Assembly: GCA_038215705.1 (NCBI GenBank)
Contig: JBBQQQ010000001.1
Coordinates: 98,630-162,629 of the forward strand
Direction: 5' to 3'
DNA: 64,000 nt
Origin: Bacteroidia bacterium
Lineage (GTDB): Bacteria > Bacteroidota > Bacteroidia > AKYH767-A > OLB10
Shown here: positions 1-64,000 of the stretch, in pieces
How the letters are laid out: each line of letters begins with the position of its first letter
Numbering within the stretch: position 1 is the stretch's first letter
Notes under the pieces: generated by a model
Databases searched by the model: none
What the model saw: the letters and a program-made list of their open reading frames with translations, nothing else
Told to the model about the DNA's origin: nothing
Position numbers and translations under genes: made by a program

Positions 1-486
1 CTCTTAACTGTTGATCTTTCTGCCATACGCCAGAGCGATGCCCCCGGATCTGCCAATCCTTCCCCGAACGGATTTACCGGGGAAGAGGCTTGCCAGGCCA
101 TGATGTATGCCGGGCTGAATGACCATCTCACCGGTTTAGGTATTTTTGAGTTTGATCCTTCCGCCGACAGGCAGGATCAGACGGCCCATCTGGTGGCTCA
201 AATGATCTGGTATTTTATTGAAGGTGTCAATAACAGGAAAAATGATTTTCCTTCCGCCAATCATTCAGGTTTTATCACCTACCGGGTAACTATTGAAAGT
301 ATGGGAAAAGACATGGTCTTCCTGAAACACAGGACTAGCGGACGATGGTGGATGGAGATGCCGGAATCTACTCCTAAAAACCGGATGAACCGCTATAATT
401 ACCTGCCCTGTTCGGCCAAAGATTATCAGCAGGCATGCGATAATGAAATGCCCGACCGGTACTGGCAGGCGCTTCAAAAACTCTGA
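1..486 (+). CDS. 3' part of an arginase/formimidoylglutamase-family protein. The ORF runs off the left edge of the window.
   Basis: Frame 1 is open from nt 1 to the stop at 486 (LLTVDLSAIRQSDAPGSANP...). The ...DxSAI..DAPG... stretch and the length to the C-terminus resemble the C-terminal half of arginase-fold HutG-like enzymes. The N-terminal catalytic motifs are outside the window, so this rests on weak similarity by eye. Confidence 0.4.
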   Translation, partial: LLTVDLSAIRQSDAPGSANPSPNGFTGEEACQAMMYAGLNDHLTGLGIFEFDPSADRQDQTAHLVAQMIWYFIEGVNNRKNDFPSANHSGFITYRVTIESMGKDMVFLKHRTSGRWWMEMPESTPKNRMNRYNYLPCSAKDYQQACDNEMPDRYWQALQKL

Positions 487-766
487 TTACCTGCAGTTGT
501 TCCTGCTTATACTTTTACTTCACATTTTCAGGTAACGGAAAAGGAGGGATGTGAATGTTAAATTACAACAATTTAATAATCAATAAGATATAAATTATTT
601 TAGATGTTCATAAATCCAACTAAAATTGCAAAAAAAATAGTTGATGAATCTTTTAAACAATTTCACTTTTTGTTTTTGATTTAAAATTTTTAGTTACTTT
701 AGCCCCCTGATTATAGTAATTAACGAAAAAAAATACCGAAGTCAACCTAACGACAGCACTGGCATT

Positions 767-1684
767 ATGAAGAAATTTTTACTTATCGCTCTGATAATCA
801 TTTCAGTTTCCGGCATTTCCTTTGGACAACAAGATCCGCAGTTCAGCCAGAACATGTTCAATAAATTGTACTCCAATCCGGCTGTTGCAGGTAGCAGCGA
901 CGGAATATGTGCAACACTCCTTTACAGGAATCAGTGGACAGGTTTTGACGGTGCACCTGAAACAGGTGTCTTCAGTGTTGATGCACCTGTAAAATTCCTT
1001 CACGGGGGATTAGGTTTAACAGTGCTGGCTGCCGATGAACTCGGATTCGAAAATACGTTCATGGCTAAACTTGCCTATGCCTTCCGTTTTAACATTGGTC
1101 AGGGAAATCTTGCTATTGGTGCAGATTTTGCCTACCTTCAGAAATCTATTGACGGGGACTTCAAATTTAATGATCCGGGAGACCCGATTATTCCCGAAGG
1201 ATCGGTATCAGGAAGTGTTATTCCTGATTTAGGTGCGGGTATCTATTATAATTCCGATAAATTGTATCTTGGTGCTTCTATGTCACATATTCTGGAAAGT
1301 GAAGTTGATTATGGAGATTTCACTACGGAACTGGCCCGTCACTATTACTTCACGGGAGGTTACCGTTTTGATCTCAGCCCTGCAGTGTCGCTCACTCCTT
1401 CATTCTTCATTAAGAATGTAGGTGATCAGACACAAGCCGATATCAACGCAAATCTTCATTTTAACAACCGCTTCTGGATCGGAGGATCCTACAGGCTGGA
1501 GGATGCTATAGTTATTATGGCAGGCCTCAATATAACCCCCAACCTTCGCCTGGGATATTCGTATGACATGACTACCTCCGATTTAAAGGATTATAGCAGT
1601 GGAACCCACGAAGTAATGTTGGGCTATTGCTATAAAATCAAGAAAAAGATTACTCCAATTAACCGGAACGTAAGATTTCTTTGA
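767..1684 (+). CDS. porP: PorP/SprF-family type IX secretion system membrane protein
   Basis: 305 aa. Signal peptide MKKFLLIALIIISVSGISFGQ, then the QDPQFSQ..NPAVAGS motif typical of PorP/SprF. It sits immediately upstream of gldK as in porP-porKLMN arrangements. Confidence 0.75.
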   Translation: MKKFLLIALIIISVSGISFGQQDPQFSQNMFNKLYSNPAVAGSSDGICATLLYRNQWTGFDGAPETGVFSVDAPVKFLHGGLGLTVLAADELGFENTFMAKLAYAFRFNIGQGNLAIGADFAYLQKSIDGDFKFNDPGDPIIPEGSVSGSVIPDLGAGIYYNSDKLYLGASMSHILESEVDYGDFTTELARHYYFTGGYRFDLSPAVSLTPSFFIKNVGDQTQADINANLHFNNRFWIGGSYRLEDAIVIMAGLNITPNLRLGYSYDMTTSDLKDYSSGTHEVMLGYCYKIKKKITPINRNVRFL

Positions 1685-1853
1685 TATTTTGCAACTATTT
1701 ATGCAATTGGTAACTTATTTTTGGATTCAGCGTTTGCCTTGATTGAAACCGGAAATAACACATTACTTGCAATAAAGCAAAATATCAGGGCGCTTCCATC
1801 GTTAGTTGGAACAACTGTAGTAACTACTTGAAAAAAAAACTAAATAGCGGAAC

Positions 1854-3116
1854 ATGAAAAGACTGATTATTTACTCTGCAATAGTGCTGATGCTCAGCAG
1901 CTGTGGAGGCGGTAACCGAGGTCAGCTGATTGGGGTGCAGGGACGTGAAAAATGGTATCAGGCCGATCCTTATGGCATGGTATTCATTCCTTCAGGTTCT
2001 TTCAATATGGGCCCTAGCGACCAGGACGTGCCTTATGCAGTGATTGCCCAGAACAGATCCGTTTCGGTCCACGCTTTTTATATGGATAACACCGAAATCA
2101 CCAATAATGAATATCGCCAGTTCGTTGAGTGGGTGCGTGATTCTCTCGCTCATCGTTTGATTGGTGGTGAGCACCTGGTTGATGAAGGCGAATATGGTGA
2201 GCGCATCAACTGGAGAAAACGTATCGACTGGGAAGATGAGGAAAATGTAGAAACCCTTAATGAACTCTTCTTACCGGAAGCAGAGCGTTTCTATCGCCGT
2301 AAGGAAATTGATTCACGCAAACTGAACTTTGAATACTATTGGATCGACCTTCATGAAGCTGCACAGCGTTCGAACCGTGAACAGGGAAAAACCGACCGTT
2401 CTGTATTCATTAAGAAGGATGTTATCAATGTATTTCCCGATACTCTTGCCTGGATTCACGACTTCACCTACTCATTTAATGATCCTATTACTAATATGTA
2501 CTTCTGGCATCCATCTTATGATGAATATCCAGTTGTAGGTGTAAACTGGAAACAAGCTCGTGCATTCTGTATCTGGAGAACCCAATTGCTGAACAGTTAC
2601 CTGATGAGCAATGGAGAATCATTTGTTCAGGATTTCAGGTTGCCTACTGAATCAGAATGGGAATATGCTGCCCGTGGTGGTCTGGAATTGTCGCCTTACC
2701 CATGGGGAGGTCCTTATATCCGGAACAGCCGCGGTTGCTTCCTGGGTAACTTTAAGCCTATGAGAGGAAACTATCTTGACGATGGCGGATTCTACGCTGT
2801 GAGTGTAACTTCTTACTGGCCGAATGATTACGGTCTCTTTTGTATGGCAGGTAACGTTTCTGAATGGACCAGCAATGCCTATGACGAGTCTGCTTACAAC
2901 TTTACACATGATTTGAACCCTGATTATACGTACGAAGCCAAAGAATCGGATCCTCCTTCATTAAAGAGGAAAGTTATTCGCGGCGGATCGTGGAAAGATG
3001 TCGGATACTTTTTACAGACCGGCACGCGTTCTTATGAATATCAGGATACTTCAAAATGTTATGTTGGATTCCGCTGCGTAATGGACTTCATGGGCCGTGA
3101 CAAATCAGATTTCTGA
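1854..3116 (+). CDS. gldK: Gliding motility lipoprotein GldK (PorK; formylglycine-generating-enzyme/SUMF1-like fold)
   Basis: 420 aa. Lipoprotein signal LSSCGGG. Sequence YGMVFIPSGSFNMGP...VIRGGSW is typical of GldK/PorK. It is followed by the gldL, gldM and gldN homologues. Confidence 0.9.
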   Translation: MKRLIIYSAIVLMLSSCGGGNRGQLIGVQGREKWYQADPYGMVFIPSGSFNMGPSDQDVPYAVIAQNRSVSVHAFYMDNTEITNNEYRQFVEWVRDSLAHRLIGGEHLVDEGEYGERINWRKRIDWEDEENVETLNELFLPEAERFYRRKEIDSRKLNFEYYWIDLHEAAQRSNREQGKTDRSVFIKKDVINVFPDTLAWIHDFTYSFNDPITNMYFWHPSYDEYPVVGVNWKQARAFCIWRTQLLNSYLMSNGESFVQDFRLPTESEWEYAARGGLELSPYPWGGPYIRNSRGCFLGNFKPMRGNYLDDGGFYAVSVTSYWPNDYGLFCMAGNVSEWTSNAYDESAYNFTHDLNPDYTYEAKESDPPSLKRKVIRGGSWKDVGYFLQTGTRSYEYQDTSKCYVGFRCVMDFMGRDKSDF

Positions 3117-3176
3117 TAATGTTCTTGCATTAAAACTAACCAACTCAATAATTAACTTTAAAACTTTAAAAACAAA

Positions 3177-3986
3177 ATGGGATTAGCTTCATTCACCCAA
3201 GGGAAAGGGTTTAAAAACTTTATGGCGAAGCTTTATGGCTGGGGCGCCGCAGTCGTAATTTTAGGTGCTCTTTTTAAGATTCAGCACTGGGAAGGCGCAG
3301 GATTGATGCTTACAGTGGGATTGTTGACAGAGGCGGTTATCTTCTTCTTCTCGGCGTTTGAACCGCCACACGAGGATGTAGACTGGTCACTGGTTTATCC
3401 GGAACTTGCAGGAATGCACGAACCAGGTCATGATAAGCATAAGAAGAAGAAAATTGACCCGATTGCTCAGGAACTTGATAAATTACTTACCGAAGCTAAA
3501 ATCGGTCCGGATTTGATTGCGAGTCTGGGAACAGGTATGAAAACCCTGGGCGAGAATGCCGCGAAAATGTCGGACCTTTCCAGTGCTTCCGTTGCTACCG
3601 ATGATTATGTTAAAAATGTACAGGTTGCTTCAAAATCTGTTGGTTCTTTAGCTGGTGCTTATGATAAAGCTACACAGGCAATGAACAGCCTTAGCACATC
3701 CAGTGATGATGTTAAAGTTTACAACGACCAGGTTTCTTCCGCTGGAAAAAATCTTGCTGCTCTTAATGCGATCTATGAATTGCAGTTGCAGGATTCTAAT
3801 AAACACCTTAAGGAGACTTCTAAATTCTATGATGGCATCAATGAATTGATGTCGAATCTTAATTCTTCAGTTGAGGATACTAAGAGATACAAAGATGAAG
3901 TATCCAAACTGGCTAAAAATCTGTCTTCTCTCAATACGGTTTATGGAAACATGCTTTCAGCAATGAACATGAACCCGAATAAATAA
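3177..3986 (+). CDS. gldL: Gliding motility protein GldL (PorL)
   Basis: 269 aa. Two N-terminal TM helices (AAVVILGALFKIQHW...), then a coiled/low-complexity cytoplasmic part. Position between gldK and gldM. Confidence 0.85.
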   Translation: MGLASFTQGKGFKNFMAKLYGWGAAVVILGALFKIQHWEGAGLMLTVGLLTEAVIFFFSAFEPPHEDVDWSLVYPELAGMHEPGHDKHKKKKIDPIAQELDKLLTEAKIGPDLIASLGTGMKTLGENAAKMSDLSSASVATDDYVKNVQVASKSVGSLAGAYDKATQAMNSLSTSSDDVKVYNDQVSSAGKNLAALNAIYELQLQDSNKHLKETSKFYDGINELMSNLNSSVEDTKRYKDEVSKLAKNLSSLNTVYGNMLSAMNMNPNK

Positions 3987-4037
3987 TTTTTTCTAATTAA
4001 CCTTATCCTAACTAACCCTAAAACGAGAGAATAAAAA

Positions 4038-5630
4038 ATGGCAGGTGGCAAACTATCCCCGAGGCAGAAAATGATCGGGATGATGTACCTCGTACTCACA
4101 GCACTTCTGGCCTTGAACGTTTCCAAAGAAATCATTAACGCGTTTGTAACCGTTAACGATAGCCTGGAAGCTTCCAACCAGAATACTATGTCGAGGAATG
4201 AACGTATTTACGCTGACTTTCAGAAAGCGATGGCGAATGACCCTGCAAAGGTTGGTCCTTTCAACCAGAAAGTTCAGAATGTGAAAAAACTTTCAGCTGA
4301 AATGATTGCGTATATTGATAATCTTAAAAAAGATATTACTATTAAAGTGGAAGGACTGGAACCAAATGCTCCTGTGCCCGCTCCACGTGATATCGAGCGT
4401 AAAGATGATTACGATATTCCAACCAATGTTCTGTGTGGTGACAAAGCCGATGGCAGAGGTCACAGAGCAACAGAGTTAAAAGAGAAACTTCTAAAATTCA
4501 AAGCAGATGTGCTCAAGCCGTTATCACCGGAAGATCAGAAACTGTTTGCTCCACGTCTTGATCAGTTATTGAATACAAAGGATCCTGATCCTAAAATGGT
4601 GGTTGATAACAAGGCAAGCTGGGAAATGGCAACATTTTATCACAATCCCGTGGTAGCAACAATTGCCCTGCTTACCAAATTCCAGGCTGATGTCAGAAAT
4701 GCGGAATCAGAAATTGCTAATCACCTTTATACGTCTATTGATGCAGGTAGCTTTAAGTTCGATAACCTGGAAGCCCGCGTAATCGCACCTACTAGTTATG
4801 TGCTTACCGGCCAGGAGTTCAAGGCCGATGTATTTCTTGCTGCGTTTAGTTCAACATCGGATCCGGTGATCACTGTAGGTGGTTCACCTATTCCTGTTGA
4901 GGGTGGTCTGGGTAAATATTCAGTCCGTGCAACAAGCGAAGGTGTTAAGAAGTGGGGTGGTATCATTAAAGTGAAAGACCCTGCTACCAACGTTGAGAAA
5001 GAATACAAATTCGAACATGAATACATAGCTGCAAAGCCTTCTTCAGTGGTATCAGCCGATAAAATGAACGTGTTGTACATCGGAGTTGAAAATCCAATGT
5101 CGATTTCTGTTCCCGGAGTAGCCGATGCGAACGTAGCTCCATCGATTTCAGGTGGAGGTGCCACGCTGGTGCGGGATACCAAATCAGGAAGCAGTAAATA
5201 TATTGTGAAAGCAACAACACAAGGTGAAGCAACTATTAATGTGACCGCTAAACTGGATGGAAAAAATGTTCCTATGGGATCATTTAAATATCGTGTTAAA
5301 CGTGTTCCTGATCCGGTAGCCATGGTAAACGGTAAAAAAGGCGGACCTATAAATAAAGCGGAACTTGCTGCGGCAACTTCCGTAAACTCCATCATGGAAA
5401 ATTTCGACTTTGAACTTTATTTCAAAGTAAAAACATTCCGTATGACACTTATCCGTAAAGGAAAAGATCCTACAGAACTCGAAGCTCCGGGTAACCTGAT
5501 CACTCCGGCTATGAAGTCGGCCATTCAGGCTGCAGGACCTGGTGCGAAAGTATATTTTGAGTATATTAAAGCATCCGGCCCTGATGGAACTACCCGTTCA
5601 CTCGGATCTGTAAACTTCGTGTTACAATAA
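4038..5630 (+). CDS. gldM: Gliding motility protein GldM (PorM)
   Basis: 530 aa. N-terminus MAGGKLSPRQKMIGMMYLVLTALLALNVSKE is the conserved GldM/PorM start with a single TM helix. Operon position. Confidence 0.9.
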   Translation: MAGGKLSPRQKMIGMMYLVLTALLALNVSKEIINAFVTVNDSLEASNQNTMSRNERIYADFQKAMANDPAKVGPFNQKVQNVKKLSAEMIAYIDNLKKDITIKVEGLEPNAPVPAPRDIERKDDYDIPTNVLCGDKADGRGHRATELKEKLLKFKADVLKPLSPEDQKLFAPRLDQLLNTKDPDPKMVVDNKASWEMATFYHNPVVATIALLTKFQADVRNAESEIANHLYTSIDAGSFKFDNLEARVIAPTSYVLTGQEFKADVFLAAFSSTSDPVITVGGSPIPVEGGLGKYSVRATSEGVKKWGGIIKVKDPATNVEKEYKFEHEYIAAKPSSVVSADKMNVLYIGVENPMSISVPGVADANVAPSISGGGATLVRDTKSGSSKYIVKATTQGEATINVTAKLDGKNVPMGSFKYRVKRVPDPVAMVNGKKGGPINKAELAAATSVNSIMENFDFELYFKVKTFRMTLIRKGKDPTELEAPGNLITPAMKSAIQAAGPGAKVYFEYIKASGPDGTTRSLGSVNFVLQ

Positions 5631-5671
5631 AAACCTTAAATCAAGGTTTATCAAATAAAGGAGGATCAATC

Positions 5672-6508
5672 ATGAAAAGAATCAGTTTAATCTTTTCCAT
5701 CATCGTACTGTTTGCTGCCGGTGCTTCCGCGCAGAATGTGCTCGACGGTGTTTATGTGCGCGAACACAGCCCTACAAAAGCAGTAGTTCCGTTATCATAC
5801 CTCCGTGAGGCAGATGTGATGTGGTCAAAAAAGGTTTGGAGAATTATCGATTTGAAAGAAAAGATGAACCTGCCTTTTTATTACCCTATGGAAAAAATTA
5901 ATGACCGTAGAAGTCTGAACGACATTCTTTATGATGCTGTTAAAGAAGGTACCCTTACAGCCTATATGGATGAGGAATTTATGACGCCAATGACCCGGGA
6001 AGAATTTCAGCGTATAGGCGGTGCCGGTGTTGATACTACCCAGATCGTTGACCCCGAACCTCCCTATCTTACCCGCGATACAGTTATCGTTCGTGAATTT
6101 TCTACAACAAATGTGGTTGCTTACCGTGTGAAGGAAGAATGGTTCTTCGATAAGCAGCGTTCGGTAATGGATGTAAGAATCATCGGAATCGCTCCGCTTA
6201 TTTATGCAGTTGATGATAAAGGAAATCGTCGTGAAGGTGATTTAAAAATACCTATCATGTGGATATACTTTCCGGAAGCCCGTAAAATTCTTGCCAACCA
6301 GGAAGTCTTCATGAGAGGAAATGATTCTGATCGCCGTACATGGGATGATATTTTCCAGAAACGTATGTTTTCAAGTTACATCTATAAAGAAAATAACGTA
6401 TTCGACCGTCGTATTGAAGATTACAAACAGGGAATGGATGCTCTTGTTGAAGCAGACCGCATCAAACAGGAAATTACCAACCTGGAACATGATCTCTGGG
6501 ACTACTAA
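5672..6508 (+). CDS. gldN: Gliding motility protein GldN (PorN)
   Basis: 278 aa with a signal peptide. It is last in the gldKLMN order. An RBS-like GGAGGA lies 8 nt upstream. Confidence 0.85.
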   Translation: MKRISLIFSIIVLFAAGASAQNVLDGVYVREHSPTKAVVPLSYLREADVMWSKKVWRIIDLKEKMNLPFYYPMEKINDRRSLNDILYDAVKEGTLTAYMDEEFMTPMTREEFQRIGGAGVDTTQIVDPEPPYLTRDTVIVREFSTTNVVAYRVKEEWFFDKQRSVMDVRIIGIAPLIYAVDDKGNRREGDLKIPIMWIYFPEARKILANQEVFMRGNDSDRRTWDDIFQKRMFSSYIYKENNVFDRRIEDYKQGMDALVEADRIKQEITNLEHDLWDY

Positions 6509-6530
6509 GAATATATAAAACTTTCAATAA

Positions 6531-6564
6531 AAAAGCCGGACTGGTCATCAGTCCGGCTTTTTTG
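6531..6564. terminator. Rho-independent, probably bidirectional, terminator between gldN (+) and the HMBD gene (-)
   Basis: aaaaaGCCGGACTGgtcatCAGTCCGGCtttttt: a 9-bp perfect stem with a 5-nt loop, an A-tract on the 5' side and a T-tract on the 3' side. Confidence 0.65.
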
Positions 6565-6578
6565 TGCGCTATTGTTTA

Positions 6579-6923
6579 TTAATGATTATGACCTTCATGA
6601 TCATCATGATCATGACCATTGTGTTCTGTTCCGGCATTGCCGGTATCAATTGCTCCGGGTGAAGTTGTATCCGTAGTAGTGGCGGCAACATAATTCGGAT
6701 TTTTCACTAGGTCCATTCCGCAAACCGGACAAACACCGGCTACATTGCTTGCACTGTTCTCACAGTTCATCGGGCAAATATATGCGTGTGAGGTGTTGGT
6801 TGTGGTTGACGAGTGAGTTGTGGTTGTTTCTGTTGTTGTTTCGGATCGGTCCTTGTTTCCGCAGGAAGATAATAATCCGGCAGCAAGGATCAGCATTGAT
6901 AACATTTTGAAATTCTTTATCAT
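6579..6923 (-). CDS. Heavy-metal-binding-domain lipoprotein (YxCPM...CPxCGM motif) with Thr-rich linkers and a His-rich C-terminus
   Basis: 114 aa. Lipoprotein signal ...LSSCGNK. Motif YICPMNCENSASNVAGVCPVCGMDL matches the Cu/Ag-binding HMBD (YHYxCPMxP...CPxCGM) pattern. Poly-Thr runs and a C-terminal GHDHDDHEGHNH stretch are present. Confidence 0.6.
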   Translation of the reverse strand: MIKNFKMLSMLILAAGLLSSCGNKDRSETTTETTTTHSSTTTNTSHAYICPMNCENSASNVAGVCPVCGMDLVKNPNYVAATTTDTTSPGAIDTGNAGTEHNGHDHDDHEGHNH

Positions 6924-6995
6924 AGTGGGTTTTGTTTTTATGGGTTTATCAATTTTATTATTTTTATTCTATACGAAATTGTCTGGTGAATCATT

Positions 6996-9900
6996 TTACA
7001 TATTCCGACGGTATTGTCCACCGACTTCAAATAATGCACCGGTGATTTGACCGAGTGAGCAGTGTTTTGAAACCTCCATTATTTTTTCAAACATATTCTG
7101 GTTGTGAATAGCTGCGAGTTGTAACTCATGAAGTAAATCACCTGACCGTTTTTCACTGTGATGATGAAGATTTTTTAATGTAGTTATCTGGAATTCTTTT
7201 TCTTCTTCTGTTGCCCTAATTACTTCTCTTGGCAATACCGTAGGTGAACCCTTTGAAGAAAGGAAAGTGTTTACACCAATTATGGGAAGTTCTCCTGTAT
7301 GTTTTAACGTTTCATAGTACAATGATTCTTCCTGTATTTTTCCCCGCTGATACATGGTTTCCATCGCGCCAAGCACTCCGCCTCTTTCGGTGATGCGGTC
7401 AAACTCACTTAGCACGGCTTCTTCAACAAGATCGGTTAACTCTTCTATAATAAAAGATCCCTGTAAAGGGTTTTCATTTTTCGCCAGCCCAAGTTCCCTG
7501 TTAATAATCAACTGGATGGCCATTGCTCTTCTCACGCTCTCTTCCGTAGGGGTGGTGATAGCTTCGTCGTATGCGTTGGTGTGAAGTGAATTGCAATTAT
7601 CATAAATAGCGTATAAGGCCTGAAGCGTTGTGCGTATGTCGTTGAAATCAATTTCCTGCGCATGTAGCGATCGACCGGATGTTTGTATATGATACTTCAG
7701 CATCTGGGAACGCTCATTGGCTTTGTATTTTAATTTCATAGCCTTGGCCCAGATACGCCTTGCAACACGACCAATTACGGAATATTCCGCATCTACACCA
7801 TTGGAAAAGAAAAACGACAGATTCGGAGCAAAATCATTTACATCCATTCCGCGACTCGCATAATATTCCACGTAAGTGAAACCATTTGCAAGCGTAAATG
7901 CAAGCTGAGAAATGGGGTTGGCGCCTGCTTCAGCAATGTGATATCCTGAAATGGAAACAGAATAAAAATTTCGTATTCCATTCGTGATGAAGTACTGTTG
8001 CATATCACCCATCAACCGCAGTGAAAATTCGGTTGAAAATATACAGGTGTTTTGTGCCTGGTCTTCTTTTAAAATATCTGCCTGAACGGTTCCTCTAACG
8101 GTTGCGAGTGTACGTTGTTTAATTTTTTGATAAACATCAGCCTCAAGCACCTGGTCACCCGTAACACCCAGCAGCATCAGCCCGAGCCCGTCATTGCCTT
8201 CAGGTATTGTATAATTATAAACCGGTTGCTTAAGACCGGAGTTATCGAAAATTGTTTTAATTTTATCCTTAACTTCTTTTTCCAGCCCGTTTTCATGGAT
8301 GTACATTTCGCATTGCTGGTCAATGGCTGCATTCATAAAAAATGCCGCCACAATGGAAGCAGGTCCGTTAATAGTCATTGAAACTGATGTTGCAGCATCA
8401 CAAAGATTAAAACCGGAATAAAGTTTTTTGGCATCATCCAAACAGCACACCGAAACGCCTGCGTTTCCAATTTTTCCATAAATGTCAGGCCGGTAATCAG
8501 GATCCTGTCCGTATAAAGTCACGGAATCAAAAGCGGTGGACAATCTTTTTGCGGGTGTTCCAAGCGATACATAATGAAAACGTTTGTTAGTACGTTCGGG
8601 GCATCCTTCACCGGCAAACATACGGGTAGGATCTTCATTTTCCCGCTTAAAGCGGAAGACGCCGGCAGTGAAAGGAAATTCACCGGGCACATTCTCCTGC
8701 AACATCCATTTTAATAAATCACCCCAGGCTTTGAATTTTGGCAGTGCTACTTTAGGGATGCGCTGACGCGATAATGATTCCGTATAGGTTTGAATACGAA
8801 GTACTTTTTCGCGCACTTTGAATTCATAAAATTCATTTCGGTATTGTGCTGCTTTCGCAGGAAAGCCTTCAAGCATCTTGCGGTTGGTTCCGTCAAGAAG
8901 CAGTTCAATTTCCTTGTATTTATTTTCAAGCGCTGTAACCAGGGATTTATCGGCATCAGTGCTGTTTTCCTGCAGCATTTCAACCGTAGTTCTGATAGCG
9001 AATAATTTTTGGGCTATAGTGGTTTGTTCAATCACCCATTGATCATAGCTGCGATTATTTTCTGAAATCTCACTCAGGTAACGGGTGCGGTTGGGAGGAA
9101 TGATGTATATTTTTTCGCTCACCTCATCTGATACGGTGAAATTACTTTTGAGCTCCGCACCGGTAGCATCAGCTATTTTATTCATAACAGCCCGGTATAA
9201 ACGATTCATGCCAGGATCATTGAATTGCGACGCAATGGTTCCGAATACCGGCAAGTCTTCATCGGGTGATTCCCACAACTGGTGATTACGTTTATATTGC
9301 TTGCGTACATCACGTATCGCATCAAGTGCACCGCGCTTATCGAATTTGTTCAATGCAATGATGTCAGCAAAATCGAGCATATCAATTTTTTCCAATTGTG
9401 TTGCCGCACCATACTCCGGTGTCATTACATAGAGGGAAACATCGCTATGGTCGGTGATTTCGGTATCCGACTGGCCAATGCCTGATGTCTCCAGAATTAC
9501 CAGGTCATATCCTGCAGCCTGCACAATTGAAACCGCTTCCTTTACATGTTTGGATAATGCAAGGTTACTTTGACGTGTGGCCAGTGACCGCATATAAACT
9601 CTTGGATTGCGAATGGCATTCATCCGGATGCGATCGCCAAGTAATGCTCCACCGGTTTTTCGTTTGGAAGGGTCAACAGAAATAATAGCAATGGTTTTGT
9701 CAGGGAATTCCACTAGAAAACGCCGAACCAGTTCATCTACCAATGATGATTTACCTGCGCCACCGGTTCCTGTAATTCCCAGTACCGGCGCTGTATGAAT
9801 TGAAAGTGTTTCCTGAATTTTTTTGTGTGATGAAACAAATCCCTCCGGATTATTTTCAGCTGCTGAAATTAAAGTGGCAATGGCTTTCTGATCTTTTGAT

Positions 9901-10373
9901 GCAATGCGATCGACTTCACCGTTCAGGTTCATGCCTGTTGGGAAATCAGCAATTTTCAGCATGTCATTAATCATTCCTTGCAATCCCATAGATCGCCCGT
10001 CATCGGGAGAATAAATTCTGGAAATTCCGTATTGATGTAGTTCTTTAATTTCTTCTGGAAGAATAACACCACCTCCGCCACCGAAAATTTTTATGTGTGA
10101 ACAATCGCGTTCCTTCAGTAAATCGAACATGTATTTGAAATATTCCATGTGACCACCCTGGTAACTGGTAAGTGCAATGGCATTAGCATCTTCCTGGATG
10201 GCACATTCCACTACTTCCAAAGCGCTGCGGTCGTGACCAAGGTGAATCACCTCGGCGCCGCTGGCCTGGATAATCCGACGCATGATGTTTATGGAGGCAT
10301 CATGTCCATCAAATAAACTGGCTGCGGTTACTACTCTAATCTTGTTGTGGGGTATGTATTTTTCGATTTGCAT
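6996..10373 (-). CDS. icmF: Fused isobutyryl-CoA mutase IcmF (B12-binding domain + MeaB-like G-protein + mutase catalytic domain)
   Basis: 1125 aa. N-terminal B12-binding Rossmann domain ([20 protein letters not shown], DxHxxG-type). Central P-loop GTPase [17 protein letters not shown] (MeaB/ArgK-like). Large C-terminal methylmalonyl-CoA-mutase-like TIM barrel. Confidence 0.85.
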
Positions 10374-10511
10374 GCGGATACAAATTTATGAAAAATAAGA
10401 TGAACCCCGGATTGTGAATTTTTATATTGAAAATCAGATGTTTATGAATAAATTCAGAAGGATATCAACCACTTCATCCACCTGCTTTTTAAAAGGGGCT
10501 TTTTAGTATGT

Positions 10512-11288
10512 TTGCCTGTCATGTTTTTTTACCTCTCAAAAATTCTTCATTTCCTGATTGCGCCGTTGACCTGGTTCATGATGCTGGCCATTGTTGCACG
10601 ATTTGTAAAGCAACCCGAGCGAAAGCGAAGGTGGTGGGTGGCAGCATTTTTAGTACTCATAATTTTCTCAAATCCGTTTCTGGCTAATGAAGCCATGCAG
10701 TTATGGGAAATGGCTCCTGTTAATGTGAACTCCATACACGAACCCTATGACGTAGGAATACTTTTGGGAGGAAGTCTTCGTTCTTATGATCAGCAGATTG
10801 CACGGCCGGTGTATAGTCAGAGTGTCGATCGCCTTTTACAAACAATTGCCCTTTACAAAGGCGGAAAAATCAAAAAAATTTTACTCAGCGGGGGATCCGG
10901 CTCGGTTACCCGGCCTGATGAACGGGAATCGGAAATTATCCTGAAAGTATTGGAGCAGACTGGTATCCCGGCTTCAGATATTATTATTGAAAACGCTTCA
11001 AGAAATACTTTTGAAAATGCGGTTTATACTGCAGATATTCTTAAAAAAAACTATCCTTCCGGTAGGTTTCTATTAATTACTTCGTCATTTCACATGCGTC
11101 GCTCGCAGGCAAGTTTCATAAAAACCGGTTTAGAAATTACAATATTTCCTGTGGATCCTCGAGCACACAGCAATATTTATACACCCGAAAATGCCCTGTT
11201 TCCCCATGCAGGTGCGCTTCTGATATGGGATGCATTGATTCATGAGTGGATTGGAATTCTCACTTACAAGATCGCAGGTTATATATAA
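10512..11288 (+). CDS. YdcF/DUF218-family (ElyC/SanA-like) membrane-anchored protein
   Basis: 258 aa with N-terminal TM helices. The DUF218 core (GILLGGSL...LLSGGSGS...NTFENA) is recognisable. Confidence 0.65.
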   Translation: MPVMFFYLSKILHFLIAPLTWFMMLAIVARFVKQPERKRRWWVAAFLVLIIFSNPFLANEAMQLWEMAPVNVNSIHEPYDVGILLGGSLRSYDQQIARPVYSQSVDRLLQTIALYKGGKIKKILLSGGSGSVTRPDERESEIILKVLEQTGIPASDIIIENASRNTFENAVYTADILKKNYPSGRFLLITSSFHMRRSQASFIKTGLEITIFPVDPRAHSNIYTPENALFPHAGALLIWDALIHEWIGILTYKIAGYI

Positions 11289-11345
11289 TTTAATGTCCAT
11301 ATTCACCAACACTCCCTATCTTTGCGCTTCTAAAAAATAAAACTC

Positions 11346-11918
11346 TTGAAAAACCTATCCATTGCCCTTAATGTTATTCTGATATTAGCTGTAGCATTTT
11401 TGTATTACAAAGTTTACAATTCCGCACCGGTCATTTCTCCGGCGTCAAAAATATCAGGTGAAGGAATGCCTTCCAACGCAATTGTATTTATTAATTCCGA
11501 CACACTTCTTGCCGAATATAATTTTTTTAATGAACTTAAAGAAAACCTTGAAAAGAAACAGGACAGTATTGATACTTTTTTGAAAAATAAAGCGCAGTCA
11601 CTTGAGCAGGAGGTAATGAGTTACCAGGAACGCGGCGCGATGATGTCACCCGAACAACGTGCCAAAGAAGAGGAGCGGCTGATGGGAAAACAACAGAACC
11701 TGATGGATATGAAACAAACGCTTGTGGAAAATTTGCAGGCGGAAGAATCTGATATGAATGACTCCATTCACAATAATCTTTCACGGTATCTGAAGGATTA
11801 CAACAAAGACAAAAACTACCTCTATATTTTAGGCTATCAGCGTGGCAGTGGGATTTTACTTGCTAATGATTCGCTGGATATTACCAGGGAGATACTCGAA
11901 GGTCTTAACAAAAAATAA
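11346..11918 (+). CDS. OmpH/Skp-family periplasmic chaperone
   Basis: 190 aa with a signal/anchor. Charged coiled-coil-rich K/E/Q composition typical of OmpH (Skp). Confidence 0.6.
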   Translation: MKNLSIALNVILILAVAFLYYKVYNSAPVISPASKISGEGMPSNAIVFINSDTLLAEYNFFNELKENLEKKQDSIDTFLKNKAQSLEQEVMSYQERGAMMSPEQRAKEEERLMGKQQNLMDMKQTLVENLQAEESDMNDSIHNNLSRYLKDYNKDKNYLYILGYQRGSGILLANDSLDITREILEGLNKK

Positions 11919-11961
11919 TTTCGTGTAACCGTACCAGCATTCCGGGTAACCGGAAGGGTAG

Positions 11962-11999
11962 GGTAACCCCGTCGGGGTTACCTCACCCCGTCGGGGTTC
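11962..11999. repeat. Two tandem copies of the palindrome (A/C)ACCCCGTCGGGGTT straddling the valS stop codon; likely terminator hairpins
   Basis: ggtAACCCCGTCGGGGTTacctcACCCCGTCGGGGTTca. The second copy encodes the last residues (NPDGV) of ValS. The first lies just past the TAA stop, which is 'tta' on the + strand at 11978-11980. Confidence 0.4.
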
Positions 12000-14614
12000 A
12001 GTTTTCGCTCAAGCAATTCAATTTTCGCCTCTGCATCCGATTTCTTTTTTTGTTCAAGCGCAAGAATGTCGGGCTTTGCATTGGTAACAAACCGTTCATT
12101 ACCCAGTTTCTTCATCACGGATTCAAGAAAATTTTTTGTATAAATAAGTTCTTCATTTATTTTTTTACGCTCTTCTTCGTGATCTACAAACCCGGTAATG
12201 TTCATGAAGTACTCATGATTGCGGAGGAGTATCGAAAGTTGATCCGCAGGTTTTTCGGTTACACTTTCCAGTCCTGATAAGTTGCACAGTTTGGTAACAA
12301 CAAAATGAAATCCTTCATGACCTTTCTCGGGGCCACCCTTAAATGTAACATGCAGTGCCTCACGGTTAGGAATATTTTTTGATTTGCGAATGTTTCTGAT
12401 ACCAGAAACCAGTTGTATGGCAGCATCAAAATCAGCAAGCAGTGAAGAGTCATGTTTTCCCGCCTCAGGCCAAGTCGCTACAATTATGCAGTCACTTTCT
12501 TTTCGTTCAGCAATGTTGTGCCATAATTCTTCAGTGATAAAAGGCATGAACGGATGCAGCAGTTTCATAAGCGACTCAAAATATTGAATCGTTGCATGGT
12601 ACACTTCAGGCTGAATTGCCTGTCCCATACCCGGCTTTACAATTTCAAGATACCAGGAGCAAAAATCATCCCACACCAATTTGTAACTACTCATTAATGC
12701 TTCCGAAACACGGTATTTTGAAAACTGATCGTTAATAATTTCTGTCTCCGCAAGAAGCTTTTGCTCAAACCATTTCAACACCAGCGTATAGTCACGGTTA
12801 TCGGGTGCCGATTTTCCCTCTGTTTCCGACCAGCTTTGTATCAGTCGAAATGCATTCCAGATTTTATTGGCGAAGTTTCTTCCCTGCTCGCACAACGATT
12901 CATCAAAAGGAAGATCATTGCCGGCGGGTGAACTGAGTAACATACCAACACGAACCCCATCGGCACCGTATTTATTGATGAGTTCAAGTGGCTCAGGAGA
13001 ATTTCCAAGTGACTTCGACATTTTTCTGCCTTGTTTATCCCTTACGATTCCTGTGAGATAAACATTTGAAAAAGGTTTGTCACCGCGGTATTCATAACCC
13101 GCAATAATCATTCTTGCAACCCAGAAAAACAAAATCTCCGGAGCTGTTACCAGGTCGTTTGTTGGATAATAATATTTTATATCCGCATTATCGGGATCTT
13201 TAAATCCGTCGAAAACCGATATCGGCCACAGCCAGGAAGAAAACCAGGTGTCAAGGACATCTTCATCCTGTTTAATTTTTGCATCATCTGCGAAAGCATT
13301 ATTTTTTTGTTTAAATAAATTACGTGCTTCGGCTTCTGTTTTAGCAACTACAAAATCACCATGTTCATCATACCAGGCAGGAATACGTTGTCCCCACCAA
13401 AGCTGTCGTGATATGCACCAGTCGTGAACATTTTCCATCCAGTGACGGTAGGTGTTTTTAAATTTCTCAGGATAGAGCCGGATGTTGTCATTCATTACAT
13501 TTTCCAGTGCAGGTTTGGCAAGCTCATCCATTTTTAAAAACCATTGCATGGAAAGCTTTGGCTCAATAACGGCATTGGTACGCTCTGAAAAACCAATGTT
13601 GCTTTTATATGGTTCTGTTTTTACAAGATGGCCGGCGGCATCTAAATCTTTTGCAATTTTTTTTCGGACAACAAAACGATCTTCACCAATATAATATCCC
13701 GCAGCATCACTCATCTTTCCATCCGGCGAAAGCACATCAATTGTCTGTAACCTGTGTTTCTGACCCAGCATATAATCATTGATATCATGAGCCGGTGTTA
13801 CTTTCAAAGCACCGGTACCAAAATCCATGGTCACATATTCATCAGTTATTAATGGAACCACGCGGTTAACAATGGGAACAATTATATTTTTTCCATGTAA
13901 ATGAAAATAACGTTTATCCATAGGGTTAATGCACACTGCCGTATCTCCCAAAATAGTTTCAGGTCTTGTGGTTGCGATGGTAATAAACTCATCAGAGTTC
14001 TCAACTTTATAACGCACATGATACAGTGTTGAATCAACTTCTTTATGAATTACTTCTTCATCAGAGACAGCAGTGAGGCCAACCGGATCCCAATTGACCA
14101 TCCGGGTACCACGGTAAATGTGTCCCTTTTTGTGCAGATCAATAAAGACTTCAATAACGGCATCCGACAAATCATCCTCCATTGTAAAGCGTGTGCGTTC
14201 CCAGTCGCAGGATGCACCAAGTTTCTTCAGCTGATCAAGAATAATTCCCCCATATTTTTCTTTCCATTCCCATGCATATTTCAGAAATTCATCGCGGGTA
14301 AGATCACTCTTTTGAATACCTTTTTCTTTCAGCATAGCCACAACCTTGGCTTCTGTGGCAATTGAAGCATGGTCGGTTCCAGGTATCCAGCAAGCATTTT
14401 TACCTAGCATCCTTGCCCGGCGAATCAGTACATCCTGCAAAGTGTTATTCAGCATATGACCCATATGCAAAACACCCGTTACGTTTGGAGGGGGAATGAC
14501 GATTGTATAAGGTTCCCGCTCATCGGGAACGGAACGAAAAAATCCATTGTTCATCCAATAGGGATACCATTTATTTTCAGCGGTGGCAGGATCGTATGTT
14601 TTAGGAATTTCCAT
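11978..14614 (-). CDS. valS: Valine--tRNA ligase
   Basis: Class I aaRS motifs are present: HMGH ([16 protein letters not shown]) and KMSKS ([14 protein letters not shown]). A C-terminal coiled coil is present. Total length about 880 aa. The likely start is the second Met (MEIPKTYDP). Confidence 0.95.
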
Positions 14615-14742
14615 AATCAAAATTGAAGTCTGCAAATATCTGAATTTATCGCGAAGGAACAGCGAAGCCCCTGAGTTGATAGATTGAAGCTCGCTGTGTT
14701 CCGTTGTGGTTCCTGCATCTTTTGAACTTATAAATGTTTCCT

Positions 14743-14750
14743 TACATTTG
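14743..14750 (+). promoter_or_regulatory. Candidate Bacteroidota sigma-A -7 element (TAnnTTTG) upstream of the symporter gene
   Basis: TACATTTG lies 20 nt upstream of the ATG at 14771. It matches the Bacteroidetes -7 consensus TAnnTTTG. I could not identify a -33 element. Confidence 0.3.
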
Positions 14751-14770
14751 TCGCCACCTTAAAAGAGCCT

Positions 14771-16153
14771 ATGAAAAACAAAGCAGGATTGTACACCCTC
14801 GTAACTATTGGAATAGCAGCCATTTTGACAGTGCTCAACCATTATGAGGTCATGAACATCGATTCCACGCTGCTTTTAATTACCCGGTGGATTGCCATTT
14901 CCGGACTGATATATTACGCTGTTCGAAAAAAATCTCTTACAACCTGGATCCTGGTAAGTATGGTGGTGGGAGCTTCAATAGGTCATGATGTGCCCGATGT
15001 GGCAGTGAATCTAAGAGTCCTCAGCCAGATTTTTCTAAAAATGATCAAGACGATAATTGCTCCACTTTTATTCGGAACACTGGTGGTAGGAATTGCAGGG
15101 CATTCACATATCCGCCAGGTCGGAAGAATGGGCTGGAAATCGCTGGTATATTTTGAAATCGTTACCACTATAGCTTTGTTCATCGGTCTTGCAGCAATTA
15201 ATATTTCAAAAGCCGGAGTCGGTATTGAAATGCCATCTGGAGGGGAACACGAAGATATACCCAAAGTTGCCCCGCAAAGTATTACTGATATTATCCTTCA
15301 TATTTTTCCTGAGAATATTGCAAAATCAGTTGTCGACGGGCAGGTATTACAGATTGTTGTATTCAGTATAATATTCGGAATTGCATTGGCAATGCTCAAT
15401 GAACGTCAGCGTAAACCTATGCTTTCGTTTGCTGAAGGTCTGTCTGATGTGATGTTTAAGTTTACCAATATCATTATGTATTTTGCTCCAATAGGAGTAG
15501 GTGCTGCTATTGCCTATACTGTTGGGCATATGGGATTGGGGATCCTTGTCAATCTGTTTCATCTTCTTGCCACATTGTATGTAGCTCTTTTCGTTTTTTT
15601 ATTAGGAGTGCTATTGCCCGTGGCCCTGCTTTTAAAAATCCCTGTGCGGAAATTTCTTAAAGCTATAGCCGAGCCGGTTTCCATAGCATTTGCCACCACC
15701 AGTTCTGAAGCGGCATTGCCAAGGGCTATGGAAGCAATGGAAAAGTTTGGTGTTCCGCGAAAAATTGTCGCTTTTGTTATGCCTACCGGGTATAGTTTTA
15801 ACCTGGATGGAACTACTTTGTATCTCTCTCTGGCATCTGTATTCGTGGCACAGGCAGCCGGCATCGATTTAACAATTGAACAACAATTGCTCATGGTTTT
15901 CACCCTTATGCTCACCAGTAAGGGGGTTGCGGGTGTTCCAAGGGCATCGCTGGTTATTTTGCTGGGTACCGCTTCCTCATTCGGGCTGCCGGTAGAGCCT
16001 ATATTTATTATTCTGGGTATTGATGAGCTAATGGATATGGCCCGCACATCGGTTAATGTAATTGGAAATTGCCTGGCTACAGTGGTAATAGCCAAGTGGG
16101 AAGGGGAATTTAATGAAAATCCTGAAATGATGGTTGAAACACTGGAATCCTGA
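14771..16153 (+). CDS. Dicarboxylate/amino acid:cation (Na+/H+) symporter, DAACS family (GltP-like)
   Basis: 460 aa, polytopic. Conserved DAACS segments are present (SSEAALP, reentrant-loop-like stretches). Hydrophobicity profile typical of the family. Confidence 0.85.
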   Translation: MKNKAGLYTLVTIGIAAILTVLNHYEVMNIDSTLLLITRWIAISGLIYYAVRKKSLTTWILVSMVVGASIGHDVPDVAVNLRVLSQIFLKMIKTIIAPLLFGTLVVGIAGHSHIRQVGRMGWKSLVYFEIVTTIALFIGLAAINISKAGVGIEMPSGGEHEDIPKVAPQSITDIILHIFPENIAKSVVDGQVLQIVVFSIIFGIALAMLNERQRKPMLSFAEGLSDVMFKFTNIIMYFAPIGVGAAIAYTVGHMGLGILVNLFHLLATLYVALFVFLLGVLLPVALLLKIPVRKFLKAIAEPVSIAFATTSSEAALPRAMEAMEKFGVPRKIVAFVMPTGYSFNLDGTTLYLSLASVFVAQAAGIDLTIEQQLLMVFTLMLTSKGVAGVPRASLVILLGTASSFGLPVEPIFIILGIDELMDMARTSVNVIGNCLATVVIAKWEGEFNENPEMMVETLES

Positions 16154-16291
16154 TAAAAATGCGCACTTTCATTTAAAATTCATATAAGACAATGTACTTT
16201 TGAACCATTAATAGCGGAAACTGTTACTTAATTAAGATTTCTGCTAACGGGACACGGATTAATTTTATGAACTAAAATAGCAATAAACCAA

Positions 16292-16768
16292 ATGAAAAAA
16301 AGTATTTATGCGATCGTAGTACTCTTTGCAATGAGTTTTACAGCCTTTGCACAGGACGAACAAAAAACAGAAGTTAACACGGACCCCAATGCTCCTGAAA
16401 TTGTATTTGAAAAAGAAGTACATGATTTCGGTACCATTGAATATGGTGGTAATGGATCTTATGATTTTAAATTCAGCAATACCGGCAAAAGTCCGCTGAT
16501 TATTTCCAATGCACGGGGTTCCTGCGGTTGCACTGTTCCAAAATGGCCAAAAGAACCGATCGGCAAAGGTCAATCCGGATCGATTAATGTTCAGTATGAT
16601 ACAAAACGTCCAGGTCCTTTTACCAAAACAGTAACCATCAATTCCAATGGAAAATCAGCTACCAAGGTAATTACTATCAAAGGTACTGTTACTGCGGCGG
16701 AAACCACTGAAGATCAGACACCTGTAAAAAAGGATATGAGTACAGCACCATTGGAGAAAACCAAATAA
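16292..16768 (+). CDS. DUF1573 domain lipoprotein (copy 1)
   Basis: 158 aa with a signal peptide. Conserved DUF1573 core ...FEKEVHDFGTI...NTGKSPLIISNARGSCGCTVPKWPKEPI. Confidence 0.65.
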   Translation: MKKSIYAIVVLFAMSFTAFAQDEQKTEVNTDPNAPEIVFEKEVHDFGTIEYGGNGSYDFKFSNTGKSPLIISNARGSCGCTVPKWPKEPIGKGQSGSINVQYDTKRPGPFTKTVTINSNGKSATKVITIKGTVTAAETTEDQTPVKKDMSTAPLEKTK

Positions 16769-16801
16769 TCACCCAATTAACAGTCCTAATCTAAATAATT
16801 T

Positions 16802-17284
16802 ATGAAAAAATTCCTTCTTTCTGCAGTTGTGCTGGTATCAGTTTCTGCAGTTTCTTTTGCCCAGCACCAGCATCCGCCTACCACTCCTGCAACTACGACC
16901 ACCACCACTACTACTGCTACTCCGGCACCAGCAAATCCCGATGGTCCTGTAATGAAGTTTGAAAAGGAAGAATTCAATTTCGGAAATATCAAGCAAGGAG
17001 ATAAGGTTCAGTATGAATTTGAATTTGTGAACGCAGGTAAAGAACCGCTGATAATTACTGAAGCACATGGTTCTTGTGGATGTACTGTTCCGGAATGGCC
17101 GAAACAACCTCTTAAAAAAGGTGAAAAAGGTGTAATCAAGATAACTTTTGATTCTACCGGAAAACAAGGAATGCAGGATAAAACGGTTACCATTACTTCC
17201 AATTCTACCGACAGTCCAAAAATTCTGCATGTAAAAGGAAATATTGAAGTTCCGGTTGTAAAGCCCGCGGCTCCACAGAACTAA
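16802..17284 (+). CDS. DUF1573 domain lipoprotein (copy 2) with a poly-Thr linker
   Basis: 160 aa with a signal peptide, then PPTTPATTTTTTTTATPAPANP, then the same DUF1573 core (FEKEEFNFGNI...NAGKEPLIITEAHGSCGCTVPEWPKQPL). Tandem paralogue of the upstream gene. Confidence 0.65.
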   Translation: MKKFLLSAVVLVSVSAVSFAQHQHPPTTPATTTTTTTTATPAPANPDGPVMKFEKEEFNFGNIKQGDKVQYEFEFVNAGKEPLIITEAHGSCGCTVPEWPKQPLKKGEKGVIKITFDSTGKQGMQDKTVTITSNSTDSPKILHVKGNIEVPVVKPAAPQN

Positions 17285-17325
17285 GTCTATACACTTATAA
17301 TAATTCTGATAAATTTTATAAGTTT

Positions 17326-17360
17326 GTACCCCTGGCCTAAGGCCGGGGGTACTTATTTTA
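17326..17360 (+). terminator. Rho-independent terminator after the DUF1573 pair
   Basis: GTACCCCTGGCCtaaGGCCGGGGGTAC followed by ttatttta. Stem of about 12 bp. Confidence 0.55.
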
Positions 17361-17406
17361 TTTACATCCGGTCCATTTTCATGATCGGTTCTCAATAGCA
17401 CAACCA

Positions 17407-18639
17407 ATGCCTTCAATCAGTCAGAAAGGGCTTCAAATGCCTGCTTCGCCCATCAGAAAACTTATTCCCTATGCTGAAAAAGCAAAAAAGGAAGGGAAAA
17501 CAATATACCACCTGAATATTGGTCAGCCGGATATAGAAACTCCGGAAGTAATGTTGGATGCGATTAAAAACAATACTTTAAAAGTTATTGAATACAGCCA
17601 CTCCGCCGGTATGGAGTCGTACCGGAAAAAACTGGTGGGTTATTACAGCAAATACGGCATCGATCTTTCTTACGGGGAAATTATGGTCACTACGGGTGGT
17701 TCCGAGGCCATAGAAATTGCAATGGTAACGTGTTTGAATGAGGGAGATGAAATAATTATACCCGAACCATTTTACGCAAATTATAACGGCTTCGGGATAC
17801 AGGCAGGAATAAAAATTAAACCCATCATCAGCAAAATTGAAGATGGATTTGCCTTGCCGCCGGTGTCTGAATTCGAAAAATTGATAACGCCCTCTACAAA
17901 GGCAATAATGATATGCAATCCAGGAAACCCTACGGGATACCTTTACACGAGAGCTGAATTGGAAGCATTACGCGATCTTGTGAAAAAATACGATCTGTTT
18001 CTCTTTGCGGATGAAGTTTACCGGGAGTTTTGCTACGATGGTAAAGAATATTTTTCAGTAATGAATCTCAAAGGCATTGAACAAAATGTTGTGCTGATGG
18101 ATTCTGTTTCGAAGCGGTATAGCGCATGTGGAGTACGGATCGGTGCATTGATATCACGGAATAAAGAAGTAATGGCTGCAGCATTAAAATTTGCACAGGC
18201 AAGACTCAGCCCTCCCACTTTCGGTCAAATTGCTGCGGAAGCTGCAATAGATACACCTGATAGCTATTTTGAAAAAGTAATCACTGAATATGTTTCCCGA
18301 CGGGATCTGATAGTTGAATCGCTCAATAAAATCCCTGGTGTTTTTTGTCCCAAGCCCAGTGGAGCGTTTTATGTTATTGCCAGTTTGCCAATTGATGATG
18401 CAGATACATTTTGTCAATGGTTGCTTGAATCATTCGATTACCAGAAACAAACCGTAATGCTTGCACCTGCAACGGGTTTTTATTCAACACCCGGAGCCGG
18501 ATTAAACCAGGTACGTTTAGCCTATGTGCTCAACCGGGAGTCACTGGCAAAAGCTGTTAAATGTCTTGAAGAAGCTTTGAAAGTTTATCCGGGAGCAACA
18601 CCGGAAGCAAAAGCCCTTCCTAAACATTCCGCTGTTTAA
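17407..18639 (+). CDS. Pyridoxal-phosphate-dependent aminotransferase, class I/II (aspartate/aromatic aminotransferase-like)
   Basis: 410 aa. Fold-type I hallmarks are present, including the SVSKRYSACGVRIG lysine region and the N-terminal GQPDIETP. Common Bacteroidota AAT-like enzyme. Confidence 0.8.
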   Translation: MPSISQKGLQMPASPIRKLIPYAEKAKKEGKTIYHLNIGQPDIETPEVMLDAIKNNTLKVIEYSHSAGMESYRKKLVGYYSKYGIDLSYGEIMVTTGGSEAIEIAMVTCLNEGDEIIIPEPFYANYNGFGIQAGIKIKPIISKIEDGFALPPVSEFEKLITPSTKAIMICNPGNPTGYLYTRAELEALRDLVKKYDLFLFADEVYREFCYDGKEYFSVMNLKGIEQNVVLMDSVSKRYSACGVRIGALISRNKEVMAAALKFAQARLSPPTFGQIAAEAAIDTPDSYFEKVITEYVSRRDLIVESLNKIPGVFCPKPSGAFYVIASLPIDDADTFCQWLLESFDYQKQTVMLAPATGFYSTPGAGLNQVRLAYVLNRESLAKAVKCLEEALKVYPGATPEAKALPKHSAV

Positions 18640-19246
18640 GCACATGTCTTGTCAACAAATCTGCAATGGAAGCATAAGCCGCTGGCAGGAAGAAGTAAAT
18701 GTCTTTTTCATGAATCCATTTAACCTCTGTAATTCCTTCCTCAAGCTGAGGCTGTAGCGCATCGTCATAACAGGAGGTCATAAGAAACCAGTTGGTAATT
18801 TTCATAACCATGACTCCCCTGAATTGATAAAGGTGATACGTGTCGGTGAGTTTTTTTATGATTTGCAACCCGGTAATTCCGCATTCCTCTTCAACCTCCC
18901 TGACAGCAGCTTCTTTTTCACTTTCACCAGGATCAATTTTTCCTTTCGGAAGATCCCATTTGCCCCCGCGATGAATCATTAATACCGGTCCGTCTGAATC
19001 TTTATAACGGACAACTCCACCGGCTGCCCGTATCAATGGGAAATAATATACAAATTTTTTGAATACGGATAGTGGATCGGCGGAGTAACTATAAAATATC
19101 CGATCAACATTATTCCCTGCTGTTTGAACATGCGTTACAATTTCAGGAGCTGAACGTTCAACATCTATACGAATACCTTCTCCGGGATCGTTATCGGAAT
19201 TATTAAGAAACCTAATCTCTTTGTCGTTAATAAAAACTTTGTACAT
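18620..19246 (-). CDS. NUDIX hydrolase
   Basis: 208 aa. Nudix box GKWDLPKGKIDPGESEKEAAVREVEEECG (Gx5Ex7REUxEExGU). Confidence 0.75.
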   Translation of the reverse strand: MYKVFINDKEIRFLNNSDNDPGEGIRIDVERSAPEIVTHVQTAGNNVDRIFYSYSADPLSVFKKFVYYFPLIRAAGGVVRYKDSDGPVLMIHRGGKWDLPKGKIDPGESEKEAAVREVEEECGITGLQIIKKLTDTYHLYQFRGVMVMKITNWFLMTSCYDDALQPQLEEGITEVKWIHEKDIYFFLPAAYASIADLLTRHVLKQRNV

Positions 19247-19254
19247 TTGTTTTC

Positions 19255-19893
19255 ATGGGGATGGGAACAACCGGTTCAAATATAGCCGATTTTTTACTAC
19301 AGATTCAGGCAGTGAAGTTACAACCAAAGCAACCATTTAAGTGGGCTTCAGGATGGAATTCGCCTATTTATTGTGATAATCGTGTTACGCTAAGTCATCC
19401 CCGGATCCGAACATACATCAGGCAGGAACTTGTAAAAGTTATTGATGAAAAATTCGGAACCCCTGATGTGATTGCAGGCGTTGCGACTGGTGCAATTGCT
19501 CATGGTGTTTTAGTTGCTGAAGCAATGGGTTTGCCTTTTGTTTATGTGCGCGCTGCTGCAAAAGATCACGGTCGTCAGAATTTAATTGAAGGTGAAATAG
19601 GTGCTAATCAAACGTGCGTAGTCATTGAAGATTTAATCTCAACCGGACAAAGTAGTCTGAAAGCGGTACAGGCTTTGCGCGAGAAGGGTGTACTCGTAAA
19701 AGGAATGATTTCAATTTTTAATTATGGTTTTGATGTGGCACAGGAAGCCTTCCGCCAGGCAAATTGTCCGCTGTATTCATTAAGTAATTATGATTTATTA
19801 ATTGATCAGGCATTGAAAAATGGATATGTGAAAACTGTAGATCTTGAAAGTTTACACAAGTGGCGGGAGAACCCATCGGGATGGAACATTTAA
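19255..19893 (+). CDS. pyrE: Orotate phosphoribosyltransferase
   Basis: 212 aa. The ...KWASGWNSPIYCDNR... stretch and the PRPP-binding loop VVIEDLISTGQS are typical PyrE motifs. Confidence 0.85.
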   Translation: MGMGTTGSNIADFLLQIQAVKLQPKQPFKWASGWNSPIYCDNRVTLSHPRIRTYIRQELVKVIDEKFGTPDVIAGVATGAIAHGVLVAEAMGLPFVYVRAAAKDHGRQNLIEGEIGANQTCVVIEDLISTGQSSLKAVQALREKGVLVKGMISIFNYGFDVAQEAFRQANCPLYSLSNYDLLIDQALKNGYVKTVDLESLHKWRENPSGWNI

Positions 19894-19923
19894 TTATTTT
19901 TTTACAGGTATAGTTTATCATGT

Positions 19924-20337
19924 ATGACACGAATTGAAAGTAACCAGGTAACAATTTCCCAATCTCCTGAAGAAGTATTTAATTTCCTCTCTGATTTTAA
20001 TAATTATCAACAGTTAATGCCAGAACAGGTTACTGACTGGGTGTCTGATACTGATACGTCTTCATTTAATATCAAAGGGATGGCTTCTCTTGGAATGGCT
20101 ATTGAATCACGAACACCGTTTTCACAAATTAAAATTCGTAAAAACGGCAAAGCACCGTTTGATTTTTTTCTTACTTGTGAAATTGGCAGTAGTGGAGATG
20201 GTGCAGCAACAACACTCAAACTTTATTTTGATGCCGATTTAAATCCGTTTCTCAAAATGATGGCGGAAAAACCATTGACAAATTTTCTGAACTTGTTAGT
20301 GAACCGTTACCGCGATATTACTTCTGGAACTGCGTAG
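19924..20337 (+). CDS. SRPBCC (START/Bet v1-like, polyketide-cyclase-type) small protein
   Basis: 137 aa with N-terminal ...PEEVFNFLSDFNNYQQLMP typical of the SRPBCC superfamily. Weak call. Confidence 0.5.
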   Translation: MTRIESNQVTISQSPEEVFNFLSDFNNYQQLMPEQVTDWVSDTDTSSFNIKGMASLGMAIESRTPFSQIKIRKNGKAPFDFFLTCEIGSSGDGAATTLKLYFDADLNPFLKMMAEKPLTNFLNLLVNRYRDITSGTA

Positions 20338-21090
20338 TTAAAAAAGAAATTTCACTTCTTTATAACTGAAAAGTACTTCCGTTTCATCCTCCTTCAATAC
20401 AGAAAGTCTGCCATCCGGATTCACACCTCTTATAGTTCCCTGAAACCGAATGCCATTGCTTTCAAACTTTGATAGCTTATTGTACAAAAACAGGTGATTT
20501 AAATACGTTTCCTTTATTGCCTGATGATTTCCTAATCGTAATTGTGTATACCATTTATCGGTTGTTGCATTCAGCTTTTTAAGAATATCACCGGGACTAA
20601 AAATTTTATTTTCAAGCAATGCCAGTGATGTAGCCGGTGGAATATAATTAAGAAATTGCGTTTGATTGATATTAATTCCGGCACCGGTAATAGAATGAAT
20701 TATCTTTCCATTCCGGATACTGTTTTCAATCAGAATTCCTGCGATTTTTCCGCTATTAACAATAAGATCATTCGGCCATTTAATGCTCACAGCAGCTGAA
20801 GTAAACTGCTGAAGCGTTTCCCGTAAGGCAACTGCAATTGCCTGGTTAAATACAAACTGATCGCCCACGGATAAAAAAGTGGGATAAAAAATATAACTGA
20901 GTAATAAATTTTTGCCATTTTCACTTTCCCAGGTTGTACCCCGCTGACCCCGCCCTGCCTTTTGATACCGGGTGTAAATCAATGTCCCTTCCTCCGGAAT
21001 CTCATCGTGTAGCAACCGGGCGGCATAACTATTGGTAGAATCAGTTTCAGCCAACTCTATGATCCTCTGGCCCGGTTTATTGCCAAACAT
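20338..21090 (-). CDS. birA: Biotin--[acetyl-CoA-carboxylase] ligase
   Basis: 250 aa. GRGQRGTTW biotin-binding motif (GRGRxGxxW) and the KWPNDL motif. No N-terminal wHTH domain, so this is a group I BirA. Confidence 0.8.
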   Translation of the reverse strand: MFGNKPGQRIIELAETDSTNSYAARLLHDEIPEEGTLIYTRYQKAGRGQRGTTWESENGKNLLLSYIFYPTFLSVGDQFVFNQAIAVALRETLQQFTSAAVSIKWPNDLIVNSGKIAGILIENSIRNGKIIHSITGAGININQTQFLNYIPPATSLALLENKIFSPGDILKKLNATTDKWYTQLRLGNHQAIKETYLNHLFLYNKLSKFESNGIRFQGTIRGVNPDGRLSVLKEDETEVLFSYKEVKFLF

Positions 21091-21139
21091 GTCAGGTTAT
21101 TGGGTTGAGAATGATTGCGGATGGCTCATAAAAAAACAT

Positions 21140-21147
21140 TATTTTTG
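21140..21147 (+). promoter_or_regulatory. Candidate -7 promoter element (TAnnTTTG) for the rsfS-ftsH operon
   Basis: TATTTTTG lies 25 nt upstream of the rsfS ATG. Confidence 0.3.
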
Positions 21148-21171
21148 TACAAACATAGGGAATTCGATTGA

Positions 21172-21567
21172 ATGGGTAAAACAAAACGTATTGCAAAAGC
21201 GCCTGAAAGCGCTGCTGCCACTGATTTTTCACCTTTGGTGGATGCAGTAATAACAGGCATTAAGGAAAAAAAAGGCCATGAAATTATTGTCATGGATTTA
21301 AAACCAACAGGAACCGCATTAGCTGATTATTTTATTATCTGCCACGGAGATTCCCATACCCAGGTTGATGCACTGGCAAGGTCGGTGGAGGAGGAAGTTC
21401 AGGAGCTGATTGGTGAAAAGCCGGTGTTTAAGGAAGGGCATCAGAATGCTGAATGGATCCTGCTCGATTACATTCATGTTGTAGTGCATGTTTTCCTCAA
21501 AGAACAGCGTGACTTTTATGGAATTGAACGCTTTTGGGCCGATGCTGAAACGCATGCCATTATATGA
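21172..21567 (+). CDS. rsfS: Ribosome silencing factor RsfS (Iojap)
   Basis: 131 aa. DYFIICHGDSHTQVDAL...DYIHVVVHVFLKEQRDFYGIERFW is the conserved RsfS core. Sits immediately upstream of ftsH. Confidence 0.85.
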   Translation: MGKTKRIAKAPESAAATDFSPLVDAVITGIKEKKGHEIIVMDLKPTGTALADYFIICHGDSHTQVDALARSVEEEVQELIGEKPVFKEGHQNAEWILLDYIHVVVHVFLKEQRDFYGIERFWADAETHAII

Positions 21568-21687
21568 ACTAAAACTGCCCCTGGTTGTTAAACATTCGAT
21601 GCATACCGGGTACACTGACAAAAAGGCCGATGGCATAAATATTGACACTTTACATTTCAACTTAGATAAGTAATTACAATTCACCAA

Positions 21688-23766
21688 ATGTCGGATAATC
21701 AATCAACAGACGCGAACAACGAGGGAAAAAAACGTTCAATGAATCCCTTGAACAAAATTCCCAAGCCCGGTGGTTCCCGTTTCAATTTTAATTTCACCTG
21801 GATCTATGCCATCCTGCTCATCCTTATTTTCGGGGTGCAGTTTATGGATTTTGGTAATAAGCCCAAGGAAATTACCTGGGTGAATTTTGAGATGAACATG
21901 CTCAAACCACGTGATATTGCAAAACTGGAAGTGGTAAACAAGGAATATGTAAATATTTACATTGCCAAGGAAAAGCTTGATCAGCCAAAATATAAAGCCG
22001 TTTCTAGCAAGGCTTTCAGCAATGCTCCGAATCTGGGTCCTCATTACTACTTTACCATTGGCGATGTAGGTTCTTTTGAGAAGAAAATAGAAGAAGCACA
22101 GAGTGAGTTCGCTGATAACGAAAAAGTTAGTATCAGTTACACCAAAGAAGGCAGTTACATTGATACCCTCATGTGGCTGTTGCCCGTGATTCTGATTATC
22201 GGTTTTTGGGTATTTATGATGCGAAGAATGGGAGGCGGTGGAGGAGGCAGCCAGATTTTCAATATTGGAAAATCCAAAGCAACACTGTTTGACAAGGACA
22301 TGCACGTGAAAGTGACTTTTAACGATGTGGCAGGACTTGAAGAAGCAAAGGTGGAAGTGATGGAAATTGTAGACTTTCTTAAAAACCCTAAAAAATATAC
22401 CTCTTTGGGAGGAAAAATACCTCGCGGAGCACTGCTTGTAGGACCTCCCGGAACCGGAAAAACCCTACTGGCGAAAGCCGTAGCCGGAGAAGCACAAGTA
22501 CCATTTTTCTCCTTATCGGGATCTGATTTCGTTGAAATGTTTGTAGGTGTTGGTGCCAGCCGTGTACGTGATTTATTCCGCCAGGCAAAAGAAAAAGCAC
22601 CTGCTATTATTTTCATTGATGAAATTGATGCAATAGGCCGCGCCAGGGGCAAAGCACCATCTTTCAGTGCTAATGATGAACGCGAATCCACACTGAACCA
22701 GTTGCTCACCGAAATGGATGGATTTGGCAGCAACAGCGGAGTTATCATTCTTGCTGCAACCAACCGTGCTGATGTTCTCGATCGTGCGTTATTACGCCCG
22801 GGTCGTTTCGACAGACAGATCTATGTTGAACTTCCTGATCTCAATGGCCGGAAAGAAATTTTCAAAGTGCATTTAAAGCCTGTCAAAACCGATTCATCGG
22901 TAGATATTGAGTTTCTTGCCCGGCAGACTCCGGGATTTTCAGGAGCTGATTTGGCCAACTTGTGTAATGAAGCTGCATTAATTGCGGCAAGACGGAATAA
23001 AACCATGGTCGATAAACAGGATTTCCTGGATGCAGTTGACCGGATTATTGGCGGACTTGAGAAGAAAAATAAAATCATTTCCGTGCATGAGAAAAAAGTA
23101 ATTGCTTATCATGAGGCCGGACATGCAACGGTTAGCTGGTTACTGGAACATGCCCATCCGCTTGTAAAAGTTTCTATTGTTCCCCGTGGGAATTCATTGG
23201 GTGCTGCATGGTATTTACCCGAAGAAAGACAAATTACTACCAAGGAGCAGATCATAGACGAAATTTGCGCAGCATTAGGGGGCCGTGCAGCGGAAGAAGT
23301 AGTATTCGGGCAAATCTCCACCGGTGCATTAAGTGACCTTGAAAAAATTACCAAACAAGCCTATGCAACCATTTCCATATTCGGATTAAATGAAAAAATA
23401 GGAAACATCAGTTACTATGATTCATCGGGCAACCAGGATTATAATTTCACAAAACCCTACAGCGAAAAAACAGCCCAGATTATAGATGAGGAAGTGAGTA
23501 AAATGGTTGAAGCCTGTTATATACGCACACGCGATATTCTATTAAAGCATCGTGATCAGCTCGATAAACTTGCTTCACACTTGCTGGAGAAGGAAGTTAT
23601 TTTTAAGGAAGATCTTGTGTTGATTTTCGGCAAACGTCCCTTTGAGGATGAAATTCTGCTGGAGGAAAAGAAGGTTATTCCACCGGTAATTTCAACCAAC
23701 GGCAATGGCCATCACGAAGAAAAGATTTTTGATCCCAAAACAGTTCCGGGGAATCCGGAAAGTTAA
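21688..23766 (+). CDS. ftsH: ATP-dependent zinc metalloprotease FtsH
   Basis: 692 aa with two TM helices. Walker A GPPGTGKT, Walker [13 protein letters not shown], and the Zn-binding HEAGHA motif. Confidence 0.95.
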
Positions 23767-23770
23767 ACCT

Positions 23771-23802
23771 AACGGGAATGAACGAACTTCATTCCCGTTT
23801 TG
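23771..23802 (+). terminator. Hairpin/terminator after ftsH
   Basis: AACGGGAATGAAcgaacTTCATTCCCGTTtt, a 12-bp stem. It may be only partial, since the LUD gene follows in the same direction. Confidence 0.45.
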
Positions 23803-23865
23803 CATTAAACGCTTTTGGGCTCTGTGGATTCACTGATACCTTTCCAATCAATAAATTAATTAAAT

Positions 23866-24516
23866 TTGGCCATGCAGGAAAGTACCACCAGGGAGAAAGT
23901 GCTGAAAAAGATCCGCAATGCATTGATCTCAAAAACAGCTAATCCATACCCTAACCTGGATTTCGACAGCCCTGTATTCAGAATGAATGATGATGTACCC
24001 GAATTAATATTTGCGCAGGCATTCAGGGAGGCAGGTGGCCAGTTTGTTTTTTGCACCAGCATGCTCGAGTTTGCCGAGGCACTTCTTAACCTTGCCCAGA
24101 GCAAAAAATGGACAAAATTATTGTGCCTGGAAAAAGAATTATCTCATTTCCTCGAGCAGTGTGAATTTCCGCTCAATTACGATCCGTCAACGGTAACAAC
24201 CACTCACGCTTCGGTTACACTCTGCGAATGCCTTGTAGCCCGCACCGGAAGCATCCTGGTTTCATCAGCGCAGAGTTCAGGAAGAGGAATTCCACTTTTT
24301 ACACCCGCACATGTGGTTGTTGCTTTTCCTGATCAGATGGTTGATGATTTAAAGGATGCTTTTAATTTTATGAAAAGCAAATACAAAGAACACCAGCCCT
24401 CTTCATCCACTTTCATTACCGGACCCAGCCGTACAGCAGATATTGGTAACGAACTTGTAACCGGTGCACAAGGGCCTTCTGAAGTATACCTATTCCTGGT
24501 CGACCAGCCTAAATAA
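23866..24516 (+). CDS. LUD-domain (LutC/DUF162-like) protein
   Basis: 216 aa. Conserved Bacteroidota partner of ftsH/cdsA. ...ARTGSILVSS...FITGPSRTADI resembles LUD-domain signatures. Confidence 0.6.
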   Translation: MAMQESTTREKVLKKIRNALISKTANPYPNLDFDSPVFRMNDDVPELIFAQAFREAGGQFVFCTSMLEFAEALLNLAQSKKWTKLLCLEKELSHFLEQCEFPLNYDPSTVTTTHASVTLCECLVARTGSILVSSAQSSGRGIPLFTPAHVVVAFPDQMVDDLKDAFNFMKSKYKEHQPSSSTFITGPSRTADIGNELVTGAQGPSEVYLFLVDQPK

Positions 24517-24522
24517 CCTGAG

Positions 24523-24738
24523 ATGGTACAAAATGATCCCGATTGGATTCGAATTTATACCTCTTCACATCCACACAAAGTAAATATTGTTAAGGCTGTT
24601 TTGGAAGATAACCAGATCAAAGCGTTTGAAGTGAATAAAAAAGATTCCGCTTATATTTTTATTGGAGATATTGATTTATTCGTTCACAAAAATGATGAGG
24701 TACTCAGCCGATTCCTGATTAAAACCCATGAGCTTTGA
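24523..24738 (+). CDS. DUF2007-like small protein (putative signal-transducing, PII-like fold)
   Basis: 71 aa. Tightly packed between the LUD gene and cdsA; its stop overlaps the cdsA start (ATGA). The family assignment is from memory and is weak. Confidence 0.45.
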   Translation: MVQNDPDWIRIYTSSHPHKVNIVKAVLEDNQIKAFEVNKKDSAYIFIGDIDLFVHKNDEVLSRFLIKTHEL

Positions 24739-25568
24739 ATAATTTTACGCAACGCGCCATTACGGGTTTAAGCTTTGCTTTCATAATGACAGCAGCTATT
24801 TTATGGAGTCCGTGGAGTTTTGTGGCTGTATTTTTTATAATTTCCTCCCTCGGGCTGCTGGAGTTTTACAAGCTAATGAAATCAGATCAAACAGAGCCAC
24901 AGGTCGTGAGTGGTTTGCTGATAGCACAATCGCTGCTGCTGCTGCTGACGTATTTATTATGGAACCGTTTGGGTCTTGACTGGATGCTGATTGCAATACC
25001 CATGATGGCATTAGTTTTTATTGCAGAACTTTTCAGAAAAAAAAATCATCCATTTCAAAATATTGCAATTACGCTGCTTGGAATTATATACCTGTCGTTA
25101 CCCATTGCATTAATGATTAAAATAGCATTTGGATTTACACCGGGTGATGATGACCCGTATCACGGGGAAGTTATTATGGGTTGTATATTCCTTGTGTGGG
25201 CCAGTGATACCGGTGCCTACATGATAGGATCCCGGATCGGAAAGCACAGGTTGTTTGAACGCATCTCACCAAAAAAATCATGGGAAGGATTTTTTGGCGG
25301 TATGGCAACAGCACTTCTTGCCGCTTGGCTCCTCTCACAACTTTTTACCGATCTCGATGTAATGGAGTGGATGGTGCTTTCAATTATTATTGTTATCACC
25401 GGGACACTGGGTGATCTTGTGGAATCAATGTTGAAAAGAAGCATAGGTGTAAAAGATTCCGGAACTATTCTGCCCGGTCACGGTGGCATACTTGATCGTT
25501 TTGATGCACTGCTGATTTCAATGCCGTTTGTATTTTTTTATCTTTTCCTTGCGGGAAAATTTATGTAG
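24735..25568 (+). CDS. cdsA: Phosphatidate cytidylyltransferase (CDP-diglyceride synthase)
   Basis: 277 aa, polytopic. C-terminal signature SMLKRSIGVKDSGTILPGHGGILDRFDALL. Confidence 0.85.
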   Translation: MNNFTQRAITGLSFAFIMTAAILWSPWSFVAVFFIISSLGLLEFYKLMKSDQTEPQVVSGLLIAQSLLLLLTYLLWNRLGLDWMLIAIPMMALVFIAELFRKKNHPFQNIAITLLGIIYLSLPIALMIKIAFGFTPGDDDPYHGEVIMGCIFLVWASDTGAYMIGSRIGKHRLFERISPKKSWEGFFGGMATALLAAWLLSQLFTDLDVMEWMVLSIIIVITGTLGDLVESMLKRSIGVKDSGTILPGHGGILDRFDALLISMPFVFFYLFLAGKFM

Positions 25569-25597
25569 GGATGTGCCCTAAACATTCCTGATATATT

Positions 25598-26653
25598 TTA
25601 AAAGGGAAGAGGCTCGTTGTTTTCTGATTTTTTAACTATATCTTCAATAAAATATCTCAAATTGCTATTATATTTTTTTTGAAATACATCATTGAAAATA
25701 TTTTGATCTTTACGGTAGCGTAGGAACGACATGAATTCAGTGTTATTTGGCAGTCGTGATTTTTTGAAATCAAAAACATAGCGATCTGGGTAGGAGAGCG
25801 GCAGTTTCCGGATGCCGGTCATAAAAGAAGCAATCATCCTGTATTTTAATGTTGCTTTTTCCCGTACTGTCATATCCGTTGTAAATGTTTTATATAAGCT
25901 ATCGAGGCGTTTTGAATTCAGCATCATGTATTCACTGTAAAGAATATCATCTGTTAAAAATCCTCGATACTTTTTTAATTCTTCACTGTGTTCTCCAAAT
26001 TGAGATAGTAAAAATTGTTCTGCACCTTTTTCTCCAATGAAGGTAGCCAGGTTTTCATTAAAATCAACACTGCTTTTCAAATAAATTGTTGCATGGGTTA
26101 ATTCATGAATGATGAGTTCGGCAAGTCGGCCTGGGCTTCGTTTTAACATATTCGAAAAAATGGGATCCGTGAAAAAACCAAGCGTCGACCACGCAGAAGG
26201 AGAATAAATATCGGTTTCGTAGCCCTCACTTTTTACCAGTTGCTCTTCTTTAATGGCTTTTTCTTCCACAAAAAAACCCTTGTACGACACATTGCCAAGC
26301 AAAGGGAACCACCATTCCTTTGCTTTAAGTTCATAGGGCAAAGCTCCAGTGACCACCCACATAATAGGTTGGTCATGCTGGTTATAATAGGTTGTATAAT
26401 TTTTTGAATTTTTAAGCCCCAGGGAATCCATTGCGAATTTCCTGATTTTTTCAGTCAGCAAAAGTTTTTCACGTGTTGCCGGATCTAAAGCCGGATCATT
26501 AAGAACTTCATTTACAGGCTGGGTATTGTAAATTAACGTCAACTGCCCTTTTAACTGATTTATTCCATAAAGAACAAGTTTATATTGCCACACACACAGG
26601 AGGAAAAGCAGCAGAAAGAAATATTTGAAAAATAGTGCAGCAAATTTTTTCAT
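25598..26653 (-). CDS. Predicted zinc aminopeptidase (DUF2265-type; HExxH)
   Basis: 351 aa. Signal/anchor, then the HELTHATIYLKS HExxH motif. Resembles the 'predicted aminopeptidase' family. Confidence 0.5.
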   Translation of the reverse strand: MKKFAALFFKYFFLLLFLLCVWQYKLVLYGINQLKGQLTLIYNTQPVNEVLNDPALDPATREKLLLTEKIRKFAMDSLGLKNSKNYTTYYNQHDQPIMWVVTGALPYELKAKEWWFPLLGNVSYKGFFVEEKAIKEEQLVKSEGYETDIYSPSAWSTLGFFTDPIFSNMLKRSPGRLAELIIHELTHATIYLKSSVDFNENLATFIGEKGAEQFLLSQFGEHSEELKKYRGFLTDDILYSEYMMLNSKRLDSLYKTFTTDMTVREKATLKYRMIASFMTGIRKLPLSYPDRYVFDFKKSRLPNNTEFMSFLRYRKDQNIFNDVFQKKYNSNLRYFIEDIVKKSENNEPLPF

Positions 26654-26707
26654 GGTGTCACACCGGATTAATGAAATGCGGTGGAAGGGTAACGGAATAA
26701 TTACTTA

Positions 26708-28495
26708 TCAGAAACAGTATTTATTTGCATCAATTAATTCCTTTGCAATACGTCTCCGTGCTTCTTTGGTATTGAAAGATGCAGTTTTGGTAAAACGTTT
26801 CAACCCCATCAGCAACATGCGGTTTTCATCACCCTCCGACATGGAATTAATCGCATTTTTACCTGCTAAATTTAAACGGTCGACACTGTCATTGATATAA
26901 GTTTTCATGATATCATCGTACACTGCAACATTATCATTTCCCTTGAGGGAAGCTAATTTTTCAACACGCAGTAAAACAGATTCAGTCGTATAGATCTCAA
27001 TAATCATATCAGAAATATTCATAATGATTTCCTGCTCTTTGGCCAGTTGCATCATATACTTCTGCACTGCTGAACCTGCTACCATAAGAGCAGCCTTTTT
27101 CATATTGGCAAGTGTTTTCTTTTCAGCACTGAATGGTGCATCATCACCATTTCCAAACTCCGGTATTGCCATCAATTCCTTTTGCACATTTGAAGCAGGA
27201 GTCATTAAATCGAGTTCACCTTTCATGGCTCTTTTTAAAAGCATATCCACAATTAACAATCTGTTAATTTCATTGGTGCCTTCGAAGATACGGTTGATCC
27301 TCGCATCGCGGTAAGCACGATCCATCGGGTAATCGGATGAGTAGCCATAACCGCCAAAAATCTGTACACCTTCGTCAACAACATAGTCGAGAACTTCCGA
27401 ACCAAAAACTTTCAGTATTGCGCATTCAACTGCATATTCTTCTGCAGCGCCCAGTAGTGCTTTCGCAAATTCCTTTCCTTCACTCAGAAGTTGTTTTTCT
27501 TTGTCGTCAATTTGGTGACTGGCACGGTATAGCGATGATTCCATCACGAAAGTGCGAATAGCCTGTTCGGCCAGTTTGTAACGAATAGCTCCGAATTTAG
27601 CAATCGGTAATTTAAATTGTTCTCTGGTATTGGCATAACTAACGGACGTGGATATGGCCCGTTTACATCCGCCCAAAGCGGCACCGGCAAGTTTAGCCCG
27701 GCCAATATTCAGAATGTTAAATGCAATGAGATGACCTTTCCCGATTTCACCGAGTAAATTTTCAACAGGTACCATACATTCCATAAAAAACACCTGGCGG
27801 GTGGAGGATCCTTTTATTCCCATTTTATGTTCTTCTTCACCTAATGATAAACCGGGGGTTTCTTTCTCAACAATGAAACCTGTAAACTTATCTCCGTCAA
27901 CCTGTGCGAATACGATAAATAAATCAGCAAAGCCTGCATTAGTAATCCACATTTTTTGGCCGTTAAGAACGTAGTGCTTACCATCGGCTGACAGCACAGC
28001 TTTGGTTTTGGCCGCGAGTGCATCCGATCCAGAACCGGGTTCAGTCAGACAATAGGATGCTTTCATTTCACCGGAAGCAAGACTGGGAAGATATTTATCT
28101 TTTTGAGATTTGGTTCCGAAATAAAGTATTGGCAGCGTTCCGATTCCGGTATGAGCAGCCATGGCGACTGCGAATGAATGCCCTGCTCCCAATTTTTCGG
28201 TCATCAGCATTCCGGTAATAAAATCTTTACCGAATCCACCGTATTCCTCAGGAACCGAAATGCCGAGCAGTCCGAGTTCTCCCGCTTTATCCATGATCGA
28301 CTGCATCAAGCCCTGGTCCTGGGCATCTATCCGGTCGAGAATCGGGAACACTTCAGCATCGAGAAAATCAGTAGCCATACCCGCCATCATCAGGTGTTCT
28401 TCTGAAAATTGCTCAGGAATGAAGGTGTCGTCAGCCTGGCTTTCGCTGATTAAAAATTCACCACCCTTGTGTGAGTTTACTGTTGTTTGTGACAT
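26708..28495 (-). CDS. Acyl-CoA dehydrogenase, long form (FadE-like)
   Basis: About 595 aa. ACAD N-terminal, middle and C-terminal domain signatures are present, with a C-terminal extension. The likely start is MSQTTV... Confidence 0.85.
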   Translation of the reverse strand: MSQTTVNSHKGGEFLISESQADDTFIPEQFSEEHLMMAGMATDFLDAEVFPILDRIDAQDQGLMQSIMDKAGELGLLGISVPEEYGGFGKDFITGMLMTEKLGAGHSFAVAMAAHTGIGTLPILYFGTKSQKDKYLPSLASGEMKASYCLTEPGSGSDALAAKTKAVLSADGKHYVLNGQKMWITNAGFADLFIVFAQVDGDKFTGFIVEKETPGLSLGEEEHKMGIKGSSTRQVFFMECMVPVENLLGEIGKGHLIAFNILNIGRAKLAGAALGGCKRAISTSVSYANTREQFKLPIAKFGAIRYKLAEQAIRTFVMESSLYRASHQIDDKEKQLLSEGKEFAKALLGAAEEYAVECAILKVFGSEVLDYVVDEGVQIFGGYGYSSDYPMDRAYRDARINRIFEGTNEINRLLIVDMLLKRAMKGELDLMTPASNVQKELMAIPEFGNGDDAPFSAEKKTLANMKKAALMVAGSAVQKYMMQLAKEQEIIMNISDMIIEIYTTESVLLRVEKLASLKGNDNVAVYDDIMKTYINDSVDRLNLAGKNAINSMSEGDENRMLLMGLKRFTKTASFNTKEARRRIAKELIDANKYCF

Positions 28496-28550
28496 AGCAG
28501 ATATTTTATTTATCAAATTTACGAAGAAAGGAACCTAAAAGATTCCTGTT

Positions 28551-28596
28551 TTGTGAATTAATCAGCCTGACATTGTTCACAAATAACGTTGTCAGG
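28551..28596. promoter_or_regulatory. Nested inverted repeats upstream of the acyl-CoA dehydrogenase gene; candidate operator
   Basis: TTGTGAA-N18-TTCACAA (28551-28582), interleaved with CCTGACA-N17-TGTCAGG (28566-28596). They lie 35-80 nt upstream of the CDS start. Confidence 0.35.
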
Positions 28597-28659
28597 AAAT
28601 GCAGACTTCAAAAAGTGTTATCGTACGTATCTCTGCCCTTAACGAATGCAAAAGAAAAA

Positions 28660-28691
28660 AATTAAAAAAACCGGAAATAAAAATATTTCCG
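28660..28691 (-). terminator. Rho-independent terminator downstream of the OM beta-barrel gene
   Basis: On the minus strand: CCGGAAATAtttttATTTCCGG followed by a T-run. Confidence 0.5.
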
Positions 28692-28717
28692 GCTATAATA
28701 AAGTGATTGAATTAGAT

Positions 28718-29317
28718 TTACCCCCTCCGTCCGCCAATTGTGTATGATAAGGAGAACTTAATAATATTTACTTTGGTATTAAATTTCTCTTTAGGTCCAA
28801 ACGGATTTAAAGAAAGCCTTTCATCACCGATATCTGCCATTCCGGCTGAATAACTCGCCATAAGCCCCAATCCGCTGGAAAACTGGTATCCTAAACCTGC
28901 AGCCAACCCGTAATCAAGTCCTTTGTAGTTGTCTTTGGCATCTTCATCATCTACTTTAGCTGATACTAAAATTCCTGCATAAGGACCTACGTTAAAATTT
29001 AATCCGCTGCTTAACTGGTAACGCAACCAGATTGGAATCTCGATATAACTCAGGTTGAGGTCAACTTTATCAAGTGAGGCACCTTTTGTAGAGTAAAGAA
29101 GTTGTGGTTCCACCATAAAATAGTCAGTAACGCCAAAATTTACAAGGAATCCGAGATGGTATCCAAATAGTAATCCGTCGGAATTGGTATCCCCGGTCAT
29201 ATCGGAAAAATTTACTCCGGCCATAGGACCAAATTTTATTTGTGCTGCTGTTTGTTGAAGACTTCCGGCAATAAGCAAAAAGCTTAATGCTGTTACTATT
29301 GCATATTTTGATTTCAT
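28718..29317 (-). CDS. Small outer-membrane beta-barrel protein (OmpW/OmpA-like 8-strand barrel family)
   Basis: 199 aa with a signal peptide. Alternating hydrophobic beta-strand pattern and a C-terminal aromatic residue region. Sits inside the beta-oxidation operon. Confidence 0.55.
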   Translation of the reverse strand: MKSKYAIVTALSFLLIAGSLQQTAAQIKFGPMAGVNFSDMTGDTNSDGLLFGYHLGFLVNFGVTDYFMVEPQLLYSTKGASLDKVDLNLSYIEIPIWLRYQLSSGLNFNVGPYAGILVSAKVDDEDAKDNYKGLDYGLAAGLGYQFSSGLGLMASYSAGMADIGDERLSLNPFGPKEKFNTKVNIIKFSLSYTIGGRRG

Positions 29318-29411
29318 GGTATGAAAATTTAGGGTGTGAACGTAGTGTGGATTTCAGCTAAGGTAGTCAATAAAAAACTAAAATGTTTGCGGGATAAAAC
29401 TGAAGTTTTTT

Positions 29412-30590
29412 TCAGTTCAACATTTCAAAAATTCCTGCTGCTCCCTGGCCGGTTCCTACGCACATGGTAACCATTCCATATTTTTTATTTCTTCTTTGCA
29501 ATTCATTGAAAAGTTGTACTGATAATTTGGCTCCGGTACATCCCAGAGGATGGCCTAAAGCAATAGCTCCACCATTAACATTGACAATCTCAGGATTCAG
29601 TTCCAGTTCGCGGATAACTGCCAATGATTGTGATGCAAATGCTTCATTTAATTCAATGAGATCCATCTGATCTTTATTCATGCCAGCTCTTTTCAGCGCC
29701 ATTGGAATTGCTTCAATAGGACCAATGCCCATAATACGCGGCTCAACAGCGGCCACGGCATACGTTACAAATCGTGCTATTGGCTCAACATTAAGTTGTT
29801 TCAGCATTTTTTCAGAAACCACCATAACAAATGCAGCGCCGTCGCTGGTTTGTGAAGAATTACCCGCAGTAACGGATCCTTTGGCATCAAAAACCGGCTT
29901 CAGTGTTGCCAGCTTTTCCAGGCTCGTATCGGCACGCGGACCTTCATCAGTATCGATTACCGTTTTACGGATTTTCTTTTTTTCCGATTCGTCCAGGTAA
30001 GTTTCTTCGATAGTTACAGGAACAATACCGGTTTTAAAATAACCCTTTTCAATGGCCTGAATGGCTTTTTGATGGGAATTGTAAGAAAAATGGTCCTGAT
30101 CTTCACGTGAAACTTTAAATTCATTGGCAACTGCCTCGGCAGTAAGTCCCATACCCCAGTACCAGTCGGGATGGGATCTTGCCACTTCATAATTCGGTAC
30201 AATCCGCCACCCGCCAAAAGGAATGGGGGACATGGTTTCCACACCACCGGCGATGATACAATCAGCGAGGCCGGCTTTTATTTTTGCCGAGGCTATTGCA
30301 ATGGTTTCCAGTCCGGAAGAACAATAACGGTTAACGGTCATGCCCGGAACCTTAATTGTATCAAGGCCCATGAGCGAAATCATCCTGCCGATATTCAGGC
30401 CTTGTTCCGCCTCAGGAGTGGCATTCCCTACAATTACATCATCAATCTGATTCTTATCAAGACCGGGCAAGGAAGCAACAAGGTGCTGAACCACAGTGGC
30501 GGCAAGATCATCTGCTCTCAAAAAGCGGAATTTTCCCCGGGGTGCTTTTCCAACCGCGGAACGGAATCCGGCAATAATATAGGCGTCCAT
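29412..30590 (-). CDS. fadA: Acetyl-CoA C-acyltransferase (3-ketoacyl-CoA thiolase)
   Basis: 392 aa. Thiolase signatures are present: the active-site Cys region RYCSSGLETI and the C-terminal NVNGGAIALGHPLGCTGAKL...CVGTGQG. Confidence 0.9.
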   Translation of the reverse strand: MDAYIIAGFRSAVGKAPRGKFRFLRADDLAATVVQHLVASLPGLDKNQIDDVIVGNATPEAEQGLNIGRMISLMGLDTIKVPGMTVNRYCSSGLETIAIASAKIKAGLADCIIAGGVETMSPIPFGGWRIVPNYEVARSHPDWYWGMGLTAEAVANEFKVSREDQDHFSYNSHQKAIQAIEKGYFKTGIVPVTIEETYLDESEKKKIRKTVIDTDEGPRADTSLEKLATLKPVFDAKGSVTAGNSSQTSDGAAFVMVVSEKMLKQLNVEPIARFVTYAVAAVEPRIMGIGPIEAIPMALKRAGMNKDQMDLIELNEAFASQSLAVIRELELNPEIVNVNGGAIALGHPLGCTGAKLSVQLFNELQRRNKKYGMVTMCVGTGQGAAGIFEMLN

Positions 30591-30597
30591 ACAATGA

Positions 30598-31278
30598 CTA
30601 TTTCGGTGTAGCGGGCGGAGGTGTAACCGGAGCAGGAGTCGCAGAGGGCTGGGTCACAGTTCCCGGAGTGGTTGCAGCGCCGGGAGTATCCGGAGCAGGA
30701 GCTCCCGCTTTTCCAGCCTGTTCTTTTTTCTTGGCTGCGGCTTTCTTGTCTTCTTCCGCTTTTGAAGCAGCAGCTGCAGCCACATCAACGCCATCTTTAT
30801 AAGTTACCGCACTTACCAATGTACCTTTTCGATTGTAGACTTTCCACTCACCGTCCCTGTTACCTAATTTGTAAGGTGTTTCAGACTGAACTTCGCCTGA
30901 TTCAAAATATTTTGTCCAGCGTCCATGTTTTTTACCTTCCATGTATTCGCCTTCCTGTTTCACACTACCTGAATAAAAATACCGGATAAATGTACCTTCC
31001 TTAACTCCATTCTGATATTCGGTTTCCTCCATGATTTTCCCGTAAGGATAAAACCGCTTTGACATACCATGCCTGACATCATTCACATATTCGATTTCAT
31101 GAATGATCTCACTTCCGGAATTAAAATATTTCCACACACCCTGTTTCTGACCGATTTCATCGGTTTTATTGCGATGTTTGTCTCTTCCCGGAGCATATTT
31201 TGGTTTTTCTTCGGACTGTGCTGTTATGGTTAACGGCAACAGTATCAATACTAAACATAGGTTTACAATATACTTCAT
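30598..31278 (-). CDS. Secreted MORN-repeat (YwqK-like) protein with a Pro/Ala/Thr-rich disordered C-terminal tail
   Basis: 226 aa with a signal peptide. Repeated YxNGxxxGxxxxYYxxG MORN-variant units. Tail ...KAGAPAPDTPGAATTPGTVTQPSATPAPVTPPPATPK. Confidence 0.6.
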   Translation of the reverse strand: MKYIVNLCLVLILLPLTITAQSEEKPKYAPGRDKHRNKTDEIGQKQGVWKYFNSGSEIIHEIEYVNDVRHGMSKRFYPYGKIMEETEYQNGVKEGTFIRYFYSGSVKQEGEYMEGKKHGRWTKYFESGEVQSETPYKLGNRDGEWKVYNRKGTLVSAVTYKDGVDVAAAAASKAEEDKKAAAKKKEQAGKAGAPAPDTPGAATTPGTVTQPSATPAPVTPPPATPK

Positions 31279-31327
31279 CTATCTGGATATTGGTTCAATA
31301 ACAAGGCCTAAAGTTAATAATCTAAAT

Positions 31328-33760
31328 TTAATTACGTAATGGTTTTCCGGTGGTCAAAATACTCTGAATTCTTTCAAGCGTCTTTTTTTCACCACAAAGT
31401 GATAAAAATGCTTCCCTTTCTAAGTCGAGAAGATACTGTTCAGAGACGAGTGCAGGAGCGGAAAGGTCACCACCACACATAATATATCCCAACTTTTCAG
31501 AAATCAATTTATCATGTGACGACATATAATGACCTGAATACATGGTATTTGCTCCGGCATAAACCATTCCCAATCCGGCACGCCCCAGCACCCTGATATC
31601 TTTACGCTGTACAGGACGAGTATACCCCGCTTGCGCCAGGTCCAGAACTGCTGCTTTTGCATCTGCAATTAAACGGTTACGATTCATAGTTATTTCATCA
31701 ATTCCTTTACGGAAAATCCCCAAATCATAGGCTTCATGAGCAGAAGTTGAAACTTTAGCCATTGCAATGGTGAGAAAACGTTCTTTGAGAAGGTTCAGTT
31801 CAATGTCACCTTCCCTTACGGAATCACTCAGGCGCAGCGCAAACTCTTTGCTGCCGCCTCCACCGGGAATCAGGCCCACACCAAACTCTACCATACCAAT
31901 GTAAGTTTCAGCTGCTGCCTGAACTTTATCAGCATGCAGCGACATTTCACACCCACCTCCGAGTGTGAGGCCATGAGGCGCTACAACAACAGGCACGGAT
32001 GAATAACGGACGCGCATATTTGCATTTTGAAAGGCACGAATAGCAAAATCTATTTCATCAAATTCCTGTTCAATGGCAAACATGAACACCATTGCGAGAT
32101 TTGCGCCGGCAGAAAAATTCGCCCCATCATTTCCAATCACCAATCCACGAAAATCCTTTTCCGCCAACTCGATAGCCTTATTGATTCCTTCAAGCACTTC
32201 TCCACCTATCGTATTCATTTTGGTGTGAAATTCAAGATTAAGTACCCCATCTCCAATATCCATTACAGTACATCCTGAATTTTTCCACACCACCGATGAT
32301 TGTCTCAGGTTATCAAGAATAATGTAGGATTCCTCTCCTGGAATTGCAGTATATTTTTTTGAATTTAAATCATAATACTTTTTAATTCCGTTTTCTGTTT
32401 TGTAAAAAGTATTGTGCCCGGCGCTCAACATTTCGTATACCCACGGTGCGGGCTTTTTCCCTGATGCCTCTATAACTTTTACAGCCTCTTTCACGCCCAC
32501 TGCATCCCATGTTTCAAAAGGTCCGAGTTCCCATCCGAAACCCGCTTTCAATGCCGCATCCACACGGTAAACTTCATCCGAAATTTCCGGAATATTATTG
32601 GAAACATAAGTAAACAAGCCATTGAATGACGACCTATAAAAATCCCCGGCTTTATCTTTGCCATTATAAAGCATTTTCATTCTGGTCCGCAAATCGTCAA
32701 CTCCTTTGGTACCTTCAAGGGTACTAAATTTCACTTTTGCCTGTGGCCGGTATTCAAGTGTTTTTAAATCGAGAGCGAGAATTTCGCTTTTACCGTTTTC
32801 ACTTTTTACTTTCTTGTAAAAACCCTGACGTGTTTTATCTCCCAGCCACTTATTTTGTACCATTTGTGATACAAATACCGGTAATTTAAACAGATCTCTT
32901 TCGGGGTCATCCGTACCGGTGTCATACAATCCGTTTGCCACATGCACCATGGTATCAAGTCCCACAACATCGGTGGTACGAAAGGTAGCAGACTTTGGGC
33001 GGCCCAAAACAGGTCCGGTAAGTTTATCTACCTCTTCAACGGTAAGATCCATGGTTTCTACCTGGTGAAGCAATGCCATAATTGAATAAACCCCTATGCG
33101 GTTGGCAATAAAAGCAGGAGTGTCTTTGCAGAGTACAGTAGTCTTTCCCAGGAAAAGATCCCCGTATTCCATCAGGAAAGAAATTACTTCAGGATCGGTA
33201 AAAGGAGTTGGAATTATTTCGAGTAAACGTAAATACCTGGGTGGGTTAAAAAAGTGAGTGCCGCAGAAATGTTTTTTAAAATCATCACTGCGTCCTTCCG
33301 CCATCATATGAATCGGAATTCCTGAAGTGTTGCTGGTAATGAGTGTGCCGGGTTTCCGGAATTTTTCTACGTCCTCAAAAACTCTTTTTTTGATTTCGAG
33401 ATTTTCAATCACTACTTCAATGATCCAGTCAGCAGCAGCAATATCTTTCAAATTATCTGCAAAATTGCCAGTAGTAATCCGGGATGAAAAACTCTTTTTA
33501 TAGAGAGGAGAAGGATTGGATGTTACCGCTGTTTGCAAAGCAGAATTTACAATTCTGTTCCGAAATTCTTTTGAATCGGAAGTAAACCCTTTTTTCTGTT
33601 CTTCCGGTGAAAGGTCTTTAGGAAGAATATCCAGTAACAAGACCTGTACACCGATATTTGCAAAATGACAGGCTATGCGGGAACCCATAATGCCGGATCC
33701 TAAAACGGCTACACTCTTAATCGATCTTTTCATTAAAAATGATTTTTCTGATGCGGGCAA
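31328..33760 (-). CDS. Bifunctional 3-hydroxyacyl-CoA dehydrogenase / enoyl-CoA hydratase (FadB/FadJ-like, domain order dehydrogenase then crotonase)
   Basis: 810 aa. N-terminal NAD-binding VAVLGSGIMGSRIA (3HCDH), a 3HCDH C-terminal domain, then a crotonase fold (ECH) in the C-terminal third. Confidence 0.85.
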   Translation of the reverse strand: MPASEKSFLMKRSIKSVAVLGSGIMGSRIACHFANIGVQVLLLDILPKDLSPEEQKKGFTSDSKEFRNRIVNSALQTAVTSNPSPLYKKSFSSRITTGNFADNLKDIAAADWIIEVVIENLEIKKRVFEDVEKFRKPGTLITSNTSGIPIHMMAEGRSDDFKKHFCGTHFFNPPRYLRLLEIIPTPFTDPEVISFLMEYGDLFLGKTTVLCKDTPAFIANRIGVYSIMALLHQVETMDLTVEEVDKLTGPVLGRPKSATFRTTDVVGLDTMVHVANGLYDTGTDDPERDLFKLPVFVSQMVQNKWLGDKTRQGFYKKVKSENGKSEILALDLKTLEYRPQAKVKFSTLEGTKGVDDLRTRMKMLYNGKDKAGDFYRSSFNGLFTYVSNNIPEISDEVYRVDAALKAGFGWELGPFETWDAVGVKEAVKVIEASGKKPAPWVYEMLSAGHNTFYKTENGIKKYYDLNSKKYTAIPGEESYIILDNLRQSSVVWKNSGCTVMDIGDGVLNLEFHTKMNTIGGEVLEGINKAIELAEKDFRGLVIGNDGANFSAGANLAMVFMFAIEQEFDEIDFAIRAFQNANMRVRYSSVPVVVAPHGLTLGGGCEMSLHADKVQAAAETYIGMVEFGVGLIPGGGGSKEFALRLSDSVREGDIELNLLKERFLTIAMAKVSTSAHEAYDLGIFRKGIDEITMNRNRLIADAKAAVLDLAQAGYTRPVQRKDIRVLGRAGLGMVYAGANTMYSGHYMSSHDKLISEKLGYIMCGGDLSAPALVSEQYLLDLEREAFLSLCGEKKTLERIQSILTTGKPLRN

Positions 33761-33796
33761 AAGTAGCCATTTCAGATGTGATACTATCTACCTGTT

Positions 33797-35563
33797 TTAC
33801 CTTGTTTCAAATATGCGATCAACTGCAGCTTTATTAGCCTCCATTATATATTTTCTTTTCAGACTCAGTTTTGGTGTCAGCTCTCCCTTTTCAATGGAAA
33901 ATTCTCTTGGAAGCAATTCAATCTTTTTAATTGTTTCATAACTACCCAGTTCTTTGTTGATGAGCTCAACTTCCTCCATGATACGCTCGCACACTTCCTT
34001 GCTGCCTGCTATTTCGTCATTTGTTTTCAGAGGCAAACCTTTTCGTTCGGCCCATTCCTTTAAAAAGGCGAATGAAGGTACTATAAGCGCTGCAGCAAAT
34101 TTCTGGTTTTCGCCAATCACCATAACCTGTTCTATAAAGCGTGATTCTTTCAGTTTATTTTCTATATTCTGTGGAGCGATGTATTTCCCCTGGGATGTTT
34201 TAAAGATTTCTTTTTTGCGATCTGTGATTTTCAGATTATTTCCTTCCATGAGGCCAATATCGCCTGTATGATACCATCCTTCAGCATTAATGCATTCTGC
34301 AGTAAGATCCGGCCGCTTATAATAACCCAGCATGATATTAGGTCCCTTGCATAATATTTCACCGTCTTCAGCAATTTTAACGCTAACCCCACTGATAACA
34401 GGACCAACGGTTCCTATACCCATACCGTTAGGTGCAAGAGTATTTACGGCAATTACAGGAGAAGTTTCCGTGCACCCGTAACCTTCAAGAATTGGAATCT
34501 GTGCAGCCCAGAAAACCCGTGCAAGACGCGGATGCAAGGCTGCGCCTCCCGAAACGATGGCTTTCAATTTTCCCCCCAGGGCTTCTCTCCACTTTGGAAA
34601 AATAAGTTTATTGGCCAGTTTCAACTGAAGATTGTAAAAAAAGCCGCCATCTTTATTAGGGTCATACTTTAATCCCAGGTTAAGTGCCCAGAAAAACAAA
34701 GCACGCTTAATCCCTTTCAGATCATGACCTTTGGCAACAATTTTTTCATATACTTTTTCAATCAACCTTGGTACGGCCGAGAATGCAGCCGGCTGTACTT
34801 CCCTGATATTATCGCCGATTGTCTCCATCGACTCGGCATAATATACCGATGTGCTCAGATACATGTACAAATATGTGAGCATCCGCTCATAAATGTGGTT
34901 GAGCGGTAAAAAACTTAACACTCTATCACCTGCTTTTACAGGAGGCAGATGTTCAACGGCAATAAAATTACTGACCAGGTTCCGGTGTGAAAGCATTACA
35001 CCTTTCGGATTCCCGGTTGTTCCTGATGTATACAGGAGGGTTGCCAGGTCGTGTTCACCGATCGAACTTTTTATGGATTCCAGTTTTTCCGGATCTTTAT
35101 TTTTTTCGCCACACTCAAGTAATTCTGACCAGTGCGGAGCACCTTCAATGCGATTGTAGGTATAAATGCCCGGTCGACTGGTAATGTTACCGGCAATTTT
35201 CTTCACCTTAAGATAGAGTTCTTCGGAAGAAACAAAAATGAATTTTACTTCCGCATCTTCAAGGATGAACCGCAGATCCTGTTCACTGATGGTTGGGAAA
35301 ATAGGCACATCGACTGCTCCTGTTTGCAAAATTCCCAGGTCGGTGAAATTCCATTCCGGACGGTTGTTGGAAATAATAGCAATTTTGTCATTTTTGACTA
35401 TGCCTTTTGAAATCAGACCATAACTGATAAGATCAACGTATTTTTTGAAATCCTGGCTGCTATAGGTTACCCAACTTCCATTTTCTTTTCCTGCAAAAGC
35501 TACATTCAGAGGGTGATTGGTAATCTGATGCGGGATAATGTCAAATAATCTTTTTACGTCCAT
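33797..35563 (-). CDS. fadD: Long-chain-fatty-acid--CoA ligase (AMP-forming)
   Basis: AMP-binding motif LLYTSGTTGNPKGVMLSHRN. ANL superfamily C-terminal domain. The likely start is MDVKRLFDII, though the ORF extends to 35623. Confidence 0.85.
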   Translation of the reverse strand: MDVKRLFDIIPHQITNHPLNVAFAGKENGSWVTYSSQDFKKYVDLISYGLISKGIVKNDKIAIISNNRPEWNFTDLGILQTGAVDVPIFPTISEQDLRFILEDAEVKFIFVSSEELYLKVKKIAGNITSRPGIYTYNRIEGAPHWSELLECGEKNKDPEKLESIKSSIGEHDLATLLYTSGTTGNPKGVMLSHRNLVSNFIAVEHLPPVKAGDRVLSFLPLNHIYERMLTYLYMYLSTSVYYAESMETIGDNIREVQPAAFSAVPRLIEKVYEKIVAKGHDLKGIKRALFFWALNLGLKYDPNKDGGFFYNLQLKLANKLIFPKWREALGGKLKAIVSGGAALHPRLARVFWAAQIPILEGYGCTETSPVIAVNTLAPNGMGIGTVGPVISGVSVKIAEDGEILCKGPNIMLGYYKRPDLTAECINAEGWYHTGDIGLMEGNNLKITDRKKEIFKTSQGKYIAPQNIENKLKESRFIEQVMVIGENQKFAAALIVPSFAFLKEWAERKGLPLKTNDEIAGSKEVCERIMEEVELINKELGSYETIKKIELLPREFSIEKGELTPKLSLKRKYIMEANKAAVDRIFETR

Positions 35564-35650
35564 AAGTTGATGCCTGTTTTCTGCACAAACAAAATAAGGC
35601 AATTTTGTTTTAATTTGAACCAAAAGAGCGACATTTAGCTTTTATTCTGT

Positions 35651-36661
35651 ATGCAATTTCAAACCACGTTAAATAATTTACTGAATATCCGGTTTCCACT
35701 GATCATGGCGCCCATGTTCCTGGTGTCAAATGAACGGATGATACAATCAGCTATTGATTCCGGGGTAATGGGTGTATTTCCATCGCTAAATTTCAGAACC
35801 AAAAGTGAACTGGCAATGCTTATAGCCAGACTGCACCAGTACCGGGAGTCACATCCGGGATCCGGGTCTTTTGGGGTGAACCTGATTGTTCAGAAATCAA
35901 ATCCGTTATACCAGGAACACCTTGCGATTTGTGTGGCGGGAAAAGTACCATTTTATATTACATCCCTGGGTTCACCCGCTGAAGTTATTAGTCAGGCTCA
36001 TGCGTATGGAGCGAAAGTGTTTTGTGATGTTACCAATCTTCTGCACGCTGAGAAATGTGCAGGACTTGGCTGCGATGGATTTATTGCTGTAGGACAGGGT
36101 GCAGGCGGACATGCCGGTCCTAACCCGCTTACGATACTTGTGCCAGCTTTACAGAACAAATTCCCCACCTTACCCGTCGTGGCTGCCGGGGGCATTGCTT
36201 CAGGGGCGGGAATATTATCAATGCTGACGCTGGGAGCTGCCGGCGTTTCAATAGGTACACGGTTTATAGCATCCGCAGAAGCTACCGTCAGCGATGCCTA
36301 TAAAAATGCAGTTGTTGCCTCCGGAATGGAAAATATCACCCTAACTGAAAGGTTATCCGGTACACCCTGCACGATTATCGATACACCTTATGCAAAGGAG
36401 ATCGGATACAATCAAAGCTGGCTGGAAAAGCAGCTAAGCAAAAATTCAACATCAAGAAAATATTTCAAGATGCTGGTTCAGGTTCGTGGAATGAAAAAAC
36501 TCGAAGCTGCCGTGAAGCCGGGGAATTATAACAATCTCTGGTGTGCAGGAAAATCAGTGGAACTCATTCACGATATTTTGCCCTGTTCTCAAATAATAGC
36601 GAATCTCGAAAGTGAAATGGTACAGGCATTGAATCAGCTAACTAACCTGATCCGAAAATAA
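35651..36661 (+). CDS. Nitronate monooxygenase (NMO)/FabK-like FMN-dependent oxidoreductase
   Basis: 336 aa. PLIMAPMF...GVMG N-terminus, then GxGGHxG (GQGAGGHAGP), which is diagnostic of the 2-nitropropane dioxygenase/enoyl-ACP reductase II family. Confidence 0.75.
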   Translation: MQFQTTLNNLLNIRFPLIMAPMFLVSNERMIQSAIDSGVMGVFPSLNFRTKSELAMLIARLHQYRESHPGSGSFGVNLIVQKSNPLYQEHLAICVAGKVPFYITSLGSPAEVISQAHAYGAKVFCDVTNLLHAEKCAGLGCDGFIAVGQGAGGHAGPNPLTILVPALQNKFPTLPVVAAGGIASGAGILSMLTLGAAGVSIGTRFIASAEATVSDAYKNAVVASGMENITLTERLSGTPCTIIDTPYAKEIGYNQSWLEKQLSKNSTSRKYFKMLVQVRGMKKLEAAVKPGNYNNLWCAGKSVELIHDILPCSQIIANLESEMVQALNQLTNLIRK

Positions 36662-36662
36662 A

Positions 36663-37169
36663 ATGTCGAAACTTCACAATCTCATAGGTAAGGCTGCTGG
36701 CTCTTCATTTTATACATGGTTACTTAACCGCGTTTTGTCAAGGGCCATTCCTTTTAATGCACCGCATCATTTTAAGGTGATATCAATTACCCCGGAGTTC
36801 ACGGAAATAGCATTGCCTTATCGCCGTTCCAACATGAATCATGTTAACGGTATTCATGCGTGTGCACTCGCAACGTTATGTGAATTTACTGTAGGTATGA
36901 CCCTTGTCAGTAAAATTTCGGAACTTAAGTACAGGATCATACTGAAAAATATTCGCATGGAATATCATTACCAGGCAAAAATGAATGTAACGGCTAAGTT
37001 CTCGCTTCCGGAAGCATTGTTGCAATCCAAAATAATTGAACCGCTTGAAACCGCTGATGCAATATTTCATGAATTTGAAATACCCGTTTATGATAGTGCA
37101 AACAATCATATATGTACAGGATTTGTGAACTGGCAGGTAAAAAAATGGGAGAAAGTCAGTACGAAATAA
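36663..37169 (+). CDS. Hotdog-fold protein (DUF4442/thioesterase-like)
   Basis: 168 aa. Starts 2 nt after the NMO stop. The central ...VNGIHACALATLCEFTVG... resembles PaaI/DUF4442 hotdog cores. Confidence 0.45.
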   Translation: MSKLHNLIGKAAGSSFYTWLLNRVLSRAIPFNAPHHFKVISITPEFTEIALPYRRSNMNHVNGIHACALATLCEFTVGMTLVSKISELKYRIILKNIRMEYHYQAKMNVTAKFSLPEALLQSKIIEPLETADAIFHEFEIPVYDSANNHICTGFVNWQVKKWEKVSTK

Positions 37170-37186
37170 ATCTTGAAAAATCAGAA

Positions 37187-37633
37187 ATGAAACGAATTCC
37201 TCTTTCACTTTTATTATCCGTTATGTTTTTATCGTCATGCGGAATTATTAAACCGGTTTCGGTAATGAGCGTGGGAAATTTTACCACCGAAAACGTACTT
37301 TCAAAACCGGAAATCAGGTTTGATATAAAAATTCAGAATCCAAATAATTTCTCCGTAACAATTCAAAAAATGGAAATTGGGGTTTCGGTTGCCGGCCCGG
37401 CGTTCGCAACAATTTCCCTGATGGAAGGAGTGCGGGTAACCAAACGGGATACAATGATGGTTCCGGTTTCATTATTTCCATCAATGACAGAAATTGGTTC
37501 GATGTTCAGCTCGGGAATCGATGCTTTCCTTACGGGAAAGGAAAACCCTTTGTTTGAAGTTCGCGGCGAGGTTGTGATAAGGAAATTTATTTTCAGGAAG
37601 CGTTACAAAATAAAGGAATCCATCAGGTTGTGA
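37187..37633 (+). CDS. LEA_2 (LEA14/WHy-like) family lipoprotein
   Basis: Start chosen at MKRIPLSLLLSVMFLSSCG (lipobox); the ORF extends upstream to 37112. The body ...IRFDIKIQNPNNFSVTIQKMEIGVSV... resembles the LEA type 2 / water-stress domain. Confidence 0.45.
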   Translation: MKRIPLSLLLSVMFLSSCGIIKPVSVMSVGNFTTENVLSKPEIRFDIKIQNPNNFSVTIQKMEIGVSVAGPAFATISLMEGVRVTKRDTMMVPVSLFPSMTEIGSMFSSGIDAFLTGKENPLFEVRGEVVIRKFIFRKRYKIKESIRL

Positions 37634-37665
37634 TGGATTCTCATTAATAAAAAAATTAGATTGTC

Positions 37666-39858
37666 TTAATTTAATACAGATAATTTTGTGATTCCGGATA
37701 ATGTGTTTTTTTGCCGGAAGGTTACAGAATACAATCCGGAATTTAATTTCCCTGTGTTAAATTGTATAGTTCCCGATGCCGGTACTTTTATAGCCGATAT
37801 TATTTTCCCTAAGACATCAGAAATCAGTATTTCCCTGTCAAAATCATTTTCATAAACACCAAGTTGAATAGTAACGGTTTGGCCTGTGTGTACAGGATTT
37901 GGAAACACCAGAATTGAAGATGCGGAATTGATTTCCGGAAGCGTAGTCATGTTACAATTCACCAATGTATTGAATGCATCGACTTTTCCTGCACCCCAGG
38001 TATTATCGGGAAGATTGGTGCCTGTAAAATTATCCTGAACAGCACATTGAAGTATAGCATTTTTTACCTGCATGGCACCGGCAGTAGGATTTTGTTGCAG
38101 GTAAAGTGCAGCTACACCGGCCACTACCGGTGAGGAAGAACTGGTACCGCCATCGCGTATATGAAATCCGCCCTCTGCAATTTTTGGCGCATTGGTAGGC
38201 TGAGTGAGCCAGATAGCCATCAGCGAAAGCTGCCCGCAGGATAACATAAGGCCACCCGGTGCCGAGATATCTGGTTTAATTCTGCCATCCCGCGTGGGGC
38301 CGCGACTCGAATTTGCTGCAATTGCTCCCGGAACAACACTGGCATCCGTAAAGATGTTTCCGTTTACATCAAGGTAAGAATTCCGGTTTCCATGGTTGGC
38401 TACGGTAATTACATTATCAAGACATTGAAACCCCGTTACAATTGTAGACGTGAGATCGGGTAATTTATAATATACAATTTCCGGAACGGTTGCAGCGGAA
38501 GGCAAACCGGTGGTAACATATCCCGGCTGACCGGTTCCATCATAAAATTTCCACATGTCAAAGCGTCCTGAACCGGTGGTTATCAGTCGCCACGCATAGG
38601 TTGTAGAATCAGGAATCACCAGGAATTCCAACGAATAAGCAGGTCCCTGTATGCTGCCGAACGACTGTACTATTGCGATCCTGTTACCGGAAGAACTGAA
38701 CAATGTATCCTGTTTGAATATTCCCAGGTTATAAAAAATATCACGGAAAGGTAAACGGCCCCGGAATGAAGAGGATGTGGTATTAACATCAGCACCGAGT
38801 GAAAAATCGATACCATCAAAATCAGAAGTATCACCCCACAGCTGGATGTAAAAATTTGGATAGGCTGTATTGTGACGTATCCATGTGAACGAAGTATCAG
38901 ATGTAACGGTGTAGCCTAAGTGAAAAGGGATATTTCCTGCATTTCCTGCCGCCGCAACCATAACCCGGCCCGTTTGCTGGCTTAGTAATGTGCTTATCAT
39001 TTGCGATTGTAAATCAAACCCGTCATGAGAGCCGTAATAATCACCCAGACTGGCATTGATCACACAGGGTTTACCCAATAACTGCGCTCTGTTGAAAATA
39101 TAATCCACTGCATCAATGTAAGTGGGATCCGTGCTGTTATTGAAATCGAAAGCCACTTCAATAATATCTGCCCCGGGTGCAACACCTTTATTTTTATTTA
39201 TGGCACTACCATCACCCGCTGTAATACCGGTAACATGAGTACCATGACCAAAGCCCTGCCAGTCGTCGTGTGATGCAGCAAGACCGGCATCAATTTCAGT
39301 GTTGTTCCATTCCTGTCCATAGCCATAAGCCAACGGAGTATTTGCTGCGATTGGTTTGCGTTGGTCCCATAAATATTTCACCCGGGTGTTACCGGTACTG
39401 TCCTGCAGATCAGGATGTGTCAGATCAACCCCGGTATCAATAATACCAACAGCGATGCCGGTTCCATCAAACCCTTGCGGTAATGGTGATTGACCCAGAT
39501 GAACTTCATTCACGCTAACGGAATTTCGCATCGAGTCATTCATAACTGTATAAGCGTTTCCGGGACTCTCAATTCGCAAAATCCCCTCTGCGGCAGCAAG
39601 AAACGGTAATGCTGCCACCGGAACTTTAACCGTGGCAATGTTCCCAACAGAATATCGGAAAACCCCATCATGATTTTCGGTTAGCTGCCGGATGAGTGGA
39701 AGGGAGCCCTGAACCAGTATGTTAACCTGTTTATGTTGCATCTGAGGATCGGCGATCATCAGGGCAAGCTGCAGGTTGAGTTTCTGGCCGTCATTCCTTT
39801 GTCCGTATACAATCAAAGAACCCAGGCACAAAATCAGGCATATCAGGAGATTTTTCAT
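37666..39858 (-). CDS. S8-family subtilisin-like serine peptidase with T9SS C-terminal sorting domain
   Basis: 730 aa with a signal peptide. Catalytic triad contexts GIIDTGVD (Asp), HGTHVTG (His), GTSSSSPVVAG (Ser). The C-terminal ~80 aa (FPNPVHTGQTVTIQL...GLYSVTF...) is a por-secretion tail. Confidence 0.85.
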   Translation of the reverse strand: MKNLLICLILCLGSLIVYGQRNDGQKLNLQLALMIADPQMQHKQVNILVQGSLPLIRQLTENHDGVFRYSVGNIATVKVPVAALPFLAAAEGILRIESPGNAYTVMNDSMRNSVSVNEVHLGQSPLPQGFDGTGIAVGIIDTGVDLTHPDLQDSTGNTRVKYLWDQRKPIAANTPLAYGYGQEWNNTEIDAGLAASHDDWQGFGHGTHVTGITAGDGSAINKNKGVAPGADIIEVAFDFNNSTDPTYIDAVDYIFNRAQLLGKPCVINASLGDYYGSHDGFDLQSQMISTLLSQQTGRVMVAAAGNAGNIPFHLGYTVTSDTSFTWIRHNTAYPNFYIQLWGDTSDFDGIDFSLGADVNTTSSSFRGRLPFRDIFYNLGIFKQDTLFSSSGNRIAIVQSFGSIQGPAYSLEFLVIPDSTTYAWRLITTGSGRFDMWKFYDGTGQPGYVTTGLPSAATVPEIVYYKLPDLTSTIVTGFQCLDNVITVANHGNRNSYLDVNGNIFTDASVVPGAIAANSSRGPTRDGRIKPDISAPGGLMLSCGQLSLMAIWLTQPTNAPKIAEGGFHIRDGGTSSSSPVVAGVAALYLQQNPTAGAMQVKNAILQCAVQDNFTGTNLPDNTWGAGKVDAFNTLVNCNMTTLPEINSASSILVFPNPVHTGQTVTIQLGVYENDFDREILISDVLGKIISAIKVPASGTIQFNTGKLNSGLYSVTFRQKNTLSGITKLSVLN

Positions 39859-40082
39859 GAAATAAATTTGGTATATTTACGTATAAAATTAGGAAAAGTT
39901 AAGGCTCTCCGGCTTTAAATACCCGGTTGATTTAAACACCTCAGGACCTCAAATTGTTAACATCTCAACTTACTGGTATTGTGTGTAATAATTATGTAAT
40001 CTGTTGATAATTATTTCACTTCTTTCTAATTGAAACCCTTATTTTTGCTCACATGTTATCATTCAAAATTAATCAATTAACG

Positions 40083-40904
40083 ATGAAAAGAAACGTATTG
40101 CACCTTGCTATTACTGCCATTGCTATGATTTTTGCATTGCCTTCACTGGCATTGAATCCTTCAAAGGAATACAAAGTAACTCCCGATAAATTCGGTATGC
40201 AGTACAAGGAGGAGAAAGTCAAAACCCCTGATGATGCTGTTTTGAATGCCTGGTTTTTTGAAAACGCAAAAAAAAGCATCAACTGGGTTGTGATTTCAGG
40301 CAGCGGTGATGGTAATATGGCCGATCACCTTGAAATTGTGAACTCATTTTTATCGGCAGGTTATAATGTGGCCATTTATGACTATCGCGGTTACGGCTCA
40401 AGCAGCGAGTTCAAAATTGATCCCGATTTGTTCATTTATCCGCAGTTTATCACCGATCTCAACGCCATATTAGATTACCTCCGTAAATCCCGTGCGATTA
40501 CCAAATTTGACCTGTTCGGCCTGAATATTGGCGCAGGTCTTTCAATTGGAGTGGGTGCAAATCGGACAGAAACTAAGAAAATCATTGCCGATGGTCCCTG
40601 GACCAGTCTTGAAGGCATGAAAACAAAAATTAAATCCAAGACAGGTAAAGATGTGAACATGCCTTTCGGTTATGACAAAACACATGAGCCGCTTTATGCA
40701 TTCGAAAAGCCGAAAGGGCCTCTTAAGAATCTTATGATAATTATATCGGCACAAGATCCAATTGTTGGTCCCGCTGATGTTAAAGTTATCAAAGGAGTAA
40801 ACGAAGTGTATATTGTCAAAAACAGCCCTTCCAATGCTGATAATTTTTCAACTGACAAAAACATGTATTTTGAAAAAATATCTAAATTTCTTGCTGCAAA
40901 ATAA
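40083..40904 (+). CDS. Secreted alpha/beta-hydrolase-fold protein
   Basis: Signal peptide MKRNVLHLAITAIAMIFALPSLA (the ORF extends to 40053). Duplicated nucleophile-elbow-like GLNIGAGLSIGVG; an acid/His region is likely downstream. Confidence 0.45.
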   Translation: MKRNVLHLAITAIAMIFALPSLALNPSKEYKVTPDKFGMQYKEEKVKTPDDAVLNAWFFENAKKSINWVVISGSGDGNMADHLEIVNSFLSAGYNVAIYDYRGYGSSSEFKIDPDLFIYPQFITDLNAILDYLRKSRAITKFDLFGLNIGAGLSIGVGANRTETKKIIADGPWTSLEGMKTKIKSKTGKDVNMPFGYDKTHEPLYAFEKPKGPLKNLMIIISAQDPIVGPADVKVIKGVNEVYIVKNSPSNADNFSTDKNMYFEKISKFLAAK

Positions 40905-40921
40905 GTACAGCAAAATACTAT

Positions 40922-40962
40922 AAAAAAGAGGGTGATTTGCTTTTTGCAACACCCTCTTTTTT
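40922..40962. terminator. Bidirectional rho-independent terminator
   Basis: aaaaaGAGGGTGatttgctttttgcaaCACCCTCtttttt. Confidence 0.55.
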
Positions 40963-40973
40963 ATTCTTTTTTT

Positions 40974-41228
40974 TTAATGGTTGGAATTAATGGCAACCAC
41001 ACCTTTTATTTCAGGAATTGCTTTCAACAGCGATTGTTCGATTCCCGCTCTCAACGTCATCATACTCATTGAACAGGAGCTGCAGGCACCGAGCAGCTCC
41101 AGTCTTACAATCATATCTTCAGTCACCTCAACCAGCGAAACATTTCCGCTATCAGCTTCCAGATAAGGGCGGAGGCTGTCTAATGTATTTTCAATTCTTG
41201 CAATCAGGTTTGGGTCGGTGTGCATCAT
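40974..41228 (-). CDS. NifU-like Fe-S cluster assembly domain protein (Nfu-type)
   Basis: 84 aa. CxxC motif LGACSSCSMS in the NifU C-terminal-domain context. Confidence 0.7.
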   Translation of the reverse strand: MMHTDPNLIARIENTLDSLRPYLEADSGNVSLVEVTEDMIVRLELLGACSSCSMSMMTLRAGIEQSLLKAIPEIKGVVAINSNH

Positions 41229-41247
41229 GCAGCTAAATTAGTAATTA

Positions 41248-42351
41248 TTAATAGCCCGCAGTCTGAACCGGACTGGTTGGTTGCAGGGTTGCATTTCTGA
41301 CCGCAATTTGCTGAGCCAGGTTGCCTGCCATAGCAAGATACGCCAATGCAGGGGGTGAATTCTGTTCCAAAACGATGGGAAGGCCACTATCACCGCCGTC
41401 ACAAATGCTTTGTACCAAAGGAATTTGTCCCAGGAAAGGTATATGCAGTTCCTCCGCGAGATTTTTACATCCATCCTTGCCAAAAATAAAATATTTATTT
41501 TCCGGTAATTCGGCAGGAGTGAACCAGGCCATATTTTCTACCAGACCAAGAACAGGAACTTTTATGCTGTCCATTTGAAACATAGCGATACCTTTTCTTG
41601 CATCCGCGAGGGCGACTTTTTGAGGGGTGGAAACAATCACAGCGCCCGTAACAGGGACTGCCGAGACCAGCGTAAGATGAATATCACCGGTTCCCGGAGG
41701 AAGGTCAATAAATAAATAGTCAAGTTCTCCCCAATCCGCATCTGAAAATAACTGGTTGAGCGCTTTTGACGCCATTGGGCCTCTCCATACCACAGCCTGG
41801 GAAGGATCAACCATGAAACCAATGGATAGAATTTTAACTCCGTATTTTTCCACCGGCACCATTAACTGCCTTCCGTTTTTTTCTGTTACATAAAGTGGTT
41901 CACCCTCAACACCAAACATAATGGGTATTGAAGGACCATAAATATCGGCATCGATCAATCCTACACGTGCACCGGTTTCTGCAAGGGCAATAGCAAGATT
42001 GACGGCTACAGTTGATTTACCCACACCACCTTTTCCTGAAGCTACCGCAATGATGTTCTTCACGCCGGGCAAAACACGATTTTCGGGTTCCCTGCGCGTG
42101 GTTACATTGGCTGTCATATTTACTGTCACTTCAGCATCTTTATCCACAAAATGAATAATTGCATTAACGCAGGCTCTTTCAATAAGTGCTTTAAGAGGAC
42201 AGGCGGGAGTGGTTAGAACAACTGTGAAAGAAACCTTATTCCCGTCAACCTGAACATCACGGATCATGTTGAGTGTAACAAGATCTTTTTTTAAATCAGG
42301 TTCTTCTACATTGCTGAGTGCATCCAAAACCTGTTGCGGTGTGATTGCCAT
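41248..42351 (-). CDS. apbC: Mrp/ApbC/NBP35-family Fe-S cluster carrier ATPase
   Basis: 367 aa. N-terminal DUF59 (MIP18-like), then the deviant Walker A SGKGGVGKST and a CxxC (the 'CDGGDSG' region). Confidence 0.85.
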   Translation of the reverse strand: MAITPQQVLDALSNVEEPDLKKDLVTLNMIRDVQVDGNKVSFTVVLTTPACPLKALIERACVNAIIHFVDKDAEVTVNMTANVTTRREPENRVLPGVKNIIAVASGKGGVGKSTVAVNLAIALAETGARVGLIDADIYGPSIPIMFGVEGEPLYVTEKNGRQLMVPVEKYGVKILSIGFMVDPSQAVVWRGPMASKALNQLFSDADWGELDYLFIDLPPGTGDIHLTLVSAVPVTGAVIVSTPQKVALADARKGIAMFQMDSIKVPVLGLVENMAWFTPAELPENKYFIFGKDGCKNLAEELHIPFLGQIPLVQSICDGGDSGLPIVLEQNSPPALAYLAMAGNLAQQIAVRNATLQPTSPVQTAGY

Positions 42352-42424
42352 GAAACGGTTATTTATTTATATAATGATTGAATTAAAAAATTGTTTTCAA
42401 GTGGCAAAGATAGGCAGATGTGGC

Positions 42425-42775
42425 TTACAGTTCGAGGGAAGGATCCCAAAACAGTTTTTTAAAGTCCACCACCTGGTCATTTTCCACTTTAACACCTTCA
42501 TTTTCGAGTAGCTGTTGCATGAGGTGCGGACTTCCAAAATGGTGTTTACCTGTGAGCAATCCGATCCTATTAACAACCCGCTGGGCGGGCACCGCAGGAT
42601 GTTGCCTGTGTGATCCGTTCATTGCCCATCCTACCATCCGCGAAGAACCTGAAATCCCAAGATATCTCGCAATCGCACCATATGAAGTAACCCGACCTTT
42701 GGGTATAAGTCTCGCTACCTCAAAAACATCCTCAAAAAAGGAATCTTTATTATTATTTTTCTTTACGGATGGCAT
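42425..42775 (-). CDS. MGMT-family DNA-binding protein lacking the catalytic Cys (alkyltransferase-like, ATL/YbaZ-type)
   Basis: 116 aa. IPKGRVTSYGAIARYLG...VPAQRVVN aligns to the Ogt/Ada C-terminal domain, but the PCHRV active site reads PAQRV (Cys to Ala). Confidence 0.55.
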   Translation of the reverse strand: MPSVKKNNNKDSFFEDVFEVARLIPKGRVTSYGAIARYLGISGSSRMVGWAMNGSHRQHPAVPAQRVVNRIGLLTGKHHFGSPHLMQQLLENEGVKVENDQVVDFKKLFWDPSLEL

Positions 42776-42850
42776 TATTTAATATGTAAAATTACTACAT
42801 CGGCATAAAAATTGACAAGCGAGAAATGTATAATTTTAAAATAACACTCA

Positions 42851-42884
42851 AAAAAAAAGAGGACACCCGTCCTCCTTTTTTTTA
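42851..42884. terminator. Bidirectional rho-independent terminator
   Basis: aaaaaaaaGAGGACacccGTCCTCCtttttttt. Confidence 0.55.
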
Positions 42885-42894
42885 AGTAATTTTT

Positions 42895-44862
42895 TTACTG
42901 AATCATAATTTTCCGGTTCGCAATTTGGTTACCGGATTTTATTTTCACGAGGTACGCTCCGTGGTTCCATAATGAGACATCAATTTTTTCATTGAAATTC
43001 CCTGACATGGAATTGTATGAAGTAGAAAATATTCTCTTGCCAACCATATCGGTCACCTCAATTAAAACATCTGTTCCCATCAATTCATTTATAGTTATTG
43101 TTACAACATCATTTGCAGGAACAGGCATAACAACTGCATTGAGTGCACTGTTAGTTTCATCAAATCCGATTCCTGTACAAACATTTAACGAAATATCATC
43201 CACATAAAAGCTGGTTACACCACCGTTTACTCCATAAGATTTTGAAATAAAAGTCAGAAGGTGTGGAAGGCCGTCGTCATATGCATTCAAACTTATACTT
43301 TGTATAGAATAAATTGTATCTCCACAGAAAGTACTCGTACCATTTATTGAAAATAAAGTATCACTATCGACAACAACGTTGAGATAATCATCCTGGCTAT
43401 CACACGCAGGCATTTGTAGCCAAAAACTGAGTGTTGCAGAACTGTTTACAGCAATGGTGAAATTCTGCGAAAGCGAACCTTCTTCAAATACATCGGTACC
43501 TCCAAACCATGCCCAGAAATCTCCTGTGCGGGCCTGTGTAATACCATTCGGATCACAACCCAGGTCGCATAATGGAGTTAGAAAATTTGTTGAAGCCTCA
43601 GTCCAGCTGGTATTCGGTGTACCTCCTTCAAAACTTCCATCAACAATTATATCCGGACAATTAGCAACGATAACTGTTTGTGTATTAACGTTTGTCCCAC
43701 AACCGTTAGAAGCAGTTAATGTAACTGTGTATGTTCCTGCAACGGCATAAGTGTGATTTGGATTTTCAAGTGAGCTTGAATTGCCGTCTCCGAAATTCCA
43801 GAGATAAGATGTTGCATCCGCGGATGTATTAGTAAAAACTGTTGTTAATGATATTGAAACAAAATTAAATGCGGCCTGTGGAGCAGTAACATCGACAAAA
43901 ATTATATTGGTTTCAGAATCGGAACACCCGGTTCCTGTATTATTAACAGAGTATGTAACCGCTACAGGTCCTGATAGGCCTGCCGGATTAAACGCATTCC
44001 CCGAAACTCCGGTGCCTGACCATGTTCCACCCGAAGTTCCTGTGACAAATGGATCAAGTGTAACCGGAGAACCGGTAGCACATACTGAGCCGGGAGAAGT
44101 CCAGTTAGCCACAGGGCCATCATCAAAAACTAATGACCATTCCAAAATTGTTCCGGTATCATCGGCAGCATTGTCGGAAACAATCAACTGCCATGTACCA
44201 TTGGGTGAGCCTCCTGCATTATTCACAGATCCAAGATCATTACCTGCTGATGCTGTGTAGGTACCGGCAATGGCGGGTGTTATTAAGTTGCAAACATTTT
44301 CCATTGAGTTGCCTGTGCCTCCATCAACACAAACTTCTATGTTATCGTTTTCACATCCAACAGGGGAAGCGGGTACTCCCGGGCGATCAGTAAGATTTAT
44401 ACTGGTCCCATTAGGGGCAATGAGAGTAACAATCAAATCTCCCACCCAGGTATGCTCGATCTTGAAACACACACTTTTCAACTGAACATCAACACCTAGT
44501 GTTCCTGTAACCCCTGATATCACCTGGGAATTGACGATTCCGGTTGTATCCTCATCAGGTATGGCAACACCTAAATTCCCGAATGTGGTTGTATCAGAAC
44601 ACGGTCCGAGTTGTGTTATTTTATATGGGTTTTTATAATTATTGCTGTTTGAAATTGTGCTGAGACCTGGGATGTTGATTACCGCTCCACGTTTAAATTT
44701 CAGATTTTGCCGCTGTATTTTTTGATATACTTCCGGTGAATAAACGGAAATGTTTTTTAGCGATGTATTTGCAGTTGACTGAGCCTGAGATGTTGTGAAT
44801 ACAATGCACATAGTGAGCATTGCCAGGCCTGATTTTAAAAATAGTATTGCTGTTTTCATCAT
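42895..44862 (-). CDS. Secreted PKD-domain / proprotein-convertase P-domain protein with T9SS C-terminal sorting domain
   Basis: Signal peptide after MMKTAILF (the ORF extends to 44916). P-domain-like HTWVGDLIVTLIAPNGTSINL. PKD repeat WNFGDGNSS...HTYAVAGTYTVTLTASNGCG. C-terminal tail ...GAYLVKIKSGNQIANRKIMIQ. Confidence 0.75.
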   Translation of the reverse strand: MMKTAILFLKSGLAMLTMCIVFTTSQAQSTANTSLKNISVYSPEVYQKIQRQNLKFKRGAVINIPGLSTISNSNNYKNPYKITQLGPCSDTTTFGNLGVAIPDEDTTGIVNSQVISGVTGTLGVDVQLKSVCFKIEHTWVGDLIVTLIAPNGTSINLTDRPGVPASPVGCENDNIEVCVDGGTGNSMENVCNLITPAIAGTYTASAGNDLGSVNNAGGSPNGTWQLIVSDNAADDTGTILEWSLVFDDGPVANWTSPGSVCATGSPVTLDPFVTGTSGGTWSGTGVSGNAFNPAGLSGPVAVTYSVNNTGTGCSDSETNIIFVDVTAPQAAFNFVSISLTTVFTNTSADATSYLWNFGDGNSSSLENPNHTYAVAGTYTVTLTASNGCGTNVNTQTVIVANCPDIIVDGSFEGGTPNTSWTEASTNFLTPLCDLGCDPNGITQARTGDFWAWFGGTDVFEEGSLSQNFTIAVNSSATLSFWLQMPACDSQDDYLNVVVDSDTLFSINGTSTFCGDTIYSIQSISLNAYDDGLPHLLTFISKSYGVNGGVTSFYVDDISLNVCTGIGFDETNSALNAVVMPVPANDVVTITINELMGTDVLIEVTDMVGKRIFSTSYNSMSGNFNEKIDVSLWNHGAYLVKIKSGNQIANRKIMIQ

Positions 44863-45083
44863 AAAGGGATTAGGTTGCGATTGTTTTCGGATTATTTCGT
44901 TAGTCGGGAATAGCAAACTTAGGGAATAAAACCGAGAATAAAAACCGGTGGTGTAATACCCCGGTGATGCAATTTATCAATTTCACTTAATGCCTGAGTT
45001 ACAATTACGTATAAAATATTCACCTCTTAACACCACATGTAATCACTTATACTTATTTTCGGGAAATATAATATTACTAAGAA

Positions 45084-46064
45084 ATGACCAAACCACGGCA
45101 TATCGGAGTATTTACTTCAGGCGGTGATAGTCCGGGCATGAATGCTTGTCTGCGGGCTGTTGTTCGCACTGCTGTGTTTCATGAGGTAAAAATTACCGGG
45201 ATACTTCGAGGGTACCAGGGGATGATTGAAAACGATCTGATGCCTATGCATGCACGTTCAGTGAGTAATATTATCCACCGGGGAGGAACTATCCTAAAAT
45301 CAGCCCGCAGCAACGATTTCCTTGAAGCAGGCGGTCGGAAGAAGGCGATGGAGAATCTTCGTAATGCGGGCATCGACGGATTGGTTGCCATAGGAGGTGA
45401 TGGAACTTTTCGCGGAGCTTTGAAATTTTATGATGAGTACGCCATTCCCATGATGGGAGTTCCCGGCACTATCGACAATGATTTGAATGGTACGGATTTT
45501 ACACTGGGATTTGATACGGCGTTGAATACTGCAGTGGAGGCCATTGATAAAATCAGGGATACTGCTGCCTCTCATGATCGCCTGTTTTTTATTGAAGTAA
45601 TGGGTCGTGATGCCGGGCATATTGCATTGTGGTCAGGAATTTCAGGAGGTGCCGAAGCAATTCTGCTCCCGGAGGAAAAAACTGATATTGATCAGTTGAT
45701 TGCACTCCTGGATAAAGGTGCGCAGAATCAAAAATCTTCAAGTATTGTTATTGTTTGTGAAGGTGATGATGCAGGAGGAGCTATTGAAATTGCAAAACAG
45801 GTGAAAGAAAAATTTCCTGCATTTGATACCAGGGTAACGGTGTTAGGACATGTGCAAAGAGGCGGAAGCCCAACTGTAATCGATCGCATGCTTGGAAGTC
45901 GTTTGGGCATTGCTGCCACCGAGGCTCTTATTGATGGGATGCAAGGTAAAATGGCAGGAATTCTTAAAAATAAAATTGAATTTACTGAATTTTCTGAAGC
46001 TACCAAGAAACATGCTCCTATGGATCGGGAGTTATTACGTTATTCAAAAATGCTTGCTATTTAA
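45084..46064 (+). CDS. pfkA: ATP-dependent 6-phosphofructokinase
   Basis: 326 aa. N-terminal GVFTSGGDSPGMNA, the IGGDGT motif (VAIGGDGTF) and the MGR motif (EVMGRDAGH). Confidence 0.9.
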   Translation: MTKPRHIGVFTSGGDSPGMNACLRAVVRTAVFHEVKITGILRGYQGMIENDLMPMHARSVSNIIHRGGTILKSARSNDFLEAGGRKKAMENLRNAGIDGLVAIGGDGTFRGALKFYDEYAIPMMGVPGTIDNDLNGTDFTLGFDTALNTAVEAIDKIRDTAASHDRLFFIEVMGRDAGHIALWSGISGGAEAILLPEEKTDIDQLIALLDKGAQNQKSSSIVIVCEGDDAGGAIEIAKQVKEKFPAFDTRVTVLGHVQRGGSPTVIDRMLGSRLGIAATEALIDGMQGKMAGILKNKIEFTEFSEATKKHAPMDRELLRYSKMLAI

Positions 46065-46077
46065 AGGTTTTTATACT

Positions 46078-46935
46078 ATGATATTAGTTGCAGACAGTGG
46101 TTCAACAAAAGCTGATTGGATTGCAGGAAACCACGGAAAAGTAATTGAAGAATTCAGCACAAAAGGATTTAACCCCTTTTTTCATGATAAAAAATTTATA
46201 CTCGAAGAGCTGAATTCTAATAAGGCCTTGCGTGAATTCAGTCCGAAAGTTTCTTTACTTTATTTTTTTGGCGCAGGTTGTTCCAGTCCGGAACGAAATG
46301 AAATTATTGCAGGTGGACTGTCCGAATTTTTTACTAACGCCATCATTTCCGTTGACCACGATATGCTGGGATCTGCAATCGCAGTGAGTGAAGGAAAGCC
46401 CGGTATGGCTTGCATCCTGGGTACAGGTTCGAACATATGTTATTTCGATGGAAAAATAATAGCTGATACCCGTCATGGGCTTGGTTATGTTATAGGTGAT
46501 GAAGGCAGTGGAAGTTATTACGGGAAAAAATTATTGTCCTGGTTTCTCTATAAAATACTGCCCTCTGATTTGGATGAGGATTTTAAAAAGGAATATGGGT
46601 TGGATAAAGAAACCATCATCCGGAAAGTTTATCATGAACCTGATCCGAATGTTTTCCTGGCTTCATTTGCAACCTTCCTGTCCAAACATTCCGATCACCC
46701 TTTCATTCGTGAAATGGTGTATGATGGAATGAATGAATTTTTCAAGACCAATGTTTTAAGTTACAAGGAAAGTAAAGAAGTCCCTGTCCATTTTGTTGGT
46801 TCCATCGCCTGGTATTTCAGGGATACGTTAAATAAAGTAGCCGAAGAAAATGGAATAACCATTGGAAATATTATCCGGAAACCGGTGACAGGGCTGGCCG
46901 CTTATTTTTTAAATGGTGGGAAAATGCCCCAATAG
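46078..46935 (+). CDS. BadF/BadG/BcrA/BcrD-type ATPase (N-acetylglucosamine-kinase-like, ASKHA superfamily)
   Basis: Start at MILVADSGSTKADW (ASKHA phosphate-1 motif DxGxT). The ORF-track extension back to 45892 overlaps pfkA and is probably spurious. Confidence 0.6.
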   Translation: MILVADSGSTKADWIAGNHGKVIEEFSTKGFNPFFHDKKFILEELNSNKALREFSPKVSLLYFFGAGCSSPERNEIIAGGLSEFFTNAIISVDHDMLGSAIAVSEGKPGMACILGTGSNICYFDGKIIADTRHGLGYVIGDEGSGSYYGKKLLSWFLYKILPSDLDEDFKKEYGLDKETIIRKVYHEPDPNVFLASFATFLSKHSDHPFIREMVYDGMNEFFKTNVLSYKESKEVPVHFVGSIAWYFRDTLNKVAEENGITIGNIIRKPVTGLAAYFLNGGKMPQ

Positions 46936-46939
46936 CATA

Positions 46940-47398
46940 TCAGTAAGTAACTGCTTCCGGCAAAAATTTAGATGGATTACCCCCATTGCGGATGATGTCG
47001 CGGATTATGGAGGATGAAAGTGCTCCATACTTTAGATCGGCCAGAATAAAAACGGATTCTATTCCGTCAGATATCGCACTATTCATATGAGCAATTGCTT
47101 TTTCAAATTCAAAATCCGCTCCATTTCTTAGTCCCCTGAGGATATATCCTGCATTTACACTTTTGCAAAAATCAACCGTGAGACCCTGGTAACTTTTAAC
47201 TTCAACATTTTTATTGTTACTAAAAGTACTTTTTATCCAGCGTTCGCGGTCACTCAACGGAAACATATAATTTTTGTCAGCATTAGTACCCACACCAACA
47301 ATAATTTTGTCGAAGAGGAGAAGTCCGCGGTTGATAATATCAACATGACCTAATGTTAACGGATCAAATGATCCGGGAAAGACAGCGATTCGTTGCAT
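46940..47398 (-). CDS. coaD: Pantetheine-phosphate adenylyltransferase
   Basis: 152 aa. N-terminal FPGSFDPLTLGH is the (T/H)xGH nucleotidyltransferase motif. Confidence 0.9.
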   Translation of the reverse strand: MQRIAVFPGSFDPLTLGHVDIINRGLLLFDKIIVGVGTNADKNYMFPLSDRERWIKSTFSNNKNVEVKSYQGLTVDFCKSVNAGYILRGLRNGADFEFEKAIAHMNSAISDGIESVFILADLKYGALSSSIIRDIIRNGGNPSKFLPEAVTY

Positions 47399-47418
47399 GT
47401 TGTTTGGATTAAAGAAGA

Positions 47419-47961
47419 TTAGGAGTCTAAATTAAAGAAAAAACTGAAAGTAACATTACCATATTTTCTGGAGAAAGAAAATCCCATTAAGGATGTAAAT
47501 TCTTCCCTTGATGAATGTTCCATTATAAAAACTCCTCCGGGCTTCAAAATGTTTTTATCAAAAATGAGCTGATGTAATTCATTGTGAATTTTTAAATCGA
47601 AAGGTGGATCCGCAAACACCAGGTCGAAATGCTGAGGTGTTTTTTTCAAGAAAGTCATTACGTCGGAACGGTGTACAGTGAGATTGTTAATTTCCAGTTC
47701 ACCGCAGGTCTTTCTTAAAAAGACAACACACTTTTGATCCATGTCGATAGCCGTGATATATTTAGCTCCCCTGGAGGCCAGTTCAAGACTGATGCCGCCT
47801 GTGCCTGAAAAGAGATCAAGACAATCGCAGGTTTCAAGATCAAACTTGTTATCGATTATGTTGAACAATCCTGTTTTAGCAAAATCGGTTGTAGGCCGTA
47901 CAGGAAGATTGCCGGGTGGGCGAATAAGCCGCCCTTTGTATTTCCCGCTTATGATGCGCAA
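47419..47961 (-). CDS. rsmD: 16S rRNA (guanine966-N2)-methyltransferase RsmD
   Basis: 180 aa. SAM motif LDLFSGTGGISLE and the DPPF/DPPY substrate motif (FADPPF). Confidence 0.85.
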   Translation of the reverse strand: MRIISGKYKGRLIRPPGNLPVRPTTDFAKTGLFNIIDNKFDLETCDCLDLFSGTGGISLELASRGAKYITAIDMDQKCVVFLRKTCGELEINNLTVHRSDVMTFLKKTPQHFDLVFADPPFDLKIHNELHQLIFDKNILKPGGVFIMEHSSREEFTSLMGFSFSRKYGNVTFSFFFNLDS

Positions 47962-48824
47962 ATTACCTGGCTAAAAAGATTAAAATGCAAAGGCTCCGGA
48001 AGTTCATCAAAACAACCGGCATACTCATAGGTTTCCGGCCTGGAAGCAAGAAAAAGATTCCTGATATATTTTCTTGCCAGCTGGTAGGGTGCGTCAGATT
48101 CGTTTATTTCGCCGACGCATTGAACGCTGATGTGATCGGGGTTCAGATGCAATTGTTCACAAACAAATAAAAGATAATAAACCAGTTCTTCGGCTGAATC
48201 AAAACTGAAGGTGTTATAAAGCAACAGCATCCGGCCACGGGTAACTATCACATCCATATACCTGGAATGCACGTTGATGGTAACCAGTTCTTCTTTTGAA
48301 TTTTTATTCAGATTAAGCAAGAATTCAATTAAAGCAGTTGATGTATGATGAAACCCCGCCAGGTAAAACCACGATGATATGTTTTTATATACAATTGCAG
48401 GAATGGTGAATATGGTGGACGCTTCCAGCTGATGCAACTGATCAACTAAAAGGTGTCCGTCAGCTATTTTATCGTGTGAAAATTGCAACTGGTCAGCAGC
48501 AGTACCCGGTTCAAATAACGGTCCGGGCACAAGTGTAGCTGTTCTGAAACCGGTACAGCAGATTACGGTAGGATAACCCGATAGCGATAACAGTGTTGAT
48601 TCCTTCCTGATATTTGGTAACAGTTCCGGATCAGAAAAATCTTCATCATCCAGCTGCCACGATTCGAGGGCAATAAATTTTTTGGACTTCCGGTCGGCTA
48701 CTGTGCAGGAAATTTCTGAAGCATCAATGTAAATAAACAGATCGTAACTTTCGGGAATATCCTCCTGAAAAGAATCATCAATTATTTTCCTCGAAAGAGA
48801 AATATTACTCCCAGTTACCGGCAT
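47949..48824 (-). CDS. DUF3822-family protein
   Basis: 291 aa. Conserved Bacteroidota neighbour upstream of rsmD-coaD. Its 3' end overlaps the rsmD start by 13 nt. Confidence 0.5.
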   Translation of the reverse strand: MPVTGSNISLSRKIIDDSFQEDIPESYDLFIYIDASEISCTVADRKSKKFIALESWQLDDEDFSDPELLPNIRKESTLLSLSGYPTVICCTGFRTATLVPGPLFEPGTAADQLQFSHDKIADGHLLVDQLHQLEASTIFTIPAIVYKNISSWFYLAGFHHTSTALIEFLLNLNKNSKEELVTINVHSRYMDVIVTRGRMLLLYNTFSFDSAEELVYYLLFVCEQLHLNPDHISVQCVGEINESDAPYQLARKYIRNLFLASRPETYEYAGCFDELPEPLHFNLFSQVICAS

Positions 48825-49326
48825 TGGACGGTTCGGTCATGGAACCAACTTTTAAAACTTCATTTTTATCGAATGGAGCCGAATCTTCTGCTTCAAATAC
48901 TTTAACTTTAACTTTTCCTTTTTCGATCTCTCCGGCCTGTAATTTGAATTTTGCGCCATTTCCAAATGGTACATAAGGCAGAGAATCTATAGGGTAATTG
49001 CCTGGAAATAAAGAGTCCTTTACTGAAACAAAGATGGTATCCCTGATTATCACAGCAGCCGAATCTTCAACGTTACCGATTTGCTTAATCAATGAGAACT
49101 GTCCGTTTTTAACAAAATTCAGCAATGTGTCAAAACTTCCGGTGTAGCTTCCGTTCTCTGATTTGTATGCCAGTTGGGCTGTGCGGATGTCTTTTAATCG
49201 ATTGATTACGAAACTATACCGATGGTCCTTTTCTTCATTGAATTTAATGGGCTTATAAATACTCCTGAAAATAAGAAAGGCAAGAATAAAGATAACGACT
49301 GTTAAAATGATACTGATTGGCTTCAT
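48805..49326 (-). CDS. Hypothetical membrane-anchored protein
   Basis: Single N-terminal TM helix (MKPISIILTVVIFILAFLIF), then a soluble domain. No family recognised. The ORF extends to 49356. Confidence 0.35.
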   Translation of the reverse strand: MKPISIILTVVIFILAFLIFRSIYKPIKFNEEKDHRYSFVINRLKDIRTAQLAYKSENGSYTGSFDTLLNFVKNGQFSLIKQIGNVEDSAAVIIRDTIFVSVKDSLFPGNYPIDSLPYVPFGNGAKFKLQAGEIEKGKVKVKVFEAEDSAPFDKNEVLKVGSMTEPSNAGNWE

Positions 49327-49430
49327 AAGAATTAGGCTGAATGAATTAACGGACAAATCTACAATATTTTATTAAAAACTTCAGTACTCGGGCCGACTCC
49401 CTCCATTTTTAACATTAATTTGACACCCTT

Positions 49431-50861
49431 ATGATTGAACAGGATATTACCCGGGTTTTTTCAAAAATAGTAACCCAGTTACCGCACATTCCAACATCTG
49501 GTCAGCATGATGCCATCAGGAGGATTGCCAATTTTATTGTTAAAAGTACTTCCGGAGATACCTATTTACTGAAAGGCTATGCCGGAACGGGTAAAACTAC
49601 AATTATAAGTGCCCTGGTGAATGGTTTGCCCGGCACGGGAGTTAAGACGTTTCTGATGGCTCCTACCGGAAGAGCGGCCAAAGTAATGTCTCTTTACTCA
49701 CGAAAGACAGCTTTTACTATTCACCGCAAAATCTATCGTCCCAAACAGACTGAAGCCGCAGGAATTCATTATTCCCTGGCCCCTAATACACACACCAACA
49801 CGCTGTTCATTGTTGACGAAGCTTCCATGATTGCTGATAACAGTGAAACGGGCGACCAATTGTTTGGGGGCAGTAATTTACTGAGTGACTTGCTGAACTT
49901 TATTAAATCGGGCCAGAATTGCCGCTTGTTGCTGGTAGGTGATAATGCGCAATTACCCCCAGTTGGACAATTAACCAGCCCGGCGCTTGATATAAAAGTT
50001 CTTACCCGGAAGTATGGATTAAGAGCGGGTCATTTTGAACTTACGGAAGTTGTCAGGCAGGAAAAACTTTCAGGCATTCTTGAAAATGCTACTGCAATAA
50101 GACAGGAAATCAGCGTGGGTGGTAAAAATATTGAATTTCATGATCAGCTTCCTGATTTTGAAAGAGTTCCCGGCTATGAACTGGGTGATAAATTATCCAG
50201 TGATTATAGTAGCCTCGGGCCGGAACAGGTAGTTGTAATTTGCCGTTCCAACCGCTCTGCCAATAATTATAACCGTCAGATCCGGTTTACCGGGATGTGG
50301 ATGGAAGAGGAATTAAATGCAGGGGATTACCTGATGTGCGTTAAAAATAATTATTTCTGGCTGGAGCCGGAATCCCCGGTCGGCTTTATTGCGAATGGCG
50401 ATATGCTGAAAGTTACCAGGATCGTTGGATTTGAAGAAAAATTCGGTTTGCGTTTTGCCAATATTGCAGTGGAACTTACTGATTACCCCGATCAGCCGGC
50501 TTTTGAGGTGAAAGTAGTTATGGATAGCCTTTACACGGAGGCTCCTGCCCTGACCCGCGAACAATCAATGGAATTATTTAAAAGGGTAGGGGATTCTTAC
50601 CCGGATGCCACCAGCAGGACTGCACGGTTTGCAGCTATTTCAAAAGATCCATTTTACCAGGCGTTGCAAATCAAGTTTGCTTACGCTGTAACCTGTCATA
50701 AGGCACAAGGTGGCCAGTGGAAACATGTATTTGTTGATCAGGGTTATCTCACTGAAGAAATGATGGATACCGGTTATTTGCGCTGGCTTTATACCGCCAT
50801 CACAAGGGCTACTGAAAAAGTTTACCTGGTAAATTTTAATGAGCGTTTCTTCCCTCAATAA
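49431..50861 (+). CDS. RecD/Dda-like superfamily-1 DNA helicase (ATP-dependent exoDNase alpha-subunit-like)
   Basis: 476 aa. Walker A GYAGTGKTT, Walker B FIVDEAS, and C-terminal helicase motifs (VTCHKAQGGQW...TAITRA). Confidence 0.7.
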   Translation: MIEQDITRVFSKIVTQLPHIPTSGQHDAIRRIANFIVKSTSGDTYLLKGYAGTGKTTIISALVNGLPGTGVKTFLMAPTGRAAKVMSLYSRKTAFTIHRKIYRPKQTEAAGIHYSLAPNTHTNTLFIVDEASMIADNSETGDQLFGGSNLLSDLLNFIKSGQNCRLLLVGDNAQLPPVGQLTSPALDIKVLTRKYGLRAGHFELTEVVRQEKLSGILENATAIRQEISVGGKNIEFHDQLPDFERVPGYELGDKLSSDYSSLGPEQVVVICRSNRSANNYNRQIRFTGMWMEEELNAGDYLMCVKNNYFWLEPESPVGFIANGDMLKVTRIVGFEEKFGLRFANIAVELTDYPDQPAFEVKVVMDSLYTEAPALTREQSMELFKRVGDSYPDATSRTARFAAISKDPFYQALQIKFAYAVTCHKAQGGQWKHVFVDQGYLTEEMMDTGYLRWLYTAITRATEKVYLVNFNERFFPQ

Positions 50862-51410
50862 TTATTGAATACCCTTTTCGGGAAACTTTCCAGGTATAGC
50901 ACGATAATGATTCATCATAAATTCCATGTCTTTGTCAATATCTCCGGACGGCATAAAAGGAGGTTCTACTTCAACAACTTTCAGGGCATAATTAAATCCC
51001 ACCATCACAATGGGTAATCCTGCTTTCAAAGCGATATAGTAAAAACCCGATTTCCATTTTGGAGCATAACTACGTGTACCTTCCGGAGTGAGGCAGATGG
51101 CAAAATCAGGATTTTTCTTAAACAGGTCTGCCACCGCATCAACAAAATTTGACGTTTTTGACCGATCCACCGGGTAGCCTCCCAGTTTGCGGAAAAACCA
51201 TCCGAAAGGAAATCGGAACAATTCCTTTTTTGCCACGTACCGGGTATCAATCCGTAAAATACTTCTTGCTGCAATGCCAATAAAAAAGTCCCAATTACTC
51301 GTGTGAGGAGCCACAATCATAACGTATTGGCGAAGGGATTTTGGAACCTCGCCTTTAACTTTCCAGCCAATGAGCCAGAAAAAAAAACGGGACAAAAGTA
51401 ACAGCATCAA
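50862..51410 (-). CDS. 1-acyl-sn-glycerol-3-phosphate acyltransferase (PlsC/LPLAT family)
   Basis: 182 aa. HxxxxD acyltransferase motif (APHTSNWDF) and the PEGTR motif (LTPEGTRSY). Confidence 0.7.
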   Translation of the reverse strand: MMLLLLSRFFFWLIGWKVKGEVPKSLRQYVMIVAPHTSNWDFFIGIAARSILRIDTRYVAKKELFRFPFGWFFRKLGGYPVDRSKTSNFVDAVADLFKKNPDFAICLTPEGTRSYAPKWKSGFYYIALKAGLPIVMVGFNYALKVVEVEPPFMPSGDIDKDMEFMMNHYRAIPGKFPEKGIQ

Positions 51411-51540
51411 ATCAGGGTATAAGAATCGGTTTCCGGTTGCAAGTTAACGATAAAAACGAAAACGGGCTTGTAACCGGAATGAAGCAAATTGTGGAACAAT
51501 TATTGAGAATGTGGCTCAAGCCCTGTAAATTACACTATTC

Positions 51541-52083
51541 ATGAATATGATAAAAAGGTATTTCCCCTTCCTGGTAATGATAGTTCTGATGACATCGTGT
51601 TCATCATCACTGGTTCCTTTTACACAACAACTTCGTGATAAACATAAACTGAAACCTGAGGAACTAAAGTCCATCCAGTTTTATTTCTCCAATACTTTTG
51701 TATTAAGAAGAGGCGAGAATACAAATAAAAAGGAAACCACCAATGGAGAACTAACTGTTGTAAATGATTCCAAAGTGGAAGAGATTATTATAAAGGCCAA
51801 AACGCCGTGTGTTATCAAAGAGATAATTGATGGAAACCGCGTGACGATCAGTTTTGAGGATAATGGTAACAATTACCTTGTTTTTGGAAGTGTAAGTAAC
51901 CGCGATGGTTATTATACTTTAATGGCCCTGGAATGGAAAGGCGGAAAAGGTGAGATAAATTATGGTGAACAAACGTACTTTTCATCACCGGGCAGCAAGG
52001 ATGTTTTTCTTGCACTTAAAGTTAAGAGTCTTGAAAAATTTAAGGTTGAACAAAAGGTTGCAAAAGGTGCAGTAATAAAATAA
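51541..52083 (+). CDS. Hypothetical lipoprotein
   Basis: 180 aa. Lipobox LMTSCSS. No family recognised. Confidence 0.4.
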   Translation: MNMIKRYFPFLVMIVLMTSCSSSLVPFTQQLRDKHKLKPEELKSIQFYFSNTFVLRRGENTNKKETTNGELTVVNDSKVEEIIIKAKTPCVIKEIIDGNRVTISFEDNGNNYLVFGSVSNRDGYYTLMALEWKGGKGEINYGEQTYFSSPGSKDVFLALKVKSLEKFKVEQKVAKGAVIK

Positions 52084-52107
52084 TAAAAGTACACTTGCTA
52101 TTTTTAG

Positions 52108-52182
52108 TGGGACGTACTGGGCTCGAACCAGTGACCCCTGCCTTGTCGAGGCAGTGCTCTGAACCAACTGAGCTAACATCCC
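52108..52182 (-). tRNA. tRNA-Val (anticodon GAC)
   Basis: The reverse complement reads GGGATGTTAGCTCAGTTGGTTCAGAGCACTGCCTCGACAAGGCAGGGGTCACTGGTTCGAGCCCAGTACGTCCCA. It folds as a cloverleaf with a 7-bp acceptor stem, D-arm GCTC/GAGC, anticodon stem CTGCC/GGCAG with loop TCGACAA, and T-arm ACTGG/CCAGT with TTCGAGC. CCA is not encoded. Confidence 0.8.
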
Positions 52183-52201
52183 TGAATTGCAAAGATACAT
52201 A

Positions 52202-52831
52202 TCAATACCCGGTTGTAAAAATTTTAGCAATCATAAACACTCCATAAGCACCGAGTGCAATGCCTGAAATGCGGTTCATCCATATTAGAAAACGTGCAGT
52301 TATAAAACCCTTAAGCCGGGTTGCCACCCATGCTTTTAACAGATCGGTTAAAAAAACCACTCCCAGGGTAGCGGAATAAAATGTAAGCGTATGCCAACCA
52401 TGGTACTGTTCTTTTAAGGATATGGTTCCTGCCACCCCGAGCCAGAACAGCAATGCCGAAGGGTTGAGTGAATTCATAGTGAATCCTTTTACCACATCAA
52501 TAGCACGTGTTTTCGAATCATCTATCACTTCAAGTGCATCTGCTTTAACAGTTGGTTGCTTGAAAAATGTGAAGATGCCGAACGTAAATATCAGCAACCC
52601 TCCGCATAGAGCTACAATGTGATTGTATTCTTTCACATAGAAAAGAAAAGAACTGCCGTAATAGGTAAGTACTACAAATAGTGCGTCGCTGATTAATACA
52701 CCCAGTGCCAGCATGGAAGCAGGCAGAAATCCTTTTTTGATACTGGTATTAATGATCATAAAAAAGACCGGTCCTACCAACAGCGCCAGTACACCACCCA
52801 ACAAAATTCCACTCACAATTGGTTCAATCAT
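52202..52831 (-). CDS. LysE/RhtB-family amino-acid exporter
   Basis: 209 aa with about 6 TM helices. N-terminal ...GVLLALLVGPVFFMIINTS typical of the LysE type translocator family. Confidence 0.65.
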   Translation of the reverse strand: MIEPIVSGILLGGVLALLVGPVFFMIINTSIKKGFLPASMLALGVLISDALFVVLTYYGSSFLFYVKEYNHIVALCGGLLIFTFGIFTFFKQPTVKADALEVIDDSKTRAIDVVKGFTMNSLNPSALLFWLGVAGTISLKEQYHGWHTLTFYSATLGVVFLTDLLKAWVATRLKGFITARFLIWMNRISGIALGAYGVFMIAKIFTTGY

Positions 52832-52899
52832 TTTCCGATAGTAAACGCTTTGAAAAGAAGGTTAAAAATATCAAAAAAACACTTTTCAAGCTGTTCACA

Positions 52900-54435
52900 T
52901 CAGGCTTCAGAGCGTTCTTTCCCCACAAAGGATTCCCACTGGCTGAACTGGGCGTTCTTCATGACTCTTGGAAATTTGTTTTGGGCGCCAACCTTGTTAT
53001 TCATTTTCATCCAGTTGTAAAACACTACAGATGGAACAACTTCAACAATTACATTATTTAATGCTGATGCTCTTTCAACCCGGTAATCGTCATTCAGTAT
53101 TTTTAATTTTTCATCCAGCAATTCGGTCAGCTGCGAAGAAATTACAGGGTCATCAGTTCCGATATACCATTTATGGGCAAAAAGACTTCCGGAAGGTATT
53201 CCTGATACAGTAAATTCATTGATGCGGATGTTAAGATCTTCACTCACCATCTCAATCGCTTTATTCATGTTGTCAATTGAAAGGTGTTCACCGCATAAAC
53301 TCAGGAAATGTTTTGTACGGCCCACAATAATGATTTCACATTTTGCCTTGTTTGTAAAACGCACAACATCACCAATCAGGTAACGCCATGCACCGGCATT
53401 TGTTGAAAGCATAATTGCATAATCCTGTCCATCCTCAACCTCATGCACCATGAACGTTTTAGGTTTTCCGATTACTTCACCTTCACTGTTAAAGCACTTT
53501 TCATTAAATGGAATAAATTCAAAAAAAATCCCATTGTTAATAATGAGCCGCATACTGCGATTTCCCGGTTCGTCCTGGTATGCTATAAAACCTTCAGAAG
53601 CCAGGTAAGTTTCAATATAAATCAACGGTTTTTGTAACAGGCTTTCAAATCCTTTGCGATAAGGCTCAAATGATACTCCTCCATGCACATAAATGGAAAG
53701 ATTCGGCCAGATTTCGTGAATGCTTTTAAGATTATATTTTGCCATAACCTTTTCAATCAGCAGTTGCACCCAGGCCGGCACCCCTACAATTACCCCGATA
53801 TCCCACTCATGGGCCTTTTCAGTAATCTCATTCAGCTTGGCATTCCAGTCGCTTTCCTTGGCGATCTTCCTTCCGGGTTTATAGAAATGCTGAAACCAGA
53901 AAGGAAGATTACTGGTTGTAATACCACTCAGGTCACCTTCAAAATAACTTCCCTTCTGATGAAGATGTGTACTGCCACCAAGCATCAGAATTCCTTTTTC
54001 AAATAATGATTCAGGGAGATTGTATTTAGCAAGCGATACAATCTGACGTATACTCACTTTCTGTATCGACCGGATCATATCCCTGGTAACAGGAATGTGT
54101 TTACTGGAGGAATCGGAAGTGCCTGAACTGAGGGCAAAATATTTCACCTGCCCGGGCCAGCATACATCCTCTTCGTTATGAAGTGATTTATTCCACCACT
54201 TTGAAAAAATTGAATTGTAATCGTGAACAGGAACAGTCAGGCGGAATTTGTTTACAAATTGCGGACTCATAATAATTTTCGAAAATTTGTAAGTCTCGCC
54301 AAAAAGCGTGAATTGAGCCCGGGATAAAAGTTGGCGCAAAACTTTCCGCTGATGTTGTTCAGGACTATGCCGCTCAAAACTAATCCTGTTTCTCAGTTCA
54401 ATACCTCTCTTAATAATACTTCCTAATAAAGGCAT
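52900..54435 (-). CDS. GH3-family (auxin-responsive-promoter-like) acyl-acid--amido synthetase homologue
   Basis: 511 aa. N-terminal ...FALSSGTSDSSSKHIP (ANL-like phosphate-binding loop of GH3 proteins). Conserved Bacteroidota family. Confidence 0.7.
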   Translation of the reverse strand: MPLLGSIIKRGIELRNRISFERHSPEQHQRKVLRQLLSRAQFTLFGETYKFSKIIMSPQFVNKFRLTVPVHDYNSIFSKWWNKSLHNEEDVCWPGQVKYFALSSGTSDSSSKHIPVTRDMIRSIQKVSIRQIVSLAKYNLPESLFEKGILMLGGSTHLHQKGSYFEGDLSGITTSNLPFWFQHFYKPGRKIAKESDWNAKLNEITEKAHEWDIGVIVGVPAWVQLLIEKVMAKYNLKSIHEIWPNLSIYVHGGVSFEPYRKGFESLLQKPLIYIETYLASEGFIAYQDEPGNRSMRLIINNGIFFEFIPFNEKCFNSEGEVIGKPKTFMVHEVEDGQDYAIMLSTNAGAWRYLIGDVVRFTNKAKCEIIIVGRTKHFLSLCGEHLSIDNMNKAIEMVSEDLNIRINEFTVSGIPSGSLFAHKWYIGTDDPVISSQLTELLDEKLKILNDDYRVERASALNNVIVEVVPSVVFYNWMKMNNKVGAQNKFPRVMKNAQFSQWESFVGKERSEA

Positions 54436-54552
54436 AGAGTGTAATTCAGGAATAGATTATGATAGCCTAACGGTTACTGAAATGAACAGTAATTTCCACG
54501 GATTTTATCAGAGCCAGCAGTAAACTTAATATAATTATCTGATTCCCGCAAA

Positions 54553-55833
54553 TCAGGCAGTTACGGGTTCCATATTACGGATGATATCAGTTCCAAACTC
54601 ACTGCATTTCAACAAGGTAGCACTTTCCATCAAGCGGTGAAAATCATAAGTGACTCTTTTGGATGCAATGGTTCTTTCAACTCCTTTGTAGATCAGGTCA
54701 GCGGCTTCCAGCCAGCCCAGGTGTTCCAGCATCATGGCACCCGACAGGATTACAGATCCGGGATTCACCTTATCCTGCCCGGCATATTTCGGAGCAGTTC
54801 CATGGGTGGCTTCGAAAATAGCGTGACCGGTAACATAATTAATATTTGCGCCAGGAGCAATTCCTATTCCGCCCACGCATGCTGCTAACGCATCAGAAAT
54901 ATAATCTCCGTTTAGATTTAAGGTTGCAATAACATCATATTCTTCAGGACGTAATAAAATTTGCTGCAAAAATGCATCTGCAATGGAATCTTTGACAATA
55001 ATTTTTCCTGCAGCTACTTCAGCCTTCATAGTACTTTCAGCTGCTTCTTTTCCTTTATCCGCAACAATCTTATCATATTGCTGCCAGGTAAATGTTTTAT
55101 CACCATACGCGCTTTCAGCAAGATCATATCCCCACTGCTTAAATCCCCCTTCGGTATACTTCATGATATTTCCCTTATGCACGAGCGTTACAGAGGGCTT
55201 TTTGTGTTTAATGGCAAATTCAAGTGCAGCTTTAATCAATCGCTCAGAACCTTCTTTGGATACCGGCTTAATACCGATTGAGGAAGATTCCGGAAAACGG
55301 ATTTTATTTACGTTTAATTCTGTTTGCAGAAAATTTATCAGTTTTTTAACTTCAGCACTGCCTGCCATGTATTCGATTCCGGCATAAATATCTTCTGTGT
55401 TTTCCCTGAAGATTACCATATCGGTTTTTTCGGGATGACGTACCGGTGAAGGAACGCCTTCAAACCACCGTACAGGACGCAGGCAAACATACAGGTCAAG
55501 AATCTGGCGCAAGGCAACATTCAGTGATCGTATACCTCCGCCTACCGGTGTAGTCAGCGGTCCTTTAATAGCAATAAGATGTTTGCGGATAATATCAAGT
55601 GTTTCATCAGGTAACCAGTTTCCGGTTTGCTTAAAAGCTTTTTCTCCGGCAAGGACTTCCTTCCAGATAATTTTCTTCTTACCACCATAGGCAATCCGGA
55701 CAGCCGCATCAATGACTCTTACAGAAGCCGCCCATATATCGGCACCAGTACCATCACCTTCAATGAAAGGAATTACAGGTTGATCGGGTACATTTAATTT
55801 TCCGTTAGAGTTAGTAATGATTTGTCCTTCCAT
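54553..55833 (-). CDS. icd: NADP-dependent isocitrate dehydrogenase
   Basis: 426 aa. [15 protein letters not shown]-terminal motif and the [16 protein letters not shown] signature. Confidence 0.9.
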
Positions 55834-55891
55834 GATGCTGATAGTTTATGTTTTTTTAGAAGCCGCAAAGATACTCAATTATGGGTGATGT

Positions 55892-57733
55892 TTAAAAGTC
55901 AAGTTCCAGGTCAAATTGTTGCCGCAACTGATTCAAATCCGGATTTTTTTCCATCATCTTACTAAATTTTTCAGCAGGAGTATATGCCGTTCCTGTTGTC
56001 TCGTCAGTATCGGTGACTTGGGGTAGTATTTCGATTCCGGTATTGGAAAGTTTTGTTTTCAGATACTGTAGAAGTTCTTGTTTGTTTGCCTGGATTTCAT
56101 CTGCCTGAATGGGATTATCGACCGGGATGATGATTATAACATTATCCGTTAACCTGGGTTCATGTTTATTGAGTGCAACAGCCAGTTGGCGACGACCTTC
56201 CGACATTAATTTTTCCACCAATTGCTTTACTGCATTCACCAGATTTTCTTCCTCAATTGGTTGGTTCAGTACGACTTCAGAAACTGCTTTTTCTGCATCT
56301 GCTTCTGCCGGAGTTTTATTCGCATTAAGTGTTTTGGAAATGGAAATAGTTCCTGCAGCAGAGGCGCGGCTGCGTGATGGAGCCGATGTTTTACTGCTTT
56401 CACCAGTAATTTCCGCTTTCGTTTCACTGGGTATTGCATTTTTGCTGACAACAGGTTGTTGAGTTGATGATAGCACTTTTTCTTCTGCAACAACAATCGG
56501 TTTTGCCTCGGTTATGGGTGAAGCAATTTTTGTTGCAGCCTGGAGAGGAGACGGATCAGATTTTGGAGTAGCCGTATTAATTAAAGTTTTTTTTTCTGAA
56601 GCGGGCAGTTGTTCAACGGCAGGTAATCCCTCAAACGCATTTTCTTTAAGGGCACACATTTTCAACAGGGATAATTCCACATGGAGCCGTTGATTTTGTG
56701 AAGATTTAAAATCCACATCACACTTGTTTCCAATTTCGAGATAACGGAATAATAAACCTGCACTGCATTGTTTGGATTGTGCCTTATAACGATCCTTTGT
56801 TCTGTCACTAACTTCCAGAAGAGTTATTGTTTGTACATCTTTACACACCAGCAAATCACGAAAGTGCGATGACAGGCCTGAAATAAAATGATGCACATCG
56901 AAACCATCATCAATAATTTCATTCAGCAATAACAAAGCACCTGAAAAATCACCTGTTATCAGGTAATCTGTTATCTTAAAATAATATTCATAATCCAGAA
57001 TGTTCAGGTTGTCAATAACATTTTTGTAAGTCACTTCACTTCCTGCAAAACTTACTATCTGATCGAAAATAGACAGCGCGTCACGCAAAGCTCCATCAGC
57101 TTTTTGCGCAATCAGGTGTAGTGCCTCGGGCTCAGCTTTTACATTTTCACTCGAAGCAATGTAATGCAGATGGCTGGCAATGTCATCGATGGTGATCCTG
57201 TTGAAGTCAAATATCTGGCAACGTGAAAGTATGGTTGGAATAATTTTATGCTTTTCAGTGGTAGCCAGAATAAAAATAGCATAGGGTGGAGGCTCTTCAA
57301 GTGTTTTCAGAAAGGCATTGAATGCCGCAGCAGAAAGCATGTGAACCTCATCAATAATATAAATTTTATAATTTCCCGACTGGGGCGCATAGCGTACCTG
57401 TTCTACCAGGGTTCGCATGTCATCTACTGAATTATTCGATGCCGCATCCAGTTCGAAAATATTCAGGCTTTGACCATTATTAAAAGAAACACACGATTCA
57501 CATTCGTTGCATCCTTCCGTGTCGGGGGTAAGATTTGTGCAATTGATTGTCTTTGCTAAAATGCGGGCACACGTTGTTTTGCCTACACCACGTGGACCAC
57601 AAAATAAAAACGCCTGTGCAAGATGTTTGCTTTTGATCGCATTTTTAAGAGTACTGGTAATAGCAGGCTGCCCGACCACAGTATTGAAGGTGGAGGGCCG
57701 GTACTTCCTGGCAGAAACAACAAAATGATCCAT
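55892..57733 (-). CDS. dnaX: DNA polymerase III subunit gamma/tau
   Basis: 613 aa. Walker A GPRGVGKTT, Zn module CxxC...CxxC (CTNLTPDTEGCNECESC), SRC motif, and a C-terminal tau extension. Confidence 0.9.
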   Translation of the reverse strand: MDHFVVSARKYRPSTFNTVVGQPAITSTLKNAIKSKHLAQAFLFCGPRGVGKTTCARILAKTINCTNLTPDTEGCNECESCVSFNNGQSLNIFELDAASNNSVDDMRTLVEQVRYAPQSGNYKIYIIDEVHMLSAAAFNAFLKTLEEPPPYAIFILATTEKHKIIPTILSRCQIFDFNRITIDDIASHLHYIASSENVKAEPEALHLIAQKADGALRDALSIFDQIVSFAGSEVTYKNVIDNLNILDYEYYFKITDYLITGDFSGALLLLNEIIDDGFDVHHFISGLSSHFRDLLVCKDVQTITLLEVSDRTKDRYKAQSKQCSAGLLFRYLEIGNKCDVDFKSSQNQRLHVELSLLKMCALKENAFEGLPAVEQLPASEKKTLINTATPKSDPSPLQAATKIASPITEAKPIVVAEEKVLSSTQQPVVSKNAIPSETKAEITGESSKTSAPSRSRASAAGTISISKTLNANKTPAEADAEKAVSEVVLNQPIEEENLVNAVKQLVEKLMSEGRRQLAVALNKHEPRLTDNVIIIIPVDNPIQADEIQANKQELLQYLKTKLSNTGIEILPQVTDTDETTGTAYTPAEKFSKMMEKNPDLNQLRQQFDLELDF

Positions 57734-57918
57734 AGTTAATAAGCTTCTGTATGGGTATGAACTGTTAAAAAGCCGAATTACAAAGTTACGTTAAATTCAT
57801 GAATTCCGGACGGTTTAGCCCTTGATATTTCCATTCCGGTTCCATTAACTTATCAAGTTATTTTCATAAAAAGAGCCGCCTTTTTAGGGGCAGCTCCAGG
57901 ATAATGAATACCCGATTT

Positions 57919-58662
57919 TTAATGCATTAACGGTGTAGGTTCCGGTAACAGTGTAAATGGATGCTTCATCTTCGAAGTAATTTCACAAATGATTTTGTTT
58001 TCGTGATTTATCCCGCAATTCTTCAACGATATATAAATCCATTCCAAATTGTTATTTTCAAAGGCATATTCCCGGGAAGGATTAGAAAATATTGAAAGAC
58101 TGCTTGTAATTTCAATTACCGGCAGATCGACTCTTGGTAATAATTTGCCATCAATGGTGGTTGTTGCAATTAAATAGTCGCCGGAAGTGGTTGGAAATAT
58201 AACTATTTCAGGGAGTTCCACGACCGGAAGCAAGTTGCCGTTAATTGCAGTAGCAATTACCAAATGATTGAGGGGCAGCGCTGATTCAATCTCTATCATA
58301 GGTAAATCCGCTATAGCTATTACTTCTCCATTTACTATATAGGCGGGTAGTTTCCGCATTCCTGACTGCTCACCGGTTATTTCAACTACCGGAAGATTTA
58401 CTACCAGTATATAAGTTCCATTGTGAAGAATACCTGATGAAAGCACGGATCCGGGATGTGTGCTGATAATCTCTACCTCAGGTAAATCAACTACCGGAAT
58501 GTAAATGCCCTTGTAAAGGATTGCTTTCACAACAGATGTTTCACTTTTAGAATTTTCAATACCTGGTACCGATTCCCTTGAAGGAGTCATTACCGCTGCA
58601 GAAACTGACTGGATCAGAACTAGTGTCAGGAAAGATGCGAGTAACATTCGGAAAGTTTTCAT
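57919..58662 (-). CDS. Secreted repeat protein of unknown function with five ~37-aa 'hNGxhhPVVDLPEVEI' repeats
   Basis: 247 aa with a signal peptide. The repeats are ILYKGIYIPVVDLPEVEIISTHPGS, ILHNGTYILVVNLPVVEITGEQSG, IVNGEVIAIADLPMIEIESALP, INGNLLPVVELPEIVIFPTTSG and IDGKLLPRVDLPVIEITSSLS. Confidence 0.45.
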   Translation of the reverse strand: MKTFRMLLASFLTLVLIQSVSAAVMTPSRESVPGIENSKSETSVVKAILYKGIYIPVVDLPEVEIISTHPGSVLSSGILHNGTYILVVNLPVVEITGEQSGMRKLPAYIVNGEVIAIADLPMIEIESALPLNHLVIATAINGNLLPVVELPEIVIFPTTSGDYLIATTTIDGKLLPRVDLPVIEITSSLSIFSNPSREYAFENNNLEWIYISLKNCGINHENKIICEITSKMKHPFTLLPEPTPLMH

Positions 58663-58901
58663 GATTGTTGTGTTATTTTAAACTGTTGTTGAAATGATGA
58701 GGCAAAGATATGTGAAATAAATAGTACTATGCAATACATAGTACTAAATTAAATTATAATAATATGATAATCAGGGTAATTATTTTTAATATGGTTGATT
58801 TTTTTTCATTTTATACTAATTAAGATGTTCCGGACAAGGTATTTGTTACATATTTTCTGAAATTTATTTTTTGGTGACCAATAATTCCCGTTTTTCACAC
58901 A

Positions 58902-59396
58902 ATGATTGACCTCAAATTCTTAAAGGCCAATGCGAAGAAAATTGCAGCGGAGAACGGGAAAATGGTCCGGCGGTTAAAAAACCGGCCTGTTCCCGGAATT
59001 GATGAAGAAGTTGAATTGCTGGATCAATGGGCATTTTCAAAAATCAATTGCCTTTCATGTGGAAATTGCTGCAAGACCATCAGCCCTGTTTTTAAAGAGC
59101 GTGACATTGTCAGGTTGTCTGACCATTTCAGACTACGCCCCGGAGCTTTTGTTGAGAAATACCTGTTTATGGATGATGAAGGTGACTATGTATTAAAATC
59201 ATCACCTTGTCCGTTCCTGGAGTCGGATAATCAATGCAGTGTTTATGATAATCGCCCTTCAGCATGCCGGAGCTATCCGCATACTGGGACTTTACGATTC
59301 TCAAAAAGTATGGATTTATTCGTTAAAAATAGTGCGGTTTGTCCTGCAGTCTATGAAATTGCAGAAGAGTTAAAGAAAAAGTATGGAAAAGCGTAA
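58902..59396 (+). CDS. YkgJ-family (UPF0153) cysteine-cluster protein
   Basis: 164 aa. N-terminal CLSCGNCC (CxxCxxCC) and C-terminal SPCPFLE...CSVYDNRPSACRSYP are the family hallmarks. Confidence 0.7.
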   Translation: MIDLKFLKANAKKIAAENGKMVRRLKNRPVPGIDEEVELLDQWAFSKINCLSCGNCCKTISPVFKERDIVRLSDHFRLRPGAFVEKYLFMDDEGDYVLKSSPCPFLESDNQCSVYDNRPSACRSYPHTGTLRFSKSMDLFVKNSAVCPAVYEIAEELKKKYGKA

Positions 59397-59526
59397 TGGT
59401 AATGTTTACTTTGCATAACTATCTGGCTATTTGAGACGGAATCAACTTTTATCACAATTCTAAAACCGGGAGTACTTTATTTTGTTCAGCTAGTTACGTC
59501 CTATTATTTTTACCACAAAACAGTAA

Positions 59527-60780
59527 ATGGTTCAGTCAGGAAATTCGAACATTATTACCCATCCAAGGCTAATTTCATTACCGCATTCACCCGTTCATGA
59601 AATTGAAGTATTTACTTCGATTAGTGATGTACCTGCCGGTGAATGGGAGGTATGTATTACTGATGCGCACCTGTTTTTATCCATTGATTATCTTAAAACA
59701 GCGGAATCCAGTTCCCTTCCGGGGATGCAGTTTCGATATGCAATTTTGCGAAATGGTGGTCAGCCGGTGGCAATACTATATTTTCAACTGGTTAATTTGT
59801 CGGATACCGGTTTAGGAGGAATTCTGAGCCTGGAAGAATATGGCGGACTTGCCGGATCCTTGTCTACCCGTATCAACGACATATTATTTAGTCCTGGTAA
59901 AGATAAAGCCTCTTATATTCTCGTTTGCGGTAATCTGCTTGTTAGCGGTGAACATGGAGTAGCTGCTGTTAGTCATGAAGAATTTAAATATGCTGTTGAG
60001 GCCATCTCACCCATAAAAAAAATAATTGCACAAACACTTCCTTCTACAGCACGGTTGGTTGCTTTTATGGTTAAAGATTTTTATGATCCTTTAAATGCAA
60101 TTGCAAGAACTATTTTAAAACGCGATTATTTTTTACTGAATACTGATCCTGAAATGATTTTTGAAGTCTCACCTGAGTGGAAATCTTTTGATGATTATAA
60201 GGCAGCTTTATCATCAAAGTACCGGGTGCGAACCAATAATGTATTGGGTAAATTAGGACGGGTTGTTATTAAAGAACTGAGTAATGATGAAATCATAAGT
60301 AAATCGAAAGAGCTGTATGCTTTGAACGATCATGTGGTTAAAAAAGCACCTGTCAAACTCGCAAGGCCTTCAGAAGATTATTTTTTGAACTTAAAAAAAA
60401 CGTACGGAAATAATTACCGCATCAATGGTTTTTATCTCGATGATAAATTAATTGCTTTCACAAGCGGATTATGGAATGAGGTTCATTATGAAGCCCATTA
60501 TATCGGGTTAAATTATGAACTCAATCAGCAGTACAGCCTGTATCAGAATATTCTGTATGCCTACATTAATGATGCAATCGTATGTAAATCGCAACGGCTC
60601 TTTTTCGGAAGAACGGCACTTGAAATTAAAAGTACCACAGGTGCCAGGCCACATCATCTGGCATGTTATTTCAGGTTTGCAAACCGGATCCTCAACACGC
60701 TGGCTAAACCTCTTGTGAGCAGTACCGGTCCTAAAGACTGGATTCCAAGGGATCCTTTTAAAAATAATCAGGAAAACTGA
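59527..60780 (+). CDS. Hypothetical protein, possibly a FemAB/BioF2-like (Acetyltransf_6) GNAT-fold acyltransferase
   Basis: 417 aa. The length and the two-lobed hydrophobic/charged pattern are suggestive, but no diagnostic motif was verified by eye. Confidence 0.3.
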   Translation: MVQSGNSNIITHPRLISLPHSPVHEIEVFTSISDVPAGEWEVCITDAHLFLSIDYLKTAESSSLPGMQFRYAILRNGGQPVAILYFQLVNLSDTGLGGILSLEEYGGLAGSLSTRINDILFSPGKDKASYILVCGNLLVSGEHGVAAVSHEEFKYAVEAISPIKKIIAQTLPSTARLVAFMVKDFYDPLNAIARTILKRDYFLLNTDPEMIFEVSPEWKSFDDYKAALSSKYRVRTNNVLGKLGRVVIKELSNDEIISKSKELYALNDHVVKKAPVKLARPSEDYFLNLKKTYGNNYRINGFYLDDKLIAFTSGLWNEVHYEAHYIGLNYELNQQYSLYQNILYAYINDAIVCKSQRLFFGRTALEIKSTTGARPHHLACYFRFANRILNTLAKPLVSSTGPKDWIPRDPFKNNQEN

Positions 60781-60844
60781 ATCCTAAGGTAAACTAATTT
60801 CCGGTGAACATTTTAGTTAAATTTGCTGGTATGATCCTGTATTC

Positions 60845-61411
60845 ATGAAATACCGTTTACTTTTATTTCTCTCAGTTGTTTTAGTTTCCTGCCAAAGAAC
60901 TAACTATGTGAATCTGGATACTATTGAATTGCCTGATCATAATGGTAGTTTTGTTGATGTGGCTGAGCTTGCTCAAAATTATATTTCGGTTTTTATATTC
61001 ATGTCTCCAGATTGCCCGCTCTGCATTAGCTATACTAAAACCATAAAGGATCTTCAACAAAAATTTCTGTCCGATAGCGTTAAATTTTTTACTGTGTTTC
61101 CCGGGAAGCTATACAGTAATGACGAAATTAATGAGTTCCGTGATATGTATGATTTCAAGCTTATATGTTTACAGGACAGGGACCTCACTTTAACAAAATT
61201 ATTGCATGCTGAAATAACCCCTGAAGCGGTTGTAGTAAACAAGGAAGAGATCGCATATTCCGGCGCAATTAATAACTGGATGTATGAAACAGGGAAGAAA
61301 CGAACTGTGATTACTGAAAATTACCTGGAAGATGCACTCTCAGCACTCATCAATGGGGGAAAGCCTGATCCCGGTAATACAGAAGCTGTTGGATGTTATA
61401 TTGAGCTATGA
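60845..61411 (+). CDS. Thioredoxin-fold lipoprotein with CxxC (CPLC) motif (TlpA/ResA/Sco-like)
   Basis: 188 aa. Lipobox VLVSCQ. FIFMSPDCPLCISY places the CxxC at the N-terminus of a helix after a beta-strand, as in thioredoxin folds. The stop overlaps the start of the next gene (ATGA). Confidence 0.55.
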   Translation: MKYRLLLFLSVVLVSCQRTNYVNLDTIELPDHNGSFVDVAELAQNYISVFIFMSPDCPLCISYTKTIKDLQQKFLSDSVKFFTVFPGKLYSNDEINEFRDMYDFKLICLQDRDLTLTKLLHAEITPEAVVVNKEEIAYSGAINNWMYETGKKRTVITENYLEDALSALINGGKPDPGNTEAVGCYIEL

Positions 61412-62811
61412 TGAAAAGATTGCTCCTGAATCGTTTATTTTTTATCGTATGTACGATAATCGTTAGTGCTGTGGGTCTTACAGGCTGTGATAATAACGAT
61501 GAAAAGGATATAACATTCACAGGACACATTGCTCCAATACTATATACTAACTGCACTTCCTGCCATCGTCCGGGGGAAGCAGGACCATTCACCCTTATAA
61601 CCTATACTGATGTCAGGAAAAAAGCAAAAACTATTGTTCGTGTTACACAATCAGGTATCATGCCTCCCTGGCCGGCAGATGCAGAATACCAGCAGTATGT
61701 GGGTCAGAAAGTATTGAGTGAAGAAGAAAAAGAGCTGATCAAAAAATGGTATGATCAGGGTTGTAAAGAAGGTGATGCAGACCTGCTGCCACCGCTGCCC
61801 GATTTTCCGGATGGCTCACAACTTGGAAAACCTGACCGGGTTATTATAATGGAGGAGCCTTATAGTATCGCCGGTGATAATAAGGACCGGTTCATGGTTA
61901 TTAAAATTCCATATGAACTTGAAAAAGATACATTTTTAAGAATGGTAGAATATGTTCCGGGTAACCGAAAGTTATCGCATCATGTTAACGGACATATCAT
62001 TCAATACTCTGATCACGAAAAAGCAAATGTTTTTACCGGCCCCAGGTTTGTCAACAGGGAGGAAGCAGGCACTCTTGATTCCAGTTACAGGTATCTTCAG
62101 TTGCTGAATGATGACGGTTCTTATCCATTGTTGACCCCTTCGGTATTCAATTACCTGCCGGGTGTAATACCCCAGATTTATCCTGAGGGAATAGGAGGAT
62201 ACCGGTTGAAAAAAAAGGGAGCCATTCTTATGCGAGATCTTCACTATGGCCCTTCGCCTGTACAACAGGAAGACAAAGCAAAAGTGAATTTATTTTTTTC
62301 AAAGGAACCACCCAAGCGTCCTTTTATGGAAACACAATTGGGAACCCTGGGCATATCAGAAATTGTTCCTCCGTTACTAATTCCAGCTGACACAGTGATG
62401 AAATTTGTTACAAGGGCAGTAATCCATAATGACATTTCTCTGGTAACCATTAATCCGCATATGCACTTGCTTGGTAAAAGCTTTCTTGCCTATGCAATCA
62501 CCCGTGACAATGATACAATCCCACTTGTACGGATTAAAAATTGGGATTTCAGATGGCAGTATTTTTACACTTTTAAAACTATTCTCCGAATCCCTGCAGG
62601 AAGTGTAATCGTGGCAGAAGGAGTATTCGATAACACCAAAAATAACCCTAACAATCCTTTTTCTCCTCCCCGAGAAATCACGGGCCTGGGAGGAAGCATG
62701 AAGACAACGGATGAAATGTTTCAATTGATTTTAACGTTTCTTCCTTATCAGGCGGGCGATGAAAAAATAAGTCTTGAAAATGTATCACCATTGGAAGGCG
62801 GATTACCCTGA
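61408..62811 (+). CDS. Fusion protein: mono-haem cytochrome c domain (CxxCH) + copper type II ascorbate-dependent monooxygenase (PHM/DBH)-like two-domain module
   Basis: 467 aa. Signal peptide/lipobox LTGCDN. HIAPILYTNCTSCHRPGEAGPF...MPPW is a haem c binding motif in a PSCyt-like context. Downstream ...SHHVNGH... is the CuH-site His cluster, and NPHMHLLGK (HxH) plus ...GGSMKTTDEM (Met) are the CuM-site pattern. Confidence 0.55.
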   Translation: MMKRLLLNRLFFIVCTIIVSAVGLTGCDNNDEKDITFTGHIAPILYTNCTSCHRPGEAGPFTLITYTDVRKKAKTIVRVTQSGIMPPWPADAEYQQYVGQKVLSEEEKELIKKWYDQGCKEGDADLLPPLPDFPDGSQLGKPDRVIIMEEPYSIAGDNKDRFMVIKIPYELEKDTFLRMVEYVPGNRKLSHHVNGHIIQYSDHEKANVFTGPRFVNREEAGTLDSSYRYLQLLNDDGSYPLLTPSVFNYLPGVIPQIYPEGIGGYRLKKKGAILMRDLHYGPSPVQQEDKAKVNLFFSKEPPKRPFMETQLGTLGISEIVPPLLIPADTVMKFVTRAVIHNDISLVTINPHMHLLGKSFLAYAITRDNDTIPLVRIKNWDFRWQYFYTFKTILRIPAGSVIVAEGVFDNTKNNPNNPFSPPREITGLGGSMKTTDEMFQLILTFLPYQAGDEKISLENVSPLEGGLP

Positions 62812-62878
62812 CAAAACTTATTTCCTGATTCGGCGTTAACAGAAAAGGCCGCATGAAGTCCCCGAAAAAAATATCCCC

Positions 62879-63172
62879 ATGAGATTAACCGCAATTCTTA
62901 AAAAAATATTTTTGGTACTTGCCCTGGTACTACCTTTTGCTTTAATGGCCCAGGATGATTCCAAACCCAGCAAAAAGCAAAAGAAAGCAGAACTTAAAAA
63001 AGAGCAGCGGGTTCAGGATACCAAAAAGGCAGAGATCAAGGGACAAAAACGTCATATGAAATTGCAAGAGAAACAAACCCGTAAACGCATGAAGAAAAAC
63101 AAGAAAAAAGGTTCCGCCTATGTTTCGAGGCGTCCGGGTTTTTTTCAGCGACTGACGAAATCTTTCCGGTGA
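62879..63172 (+). CDS. Small secreted lysine-rich protein
   Basis: 97 aa with a signal peptide. About 35% Lys/Arg. No family recognised. Confidence 0.35.
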   Translation: MRLTAILKKIFLVLALVLPFALMAQDDSKPSKKQKKAELKKEQRVQDTKKAEIKGQKRHMKLQEKQTRKRMKKNKKKGSAYVSRRPGFFQRLTKSFR

Positions 63173-63176
63173 TTTA

Positions 63177-64000
63177 CTAAGCGTATTCCCTCAGATCAAC
63201 CGGAACTACCTGCGTTACTCCCTGCTCAACCATTGTAATACCATACATTATATCTGTGGCTGACATTGTTTTCTTGTTGTGGGTGATAATGATGAACTGC
63301 GAATCGGCCGAAAACTTTTTAATGATCTTATTGAATTTGTCGATGTTTGAATCATCGAGGGGCGCATCAACCTCATCAAAAATACAAAACGGTGAAGGCT
63401 TAAGAAGATAAATTCCAAACAACAATGCTGTCGCAGTCAGGGTTTTTTCCCCTCCCGACAACTGGTGAATGGAAAGCGGTTTCTTGCCCTTTGGCTGGGC
63501 AATAATTTGCACATCAGAATCAAGTGGATTTGCAAGGTCGGTAAGAATCAGGTCGCAGTTATCTTCTTCTGAAAACAGCGAACGAAACACATGAATAAAA
63601 TTTTCACGCACTGCATGAAATGCATCCATGAATTTTTCTTTCGCCGTGTTATCGATTTCAGCAATGGTTTTTAACAGCGATTCTTTTGCTTCCTTAAGAT
63701 CATTTTGTTCCTTAACGATAAAATCATGACGCTCTTTAATTTCCTTAAATGACTCGAGGGCCATTGGATTGATAGGACCGAAATCTGATAACTGGCTTTT
63801 TAGTTTTTCTGAACGCGCCTTCAGCTCATCCGGATTCAATTCAGGATTTGGTTCCTGATCCATGATCTCTTCAAGCACAATATTAAATTCAATACTCAGC
63901 CTTTCTTTCAGGGAAGTCATTTTGAGTTTCAGATCATTGATCTGGTTATGTATTTCCCGGATAAGTAAATCAGAATGTTCTTTTTGCTTCCGCTTATCGG
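63177..64000 (-). CDS. smc: Chromosome segregation protein SMC, C-terminal part. The ORF continues past the right edge of the window.
   Basis: ABC signature LSGGEKTLTATALLFGI, Walker B CIFDEVDAPLD, D-loop, and coiled coil upstream. Confidence 0.8.
   Translation of the reverse strand, partial: DKRKQKEHSDLLIREIHNQINDLKLKMTSLKERLSIEFNIVLEEIMDQEPNPELNPDELKARSEKLKSQLSDFGPINPMALESFKEIKERHDFIVKEQNDLKEAKESLLKTIAEIDNTAKEKFMDAFHAVRENFIHVFRSLFSEEDNCDLILTDLANPLDSDVQIIAQPKGKKPLSIHQLSGGEKTLTATALLFGIYLLKPSPFCIFDEVDAPLDDSNIDKFNKIIKKFSADSQFIIITHNKKTMSATDIMYGITMVEQGVTQVVPVDLREYA

What the first reader, a model, noticed from the sequence alone, without database searches (positions are those of the whole stretch)
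60845..62811. Two-gene overlapping operon: CxxC thioredoxin-fold lipoprotein + cytochrome c fused to a PHM/DBH-like copper monooxygenase
The 467-aa product has a canonical haem c attachment site (CTSCH) near its N-terminus. This is followed by what reads as both halves of a copper type II ascorbate-dependent monooxygenase fold: an HH..H CuH cluster, then an HxH...M CuM site. In eukaryotic PHM/DBH the electrons come from ascorbate. A covalently attached c-type haem in the same polypeptide suggests an ascorbate-independent, periplasmic electron-relay version of this chemistry.

The upstream gene overlaps it by 4 nt and encodes a CPLC thioredoxin-like lipoprotein. That protein could be a dedicated reductant for apocytochrome maturation or a Sco-like copper chaperone.

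Bacterial PHM-like monooxygenases are essentially uncharacterised. The substrate here, whether a peptide C-terminus, a lipid or a glycan, is unknown.
Basis: partly seen in the sequence, partly recalled or inferred. Interest (0 to 1): 0.7.

Follow-up and report, generated by a model that had tools for sequence, protein, structure and literature searches.

The report
Haem-c-fused bacterial PHM-like copper monooxygenase
Two overlapping genes encode a lipoprotein that joins a c-type cytochrome to a copper monooxygenase of the animal peptide-amidating / noradrenaline-synthesis type, plus a conserved two-cysteine thioredoxin-fold partner; the family is very large in bacteria and I found no paper on it, so its substrate and electron source are open questions.

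Summary
ORFs 60845-61411 (188 aa) and 61408-62811 (467 aa) overlap by ATGA, and both begin with lipoprotein signals.

**The 467-aa protein**
- A profile alignment to rat PHM places H191/H192/H279 on CuH (H107/H108/H172) and H351/H353/M437 on CuM (H242/H244/M314).
- These six residues, plus C49-x-x-C52-H53 and M85, are conserved in 95-96 of 96 diverse relatives.
- PHM's peptidyl-glycine clamp (R240, Y318) is absent, so this is not an amidating enzyme.
- The family is large: 12,217 50%-identity clusters. Many relatives carry a T9SS secretion tail.

**The partner**
- It sits next to the enzyme in 51 of the 86 loci then in hand and in five of eight distant loci. In at least seven proteins it is fused to the enzyme.
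- It is not a classic CxxC thioredoxin. Only C57 and the C-terminal C184 are invariant.
- It belongs to the uncharacterised 2CVB/2YWI/3U5R subfamily.

**Open points**
- Electron flow from haem to copper is inferred, not shown.
- The partner's role (maturation factor or reductant) and the substrate are unresolved.
- Ten literature searches found no paper on the family.

The parts
60818..60825 (+). TAAATTTG, a possible Bacteroidota-type -7 promoter box, 20 nt upstream of the ATG of the first gene
   Evidence: Sequence read. The match to the Bacteroidetes TAnnTTTG consensus is from my own knowledge and was not tested. The sigma-70 scan is no better than shuffled sequence.
60845..61411 (+). Partner gene: a 188-aa lipoprotein with a thioredoxin/peroxiredoxin-like fold, of the 2CVB/2YWI/3U5R subfamily
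   Evidence: ORF. Pfam Redoxin 27.1 and AhpC-TSA 27.1 bits, just above their gathering scores. AF2 pLDDT 91.8. Foldseek to 2CVB/2YWO, 3U5R and 2YWI gives TM 0.73-0.79 over 176-180 columns. The profile hits 2YWI at E 1.6e-24.
60845..60892 (+). Signal peptide and lipobox LVSC (Cys16) of the partner
   Evidence: An 'SC' at the same position recurs in most homologues. The public gene call (167 aa, P0271) omits it.
61013..61024 (+). C57-P-L-C60 active-site motif. C57 and P58 are conserved; C60 is not.
   Evidence: C57 is present in 50 of 50 loci and 31 of 31 homologues. Position 60 is Ser in 12 of 50 loci and Ala/Ser/Val in the fusion proteins.
61391..61396 (+). Invariant G183-C184 in the C-terminal tail (VGCYIEL-stop); the likely redox partner of C57
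   Evidence: Present in 50 of 50 loci and 31 of 31 homologues. The same IGC motif is present in PDB 2YWI and 2CVB. PMC3091736 treats the C-terminal Cys of 2YWI as a candidate resolving Cys.
61408..61411 (+). ATGA overlap of stop and start codons (translational coupling)
61408..62811 (+). 467-aa lipoprotein: cytochrome c domain followed by PHM/DBH-like CuH and CuM domains
61408..61488 (+). Signal peptide and lipobox LTGC (Cys27)
   Evidence: C27 is invariant in 31 close homologues. More distant relatives instead have an ordinary signal peptide plus a T9SS C-terminal domain.
61504..61779 (+). Mono-haem cytochrome c domain (residues about 33-124), with C49-T-S-C52-H53 at 61552-61566 and the probable distal ligand M85 (MPPW) at 61660-61671
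   Evidence: CxxCH is present in 96 of 96 relatives and M85 in 95 of 96. The domain alone hits Cytochrome_CBB3 and Haem_bd in 35 of 35 members. All 23 PDB hits of its profile are c-type cytochromes, the best being the hydrazine synthase alpha haem domain at E 1.7e-4. The model shows helices at 37-48, 66-71, 73-82 and 105-116.
61825..62307 (+). CuH-type beta-sandwich domain (residues about 140-300). Ligands are H191/H192 (61978-61983) and H279 (62242-62244).
   Evidence: hhalign to rat PHM: H191/H192 = H107/H108 and H279 = H172. Conserved in 95, 95 and 96 of 96 relatives.
62320..62748 (+). CuM-type beta-sandwich domain (residues about 305-447). Ligands are H351/H353 (62458-62466) and M437 (62716-62718). 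Also carries the family motif W379-D-F-R-W-Q384 (62542-62559).
   Evidence: Pfam PF03712 at 28.2 bits over residues 335-413. hhalign: H351/H353 = H242/H244, M437 = M314, Q384 = Q272 and E436 = E313. Conserved in 95-96 of 96 relatives.

Best explanation
**Shown**
- The 467-aa product is exported with a lipoprotein signal.
- It consists of a mono-haem c-type cytochrome domain (C49-x-x-C52-H53, with M85 as probable sixth ligand) followed by the two beta-sandwich domains of the PHM/DBH family of non-coupled binuclear copper monooxygenases.
- All six copper ligands are in place.

**Inferred mechanism**
- The enzyme sits in the periplasm or on the envelope, where there is no ascorbate.
- The tethered haem takes single electrons from an external donor and passes them to CuH.
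- CuH reduces CuM, and CuM activates O2 and hydroxylates a C-H bond.
- The substrate is unknown. It is not a C-terminal glycine, because PHM's carboxylate clamp is missing.

**The partner**
- The 188-aa partner is translationally coupled to the enzyme.
- It is a thioredoxin-fold lipoprotein whose conserved redox pair is C57 plus the C-terminal C184.
- It is a dedicated accessory of this enzyme family.
- I think it most likely acts in the periplasm while the holo-enzyme is made. It could keep the CxxCH cysteines reduced for haem attachment, and/or handle copper.
- The reason is that these are the enzyme's only conserved cysteines, and at least one T9SS-secreted relative keeps a partner that stays in the periplasm.
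For: **Fold**
- AF2 model pLDDT 86.6.
- The 31 best Foldseek hits are all PHM or DBH, from E 3.7e-12.

**Copper ligands**
- hhalign of 96 diverse relatives against rat PHM (1SDW_A): probability 97.4%, E 1.5e-11, with every ligand aligned.
- These positions are conserved in 95-96 of 96 relatives.

**Haem**
- CxxCH is invariant and M85 is present in 95 of 96 relatives.
- Cytochrome c family hits are reported.

**Export**
- A lipobox is present.

**Partner linkage**
- Adjacent in 51 of the first 86 loci fetched.
- Immediately upstream in five of eight distant loci: L087, L089, L092, L093 and L095. Fused to the enzyme in a sixth (L091) and one gene away in a seventh (L090).
- Fused to the enzyme in P0124, P0142 (twice), P0189, P0207, P0217, P0234, more weakly P0236, and a third gene in L091.

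**Maturation role**
- The enzyme's only conserved cysteines are the haem cysteines.
- In L095 the enzyme carries a T9SS tail. Its 169-aa partner has only a Sec signal.
Against: - No biochemistry was done. Haem attachment, copper binding, O2 activation and the direction of electron flow are all inferred.
- I could not read the model coordinates, so ligand equivalence rests on profile alignment, not on 3D superposition. The haem-to-CuH distance is unknown.
- A maturation factor fused to its client is unusual, and the domain order of the fusions (Trx, cytochrome c, CuH, CuM) reads like an electron-transfer chain. Both points favour the reductant model.
- Cytochrome c maturation systems already carry their own thioredoxin.
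- The partner lacks the strict CxxC of ResA/CcmG.
- The secreted-enzyme argument rests on one clear locus (L095).
- A tight clade of 26 homologues has no partner within 6 kb.
Confidence: 0.5

Rival explanations
1. The enzyme is the same, but the partner is the catalytic electron source. Reducing equivalents would pass from cytoplasmic thioredoxin through CcdA/DsbD to the partner's C57/C184 dithiol, then to the haem, then to CuH and CuM. The dithiol's two electrons would replace the two ascorbates used per PHM turnover. This would resemble the N-terminal Trx domain that feeds periplasmic MsrA/B in PilB.
For: - Natural fusions carry the partner N-terminal to the cytochrome domain, so the domain order matches the proposed electron path.
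- The pairing is deeply conserved across relatives of only 30-40% identity.
- The best (non-significant) NCBIfam hit of the partner is the Trx part of the MsrA/MsrB fusion.
- PilB's N-terminal domain, 2H30, is among the fold matches.
Against: - In L095 the enzyme is T9SS-exported while the partner has no export tail, so the two would be separated after secretion.
- A 26-member clade lacks the partner in cis.
- One fusion (P0189) has the partner at the C-terminus.
- Thiol-to-haem-c electron transfer is uncommon (my own knowledge).
Confidence: 0.25
2. The partner is a peroxiredoxin-like protein, with C57 as the peroxidatic Cys and C184 as the resolving Cys. It would either remove H2O2 leaking from uncoupled copper turnover or be linked to a peroxide-driven (peroxygenase) reaction of the copper enzyme.
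For: - Pfam AhpC-TSA and Redoxin hits.
- JGI names some homologues 'peroxiredoxin'.
- The solved relative 2YWI has been treated as an AhpC/TSA-family protein with a C-terminal resolving-type Cys (PMC3091736).
- The second Cys of CxxC is dispensable.
Against: - The peroxiredoxin signature is missing. The residue three positions before C57 is Ser/Ala/Leu, not a conserved Thr.
- No Arg is invariant in the family.
- Beyond its own subfamily, the closest folds are mostly ResA/TlpA-type oxidoreductases, with only a few peroxiredoxins (Bcp, AhpE) lower in the list.
Confidence: 0.08
3. The protein has the PHM fold and binds metals but is not a substrate-hydroxylating monooxygenase. It could instead be an oxidase, an electron-transfer protein or a copper-handling protein of the envelope.
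For: - No substrate, product or pathway context could be found. Neighbouring genes outside the pair are not conserved.
- PHM's substrate-binding residues are not conserved.
Against: - Both copper sites are strictly retained, including the CuM methionine and the equivalents of PHM Q272 and E313, in 95-96 of 96 relatives.
- That set of residues has no known role other than O2 activation and inter-copper electron transfer (established knowledge of PHM/DBH).
- Pocket residues vary between subfamilies, as expected for enzymes with diversified substrates.
Confidence: 0.1
4. It is a true bacterial orthologue of PHM that hydroxylates C-terminal glycine for peptide amidation.
For: PHM is the best structural match.
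Against: - The carboxylate clamp is absent: R240 corresponds to N349 (variable A/S/F/N in the family), Y318 to I441 and N316 to Q439.
- No PAL-like lyase gene is nearby.
- Sequence identity to PHM is 13-15%.
Confidence: 0.03

Closest known systems
Peptidylglycine alpha-hydroxylating monooxygenase (PHM, catalytic core of rat/human PAM; PDB 1PHM, 1SDW)
   Same: - CuH ligands HH...H and CuM ligands HxH...M align one to one, as do Q272 and E313.
   Different: - An N-terminal cytochrome c domain and a lipid anchor are added.
- None of PHM's disulfides can form: this protein has no conserved Cys outside CxxCH.
- The peptidyl-Gly clamp R240/Y318 is absent.
- There are 23- and 14-residue insertions between ligands.
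- It is bacterial and periplasmic, so ascorbate is unlikely to be available.
- Sequence identity is 13-15%.
Dopamine beta-hydroxylase (human DBH, PDB 4ZEL) and its relatives TBH and MOXD1
   Same: - Like DBH, it carries an extra N-terminal domain ahead of the copper domains.
   Different: - DBH's extra domain is a DOMON domain that is not known to carry haem in DBH (my own knowledge). Here the extra domain is a covalent haem c domain.
- There is no dimerisation domain.
Cellobiose dehydrogenase cytochrome domain feeding LPMO copper (a functional analogy only, from my own knowledge)
   Same: A haem domain delivers single electrons to a mononuclear copper oxygenase site outside the cytoplasm. Many relatives of this protein are T9SS-secreted, as LPMOs are secreted.
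   Different: - The folds are unrelated.
- Haem b versus haem c.
- The donor is a separate protein rather than fused.
- No evidence here points to a polysaccharide substrate.
TTHA0593 (PDB 2CVB oxidised, 2YWO reduced), G. kaustophilus 2YWI and S. meliloti SMc02350 (3U5R): uncharacterised thioredoxin-like proteins
   Same: - The partner matches them over its full length (TM 0.73-0.79; profile E 1.6e-24 to 5.7e-19).
- This includes the Cys-Pro at the helix start and the C-terminal I/V-G-C motif.
   Different: - 2CVB and 2YWI read C-N-H-C-P, so their CxxC ends at the residue equivalent to C57. Here the extra Cys lies three residues after it (C57-P-L-C60) and is dispensable.
- This partner is a lipoprotein tied to a cytochrome c-copper enzyme.
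- Whether those solved proteins have such neighbours was not examined.
ResA / CcmG / TlpA periplasmic thiol-disulfide oxidoreductases (cytochrome c and CuA maturation)
   Same: - Membrane- or lipid-anchored thioredoxin fold with a cis-Pro.
- They are the next-best fold matches (ResA E about 1e-8).
- Plausibly the same job: reducing an apocytochrome CxxCH.
   Different: - They depend on a strict CxxC. Here the second Cys is lost in 12 of 50 loci and in the fusions.
- A C-terminal Cys is invariant instead.
Haem domain of hydrazine synthase alpha (5C2V) and Geobacter PccH (4RLR)
   Same: They are the best sequence-profile matches of the N-terminal domain, around the conserved [DN]-I-x-P-I-x(3)-C-x-x-C-H start. 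17 of 35 domain sequences hit Pfam PccH.
   Different: The matches are weak (E 1.7e-4 and 0.012) and cover mainly the haem-binding helix. The MPPW-x-(A/P)-D motif is specific to this family and to Pfam Haem_bd.

Membership tests
PHM/DBH copper type II monooxygenases (Pfam PF01082 + PF03712) | Two consecutive beta-sandwich domains with the PHM topology | tested here: met
   [not shown]
PHM/DBH copper type II monooxygenases (Pfam PF01082 + PF03712) | CuH site: His-His plus a distal His | tested here: met
   H191/H192/H279 align to PHM H107/H108/H172. Conserved in 95, 95 and 96 of 96 relatives. The equivalence is by alignment, not 3D superposition.
PHM/DBH copper type II monooxygenases (Pfam PF01082 + PF03712) | CuM site: His-x-His plus Met | tested here: met
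   H351/H353/M437 align to H242/H244/M314. Conserved in 95, 96 and 95 of 96 relatives.
PHM/DBH copper type II monooxygenases (Pfam PF01082 + PF03712) | Sequence-profile membership of the C-terminal domain (PF03712) | tested here: met
   28.2 bits against a gathering score of 23. 73 of 96 relatives hit at E<=0.01.
PHM/DBH copper type II monooxygenases (Pfam PF01082 + PF03712) | Sequence-profile membership of the N-terminal domain (PF01082) | tested here: not met
   No hit for this protein at E<=1. 23 of 96 relatives hit at E<=0.01, best 5.6e-12. The domain is recovered by hhalign and by fold.
PHM/DBH copper type II monooxygenases (Pfam PF01082 + PF03712) | Copper binding, O2-dependent hydroxylation, ascorbate as reductant | not testable with these tools
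   Needs purified protein.
PHM proper (peptide-amidating enzyme) | Clamp for the C-terminal carboxylate of peptidyl-Gly (R240, Y318, N316) | tested here: not met
   The equivalents are N349, I441 and Q439. All three columns are variable across the family.
c-type cytochromes (class I-like, His/Met) | CxxCH haem attachment motif in an exported protein | tested here: met
   C49, C52 and H53 are present in 96 of 96 relatives. A lipoprotein signal peptide is present.
c-type cytochromes (class I-like, His/Met) | Distal Met ligand | tested here: inconclusive
   M85 sits exactly 36 residues after C49 in nearly all members and is present in 95 of 96. Ligation itself was not shown.
c-type cytochromes (class I-like, His/Met) | Profile membership (Pfam Cytochrome_CBB3 / Cytochrom_C / Haem_bd) | tested here: inconclusive
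   - This protein scores 19.9 bits full-length and 24.2 bits as an isolated domain, both below the gathering score of 27.
- Relatives P0122 (34.1) and P0142 (37.1) exceed it.
- 35 of 35 domain sequences hit at E<=1, and all 23 PDB profile hits are cytochromes c.
Canonical CxxC thioredoxin-like oxidoreductases (ResA/CcmG/TlpA) | Thioredoxin fold with cis-Pro | tested here: met
   Foldseek hits to ResA, DsbE, DsbF and others. P126 is invariant.
Canonical CxxC thioredoxin-like oxidoreductases (ResA/CcmG/TlpA) | Both cysteines of CxxC conserved | tested here: not met
   Motif counts are CPLS 11 and CPAS 1 of 50 loci. The fusions read CPLA, CPIS and CPAV.
2CVB/2YWI/3U5R thioredoxin-like subfamily | Full-length fold, Cys-Pro at the active site and a C-terminal Gly-Cys | tested here: met
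   TM 0.73-0.79. Profile E 1.6e-24 to 5.7e-19 with both motifs aligned. C57, G183 and C184 are invariant.
Peroxiredoxins | PxxxT/SxxC motif and a conserved catalytic Arg | tested here: not met
   The -3 position is S 29, A 12, L 7 of 50. No invariant Arg.
Sco1/SenC copper chaperones | CxxxC plus a distal His; Pfam SCO1-SenC | tested here: not met
   No SCO1-SenC hit at E<=1. No CxxxC and no invariant His. No Sco structure among the top 50 fold hits.
Bacterial lipoproteins | Signal peptide ending in a lipobox [LVI][ASTVI][GAS]C | tested here: met
   LVSC16 and LTGC27. Conserved in close homologues. Judged by eye; no predictor was run.

The most novel reading that the evidence does not exclude
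A widespread bacterial envelope and extracellular enzyme system in which a thiol-redox protein, a covalently tethered haem c and a PHM-type CuH/CuM pair form a self-contained, ascorbate-independent electron chain for C-H hydroxylation. Lipoprotein forms would work in the periplasm and T9SS-secreted forms outside the cell. The substrates would be proteins, peptides or polymers rather than glycine-extended hormones, as hinted by TPR, PKD, Ig and Kunitz fusions. That would be a new class of secreted oxidative enzyme, comparable in concept to the CDH-LPMO pair.
Probability: 0.25. Interest if true: 0.85.

Novelty: new variant of a known kind. Interest (0 to 1): 0.66.

Why it matters
- **Scope of the enzyme class.** PHM and DBH are the enzymes for peptide amidation and noradrenaline synthesis. 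To my knowledge they are treated as ascorbate-dependent eukaryotic enzymes. Here the same two-copper site is kept intact in more than 12,000 bacterial sequence clusters, always wired to a c-type haem.
- **A tractable model.** How an electron crosses from CuH to CuM is still debated. A disulfide-free enzyme that can be expressed in bacteria and has a built-in optical redox probe could make that step directly measurable.
- **Biocatalysis.** Such enzymes could hydroxylate C-H bonds without ascorbate.
- **New biology.** The family points to an unknown oxidative modification in the envelope or surroundings of Bacteroidota. The secreted relatives may be a new kind of extracellular oxidase.
- **The partner.** The conserved pairing gives a first functional context to a thioredoxin-like subfamily that has been solved four times by structural genomics (2CVB, 2YWO, 2YWI, 3U5R) but never assigned a role.

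Tried and rejected
- **Direct sequence search of PDB.** The protein and its close-homologue profile gave nothing. The link to PHM needed hhalign with a diverse profile and fold search.
- **The search for related loci with the diverse alignment A2.** It failed because no stretch was conserved enough. The close alignment A1 worked but is biased to Bacteroidota relatives by its two search patterns.
- **The afdb50 fold library.** It was not available, so UniProt names and taxonomy of structural relatives were not obtained.
- **Literature.** Ten searches found no paper on this family or on bacterial haem-fused PHM-like enzymes. The terms covered PF03712, Cu2_monoox, DUF6436, PHM-like/DBH-like, T9SS, TTHA0593 and non-coupled binuclear copper. 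The library is open-access only, so this is not proof of absence.
- **A wider operon.** I considered and rejected one.
  - The GNAT/FemAB-like 417-aa gene and the CxxCxxCC gene upstream are syntenic only in close relatives and lie at variable distance.
  - The 97-aa lysine-rich gene downstream stays with SMC, not with the enzyme (L056).
- **Other reasons for loci without a partner.** Their neighbours are unrelated housekeeping genes. These loci form a separate tight clade.
- **Sco-like chaperone and true peroxiredoxin readings of the partner.** Both fail their defining motifs (see the membership table).
- **Antisense ORFs inside the two genes (62-115 aa).** I treated these as spurious, because conservation follows the + strand frames.
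- **Sigma-70 promoter and terminator scan.** It was no better than shuffled sequence.


Full report
**1. The observation**

One search lists two + strand ORFs, 60845..61411 (188 aa) and 61408..62811 (467 aa). The junction reads GAG CTA TGA TGA AAA, so the start ATG (61408-61410) and the stop TGA (61409-61411) share ATGA.

Both products begin with a hydrophobic signal followed by a lipobox, LVSC16 and LTGC27.

The public gene call for the first gene starts at V22 (167 aa). That drops the signal. The longer ORF is better, because the signal and lipobox Cys recur in homologues.

Antisense ORFs within the region are short (62-115 aa). I treated them as noise.

**2. The 467-aa protein: sequence evidence**

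- Pfam gives Cu2_monoox_C above its gathering score (28.2 vs 23, residues 335-413).
- Cytochrome_CBB3 is below its threshold (19.9 vs 27).
- There is no hit to the N-terminal PHM domain PF01082.
- NCBIfam has nothing.
- Direct PDB sequence searches found nothing.

**3. The 467-aa protein: fold**

An AlphaFold2 model built on 31 homologues has mean pLDDT 86.6 and pTM 0.80. It shows a helical N-terminal region (helices 37-48, 66-71, 73-82, 105-116) followed by two beta-rich domains.

- Foldseek against PDB: the first 31 hits are all PHM or human DBH (E 3.7e-12 to 2.7e-9, about 335 aligned columns, both domains). The next hits are viral jelly-roll capsids near E 1e-4.

**4. Metal ligands**

I obtained the true sequence of rat PHM chain 1SDW_A from the PDB sequence search and checked its numbering. 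I then compared it with a profile of 96 diverse relatives (30-50% identical to the window protein).

hhalign gives probability 97.4% and E 1.5e-11 over 246 columns. The equivalences are:

| Window residue | PHM residue | Role |
|---|---|---|
| H191, H192 | H107, H108 | CuH |
| H279 (HYG in both) | H172 | CuH |
| H351, H353 (HxHxLGK in both) | H242, H244 | CuM |
| M437 (DEM in both) | M314 | CuM |
| Q384 | Q272 | conserved in PHM |
| E436 | E313 | conserved in PHM |

Across the 96 relatives these positions are conserved in 95-96 sequences.

PHM's clamp for the peptidyl-glycine carboxylate is not kept. R240 corresponds to N349, Y318 to I441 and N316 to Q439, and these columns vary across the family. 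The protein has no conserved cysteine outside CxxCH, so PHM's disulfides are absent.

I could not read model coordinates. Ligand equivalence is therefore by alignment, not by 3D superposition.

**5. The haem domain**

- C49, C52 and H53 are invariant (96 of 96). M85, in the MPPW motif, is present in 95 of 96. It lies exactly 36 residues after the first Cys in almost every member.
- Cut out as a domain, 35 of 35 sequences hit Pfam Cytochrome_CBB3 and Haem_bd at E<=1 (best 1.4e-6 and 3.5e-8), and 17 hit PccH.
- Every one of the 23 PDB hits of the domain profile is a c-type cytochrome. The best are the hydrazine synthase alpha haem domain (E 1.7e-4) and Geobacter PccH.
- Two relatives exceed the Cytochrome_CBB3 gathering score (34.1 and 37.1 bits).
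- One relative sits next to CcmE and CcmF.

**6. Size and shape of the family**

- The word-indexed search returned more than 3,440 hits. The sources name them 'hypothetical', 'cytochrome c', 'monooxygenase' or 'copper type II ascorbate-dependent monooxygenase-like'.
- The exhaustive HMMER search found 12,217 50%-identity representatives at E<=1e-3 and 1,609 at E<=1e-30.
- Among 96 representatives, Pfam hits were as follows:
  - Cu2_monoox_C: 73
  - Cu2_monooxygen: 23
  - Cytochrome_CBB3: 37
  - T9SS C-terminal sorting domain (Por_Secre_tail): 37
- Longer relatives add TPR, PKD, Ig, EF-hand or Kunitz domains.
- The window's clade is anchored by a lipobox instead. C27 is invariant in close homologues, but only 10 of 96 distant relatives have a lipobox-like motif.
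- The 80 genome loci recovered are almost all uncultured Bacteroidota MAGs. The closest is 86% identical.

**7. The partner: linkage**

- A homologue of the 188-aa gene is adjacent, mostly upstream and overlapping, in 51 of the 86 loci in hand at that point.
- It is immediately upstream of the enzyme in five of eight distant loci examined (L087, L089, L092, L093, L095). It is fused to the enzyme in a sixth (L091) and lies one gene away in a seventh (L090).
- It is fused to the enzyme in at least seven proteins: P0124, P0142 (two Trx-cytochrome-PHM units), P0189 (C-terminal), P0207, P0217 and P0234, plus another gene in L091. P0236 carries a weaker, degenerate copy.
- Loci without it mostly fall in one tight clade (26 loci, 64% mean identity among the partner-less loci, no partner within 6 kb). 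MAGs carrying the same genus label appear in both groups, which suggests paralogues.

**8. The partner: nature**

- Pfam Redoxin and AhpC-TSA are just above threshold. DUF6436 is below it.
- The invariant residues are C57, D111, P126 (cis-Pro), Y138, G140, G183 and C184.
- The second Cys of the CPLC motif is Ser in 12 of 50 loci and Ala/Ser/Val in the fusions. The C-terminal Gly-Cys is present in 50 of 50.
- The AF2 model (pLDDT 91.8) matches over its full length four structural-genomics entries: 2CVB/2YWO, 3U5R and 2YWI (TM 0.73-0.79). It matches ResA-type oxidoreductases only over the core.
- The profile hits the same entries at E 1.6e-24 to 5.7e-19, with both the Cys-Pro and the C-terminal IGC aligned.
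- One paper used 2YWI as a template because of its C-terminal 'resolving-type' cysteine (PMC3091736).
- Peroxiredoxin and Sco signatures are absent.

The conserved chemistry, however, is a C57...C184 pair.

**9. Mechanism: what is shown and what is inferred**

Shown by computation:
- the domain architecture;
- conservation of all haem and copper ligands;
- export signals;
- a deeply conserved, sometimes fused, two-cysteine partner.

Inferred:
- The haem replaces ascorbate as the one-electron feed to CuH, and CuM then activates O2 as in PHM/DBH.
- The substrate is unknown. Genes beyond the pair are not conserved.

For the partner, two models remain.
- *Maturation.* This model is favoured by two facts. 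The enzyme's only conserved cysteines are the haem cysteines. In L095 the enzyme is T9SS-exported, while its partner has only a Sec signal and no sorting domain.
- *Catalytic reductant.* This model is favoured by the fusions, whose domain order (Trx, cytochrome c, CuH, CuM) reads like an electron path.

I rate maturation slightly ahead. A single experiment, holo-enzyme yield with and without the partner, would decide.

**10. Comparison and novelty**

The protein works like, and structurally belongs to, the PHM/DBH superfamily. It is not a PHM orthologue.

Ten literature searches in the held library found no description of a haem-fused bacterial PHM-like enzyme, nor of its partner's function. 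Automated annotation already flags one domain or the other. The family is therefore a known unknown rather than unseen.

I classify it as a new variant of a known kind, of above-average interest.

Noticed in passing
window 57919-58662 (-): A 247-aa secreted protein with no Pfam hit. It contains five copies of a [DNE]-LP-x-[VI]-[EV]-I motif at an exact 30-residue period, at residues 59, 89, 119, 149 and 179. It is conserved in the closest relative, L007 (E 5e-121).
   Followed up: partly
window 60845-60907: The public gene call for the partner starts at V22 (167 aa, P0271). That removes the signal peptide and lipobox Cys16, which are conserved in homologues. The start is probably mis-annotated.
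   Followed up: yes
window 62879-63172 (+): A 97-aa protein with a signal peptide and a very basic mature part (28 K/R and 7 D/E in 73 residues). It lies downstream of the enzyme gene in about a dozen loci. In L056 it stays with the SMC gene instead, so it is probably not part of the module.
   Followed up: partly
window 58902-59396 (+) and 59527-60780 (+): A CxxCxxCC (PF03692) protein and a 417-aa protein with weak GNAT/FemAB-like hits lie upstream. They are syntenic with the pair only in the closest relatives, and the GNAT-like gene lies at variable distance.
   Followed up: partly
L091 4171-7926 (P0142) and L091 11284-12926: A 1,251-aa protein made of two complete Trx-cytochrome c-PHM units in tandem. 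A further Trx-cytochrome-PHM fusion gene lies on the same contig.
   Followed up: partly
L090 2283-7576: One partner gene is followed by three PHM-like paralogues (439, 421 and 437 aa) interleaved with TPR proteins. This suggests one partner can serve several enzymes.
   Followed up: no
L095 3465-5593: A T9SS-tailed relative (530 aa, Por_Secre_tail) is preceded by a 169-aa partner that has only a Sec signal peptide, a CPVC motif and a C-terminal VGCYITFQ. The same contig also encodes an EF-hand protein, CotH and VTC-domain proteins.
   Followed up: partly
L088 333-6332: A 443-aa relative lies directly downstream of the cytochrome c maturation genes CcmE and CcmF, with two unrelated genes in between.
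   Followed up: no
Loci L019-L084 without a partner (e.g. L047, L039, L058): A tight clade of 26 homologues has no partner gene within 6 kb, with 64% mean identity among the partner-less loci. It is embedded in housekeeping synteny: a metallophosphoesterase-like gene, a ferredoxin-like gene and an unidentified 371-aa gene. MAGs with the same genus label also occur in the partnered group, so these are probably paralogues.
   Followed up: partly
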